Shown here: positions 1 through 20,000 of the stretch, piece by piece | Position numbering within the stretch: position 1 is the first letter of the stretch | Layout of the letters: each line of letters starts with the position of its first letter | Source: an uncultured virus (IMG/VR IMGVR_UViG_2820362221_000001) | Lineage: Duplodnaviria; Heunggongvirae; Uroviricota; Caudoviricetes | IMG/VR virus record: IMGVR_UViG_2820362221_000001 | Coordinates: 51,206-71,205 of that record | Length of the DNA stretch: 20,000 bases | Reading direction: 5' to 3' (one strand) | The notes under the pieces: generated by a model | Told to the model about the DNA's origin: nothing | What the model saw: the letters and a program-made list of their open reading frames with translations, nothing else | Database searches by the model: none | Program-made: the position numbers and the translations under genes

Positions 1-1
1 C

Positions 2-3000
2 CTCTCCGGAGTCGGCGGCGAGATGAAGGATACCGGCAAAGAGGCGGGGAAACTCGGAGACGAATTCGGCGACACGGGCGAAACCGCCGACGAAGCGGGC
101 GGCAAGTTCGAAAAACTCGGCGATGTAGTCAAAGGTATCGGCATAGCGGTCGGAGCGGCGATGGCGGCAATCGGCGCGGCTACGGTCGCGGCGGGCAAGG
201 CGCTGTACGATATGGCGAACGACGCGGCTGCCGCGGGCGACCGCGTAGATAAAGCGTCGCAGAAACTCGGTCTGTCCGCCGAAGCCTATCAGGAATGGGA
301 TTATGTCCTGTCACAGAACGGCGCGTCTATCGACAGTCTCGGAGCGGGCATGAAAACCCTGCAAAAGACGATGGACGGTCTGACCGAGGACGGAGATAAG
401 GCTTCCGAGTCGTTCAAGAAAATCGGCATAAATTTCGACGATATAAAAGATAAATCGCCGGAGGAAGCCTTCGATATGACCGTTAAGGCGTTACAGAATA
501 TGCCGCCCGGAGCGGAGAAGTCCGCCGCCGCAATGAAACTGCTCGGAAAACAGGGCATGGAACTCATGCCTCTGCTGAACCAAACCGCCGACAGTACCGA
601 CGCTCTGAAACAGAAAGCGAACGACCTCGGCATGGTCATGTCGGGCGACGCCGTGGGCGCGTCGGCGGCTTTCACCGATTCTATGGACACCCTTCAGCGT
701 ACATTTACAGGCATGAAAAACTCAATCGGCGCGGAACTGCTGCCGGGAATGACGATGGTAATCGACGGGTTTGTCGGCATCATATCTGGGAGCGACGGAG
801 CGGCGGCTTCGATTGAGGAGGGGGTAAAATTCATCATCGCCCAGATAGGCGAAATGCTGCCTCGAATGCTTGAGTTGTTCACGTCAATCGTGACGGTAAT
901 CTCAAGCATCGCACCGGAACTCATATCCGCGCTGATTACGGGCATTACGGAAAATATACCCGTGCTTGTCACCGCAGCCGGAGGGCTGATTAACGCTCTG
1001 CTGGACAGTATAGTCGCGGCAATACCCGCTCTGACCGGGGCAGCCGTACAGATAATTGTCATGATAGGCACATCGCTGATTGCGGAAGCTCCGCGTCTGC
1101 TTGAAGCCGCCGCCGCGATTGTCAGCAATCTTGCCAAAGGGCTCGGCAACGCCGTCCCTATCCTGAAACCCATAATGACGGTTATCTCCGGCTTGATGAC
1201 CGCGTTACAGAAACTCACTCCGTTTATTCTGGCGGCAGCGGCGGCATTCGGAACGTTTCAGATAGTGATGACAATCGCCAACGCCATCAAAGCGATGACA
1301 GCAGCAACCTCCGCGCAGTCAATAGCAACGGCGGCTCACACCGTGGTAATGACCGTATGGTCAACGGTCACCGGAGTAGCGACAGGGGTGATGGCGGCGT
1401 TCAACGCGATGATGGCGGCAAATCCCATCGGGCTTGTCGTGGCGGCTATTGCCGCTCTGGTCGTGGGAGTGATTGCGCTCATCGGCTGGCTTAACCGCGA
1501 GACTGAGGAGCAGAAAGCCCTGAAAAAGAGTACCGAGGATTTGGTGGAAGCCAACGAAAAACTCATAGAATCCACCAGTGAGAGCGCCGCGGCTTACGAA
1601 GATAAAATAAAGGGTATGCAGTACGAAGCGGAGGCAGCCGAAAGCCTTGCCGACAGGATAGCTGAACTCGCGGCGGTGGAAGATAAATCCACAGAGCAGA
1701 AAGAGCGTTTAGCGGCTTATGTCGATATGCTCAACGAAGCTATGGGTGAGTCTATCGTCCAGTACGACATGGAAAACGACGCCATGAGCCGTAATGTTGA
1801 CGAAATCTACAATATCCTCACCGCCCGTCAGGAGGAAGCGAAAGCCCAAGCCGCCCGCGAACGCGCGGTCGAGATCGCGAAAGAGCAGATGGCGGTTGAG
1901 GATCAGTTGGTGCAGATAGAAAAACAGCGCGAGGCTCTGGCTGAGGCTCTTGCCGACGGTGTATACAAAAAAGGTGAAAAAGACAAAAAGTATAAAGAAG
2001 TCGTAGATATGCTGAACAAATCCGAATCGGAACTTGTTGAGCGTCAGTCCGAGCTTGCGGACAGTTTCGAGAGTACGACGAAAGTAGTGGCGGAGAGCGC
2101 GGCGAAACAGGCTGAGGCAAACGCCGCCATCATAGAAAGCGCGGAGGAAGTCGTGGACGCTATGACCGAGGCGTACAAAACGCAGGAGGAAATAGCGCAG
2201 AAACGTGCGGAGGTTGAAAAAGAGTTGACCGACGCGATGATTATAGAGGCGAACGCACAGGGACTCACGCTTGACGAGTACAAGAAGAAATTACAGGAAA
2301 TGCAAAAAGACGAAGAGGAAATCATCAAGCAGCGGGAAAAGACCCTCGAAAGCTACACCAAATCCGCCACGGAGATGTTCAAACAAATATCCGAAACTTC
2401 TGATGTGAGCGTGACCGAAATGACTACAAACCTTGAGCATAACCAGAGAGTCATCGGCGAATGGGCTGAAAACATAGCGGTTCTGGCTGAGATGGGCATT
2501 GACGAGGGACTGCTCCAAAAGTTAGAGGACGCGGGACCCGAATCAGCGGGCTTGGTGAAAACGCTGGTGAACTCCTCAGAAGAGGAACTGGAAAAACTGA
2601 GCGACACGTTCGCCAACGGCTCGAAAGTGGCGACCGACGCGTTACTCACGCAGCTTGGTATGCCGAACGTGACCAACTCCGGCTCAGACATGGTTGACAA
2701 AATCGCCGGCGGCGTTGATAACAATAACTCGCTGACGAAATCTACGGAAAAACTCATAACGACAGCGAAGTCAACGGCTGCTGATTCCGTCATTAAAAAC
2801 GATTTCATTTCGGTTGGCGAATCTATCGTGGACGGCGTATGGCAGGGCTTCTCGAATAAGGAAGCCACATTCAGGAGTCAGGTATTGACGTTTTTCAAAA
2901 AAATAGTGGGCGACGTAAAATCAGAATTGGGGATTCAATCGCCATCGACTGTATTCGCCGAAGTAGGTAAAAACATGGCTCTGGGCGTTGGCGTCGGTTT

Positions 3001-3238
3001 CGGCGACCAGATGAATAAAGTTGCCGACGATATGCAGAACGCCATACCGATGGATTTGGATATGCCCGATTTTGATATATTCGGCGGAGTGGCTGACAGC
3101 CGTAAAAATAGCCCCGGCACAAACGCTCCCGTATATATTTATACAACGGTGGAACTTGACAAAAAAGCTGTGGGACACAGCGTAACGCCTGTTGTTTCGC
3201 AGGATTTGGCGTTCGCCGCGAGAGGGGGTAGGTTCTGA
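2..3238 (+). CDS. Phage tail tape measure protein (5' truncated by window edge)
   Basis: Frame is open from position 2 (LSGVGGEM...), so the true start lies upstream of the window. >1070 aa, Ala/Gly-rich and helical, with the typical TMP segment GDRVDKASQKLGLSAEAYQEWDYVLSQNG, hydrophobic stretches (ANPIGLVVAAIAALVVGVIAL), long coiled coils and the C-terminal LGIQSPSTVFAEVGKNMALG motif. Lies upstream of Dit/Tal genes. Confidence 0.93.
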   Translation, partial: LSGVGGEMKDTGKEAGKLGDEFGDTGETADEAGGKFEKLGDVVKGIGIAVGAAMAAIGAATVAAGKALYDMANDAAAAGDRVDKASQKLGLSAEAYQEWDYVLSQNGASIDSLGAGMKTLQKTMDGLTEDGDKASESFKKIGINFDDIKDKSPEEAFDMTVKALQNMPPGAEKSAAAMKLLGKQGMELMPLLNQTADSTDALKQKANDLGMVMSGDAVGASAAFTDSMDTLQRTFTGMKNSIGAELLPGMTMVIDGFVGIISGSDGAAASIEEGVKFIIAQIGEMLPRMLELFTSIVTVISSIAPELISALITGITENIPVLVTAAGGLINALLDSIVAAIPALTGAAVQIIVMIGTSLIAEAPRLLEAAAAIVSNLAKGLGNAVPILKPIMTVISGLMTALQKLTPFILAAAAAFGTFQIVMTIANAIKAMTAATSAQSIATAAHTVVMTVWSTVTGVATGVMAAFNAMMAANPIGLVVAAIAALVVGVIALIGWLNRETEEQKALKKSTEDLVEANEKLIESTSESAAAYEDKIKGMQYEAEAAESLADRIAELAAVEDKSTEQKERLAAYVDMLNEAMGESIVQYDMENDAMSRNVDEIYNILTARQEEAKAQAARERAVEIAKEQMAVEDQLVQIEKQREALAEALADGVYKKGEKDKKYKEVVDMLNKSESELVERQSELADSFESTTKVVAESAAKQAEANAAIIESAEEVVDAMTEAYKTQEEIAQKRAEVEKELTDAMIIEANAQGLTLDEYKKKLQEMQKDEEEIIKQREKTLESYTKSATEMFKQISETSDVSVTEMTTNLEHNQRVIGEWAENIAVLAEMGIDEGLLQKLEDAGPESAGLVKTLVNSSEEELEKLSDTFANGSKVATDALLTQLGMPNVTNSGSDMVDKIAGGVDNNNSLTKSTEKLITTAKSTAADSVIKNDFISVGESIVDGVWQGFSNKEATFRSQVLTFFKKIVGDVKSELGIQSPSTVFAEVGKNMALGVGVGFGDQMNKVADDMQNAIPMDLDMPDFDIFGGVADSRKNSPGTNAPVYIYTTVELDKKAVGHSVTPVVSQDLAFAARGGRF

Positions 3239-3268
3239 AAATTTATTGTGAATTATGTTATGGAAATA

Positions 3269-3297
3269 TTGATATATGATGGGTTTTGTGGTAATAT
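3269..3297 (+). promoter_or_regulatory. Putative sigma-A promoter of the moron cassette
   Basis: TTGATA (3269-3274), 17-nt spacer, TAATAT (3292-3297), with an extended -10 TG at 3289-3290, in AT-rich intergenic DNA. Confidence 0.55.
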
Positions 3298-3381
3298 TAA
3301 GATCAAGTATTTTAATTAGGCGGTATCTAAAGAAATAATGCAATACAAATATTTTGAACACGCCAAGGGAAGTAGGTATGC

Positions 3382-4251
3382 ATGGCACAACCAAAAAACA
3401 AACTCGGAAAAAACATAAGAGATTTACGAAAAGCTCATGGCGAAACGCAAGAAGAACTCGGAAGAGCCATTAATGTTGAACATAACACTATTTCTATGTA
3501 TGAGAGTGGCGAACGGGAGCCAGCACTACAAACATTACAAGCAATAGCATCCCATTATGGTTATCCGTTAGACCAACTTATCAGAGATGATTTTTCAGAA
3601 TTAGATTTTTCAAAAATTGCTCTTACTTGGGAAAACATAGTGGCAATGATTGAAGTAATATGCCCTTTATTAGTTTCAGACAAAGCATTGAAAGACCCTC
3701 ATTTTGCAAAAGGTTACGAATATACACGCAAGATTGTTGATGGTTTCCAAACCCCTGAAAACGTAGTAATGCGAAGTATATTTGAAAGAGCCATAGAAGA
3801 ATATTCTGAATCATTAGAGAAGTCAGAAACAATGGAATCCGCTGTAAATATTCTATGGTTAATTTATATATTATACACATTACTTCCTGATGAACATTCT
3901 ATAAAAGTGGGAAAAGCTATATTATACGGCAAAGCCTATGGAAAAGAGTTTGTAAAAAATTATTTTCTTAAGAATAGTGAAAATGTAAATAAAGAAGAGG
4001 AAACAAATAAAAAGCTATATGCCCGCGACATGAGTGAATGCATATTAGCGTGTATAGAAATTTTGAAAAGTTCTCCGGAATACAATCATATTGCAGATTA
4101 TTATTTAGCGCTTAGATATATTATCGGCGTGGTAGATACAGATTATGGGCAGGAAATAAATACAATAATCGGAATGGAAATTATGTTGTCTTATTTGTCG
4201 CTGGGTAATCCATATGCTTTTGCCTATATAGAAAAAGCACTATTTTTATAA
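3382..4251 (+). CDS. XRE-family HTH transcriptional regulator with long helical C-terminal domain
   Basis: N-terminal LGKNIRDLRKAHGETQEELGRAINVEHNTISMYESGEREP is a classic HTH_3/XRE. The remaining ~220 aa are helical and of unknown function. AT-rich relative to the flanking tail genes. Confidence 0.85.
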   Translation: MAQPKNKLGKNIRDLRKAHGETQEELGRAINVEHNTISMYESGEREPALQTLQAIASHYGYPLDQLIRDDFSELDFSKIALTWENIVAMIEVICPLLVSDKALKDPHFAKGYEYTRKIVDGFQTPENVVMRSIFERAIEEYSESLEKSETMESAVNILWLIYILYTLLPDEHSIKVGKAILYGKAYGKEFVKNYFLKNSENVNKEEETNKKLYARDMSECILACIEILKSSPEYNHIADYYLALRYIIGVVDTDYGQEINTIIGMEIMLSYLSLGNPYAFAYIEKALFL

Positions 4252-4263
4252 AAAAACTGTAAT

Positions 4264-4306
4264 TTCACACTTTGTGAACTTCAATCTAAGAATTTTACTC
4301 TATAAT
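4264..4306 (+). promoter_or_regulatory. Palindromic operator candidate TTCACA-N3-TGTGAA upstream of a TATAAT -10 box
   Basis: Perfect 6-bp inverted arms at 4264-4278, perfect TATAAT at 4301-4306, and only a poor -35. Confidence 0.45.
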
Positions 4307-4351
4307 GGTGCTATATAATAAAAGCCATATATAAACAGGAGGTTGAAGAAC

Positions 4352-4750
4352 ATGAGTGAAGAAAACAAGAGACTCTATGATAGAGTTAAAGAAAAAGTCA
4401 AGGAACATAAAACCGAAATAATAATCGCAGGCATTACTGTTGCCACAATAGTGGGAGTTGTATTGCTTACAGAAAACTGGGATGTAATAAAAAAGCAGGT
4501 CTTAATAAGCGATGTAAAAAATAGCATTATAAAAAATAAAAGCATTCCCTCTTTAACTCCTACACCTATCAATATTAACATCACAAACAATGTGCCTGTT
4601 GAGAAACCTGTTGATGTAAGTAAGCATCTTCGAAATCTTCCAATGGGGTGGAACGCATCACTTGAGAAAATTAAATCCGCTTTAGAGCATGGATTTACAT
4701 TGACAGAGAATCAAACATGGGTCGATAATTATACGAAAATGTGTGCATGA
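4352..4750 (+). CDS. Hypothetical single-pass membrane protein (moron)
   Basis: AGGAGG (4337-4342) supports ATG 4352 rather than TTG 4343. Hydrophobic helix IIIAGITVATIVGVVLL, a Pro/Asn linker and a compact C-terminal domain (VSKHLRNLP...QTWVDNYTK). Confidence 0.75.
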   Translation: MSEENKRLYDRVKEKVKEHKTEIIIAGITVATIVGVVLLTENWDVIKKQVLISDVKNSIIKNKSIPSLTPTPININITNNVPVEKPVDVSKHLRNLPMGWNASLEKIKSALEHGFTLTENQTWVDNYTKMCA

Positions 4751-4765
4751 ATTGGAGGGAGAAAT

Positions 4766-4951
4766 ATGGGAAAAAACAAATTACCGGCTGTAGATTTTTG
4801 TAAAATTTTAGATGATTTTGGAGAAGAAGCTGCAAGAGATACATTGAATGATGTTAATGAAGGAAGGATAAAAGTTGAGACACTCCAAAAGTATTTATAC
4901 GATAAAAATGAAACCAGAGATGAATATGCCGAAAGAATTAAAAAAGAGTAA
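4766..4951 (+). CDS. Small charged hypothetical protein (61 aa, moron)
   Basis: GGAGGG RBS just upstream. Follows the previous ORF in operon-like spacing and precedes the terminator. Confidence 0.7.
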   Translation: MGKNKLPAVDFCKILDDFGEEAARDTLNDVNEGRIKVETLQKYLYDKNETRDEYAERIKKE

Positions 4952-5016
4952 GAAAAAGTAATAATTAATTACACAAAATAAACATTTTAGTTAGTACAAA
5001 AATTTTATATAAAATC

Positions 5017-5043
5017 AAAGCATCGTTTCGACGGTGCTTTTTT
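5017..5043 (+). terminator. Rho-independent terminator closing the moron
   Basis: AAAGCATCGT-TTCG-ACGGTGCTTT hairpin (one G-U pair, UUCG loop) running into a T-tract. Confidence 0.8.
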
Positions 5044-5075
5044 CATGCCTATTTATATATTGAGGTAACAAATCT

Positions 5076-5750
5076 ATGAACGTAACTATCAATTCTGAAC
5101 CGCTTACGCTTTCGGATTATATGGCGACATATCTGAATCATAAATATATCCCCTCCGCGCTTGACATAAAGAATTTCTGGGCTGACAAATCCTTAACGCC
5201 GTTATACTTCGATACTGAACGGAAATACGACGAGTTGGAAATACAAGTCATGTTCAAGGATGCCGCGTTTACCGATATATCGGCGTTCAGCGAAAAGCTG
5301 AAGCGGTGCGAAATCCAAATCGACCACGCTTTTACTGCGGACAGGATATTTGATTGTATATTGAAAAATACGGAACTGGAAAAAGTATCACAAAAAATTT
5401 ATACCGTGACATATACATTCGATTGTTTTGTTTTCGGCAAAACGCATGAAATTACGGTGGGTGATTCAATATTTATTCATAGCTCGAAAGAAACCGAAGC
5501 GGTCATAACGATAGAAAACACAACGGCGTCGGTTATTTCTGTCGCGGGTATTACCGGTTTTACTGTAAAAAATCTCGCCGCCGGTGAGATTATCGTCATT
5601 GACGGCATAAAAAAGATCGTGACCGCTAACGGTGTACACGCTTTTGACCGAGTGGAATTTTTCAGCTTTCCGAGGTTCAAGCCCGGTAATAACGATATAA
5701 GAGTCACAGGAAACGCGGAGATAACGATAATGTACAGGGAACGGTGGTGA
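5076..5750 (+). CDS. Distal tail protein (Dit)-like siphovirus tail component
   Basis: Sits between TMP and Tal. The C-terminal GEIIVIDGIKKIVTANG...FPRFKPGNNDI pattern is typical of Dit. GAGGT RBS. Confidence 0.78.
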   Translation: MNVTINSEPLTLSDYMATYLNHKYIPSALDIKNFWADKSLTPLYFDTERKYDELEIQVMFKDAAFTDISAFSEKLKRCEIQIDHAFTADRIFDCILKNTELEKVSQKIYTVTYTFDCFVFGKTHEITVGDSIFIHSSKETEAVITIENTTASVISVAGITGFTVKNLAAGEIIVIDGIKKIVTANGVHAFDRVEFFSFPRFKPGNNDIRVTGNAEITIMYRERW

Positions 5751-5757
5751 TTGAGAC

Positions 5758-8700
5758 TTGGCGATGATTTATCTTAAAAATATAGGCTATCTGGACGATG
5801 TGCAGAATTTGCACACCGTTGAGGTCTACAACAACGGCGAATATGAATTGAATTTCAACATACCAACCGACCACAAACTTTACCGTAATATCTGCGAAGA
5901 AATGGGACTGGTGTACGACGGACAGGACTATGTCATAAAAAGCATTGATGAACAAAATGACATAGCGGTTATATCCTGCCGCATTGACATTGACGCATTA
6001 CAGGCAAACGCCGTGACAAATTACCGTGAGGAAAACCAACACCTATATACCCTCATGAATTTCGCTCTCACGAGTACAGGCTGGTCGTACATCGGCGCGG
6101 ACAGGGTTTCCATTCGCCGTACCGTCGAACTTGAGGGCGGCAATACCCTCGACCTGCTACGGAAAGCGCAGGAAGTATATAGATGCGTATTCTGGTATGA
6201 TACGGCGAAAAAGGAAATAACGGTATTTCCGTTGGACGGTTTCGAGTACAAAGGCGTATATTTTACCGACGAACTAAACACCGGCAAGCCGCTCCTTCGC
6301 GGCGACAGTTTCGATTTCTGCACACGCCTTATACCCATCGGTGCGGAGGGGCTGAAAATCGACGATATAAACGGCGGTAAAAGCTATGTTGAGAACTTCG
6401 GCTATTCGTCAAAAATCATCACGAAAGTATGGAAAGACGAGCGTTATACTGACGTGCAGTCACTCAAGGACGACGCTATCGAAAAGTTGAAAGTTCTCTC
6501 TAACCCGAACCGCACATATTCGCTGGACGTTATCGACCTCGCTGCGGTTAATTCCGAATACAGCCATCTTTCTTTTAACGTCGGCGACAAAGTTATGCTC
6601 GTTGACCGCAGCCGTAATGTCAAAGTCGAACATCAGGTTGCGCGGCTTATCACATACCCCGACAACCCGCAGAATAACAAAGCGGAATTGTCCGCGACGG
6701 CGAAAGGGTTTGAGAGCGTCTTACAAAATCTGACCGGAATGATAGACGGCACAAAAGTCGTAATAGATATACAAGGCAGACGAATATCGCAACTGACACT
6801 TGATATAGAGGCATTTACGCTTGAGTTGGCAAACTACTATACACGCGGCGAAACCGAGATTTATGTCGGCTCGCAGATAAAAGCCGAAGCATCGCGCATC
6901 GATTTAATCGTCAGCGAACAAACGTCGCGGATTAATGACTTATCGGGTGAAATCGAAACCGTGGGTCATAATATTTCGGAACTTTCCTTGACTGTCGGCG
7001 GTTTCGACACACGCATCACTAATGCTGAAGGTCAGGTCTCCACTCTTTCGCAGACCGTAGGCGGTTTTGATATGAGAATAACAAATCTGTATTCGCTCGT
7101 GGACGGTTTCGACGCGCAGATTACCGAAGCCAAAGAAGCCGCAGTATCGTTATCTACGGAAGCGTTCAACGTCACTCTGCAAAATTATTCGACTACCACG
7201 CAAATCAATACCGCCATTACCAATCAGGCAAACGCTACGCTGACATTGGCGCAGGATAGTTTTTCGGTTTCGTTACAGAGCTATTCGACCACCACGGAAA
7301 TGAACGGCACAATAAATTCTTCGGCTAATACGGTAAAAACTGAGTTAAGGTCGGAAATACAACAAAAAATAGACAGCTTGACCTTATCGGTTTCAAACGG
7401 CTCAACGAGTTCAACGCTGTCTTTGAAGTCGGGTTCGACAACCCTGTCAAGCGCAAATATAACTTTTACCGGGTTTGTGACTTTCACGAGTCTGTCATCT
7501 GCAGGGCAGACGACGATAAACGGCGGGAATTTAACGACGAACAGCGTCACAGCCGATAAGATTTATGTCACTACTTTAGCCTCTATCAGTACGGATATCG
7601 GAAACGTGACAGCCGGAAGTATTCCCGCAGGCTTAATTGCGTCGGGAACACTGGCTGACGCAAGATTATCGACAAACGTAGTATTACTGAATAACGCTCA
7701 AACAGTAACCGGCAATAAAACCTTTTCAGGTACGACGTCAATCGGGGCTCTATCTCTTACGGGTATAACTACAATATCGGGGAATATCTCCGCAGGCTCA
7801 CAGACGGTAACCCCCGAGCAGCTTGGGTATGTGTCCGGCGTTACGTCGAATATTCAGACGCAATTAAACGAAAAACAGGCGTCGTTACCGTCAGGCGGCA
7901 ATTCAGGCAACTGGCTGCGCGGCGATTTGACTTGGCAAACACACCCTGCCGCGACTATAACGCAAATTCAATTAAGCAACAGCGTACAAAACTATATTTA
8001 TACGTCAAACACTATAAACTTTGGTACTTCATCATCAACAAATATTTCAATATCAGGAAACCGTATAACGCCAAACGGGACAAACAGTATCATCGGGACC
8101 GGGTCGGCGAGATTCAATGAATCGTATATAGCGAGTATGTACACATCGGCTGTATACGGAGGAACAGGCGGAGGTACTTCGTATGGAAATTTGACAATAG
8201 CAGCCGGTACGCTGTCATTATACGCAAACAGTATACCCGGCGGAGGTTTTGTGCTGGGTACGGCTTCATCGAGAGTGGCGACAATTTATGTAAACTTTAT
8301 TGAAATGGCAAGCACCCTGTCGGGCGGTACAGGCGTCAGTTTGGGAACATCAACAACGCGAATCGGCAACGGATATTTCACAAATCTTAACGTAACTAAT
8401 TTTACGGTTTCAAGCCTCGGAACGTCATCGGGTTTTATTGCGAACGCCTATGTCACGACGTATAACGGCGGCACTTCCGTAACGGTCGGCACATCAACGA
8501 CAAGAGTGGCTAACGGGTATTTTACAAATTTGAACGTAACTACACTAACCGTTACGACTATTTCCGGCGTGACGAACCTCGGTTCATCTTCGTCGCGTAT
8601 CACAAACGGTTATTTTACGTCGCTTTTCGCAACGAACCTTGGCAGTACCTCTGTTGTCGGAACCGGTCTGTATGTTACGGGCATATTCGGCGGCAATACG

Positions 8701-8871
8701 ACGACCGCTTCAATACGATTAGGCGCGGCGCAACTCGGTTTTTACGGCGTAACTCCGATTTCAAGACAAACCGGGTGGACGAATCTATCAAATACCGCTT
8801 GGAGTACAGCTGAAAGAGACAGAATAAACGCTATTACAACATTTTTACGAACAATAGGATTAACAACATGA
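5758..8871 (+). CDS. Tail-associated protein (Tal / prophage tail endopeptidase-like N-terminus) with coiled-coil and Ser/Thr/Gly-rich beta-repeat spike
   Basis: N-terminal TRLIPIGAEGLKIDDINGGKSYVENF...WKDERYTD...Y.DVIDL is typical of prophage tail proteins. The middle has TVGGFDxRITN repeats. The C-terminus has LGTSxxRxxNGYFT repeats. Confidence 0.85.
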   Translation: MAMIYLKNIGYLDDVQNLHTVEVYNNGEYELNFNIPTDHKLYRNICEEMGLVYDGQDYVIKSIDEQNDIAVISCRIDIDALQANAVTNYREENQHLYTLMNFALTSTGWSYIGADRVSIRRTVELEGGNTLDLLRKAQEVYRCVFWYDTAKKEITVFPLDGFEYKGVYFTDELNTGKPLLRGDSFDFCTRLIPIGAEGLKIDDINGGKSYVENFGYSSKIITKVWKDERYTDVQSLKDDAIEKLKVLSNPNRTYSLDVIDLAAVNSEYSHLSFNVGDKVMLVDRSRNVKVEHQVARLITYPDNPQNNKAELSATAKGFESVLQNLTGMIDGTKVVIDIQGRRISQLTLDIEAFTLELANYYTRGETEIYVGSQIKAEASRIDLIVSEQTSRINDLSGEIETVGHNISELSLTVGGFDTRITNAEGQVSTLSQTVGGFDMRITNLYSLVDGFDAQITEAKEAAVSLSTEAFNVTLQNYSTTTQINTAITNQANATLTLAQDSFSVSLQSYSTTTEMNGTINSSANTVKTELRSEIQQKIDSLTLSVSNGSTSSTLSLKSGSTTLSSANITFTGFVTFTSLSSAGQTTINGGNLTTNSVTADKIYVTTLASISTDIGNVTAGSIPAGLIASGTLADARLSTNVVLLNNAQTVTGNKTFSGTTSIGALSLTGITTISGNISAGSQTVTPEQLGYVSGVTSNIQTQLNEKQASLPSGGNSGNWLRGDLTWQTHPAATITQIQLSNSVQNYIYTSNTINFGTSSSTNISISGNRITPNGTNSIIGTGSARFNESYIASMYTSAVYGGTGGGTSYGNLTIAAGTLSLYANSIPGGGFVLGTASSRVATIYVNFIEMASTLSGGTGVSLGTSTTRIGNGYFTNLNVTNFTVSSLGTSSGFIANAYVTTYNGGTSVTVGTSTTRVANGYFTNLNVTTLTVTTISGVTNLGSSSSRITNGYFTSLFATNLGSTSVVGTGLYVTGIFGGNTTTASIRLGAAQLGFYGVTPISRQTGWTNLSNTAWSTAERDRINAITTFLRTIGLTT

Positions 8872-9070
8872 TATATGATAAAATACTGCGCGTCTGTTAC
8901 GCGGTTATAGTAGTCTCGATGCTCGTGTTATAATTGCGTTGTTTTTGCTGGTCGGTAATCTCGAACAGCAAATAGAGGACTTGTCTCCGACGAGAGAACC
9001 AAAACTGATACCCATTCCTCCCGTGGAGGAAAACGATACAAATTATATATTTATATATGCGGAGGAAAAT

Positions 9071-9433
9071 ATGAAATTATATGAAATAATCAACGCAACC
9101 CCGGCGTTAAATAAACTGGGTAATTCCAACATGAAAATGACGGAAGCGTACAGACTGCAAAAATTATTAGCCGCGTTGCAGGTAGAAATTGACTTCTACA
9201 ACAAACATCACATGGAACTGATAGAAGCGAACGGACAGATAAAAGACGACGGGACATTTACTATTGATAAAGAAAACCAGAGTGATTTTGGGAAATCCAT
9301 GACCGAGCTTGCTCAGACCGACGTAGAGCCGGCGTTTACACAAATGCAAATAGCGATAAGTGAAAACATAGAAATATCGGCGAACGACATCGGGGCTCTG
9401 CTGCCGTTCGTGGAATTTACGGAGGAGGAATAA
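9071..9433 (+). CDS. Phage tail-region hypothetical protein (~120 aa, DUF1617-like)
   Basis: GGAGGA RBS at 9061-9066 supports ATG 9071 rather than TTG 8939. The sequence (ALNKL...AYRLQKLL.ALQ.E...Y...ELIE..G) resembles small proteins that commonly follow tail spikes. Confidence 0.65.
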   Translation: MKLYEIINATPALNKLGNSNMKMTEAYRLQKLLAALQVEIDFYNKHHMELIEANGQIKDDGTFTIDKENQSDFGKSMTELAQTDVEPAFTQMQIAISENIEISANDIGALLPFVEFTEEE

Positions 9434-9437
9434 CCCT

Positions 9438-9752
9438 ATGGCTGAAAACAAAAAAATCACGCTCGAACTGGCGGACGGCACAAAATTTGAAATAGAATCA
9501 TTCAACGGAAACGACAACTATGAGGTTGACACAGACAATATATTTTTTATCATACCGATAAAAAACAAAATAACGGGCGACCTTGTAAAGAAGATTACAC
9601 CTGAAAACATGGCGCGTATTTCCGTGCTGGCGGATAGCAAGGTAATAGACGAAATCGAGGGTTACTCAAAGTTACTTTCCGTTGATAAGGCTATCGACTG
9701 CTACAGGCAGACCATAACGGTACGCGCCGCAATGACTCAGGCAGCGGAATAA
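9438..9752 (+). CDS. Phage hypothetical protein
   Basis: GGAGGAGG RBS, co-oriented and tightly packed in the tail operon. Confidence 0.7.
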   Translation: MAENKKITLELADGTKFEIESFNGNDNYEVDTDNIFFIIPIKNKITGDLVKKITPENMARISVLADSKVIDEIEGYSKLLSVDKAIDCYRQTITVRAAMTQAAE

Positions 9753-9782
9753 GATTTTTGTAAAAGAGGGAGGCGCGGCTGT

Positions 9783-10301
9783 ATGGATAAAAATGATTTG
9801 ATTTTAAACTTTAATGTAAAGGGACAATTAATCTATTATCAGGAGAAAAACAAAGCGGCGGCGGACAGCATGAAATATCTGTACGCCAAGTTCAGTTTCA
9901 GCCGCGAGTGGGATATATCGCCGAAATACGCCCTGTTTTACGGCTCTGATAAAACCTCTTTACCTATCGAGGTACAGCTTGAAAATGACGGCTGTTACGT
10001 CCCGCAGGAAGTAATAAAGCCGCCTCGCTTTTATGTTTCTGTGTACTGCGCAAACGCGGTCAAACGCATTACAACCGAAAAACAGGCGGTTTCTGTTCTG
10101 GCGGGCGGATATGCCGGAGATACCGCGCAATCTTTACCATCGCAGGGTAATACTATCTCCATACATACCCCGGCAGACGAAACCAAGATAACGCAGTTCA
10201 GGAATAACGGCGGCGTCGCCGAATTTACATCGGACGGGACAGACTGGCAGCAATTAAAAGGTGTCAGCGACATAGGCAGATTGGATATGATTGATTTTTA
10301 A
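9783..10301 (+). CDS. Baseplate upper protein (BppU) N-terminal-like tail protein
   Basis: F.V.GQ.I...A.S..YL.AKF.FS.EWD...K.A.F...C.VP.EV...VSVY...RITT pattern seen in Firmicutes phage baseplate/fibre anchors. GAGGGAGG RBS. Confidence 0.55.
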   Translation: MDKNDLILNFNVKGQLIYYQEKNKAAADSMKYLYAKFSFSREWDISPKYALFYGSDKTSLPIEVQLENDGCYVPQEVIKPPRFYVSVYCANAVKRITTEKQAVSVLAGGYAGDTAQSLPSQGNTISIHTPADETKITQFRNNGGVAEFTSDGTDWQQLKGVSDIGRLDMIDF

Positions 10302-10318
10302 ACGGAGGAATTTATTAT

Positions 10319-10939
10319 ATGGCAACAGAATTTAAAATTTACAGGCAGACCGGAGCGGAAACGCAACCGGCAGCAATAGTGTACGGCAATATAGTTATAC
10401 TGAAAAACGGCTCGTTCTGGACGGTTAACGAACTGAACCAAATGGTGAAAATCGGTCCATTTGACGACGCGGCATTGTTACAGCACTTGGGGGACGCTGT
10501 CATACACGTTACCCAGCAGGACAAAGACAGATGGGACAGCGTGGAAATGGCTAAGGTATTCGATACGGTTTCCGAAATGGAGACATGGCTCGAAAACGCT
10601 GAAAATACGGCGAATCTCCCGATTGGGTTTAACTTTTTCATACGCGACCCGGACGTACCCGACTACTGGTGGGACGGCGAAGAGCCTGTCGAGGCGGCAA
10701 CCGCAAAAGTCGATTTGACGGAATACTTAAAAACGGCTAACGCGGTGGATATGTTTGTGGCGAAGGAGACCGGCAAACGCCTGATGACAGATGCGGAGGG
10801 GACAAAACTTTCGGGGATAGCTACCGGAGCGCAGGTAAACGTACTGGAATCTATAAAGGTAAACGGCACGGCGTTAACGCCTGATGGAAGCAAAGCGGTT
10901 GACATAACCATACCGACTCTGGAGATAATCGATTTTTAA
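10319..10939 (+). CDS. Phage tail fibre/structural protein
   Basis: Fibre-type motifs HLGDAVIHVTQQDKDRWD, FDTVSEM..WL...IRDPDVPDYWWDG and KETGKRLMTDAEGTKLSGIATGAQVNVLESIKVNG. GGAGG RBS. Confidence 0.7.
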   Translation: MATEFKIYRQTGAETQPAAIVYGNIVILKNGSFWTVNELNQMVKIGPFDDAALLQHLGDAVIHVTQQDKDRWDSVEMAKVFDTVSEMETWLENAENTANLPIGFNFFIRDPDVPDYWWDGEEPVEAATAKVDLTEYLKTANAVDMFVAKETGKRLMTDAEGTKLSGIATGAQVNVLESIKVNGTALTPDGSKAVDITIPTLEIIDF

Positions 10940-10951
10940 TGGGGTGGGAGT

Positions 10952-11440
10952 ATGAAGATATATGTTTCGTCTGTAGATGGGGCTTTACCGCAAAACCCGC
11001 AAAAACCATACATAATTTTAGACAAAATGGGTACGGTGAGGGTACTTGCCACAGACATGATAAAAGTTCAGTTTGAGGATATATCAAAAGACGGCGAAGA
11101 CGGTATGGTCATTCCTGTGATGTCTGAGCTTAACAATCTTGAGAATGTTGAAATCCGGGTGGGAAAAGCTCAGGTAAACGCGGCAGGGTATAAGCAGGTT
11201 AAATTCCTGACCCCTTTTACCGATATTCCTGTAGTGACGGCAAACGCGGCGGGGTTGTATTTTGTTGATATAACGAATATTACCGTTACAGGTTTTCAGT
11301 ACAGGACGATAGGGCTTTCGGTAAATACGGGAAGCCAAAGCGCGTCAAATACGCAATCGACAGTCGTGACATCCGCGTCAATGGCTGACGTTGCGAATAT
11401 CCCGATAAACTATATCGCCGTCTCAAACAAGGGGGTGTAG
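10952..11440 (+). CDS. Tail fibre protein with C-terminal H-type-lectin/gp53-like domain
   Basis: G...VKFLTPFTDIPVVTA...ITNITVTGF...INYIAV is the typical pattern of this fibre tip domain. Confidence 0.6.
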   Translation: MKIYVSSVDGALPQNPQKPYIILDKMGTVRVLATDMIKVQFEDISKDGEDGMVIPVMSELNNLENVEIRVGKAQVNAAGYKQVKFLTPFTDIPVVTANAAGLYFVDITNITVTGFQYRTIGLSVNTGSQSASNTQSTVVTSASMADVANIPINYIAVSNKGV

Positions 11441-11445
11441 CACAA

Positions 11446-12180
11446 ATGGCGAGTAATAAAGACTATTTATTCTATACCGCGCTGTTAAAAAGCAATTCGG
11501 TAAAAGGCGCGAACGCTCTGGAGGGTATGCTGCTAAACAAAGGGCAGGCGAATGAATTAATGGCGAATGACGCCGCCATGACCGTTATATTTGAGCCGAT
11601 GACGACGGGCGGAGCGAGGTATCTGCCGGATATTTTCTTCAGGGGGAATTACAGGGTAGGTAAAGGCTTACAGACATATCTTCGCGCCATTGACAGCGCG
11701 TTCGATCCGTCGGACTACATGGGCGGACTCAGCACGACTGACAATTTATGCGCGGACGCAAACGCCATGGCTCTGATAGCGGGCAGGCTGGACGCGCTGA
11801 AAGCAATGCTGAAATCCCCGTATGCCGCGTCAAGGGTGGTCGCGTCGGCAACGGCGAAAAACGCTCTGTTCAACAGCCCTCTCAAAACAACAGTGAGCGT
11901 CGTCGTCGATTACAGCGCGACAAATAACTGGACGCGGCGGACAAATCTGGGGACGCTGGCGTGGATTGCGACCGCAAGGCATACGCTGTCTGCCGGGTCG
12001 GGGAACTATGTGATGAGAACGGCGGCGGATTTAGGCGCGAACGCTTCGGCGTCGAGAGCCAACACTTACAATACGGATTACAGGATAGACAGGCTTATAT
12101 CTAACGCCGAAAACGCCGTATCCAACGTAGGGTTCGCGGTCAGCCCCATCACGCAGCAAGTCATAATAATAGAACCATAA
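11446..12180 (+). CDS. Phage hypothetical (likely tail-associated) protein
   Basis: GGGGGTG RBS. Ala-rich helical repeats (AMALIA...VVASATAKNALFNS) followed by a beta-rich C-terminus. Last gene before the lysis module. Confidence 0.65.
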   Translation: MASNKDYLFYTALLKSNSVKGANALEGMLLNKGQANELMANDAAMTVIFEPMTTGGARYLPDIFFRGNYRVGKGLQTYLRAIDSAFDPSDYMGGLSTTDNLCADANAMALIAGRLDALKAMLKSPYAASRVVASATAKNALFNSPLKTTVSVVVDYSATNNWTRRTNLGTLAWIATARHTLSAGSGNYVMRTAADLGANASASRANTYNTDYRIDRLISNAENAVSNVGFAVSPITQQVIIIEP

Positions 12181-12205
12181 ATTATATTCAGGGAGGGAAA
12201 CGTCT

Positions 12206-12853
12206 ATGGAAGACATGGCAAAAATGATTACGACCTACGGACTGGCGGTGATAATCTCCTCGCTTGTCCTGTACTTCGCGGTCAGATTCATCAACATATT
12301 TTTAAAGGATTTCGAGCAAAAGCGAAACATACGCAAGCATGACGAACTGGCAATGCTGCGAAACCAGATAAGCGCGACTATCAACGCTTTACTGGAGAGA
12401 ACCGCGCTGCGTACCAACGCCGACAGAGTATATGTGTTCGAGTTCCATAATGGGAATACCGCGCTGGGCGGTTTGCCGTTTATGAAAATGACAAACACAT
12501 ACGAAGCTCTCAATGGCACGGCAAAATCGGAGATGCACAAGCGGGCTGATATGCCGTTTCAGTTGTTCCAGCCGTTTGTCGACGCGATATACGGAGAGGA
12601 TTATCTCGTCATGGACGTGAACAGCCGGACGGATAAATACTCCGCGTTTGTCTATGAAACGCTGGTGGAGCGGAACATATCAGTCACGGTACGGGTAAAA
12701 ATCGCGGACATCAGCAAACGGATTATTGGCTATTTCGGCATCGACTACTGCAATGGCAATCCTGTCAGCGAGGCGAAAGTCGAGGAGAGCGTAAAAATAG
12801 CGCAGGATGTTGCGATTGAACTCGGCGCGTTATTATCTGTAAACAAAAAGTAA
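12206..12853 (+). CDS. Putative holin: N-terminal TM helix plus GAF-like soluble domain
   Basis: Immediately upstream of the endolysin. Single TM (YGLAVIISSLVLYFAVRFINIFL) followed by LLERTALRTNADRVYVFEFHNG...IIGYFGIDYC, a GAF-like pattern. GGGAGG RBS. Confidence 0.6.
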   Translation: MEDMAKMITTYGLAVIISSLVLYFAVRFINIFLKDFEQKRNIRKHDELAMLRNQISATINALLERTALRTNADRVYVFEFHNGNTALGGLPFMKMTNTYEALNGTAKSEMHKRADMPFQLFQPFVDAIYGEDYLVMDVNSRTDKYSAFVYETLVERNISVTVRVKIADISKRIIGYFGIDYCNGNPVSEAKVEESVKIAQDVAIELGALLSVNKK

Positions 12854-12870
12854 AGGAACGGTGATTTTAA

Positions 12871-14097
12871 GTGAAACAGGCGCAGAAAGATTTTATCGCC
12901 GGAGTCGGCGCGTTGGCGGTGGCGGACATGGCAAAGAGCGGTATACTCGCGTCGCTCACCATAGCTCAGGCGATATTGGAAAGCGGTTGGGGTATGTCGG
13001 CTCTGGCAACAAAGGCAAACGCGCTGTTCGGCATCAAGGCTGACTCCCGATGGAACGGGCGTGTGTATAACACAACAACTAAAGAATGTTATGACGGCGT
13101 GTTCACCACAGTGGACGCGCTTTTTCGTTCTTACGATAGCTGGGAGCATTCGCTTGCCGACCACTCATTGTTTCTGACCGGCTCTGCTCGGTACGCTGCG
13201 GTGGTCGGCGAAACGGATTACAAAACGGCATGTACTGCAATCAAGGCGGCAGGGTATGCCACTGCCCCGGATTACGCCGAAAAACTTATACAAATCATAG
13301 AAACATACAGTCTGACGGATTTCGATACCGTCAGCGGAAATGGAGAACATAAAATGAATCTGAAAAAACTCATACTTACAAACAACGCCTGCTACAAATA
13401 TGGCAAAACCATCACTGTCAAAGGAATCATGGTGCATAGCACGGGCGCGAATAATCCGAATCTGAAACGCTATGTCGGACCCGACGACGGTCTGCTCGGC
13501 AAAAACCAGTACAACAATCATTGGAATCAAGATACCCCAGACGGTAGAAAGGTATGCGTACACGCTTTTATCGGTAAGCTCGCGGACGGTTCTATCGCCA
13601 CATACCAGACGCTTCCGTGGAATATGGAGGGGTGGCACGGCGGCAGCGGGACTAAAGGCAGAGTGAACGACACGCATATCGGTTTTGAAATCTGCGAGGA
13701 CGGGTTGACCGACGCGGTATATTTCAACGCCGTATACAGGGAAGCGACTGAATTATGCGCTTACCTTTGTATAATGTATAACCTCGACCCGATGGCTGAT
13801 GGAGTTATAATCGGGCATTATGAGGGATACAAGCGCGGTATTGCCACAAACCACGCCGACCCCGGACATTGGTTTCCGAAACACGGCAAGTCGATGGACA
13901 CATTCCGCGCCGACGTTAAGAAGTTACTGACGGCAAATGAACCGCAGACCCCTGCCGCACCCGCTCCGTCATCGACTGCGCCGAAACCCCTGTACCGCGT
14001 TCAAGTTGGCGCGTATTCGGTCAAAGCGAACGCCGACGCTATGCTCGCCAAAATCAAAGCGGCGGGATTTACGGATGCTTTTATCAAAGCGGAGTAA
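12871..14097 (+). CDS. Endolysin: GH73 glucosaminidase + Amidase_2 + SPOR domain
   Basis: GH73 motifs AQAILESGWG, NALFGIKA, FRSY, GYATAPDY. Amidase motifs IMVHSTG, HAFIG, IGFEICE, H...HADP. Pro/Ala linker, then SPOR motif YRVQVGAYSVKANADAMLAKIKAAGF. Confidence 0.93.
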   Translation: MKQAQKDFIAGVGALAVADMAKSGILASLTIAQAILESGWGMSALATKANALFGIKADSRWNGRVYNTTTKECYDGVFTTVDALFRSYDSWEHSLADHSLFLTGSARYAAVVGETDYKTACTAIKAAGYATAPDYAEKLIQIIETYSLTDFDTVSGNGEHKMNLKKLILTNNACYKYGKTITVKGIMVHSTGANNPNLKRYVGPDDGLLGKNQYNNHWNQDTPDGRKVCVHAFIGKLADGSIATYQTLPWNMEGWHGGSGTKGRVNDTHIGFEICEDGLTDAVYFNAVYREATELCAYLCIMYNLDPMADGVIIGHYEGYKRGIATNHADPGHWFPKHGKSMDTFRADVKKLLTANEPQTPAAPAPSSTAPKPLYRVQVGAYSVKANADAMLAKIKAAGFTDAFIKAE

Positions 14098-14100
14098 TAC
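14002..14100 (+). repeat. Imperfect direct repeat, copy 1 (endolysin 3' end)
   Basis: Ungapped match to 18962-19060 at 84/99 nt (counted by eye). Confidence 0.95.
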
Positions 14101-14229
14101 TTAATCATACAAATAAACTGCGGTCACGCCTGTTATATCGACGACCGATTTGAGAGGGAAACGCGCCATTACAAAAAAGTAAGAGCGCAAGGGTGCAAGG
14201 GTGTAAAATGTTTTATATATTTGCACCCT

Positions 14230-14580
14230 TTATTCCTGAAATAACGCAAATTGGATTTTTGCGGTACGAAGAATTTCAAGCAAAGCGTGTGATTCTTTGG
14301 GAGTGCAATCGCTTAATAAGAATAAAATTTCTGCTGTTATCTCGTTATTTTCATCTCCATAAAAAAGCGTGCAAAGCGAAATATCAAGAGCGCAAGCGAT
14401 ACGGTAATATGTATCAATTTTTGCAGCCTTATTTCCGTTTTCCAGCATACTGAGAAAGTTTCGGGATACCCCGGCTGCTTCTGATAACGCTTCCTGCGAT
14501 AATTTTCGACCAATCCTTTCTTTGTAAATTTGTGAGCCGATCCATCGGTTCAATTCTGCCTGATTCATTTTTCTCATCAT
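14230..14580 (-). CDS. XRE-family HTH transcriptional regulator
   Basis: IGSQIYKERIGRKLSQEALSEAAGVSRNFLSMLENG...YYRIACALDISL is an HTH_3. GAGGT RBS. Divergent from the ATPase-recombinase operon. Confidence 0.88.
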   Translation of the reverse strand: MMRKMNQAELNRWIGSQIYKERIGRKLSQEALSEAAGVSRNFLSMLENGNKAAKIDTYYRIACALDISLCTLFYGDENNEITAEILFLLSDCTPKESHALLEILRTAKIQFALFQE

Positions 14581-14594
14581 TTTGTAAACCTCTG

Positions 14595-14649
14595 TTTATC
14601 ATAATTTTTAACCGTTAGTTTGCAGTATTTCGGTTAAAATAATGATAAA
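14595..14649. promoter_or_regulatory. Long imperfect inverted repeat in the divergent control region
   Basis: TTTATCATAATTTTTAACCG (14595-14614), 16-nt spacer, CGGTTAAAATAATGATAAA (14631-14649). Confidence 0.6.
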
Positions 14650-14705
14650 ATAGTAGGTAATTGAATTCAATAAAATTTAATTAATATGTAAGTGAGACGT
14701 AAAAG

Positions 14706-15680
14706 ATGGATCACAAATCAACAAAAATTAAATATTATTCATCCGTCAATACGCAGGAAATAGAATGGTTATGGTATCCATATATACCTTATGGACGTAT
14801 TACGGTGATACAAGGCGACCCCGGTGAAGGAAAAACAACTTTTGTGCTTCAGATTACCGCCCGTTTATCAACCGGACAACTTTTACCTGAATGTAATAAA
14901 GCGTTACCTCCGCAAAATGCAATTTACCAAAGTACAGAGGATGGGATTGCGGACACAGTAAAACCCCGTTTGATAAATGCTGCAGCAGACTGCGACCGTA
15001 TCGCATTTATTGATGACACTACATATCCATTAACGCTTGATGATGAGCGGCTTGAACATGCTATAAAAGAATGTCAGGCGCGTTTATTGGTTCTTGACCC
15101 TTTGCAGGCATTCATCAGCGCCAATTCAGATATGCATAGAGCAAATGAAATGCGTCCATTAATGAATAAGTTAGCGGGGATTGCCGAACGTACACGATGC
15201 GCTATAATTATAATCGGGCATATGAATAAAACGATTGGTACTAAGGGATTGTACCGCAGTCTTGGTTCTATTGATATTACGGCGGCGGCACGAAGCGTAT
15301 TGATGATAGGACGCTTAAAAGATGATCCGTCGATTCGTGTAATGACTCATTTAAAAAGTAATCTTGCACCTGAAGGACGATCGATAGCGTTTGAAATGAT
15401 ACCAGAAGGAGGCTTCCATTGGATTGGTTATTATGATGTGACAACAGATGACTTATTGACTGGCAATACCCAACAAGATGACTCAAAATTATTGCAGGCA
15501 AGAACTCTGCTTAAGGAAGTTTTGTCCGAAAAACCAATGTTATGTGCAGATGCTTACGCTTTATGTAAAAAATACAATATCGGGGAACGAACAGCGGATT
15601 CGGCAAAAAGACTCGAAAATATAAAATCAATTAAAATGCCGGATGGCTGGTATTGGAAATTTGAGGTTGATATTTTATGA
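14706..15680 (+). CDS. AAA_25 / RecA-fold (RepA-like helicase-type) ATPase
   Basis: Walker A GDPGEGKT, Walker B LLVLDP, plus GHMNK, GSIDITAAARSV and KSNLAPEG motifs. Short possible winged-helix-like C-terminus. Stop overlaps the recombinase start (ATGA). Confidence 0.88.
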   Translation: MDHKSTKIKYYSSVNTQEIEWLWYPYIPYGRITVIQGDPGEGKTTFVLQITARLSTGQLLPECNKALPPQNAIYQSTEDGIADTVKPRLINAAADCDRIAFIDDTTYPLTLDDERLEHAIKECQARLLVLDPLQAFISANSDMHRANEMRPLMNKLAGIAERTRCAIIIIGHMNKTIGTKGLYRSLGSIDITAAARSVLMIGRLKDDPSIRVMTHLKSNLAPEGRSIAFEMIPEGGFHWIGYYDVTTDDLLTGNTQQDDSKLLQARTLLKEVLSEKPMLCADAYALCKKYNIGERTADSAKRLENIKSIKMPDGWYWKFEVDIL

Positions 15681-17461
15681 TTAATGAAAATTATGATAAA
15701 AAAGAAGAAATCCGACGCAAATATCAACAGGAAGATAATAGTGAAAAAATATTTATTCCCGCCAAACCTAAAATGAATCCTTTTGAAAAAACAGGAACTC
15801 AACGCGCTTGCGCTTATTGTCGCGTTTCTACCGATAATATTGAGCAGGTGTCTTCGCTTGAATTACAATTGGCGCATTATAGAGAAGTCGCGGAGAATCA
15901 TCCCAACTGGGATTTATTGAAAATATATTCTGATGAAGGAATTTCGGCTACCAGTACGAAAAACCGCGACCAATTTAATCAAATGATCGAAGATTGCGAA
16001 AATGGAATATATGATATGATCGTAACAAAAAGCGTTTCCCGTTTCGCGAGAAACCTTGTCGATTGTATTTCTTTAGTGCGGCATCTAAAAAATCTTAATC
16101 CGCCGGTTGGAGTATATTTTGAAACAGATAATTTATATACGCTTTCTGAAAGCTCAGAATTAATGTTGTCATTGCTGGCAAGCTTTGCGCAGGAAGAATC
16201 GCTTAAAAAAAGTGAAAATCAAATCTGGTCATTAAAAGACCGCTTGAAAAGTGGGAAACTGCTTACTCCCGCCCTCCTCGGATATGACCGCGATGATAAA
16301 GGGAAATTAATCATCAATGAAAGCGAAAAAGCAACGGTACGGTTTATATTCGGTGCGTTCCTTGCCGGGTTTACAACGCGACAAATTGCAAATATTCTTA
16401 CAGATGTCGGCAGGTCTACCAAGACAGGCGAAACTATATGGCATGAAGGCTCAATCAATTATATTCTTAAAAACGAGCGTTATTGCGGACATGTCCTAAC
16501 ATGGAAAACTTTCACCAATGATATATTTGAACATAAAAAGAGACGCAATCACGAAGACCGCGATCAATACCTATATAAAAATAAACATCCGGCAATTATC
16601 AGCGAACAGGAATATGACGCCGCGCAAAGTCTTTTTGAAAATCGTAAACATCATATGAAGGGCGGCGTCCCGGTAATGCACGTCATTGATGAAGGTGTTT
16701 TCCGTGGGTATGTCCCGATTAACCACCATTGGGTAAACAACAATTCAAATATATACTATAATGCATCAAATCATATTGGGAACGGATCGGGCTTGCCGCA
16801 AAAGATAAAAAAAGACATTTTTAGTATGTTTGATTTAAGAGGGTATCAAATAGTACGGGAATCATTTCTTTCAGCCGTCGCGTTAGGTCCCGCGATTTCA
16901 ATTTCAAATAAATGTATTACTTTTAATACGGGCTGCATCAGGAAATTTACCGATGTTTCACACATACAAATATTATTGCATCCCATTGACCGCAAGTTGG
17001 CAATAAGACCTTGCGGAGCAAACGATGTATATAATATAAACTGGCGACCCGACCCGAATAGTCCCGTATATTCGAAAACATTTACTTGCAGACATTTCGC
17101 CACCACTCTTTTCGATATAATGGAATGGAATCCTGATTATATTTATCGGATAAGAGGAATATGGGCTGCACGTGGGAGCGACGAAATAATCGTATTTGAT
17201 TTATCTGAAGCCGCTACAGTAGTTGTCTGTCCGATAGGTGATGATTCTGCGATAAAACGTATCGTCACATTCCCGGAAGAATGGGAATCGGAATTTGGTA
17301 TGGAATTCTATGAATACGGAATCAACCATCAATTCCGTTATCTTCATTCAAATGTCGACTGGAAAGCTGATATAAAAAGCAGACCTGTCCCGGATTCCAT
17401 GCAATTCGATTTATTGTCTGAAGTTGAATTGCAGGAAATGATTGACGATCTGCGGATGTGA
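15677..17461 (+). CDS. Large serine recombinase with atypical C-terminal domain
   Basis: Catalytic AYCRVST, DEGISAT and DMIVTKSVSRFARN. Recombinase domain LGYD...VRFIF..F..G...W....I..ILKNERYCG...HPAIIS. No CxxC zinc ribbon follows. Confidence 0.92.
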   Translation: MINENYDKKEEIRRKYQQEDNSEKIFIPAKPKMNPFEKTGTQRACAYCRVSTDNIEQVSSLELQLAHYREVAENHPNWDLLKIYSDEGISATSTKNRDQFNQMIEDCENGIYDMIVTKSVSRFARNLVDCISLVRHLKNLNPPVGVYFETDNLYTLSESSELMLSLLASFAQEESLKKSENQIWSLKDRLKSGKLLTPALLGYDRDDKGKLIINESEKATVRFIFGAFLAGFTTRQIANILTDVGRSTKTGETIWHEGSINYILKNERYCGHVLTWKTFTNDIFEHKKRRNHEDRDQYLYKNKHPAIISEQEYDAAQSLFENRKHHMKGGVPVMHVIDEGVFRGYVPINHHWVNNNSNIYYNASNHIGNGSGLPQKIKKDIFSMFDLRGYQIVRESFLSAVALGPAISISNKCITFNTGCIRKFTDVSHIQILLHPIDRKLAIRPCGANDVYNINWRPDPNSPVYSKTFTCRHFATTLFDIMEWNPDYIYRIRGIWAARGSDEIIVFDLSEAATVVVCPIGDDSAIKRIVTFPEEWESEFGMEFYEYGINHQFRYLHSNVDWKADIKSRPVPDSMQFDLLSEVELQEMIDDLRM

Positions 17462-17473
17462 TAAGGAGGCATT

Positions 17474-18082
17474 ATGGATATTAATGATTCTGAATATATT
17501 TTAAATAACAATATCCCGCTGGGTGAAATTGAAGAACAGGAAATTATTGATTTGTCCGGATATCAGGTAACAAAAGGGGAGTTTTTCGCTCATCTGCGGG
17601 AGCCGACGGTCACAATATGGAAAGAACGAATCAAATTCAATATGGCATGCATACGCAGGTTTCCCGGTATTACTCATATTCAACTTTTAGTTCATCCTGA
17701 ACAGAAACGTATGATAATACGACCTTGCGTGGCGGATACTCCAGATTCGCTCCGATGGGTCAGCGGCGGCGGTGAAAAAGAAATAAAAAGCAAAGAAATG
17801 ACTTGTAGAGTTTTCGCACTCAAACTATTTGATTTAATGAAATGGGATGGAACATACCGTTACAAATTGCTCGGTAAACCGGCTGTGTGCGATAAAGAAA
17901 TACTTTTCTTATTCAAACTGACCGATTTTGAACTATATGTATCTAATACCACAAACAAACGCCGCGCTCCTTATTATCCGGAAGAATTGAAAGATTATTT
18001 TGGTATACCCGTCATAGAACATGAAGATGCTTATAAAATTGATTTGGCTGACGGGTATATCACGACAGGAGGGATGTCATGA
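17474..18082 (+). CDS. Recombinase-associated protein 1 (paralog of the recombinase C-terminal domain)
   Basis: AAGGAGG RBS. DLSGYQVTKGEFF...FNMACIRRF...HIQLLVHPEQKRMIIRPC aligns by eye with the recombinase segment DLRGYQIVRESFL...FNTGCIRKF...HIQILLHPIDRKLAIRPC. Confidence 0.85.
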   Translation: MDINDSEYILNNNIPLGEIEEQEIIDLSGYQVTKGEFFAHLREPTVTIWKERIKFNMACIRRFPGITHIQLLVHPEQKRMIIRPCVADTPDSLRWVSGGGEKEIKSKEMTCRVFALKLFDLMKWDGTYRYKLLGKPAVCDKEILFLFKLTDFELYVSNTTNKRRAPYYPEELKDYFGIPVIEHEDAYKIDLADGYITTGGMS

Positions 18083-18549
18083 AATCGTTTGATGATTTCG
18101 CAATCGGGGATATAAGCCTCGACGGATTCCAAATCGTAAAAGGTAATTATTTTAATAGGCAAATCGAACCGTATATGTCATTTCGTGATACAAGCGTTTC
18201 ATTTAATATTGCGGCATATAAGGCTCTGAATTGTGTTGCCACCGTTCAAATTATGGTTAATCAAACCACCAGAAAAATTTTGATACGACCGATAAATTCT
18301 GACGATGTCAATTCAATTACTTGGCTGAAAAATCTGGAAAACCCGAATTGCAAACCGATTGAATGTGCGCCTTTTACACGTCCGCTTTATGAAATGTGGA
18401 AATGGAAACCTAAAACGCGATACAGAGCTTACGGTAAACTTGTTAAAAATGACAAAAAACTGATGTTATTATTTGATTTTTCGGCTCCGGAGATAATTCC
18501 GCCGGGACTTCAAACTCCAAACGGTAAAGGAGGACAAAATGGAAAATAA
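18079..18549 (+). CDS. Recombinase-associated protein 2 (same domain family)
   Basis: ATGA overlap and GGAGGG RBS. Shares SLDGFQIVKG..F...FN.A...VQI.V....RKILIRP...W...C..F...LY.M.KW....YR..G....LFDF. Confidence 0.82.
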   Translation: MKSFDDFAIGDISLDGFQIVKGNYFNRQIEPYMSFRDTSVSFNIAAYKALNCVATVQIMVNQTTRKILIRPINSDDVNSITWLKNLENPNCKPIECAPFTRPLYEMWKWKPKTRYRAYGKLVKNDKKLMLLFDFSAPEIIPPGLQTPNGKGGQNGK

Positions 18550-18892
18550 TATTTGTATCTCTTTTTACTTACGTGAATCAGCGATCAGGATACATCGAAA
18601 AGTTCTTAATAAAATAAATAATCCGCCATTCGTGGAATTTTTAGTTAGCAAGAACCCAAGAGCATTTGCGGTGAGGTCGTGCGGAAAAAAAGATTTGCGT
18701 TCCTTTCGTGTTCGTGTAAACATAAACAGTAAAACAGATAAAGTCGAATTTTATAGTTTACCTCTTTGTAGAGCACTGGCTCGGTTGAACGATTGGGATG
18801 AAAACGGTTCCTACCGTGTTTATGGGCAAGCCTTTCCAAGTCAGGATGTTGCAATTTTTGACTTTTTAAGCTCAAAAATCATTAACGATTAA
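18539..18892 (+). CDS. Recombinase-associated protein 3 (more diverged member of the same domain family)
   Basis: AAGGAGG RBS, overlaps the previous stop. Shares V.FLV.....FAVRSC and L....DW...GSYRVYG.....AIFDF. Confidence 0.78.
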   Translation: MENNICISFYLRESAIRIHRKVLNKINNPPFVEFLVSKNPRAFAVRSCGKKDLRSFRVRVNINSKTDKVEFYSLPLCRALARLNDWDENGSYRVYGQAFPSQDVAIFDFLSSKIIND

Positions 18893-18961
18893 ATAACAAC
18901 CAGTGAGCCAATCTATAACGATAATTATTATATTCTTAATGTTAATATAAACGTGATTAAA

Positions 18962-19060
18962 CAGGTCGGCGCGTATTCGGTCAAGGCGAACACCGACGCA
19001 ATGTACACCAAAATCAAAGCAACGGGATTTACTGATGCCTTTATTAAAACGGAATAATAC
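18962..19060 (+). pseudogene. Direct repeat copy 2: orphan endolysin 3' fragment (SPOR tail)
   Basis: Translates QVGAYSVKANTDAMYTKIKATGFTDAFIKTE* versus QVGAYSVKANADAMLAKIKAAGFTDAFIKAE* in the intact gene. No evident RBS of its own. Confidence 0.9.
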
Positions 19061-19070
19061 CGAAATTATG

Positions 19071-19108
19071 CAGGCAAGCGGCGGATTGACATTTCCGCCG
19101 CTTGCCTG
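19071..19108. terminator. Strong GC-rich hairpin (possible terminator)
   Basis: Perfect 15-bp stem CAGGCAAGCGGCGGA / TCCGCCGCTTGCCTG with an 8-nt loop, between convergent units. The U-tract is weak. Confidence 0.6.
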
Positions 19109-19118
19109 TGTGTAGTAT

Positions 19119-19149
19119 TTAATTCGGTAGTCGGCAACTGCCGAATTAA
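19119..19149. terminator. Second hairpin between convergent genes
   Basis: TTAATTCGGTAGT-CGGCA-ACTGCCGAATTAA, a 13-bp stem with one G-U pair on the + strand. Confidence 0.45.
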
Positions 19150-19202
19150 CGCAATCTGATATATAATTATTATTTCTACGAAATATTCTCGTTTAGATAT
19201 TT

Positions 19203-20000
19203 TTATGAACGTTTCTCTAACTTTGCTTGAAGTTCAGCTATAATGGCATCTTTATCCGCAACTACGCTTTTCCATTTTCTATCAGAGCGTTTTTCACCGC
19301 GTTCTTCTGCATTTTTCAAAGCCTGCGCTTCGTCGTGACGGGCTTTGGAACGCATACGCTCTAACTCGCGAAATTCCTTTGTAGCCGATACGTGACGGTA
19401 TGCCCCGATTGCTTCTTTCATTACAGACACCCCCAATCCCTCGATTTTTTCCAACTCTTCCTCTGTTTTCGCTTTAAATAATGATAACCACAGTTCCAAA
19501 CTTTTATCCGCGCTGACCGATTGCGGCAGTTTCGGCAACTCGAAATAATGCATATTAAATTTATCTGTCAACGGCGTATGGCGCGTGACTTCAAGAGCCT
19601 GATACTCCGAATGAAATTCTTTGCATTTGAATAACTTGAAATAAATAATACTGATGATTATTGTACGCGGTAACTCGGCATAATTCTCGCCTTCGCTTAA
19701 AGCGGTTGAGTATTCGCGCGCCCAATGGAATAGCGAGCGTTCGGGAAAATCCCCCTCATTTTCGACTTGTATTTCAATATTTACGCGCTGACCGTTTACG
19801 AACATATTTATATCGAGTTTACAGAATTTGTTTCCGATAGTTTCCGGCGGTATTTCCGAATTTGTTATTTCAAATTTTTCTATGCTGTCATAGGTTATCC
19901 TGAGTAATTCCGCAACGAGTTTTTTCAGCAATTCAGGATATTGCACAAACAGCATTTTGAACAGTATATCATTGTTAAGCGTATATTTAAGTTTAGCCAT
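19203..20000 (-). CDS. Rpn family recombination-promoting nuclease / PD-(D/E)XK_2 putative transposase
   Basis: NDILFKMLF, KFCKLDI...NGQRVNIEIQV, ERSLFHWA..Y and FELPKL motifs, with a charged helical C-terminal tail. The ATG sits exactly at the window edge, so its upstream context is not visible. Confidence 0.88.
   Translation of the reverse strand: MAKLKYTLNNDILFKMLFVQYPELLKKLVAELLRITYDSIEKFEITNSEIPPETIGNKFCKLDINMFVNGQRVNIEIQVENEGDFPERSLFHWAREYSTALSEGENYAELPRTIIISIIYFKLFKCKEFHSEYQALEVTRHTPLTDKFNMHYFELPKLPQSVSADKSLELWLSLFKAKTEEELEKIEGLGVSVMKEAIGAYRHVSATKEFRELERMRSKARHDEAQALKNAEERGEKRSDRKWKSVVADKDAIIAELQAKLEKRS

Follow-up and report, generated by a model that had tools for sequence, protein, structure and literature searches.

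A serine-recombinase module between two copies of an endolysin tail inside a prophage

In a 20,000-nucleotide stretch of an uncultured tailed-phage genome (hereafter the window), a block of about 5 kb that encodes a serine recombinase is bracketed by two copies of the same endolysin 3' end. How did this block come to lie there, and does it belong to a family of elements that seeks out lysin genes, as the first-pass annotation proposed? The repeat that raises the question was reproduced: the last 31 codons of the lysin, its stop and 3 nt recur without gaps, with 84 of 99 positions identical (Table 1). The next-best match to copy 1 in the 2.59-Mb genome, on C5, covers 69 nt at 72% identity (E 3e-4). 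Nine of the 15 differences between the copies fall at third codon positions (binomial p 0.03). Copy 2 has five amino-acid changes, three of which affect residues that 46 of 48 related lysin tails share with copy 1, and four G-to-A transitions at first positions are among its differences. The strong hairpin reported behind copy 2 but not behind copy 1 was also recovered (-39.9 kcal/mol, z -8.2, equally strong shuffles in 0 of 200), whereas folding of the 70 nt downstream of copy 1 is not stronger than in shuffled sequence (z -1.4). Sequence comparison supports the view that copy 2 and its hairpin behave like a displaced, decaying lysin end, and copy 2 is likely the displaced end of the resident lysin gene.

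Table 1. Features of the locus in window coordinates, except for the resident integrase.
Feature	Coordinates	Strand	Remarks
Prophage endolysin	12871..14097	+	Glucosaminidase, Amidase_2 and partial SPOR tail; intact (Pfam, PHROG)
Lysin tail, copy 1	14002..14100	+	In frame, consensus-like; no terminator behind it
Zinc-gene relic	14119..14154	+	Final codons (CGHACYIDDRF) of the HTH/zinc-finger gene located behind the lysin in related phages
Hairpin behind XRE gene	14189..14230		GGGTGCA...TGCACCC; z -3.7
XRE/HTH_3 regulator	14230..14580	-	Divergent (Pfam)
AAA_25 ATPase	14706..15680	+	RecA/RadB-like (Pfam)
Serine recombinase	15677..17461	+	594 aa; Resolvase and Recombinase domains (Pfam)
s1	17474..18082	+	202 aa; free-standing; paralogous to the C-terminal domain of the recombinase
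s2	18079..18549	+	156 aa; second paralogue
s3	18539..18892	+	117 aa; third, most diverged paralogue
Spacer	18893..18969	+	AT-rich; inferred right end of the inserted unit
Lysin tail, copy 2	18962..19060	+	Non-coding SPOR fragment, decaying
Terminator-like hairpin	19067..19112	+	19 pairs; between copy 2 and the convergent Rpn gene
Rpn/PDDEXK_2 gene	19203..20000	-	Right arm of the resident prophage (Pfam)
Resident integrase	G000:C1:152500-154146		548 aa, zinc ribbon; own integrase of the tRNA-Leu prophage; beyond the window

The surrounding prophage of about 70 kb is bounded by att sites at tRNA-Leu (attL and attR share a 13-nt core). Past the Rpn gene, outside the window, come a 70-aa ORF, a 548-aa zinc-ribbon recombinase and attR, in this order. 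That the cassette recombinase might be the integrase of the prophage was ruled out by this separate enzyme and the tRNA-Leu sites; the two are distinct, as the proposal of the first-pass annotation requires. Phages pairing the 548-aa integrase with a lysin were found neither in viral contigs nor among the related loci collected, and otherwise there were only ~31% matches in five unannotated records. In its head and packaging genes the prophage body is similar to Ca. Heliusvirales records (55% for the terminase, 68-71% for the portal and 65% for the capsid). The description of the block as AT-rich holds against the phage body (38% versus 46% GC) but not against the host genome (38.6%).

The annotated gene set is borne out, with a divergent XRE regulator, an AAA_25 ATPase, a serine recombinase and three small ORFs without family matches, and all of these genes are intact. 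In 105 of 162 related loci the ATPase and the recombinase are neighbours. Resolvase (PF00239, E 1.6e-28) and Recombinase (PF07508, E 1.4e-21) domains are recognized in the recombinase, and Ser50 of its YCRVST motif is invariant in 31 of 31 sequences. The zinc ribbon PF13408 gave no match at E 0.01, nor within residues 377-594 at E 0.1, in a search in which five other recombinases matched. Pfam likewise gave no match to DUF4368, a domain described as common, not universal, in multi-targeting TndX-like recombinases (PMC10083194). The C-terminal domain of the recombinase (residues ~380-547) is non-canonical, and the three small genes, s1 to s3, are paralogues of it (s1 against this domain: hhalign probability 99.9, E 1e-36). 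The structure model of s2 is confident (pLDDT 87), and among solved structures it has no Foldseek match at E 0.001, no match with Z of at least 5 and no PDB sequence match; its top VIA match, MraZ 1n0e (Z 3.7, rmsd 3.5, 86 aligned), which has the MraZ/AbrB swapped-hairpin DNA-binding fold, is below the noise level of the tool. The model of the whole recombinase is poor (pLDDT 56) and matches known serine recombinases only. Among the six cassette proteins no relaxase or mobilisation gene was found above cut-off (Pfam, PHROG), the XRE regulator having a weak MobT match confined to its HTH; packaging or capsid-hijacking genes had no PHROG or Pfam matches, three ORFs being without a family. A known anti-phage defence system was also considered and rejected: the recombinase, s1, s2 and s3 have no PADLOC match, and the only matches in the cassette are generic HTH and one weak P-loop.

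The left side of the block carries a trace of its origin. A short relic of a zinc-finger gene, absent from the first-pass annotation, starts 21 nt after the lysin stop. It ranked second among 96,838 six-frame segments (E 0.059) in a search with an HMM of 22 such genes, which were chosen with a motif taken from the relic itself, and it matches L142 at 82% over 34 nt by blastn (E 0.002). The module is widespread in Clostridia, and intact phage arms of its relatives are ordered as lysin, HTH/zinc gene, recombinase pair and module. Wherever a lysin lies upstream of the module (nine loci), the two are separated by a small gene plus two or three recombinases, and at one locus with an upstream lysin (L109) the SPOR tail is of the window's type. 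A serine recombinase lies within 3.5 kb in 62 of the 64 related lysin loci with enough flank, and the zinc motif is present in 36; the Ca. Heliusvirales records also have a recombinase pair beside the lysin. Because a relic of the phage's next gene follows copy 1, this copy looks like the donor phage's own lysin end, and we consider this origin likely. This relic, together with the recombinase pair or trio that precedes the module in all nine relatives with an upstream lysin, points to a second phage as the likely source of the unit, which would be its eroded right arm. The whole unit was found in none of 40 related genomes, which gave short matches only, and in viral contigs nothing closely related with a right flank turned up apart from two records identical to the window.

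The right side was examined at the level of junctions, and as judged from their sequences the module's right end behaves as a recombination end. We placed the window's junction between 18962 and the GG at 18968-18969, with exact identity to copy 1 from 18968; this joint lies 70-77 nt after s3. Right boundaries in relatives occur 14-135 nt after s3 in four lineages, with fixed ends at 78 nt and at 132-135 nt, and three loci with three different flanks (L055, L265 and L268) all end at 78 nt. Boundaries are further out and variable in L063, L099 and L300 (263-371 nt), and in L242, the closest relative with a right flank (75%), the module runs directly into another gene. The spacer of the window does not detectably resemble the right ends of 61 relative clusters (best score 23, against 20-29 for shuffles). 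All 21 junctions in a gut clade link a single fixed end to a sugar-transferase gene, always at the same Gly codon, in 20 distinct alleles with a mean identity of about 52%. A canonical recombinase lies ~7 kb upstream in this clade; no left junction of its element was seen, the end motif was absent from viral contigs and plasmids, and two of 401 genomes searched held only ~70% relatives, without that junction. Imperfect repeats of 53-78 nt flank 3 of 46 clusters (43 have none); among controls, none of 150 and none of 51 had them. The motif TGCA(C/A)CC shows mild enrichment close to the two ends of the module (0.34 and 0.27 per 500 nt versus about 0.1), with similar peaks also further away, and no binding site is claimed; motifs like the hairpin behind the XRE gene occur near the module's left edge in relatives.

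Do these ends seek lysin genes? The right flanks of relatives are sugar-transferase genes, terminators, promoters or intergenic DNA, and because relatives are joined to such other kinds of sequence the unit is probably not a lysin specialist. The proposal that the family targets lysin genes did not survive: a SPOR-type lysin tail lies within 1.5 kb downstream in 0 of 117 related loci, with the window as positive control, and a high-identity 3' tail of any upstream ORF is repeated in 0 of 88, so family-wide targeting was rejected. No empty allele was seen among 78 related lysin loci, none of which matches the hairpin or the spacer. Neither an empty site nor the exact circle occurs in the contigs of three sequencing runs, where no joint skips the unit and contigs drop rare forms. 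One 206-nt contig of run X2 (depth 4.2) joins 18938 back to 14014 via a ~90% variant of 18939-18975; its lysin tail aligns to copy 1, not copy 2, at the same SPOR position as the window's joint. This variant joint, seen in one contig, keeps a lineage-limited version of the lysin-targeting idea alive.

Our best explanation, to which we give about an even chance, is that the 5-kb block was inserted in the tRNA-Leu prophage and is what erosion has left of the right arm of a second, related phage; the right end of that phage was probably joined, site-specifically, to the resident lysin gene within its SPOR-coding end. The donor end just after s3 would have joined at or near the QVG codons, displacing the resident tail, now copy 2, together with its terminator beyond the inserted unit. 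The donor's own tail, copy 1, would have completed the lysin, either through lysin-lysin homologous recombination that looped out the donor body or by way of a small circle on which the tail was already present, and later deletions would have taken the donor's terminator, most of the zinc gene and the recombinase pair. Candidate enzymes for the joint are the cassette recombinase and the lost canonical pair, and the lysin would be one opportunistic target of an end with relaxed specificity, not the target of a family. The earlier idea of an insertion that restored the lysin thus stands in part: the block lies inside a prophage with its own integrase and att sites, and copy 2 with its hairpin fits a displaced end, but a purpose-built replacement fragment does not agree with the relic of the phage's next gene that copy 1 carries. 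Besides the relic and the arms of relatives, the third-position excess between the copies and the fixed right ends with varying flanks count in its favour. Points against this explanation are the missing empty allele, the spacer without likeness, the GC content of 38% versus 46%, the flank of L242, the variable boundaries of L063, L099 and L300, the shortness of the relic and the motif-based choice of its HMM set, and, in the gut clade, the unseen left junction and the canonical recombinase upstream.

It is also conceivable, but in our view rather unlikely, that no site-specific step took place: a second phage or an older tandem prophage would have recombined through lysin homology, deletions would have trimmed one genome to its lysin tail, copy 2 would start at a chance deletion endpoint, and the module would be a passive passenger. 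Several deletions are needed anyway (zinc gene, recombinase pair), and the 0 of 117 downstream tails, the spacer without att-like likeness to other right ends and the lack of a flanking repeat in 43 of 46 clusters all suit this account; it is at odds with the joint falling where relatives have fixed ends after s3 and with the X2 contig, in which a variant end meets a copy-1-like tail at the same SPOR position. Such a contig shows the joint that would be expected of a circle if, as a lineage-limited form of the earlier model holds, a minimal 4.96-kb element with a captured lysin tail as attachment arm hitch-hikes in SPOR-coding lysin ends of prophages. The intact cassette genes, the 20 alleles of one protein family met at one codon and the excess of bracketing repeats over controls favour this model, which we nevertheless hold to be unlikely, for the contig is single and of low depth, the run may itself be the source of this DNA, common ancestry would also explain it, none of the 117 relatives has the downstream tail, empty site and exact circle were not found, and viral contigs yielded only the two identical records as close matches. 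A joint reading seems improbable to us: the recombinase, devoid of a zinc ribbon, would act with its three free paralogues as a multi-subunit integrase able to recognize a conserved codon position in a protein family despite heavy sequence variation (GxMS in sugar transferases of gut strains, QVG in SPOR), in this lineage as a 5-kb hitch-hiker with a captured lysin tail hopping between prophage lysin genes without breaking them. Long target duplication on insertion, with both tails from one lysin, copy 1 under purifying selection and copy 2 drifting, would fit the first-position G-to-A transitions, and continued function of copy 1 would likewise produce a third-position excess; it does not explain a zinc-gene relic behind copy 1 in intact-arm gene order, and we regard it as very improbable.

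Nested insertion of a serine-recombinase element into a gene of another element is already known. What stands out is the module, which is widespread in Clostridia, has lost the canonical zinc ribbon and has its replacement domain repeated three times. No description of it, or of lysin-targeting serine-recombinase elements, was found in the literature searched, which covered few subscription papers; the supplement of PMC10083194, with its recombinase-target lists, may include the family. The targets met at one codon in one clade are 20 alleles of a polysaccharide sugar-transferase gene. If these joints are the work of the recombinase, targets would be read in a new way, and the enzyme might drive the turnover of capsule loci in gut bacteria and would be a candidate tool; for testing its targeting, the block in the lysin offers a compact 5-kb unit with defined ends.

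Phage satellites (PICI, P4-like, PLE) are small and capsid-less and carry a recombinase, a regulator and an ATPase. The cassette shares these features, but it sits inside the prophage's own genome and has no recognized packaging, capsid-remodelling or primase gene. Temperate Ca. Heliusvirales-like phages of Clostridia (PV036411, PV036424 and PV036458; PMC11283538, in whose main text the words integrase and recombinase do not occur) have head and packaging genes related to those here, and a ~40% relative of the module lies beside their lysin-adjacent recombinase pair; there the module faces the pair, and no lysin duplication was noted. Like large serine integrases, including multi-targeting ones (PMC10083194), the recombinase has Resolvase and Recombinase domains and a catalytic serine motif, and it is linked to insertion in coding sequence and to variable targets; unlike them, it is predicted to have neither zinc ribbon nor DUF4368, and its C-terminal domain recurs as three separate genes. 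Serine-recombinase IMEs (PMC5704250) integrate in conserved genes of other mobile elements (traG, maff2, the SNF2 helicase of Tn5252-family ICEs), and in both cases a small recombinase-bearing unit with its recombination module at one end sits in a gene of a larger mobile element. Those IMEs have very short direct repeats, a disrupted target and mobilisation or replication genes, whereas here the imperfect repeat is 99 nt long, the target gene is left whole, a relaxase was not detected and the larger element is a prophage. Unlike CIMEs, the decayed elements that build composite islands by accretion (PMC5704250), the block is nested in the lysin gene and not stacked at the resident's att site, and its recombinase is intact; like them, it appears as an eroded element nested with a resident, with one recombination end left.

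The repeat of the endolysin tail reported in the first-pass annotation is real: positions 14002-14100 (copy 1) and 18962-19060 (copy 2) align without gaps and share 84 of 99 bases. An intact 408-aa endolysin terminates in copy 1, and copy 2 has no reading frame upstream. Of the 15 differences, nine are at the third position of a codon (binomial p 0.03, tested against one third). Copy 2 carries five amino-acid changes, three of them replacing a residue that copy 1 shares with 46 of 48 related lysin tails; of the other two, one lies at a variable position and one (T for A) gives copy 2 the commoner residue. The hairpin described after copy 2 alone was likewise recovered (-39.9 kcal/mol); the stretch after copy 1 folds no better than shuffled sequence. 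The 3' regions of 57 related lysins have a median of -25.5, with 10 of them matching the weakness of copy 1's, so the absence of a hairpin there is unusual, not unique. The 5-kb unit between the copies is a real nested insertion, and probably a relic.

The surrounding prophage spans about 70 kb, from tRNA-Leu(GAG) at G000:C1:83977-84061 on the host contig to a diverged tRNA half-copy (attR) at about 154143-154195; the two have in common a 13-nt core spanning the anticodon. Since a separate 548-aa serine recombinase with a zinc ribbon lies directly inside the right end, the recombinase of the unit is not the prophage's integrase, in agreement with the first-pass annotation. The prophage's serine integrase uses tRNA-Leu(GAG), and the head and packaging genes have 53-71% matches to two Ca. 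Heliusvirales records. Directly inside attL, G000:C1:84180-98294 (- strand) encodes a repetitive protein of 4,704 aa whose start is signal-peptide-like, apparently prophage cargo. In the window, a low-GC insert (3382-4951; a 289-aa XRE protein and two orphan ORFs) separates tape-measure-like and distal-tail genes, and a second hairpin (19118-19160; z -4.0) has high-identity matches in several other contigs of two sequencing runs, and is therefore probably a repeated element behind Rpn genes.

The 594-aa recombinase of the module keeps its catalytic and Recombinase domains and lacks a zinc ribbon; its C-terminal part is homologous to all three small ORFs that follow (s1-s3). It belongs to a large family, with 7,978 candidates out of 7,993 scored passing E 0.001, and the 120 matches listed are 56-90% identical to it, nearly all across most of the length. 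In 162 loci with s1, a redundant set in which some loci are short, the recombinase is adjacent in 151, s3 is present in 118 and the ATPase in 105. The predicted structure of s2 is good (pLDDT 87), and its best structural neighbour, MraZ, is within noise (Z 3.7). Chimeric recombinases occur: P0009 begins with a piece of the AAA gene, and P0011 and the protein of L242:465-2216 carry the N-terminus of a phage-type recombinase. A more distant module form (L341, L342, L343, G241, G204, G098), with s2 not seen and two extra ORFs after s3, lies head-on to the phage's recombinase pair in Ca. Heliusvirales records and several genomes. Directly after s3, L028, L032 and L036 carry runs of TGCACCCC direct repeats, a possible binding array whose overall enrichment is mild.

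An element family that targets lysin genes, as first proposed, is not supported: with a profile built from 48 lysin tails, no such tail was detected past s3 in any of 117 related loci, which form 61 clusters and offer 300 nt to 1.5 kb of flank; the window as control scored E 3e-17. Cassettes flanked by lysin/SPOR 3' duplications were thus not found among them. When upstream ORFs were compared with the downstream 2 kb in 88 loci with enough flank, 10 loci gave hits, all to paralogues (21-40%) and none a lysin. In L242 (75%), the nearest relative that has a right flank, the module continues directly into another gene. Nor did an empty site, in which a lysin would run into the hairpin, turn up among 78 related lysin loci: neither the hairpin nor the spacer (18893-18969) has a match in any of them.

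The region after copy 1 hints at the source of that copy. Positions 14119-14154, 21 bases past the lysin stop, encode the last motif of the HTH/zinc-finger gene located behind the lysin in phages of this group; this relic ranks 2 of 96,838 six-frame genome segments (E 0.059) with a profile of 22 such genes, picked with the motif read from the relic itself. An unprompted blastn match to a related locus, L142, falls on the same spot. Among 64 related lysin loci with flank, a serine recombinase lies within 3.5 kb in 62, and 36 carry the zinc-finger motif. Upstream sequence of 4.5 kb is available for 97 module loci; it contains another recombinase in 34 and a lysin in nine, and all nine place a small gene and then two or three recombinases between the lysin and the module. 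The tail in L109 is of the window's SPOR type. On this evidence the window looks like such an arm from which the terminator, most of the zinc-finger gene and the recombinase pair were deleted. Copy 1 would then be the donor phage's lysin end and not the purpose-built replacement fragment of the first-pass annotation.

The right end of the module behaves as a recombination end would. A boundary 78 nt after s3, with three different flanks, is common to L055, L265 and L268 of the main clade, whereas L063, L099 and L300 diverge at 263-371 nt. The window joint lies 70-77 nt after s3, and its spacer has no detectable likeness to the right ends of relatives. Repeats of 53-78 nt with 78-89% identity bracket 3 of 46 clusters; they are imperfect and unrelated. 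None of 150 cross-locus controls and none of 51 same-locus controls has such a pair. In L024 and L073, as in the window, another integrase lies directly downstream.

Repeats bracketing the module in three related loci
Locus and first copy	Second copy	Stretch repeated
L024:8222-8277	13411-13466	terminator after holin
L027:9342-9394	13640-13692	promoter-like
L073:9462-9538	13241-13318	terminator with start signal

In a gut clade, whose recombinases are about 44% identical to that of the window, 21 of 30 loci (L291-L320) carry an end fixed at 132-135 nt past s3; the remaining nine are too short, of another clade or variant in their end. At all 21 junctions a GxxS-type frame (20 distinct alleles) takes over from the GG of a Gly codon, with mean identity falling from 86% before the joint to 52% after it, and all 10 tested pieces past it match PF02397 from profile position 100. 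The gene end is reached in only 8 of the 21; in the other 13 the displaced half is truncated and other DNA follows, often fragments of polysaccharide genes. In L291-L318 one Gly codon of 20 different sugar-transferase alleles is joined to the fixed end, which in most loci also reads as AGGAGG, placed four bases ahead of the Met codon of the target, so the displaced half may be translated. The left junction was not seen in these loci, and there is a canonical recombinase about 7 kb upstream, so both this enzyme and the module recombinase are candidate makers of these joints.

Contigs of three runs, two of them possibly the source of the window DNA, contain no joint that skips the unit, and thus no rejoined site. 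A 206-nt contig (depth 4.2) of run X2 agrees with 18868-18938 except for 7 differences; its next 34 letters are a variant of 18939-18975, and the remainder fits copy 1, starting at 14014. Its tail part, at 80% likeness, has no placement on copy 2, though copy 1 itself places there. The contig could come from a sister strain, from a separate insertion or from the joint of a circle.

We give about an even chance to a reading in which an arm of a second phage was joined by its end to the resident lysin, inside the SPOR-coding region; the donor's own tail would have completed the gene, and the inserted arm would have eroded afterwards. Plain homologous recombination, or a tandem relic, would also place two related lysin tails here; set beside the recurring right ends of the module, it seems rather unlikely, though the strongest of the rivals. 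A hitch-hiker of lysins limited to one lineage is more doubtful still: the window has a lysin tail after s3, and none was found in the 117 related loci. Duplication of a long target upon insertion we consider very improbable.

The recombinase module appears to be undescribed, and its ends show relaxed targeting elsewhere. A literature search at the level of listings returned nothing on it, and integrases or recombinases are not mentioned in the main text of PMC11283538. Site-specific and multi-targeting recombinases are both treated in PMC10083194, and PMC5704250 describes serine-recombinase IMEs inside ICE genes and the accretion of decayed elements.
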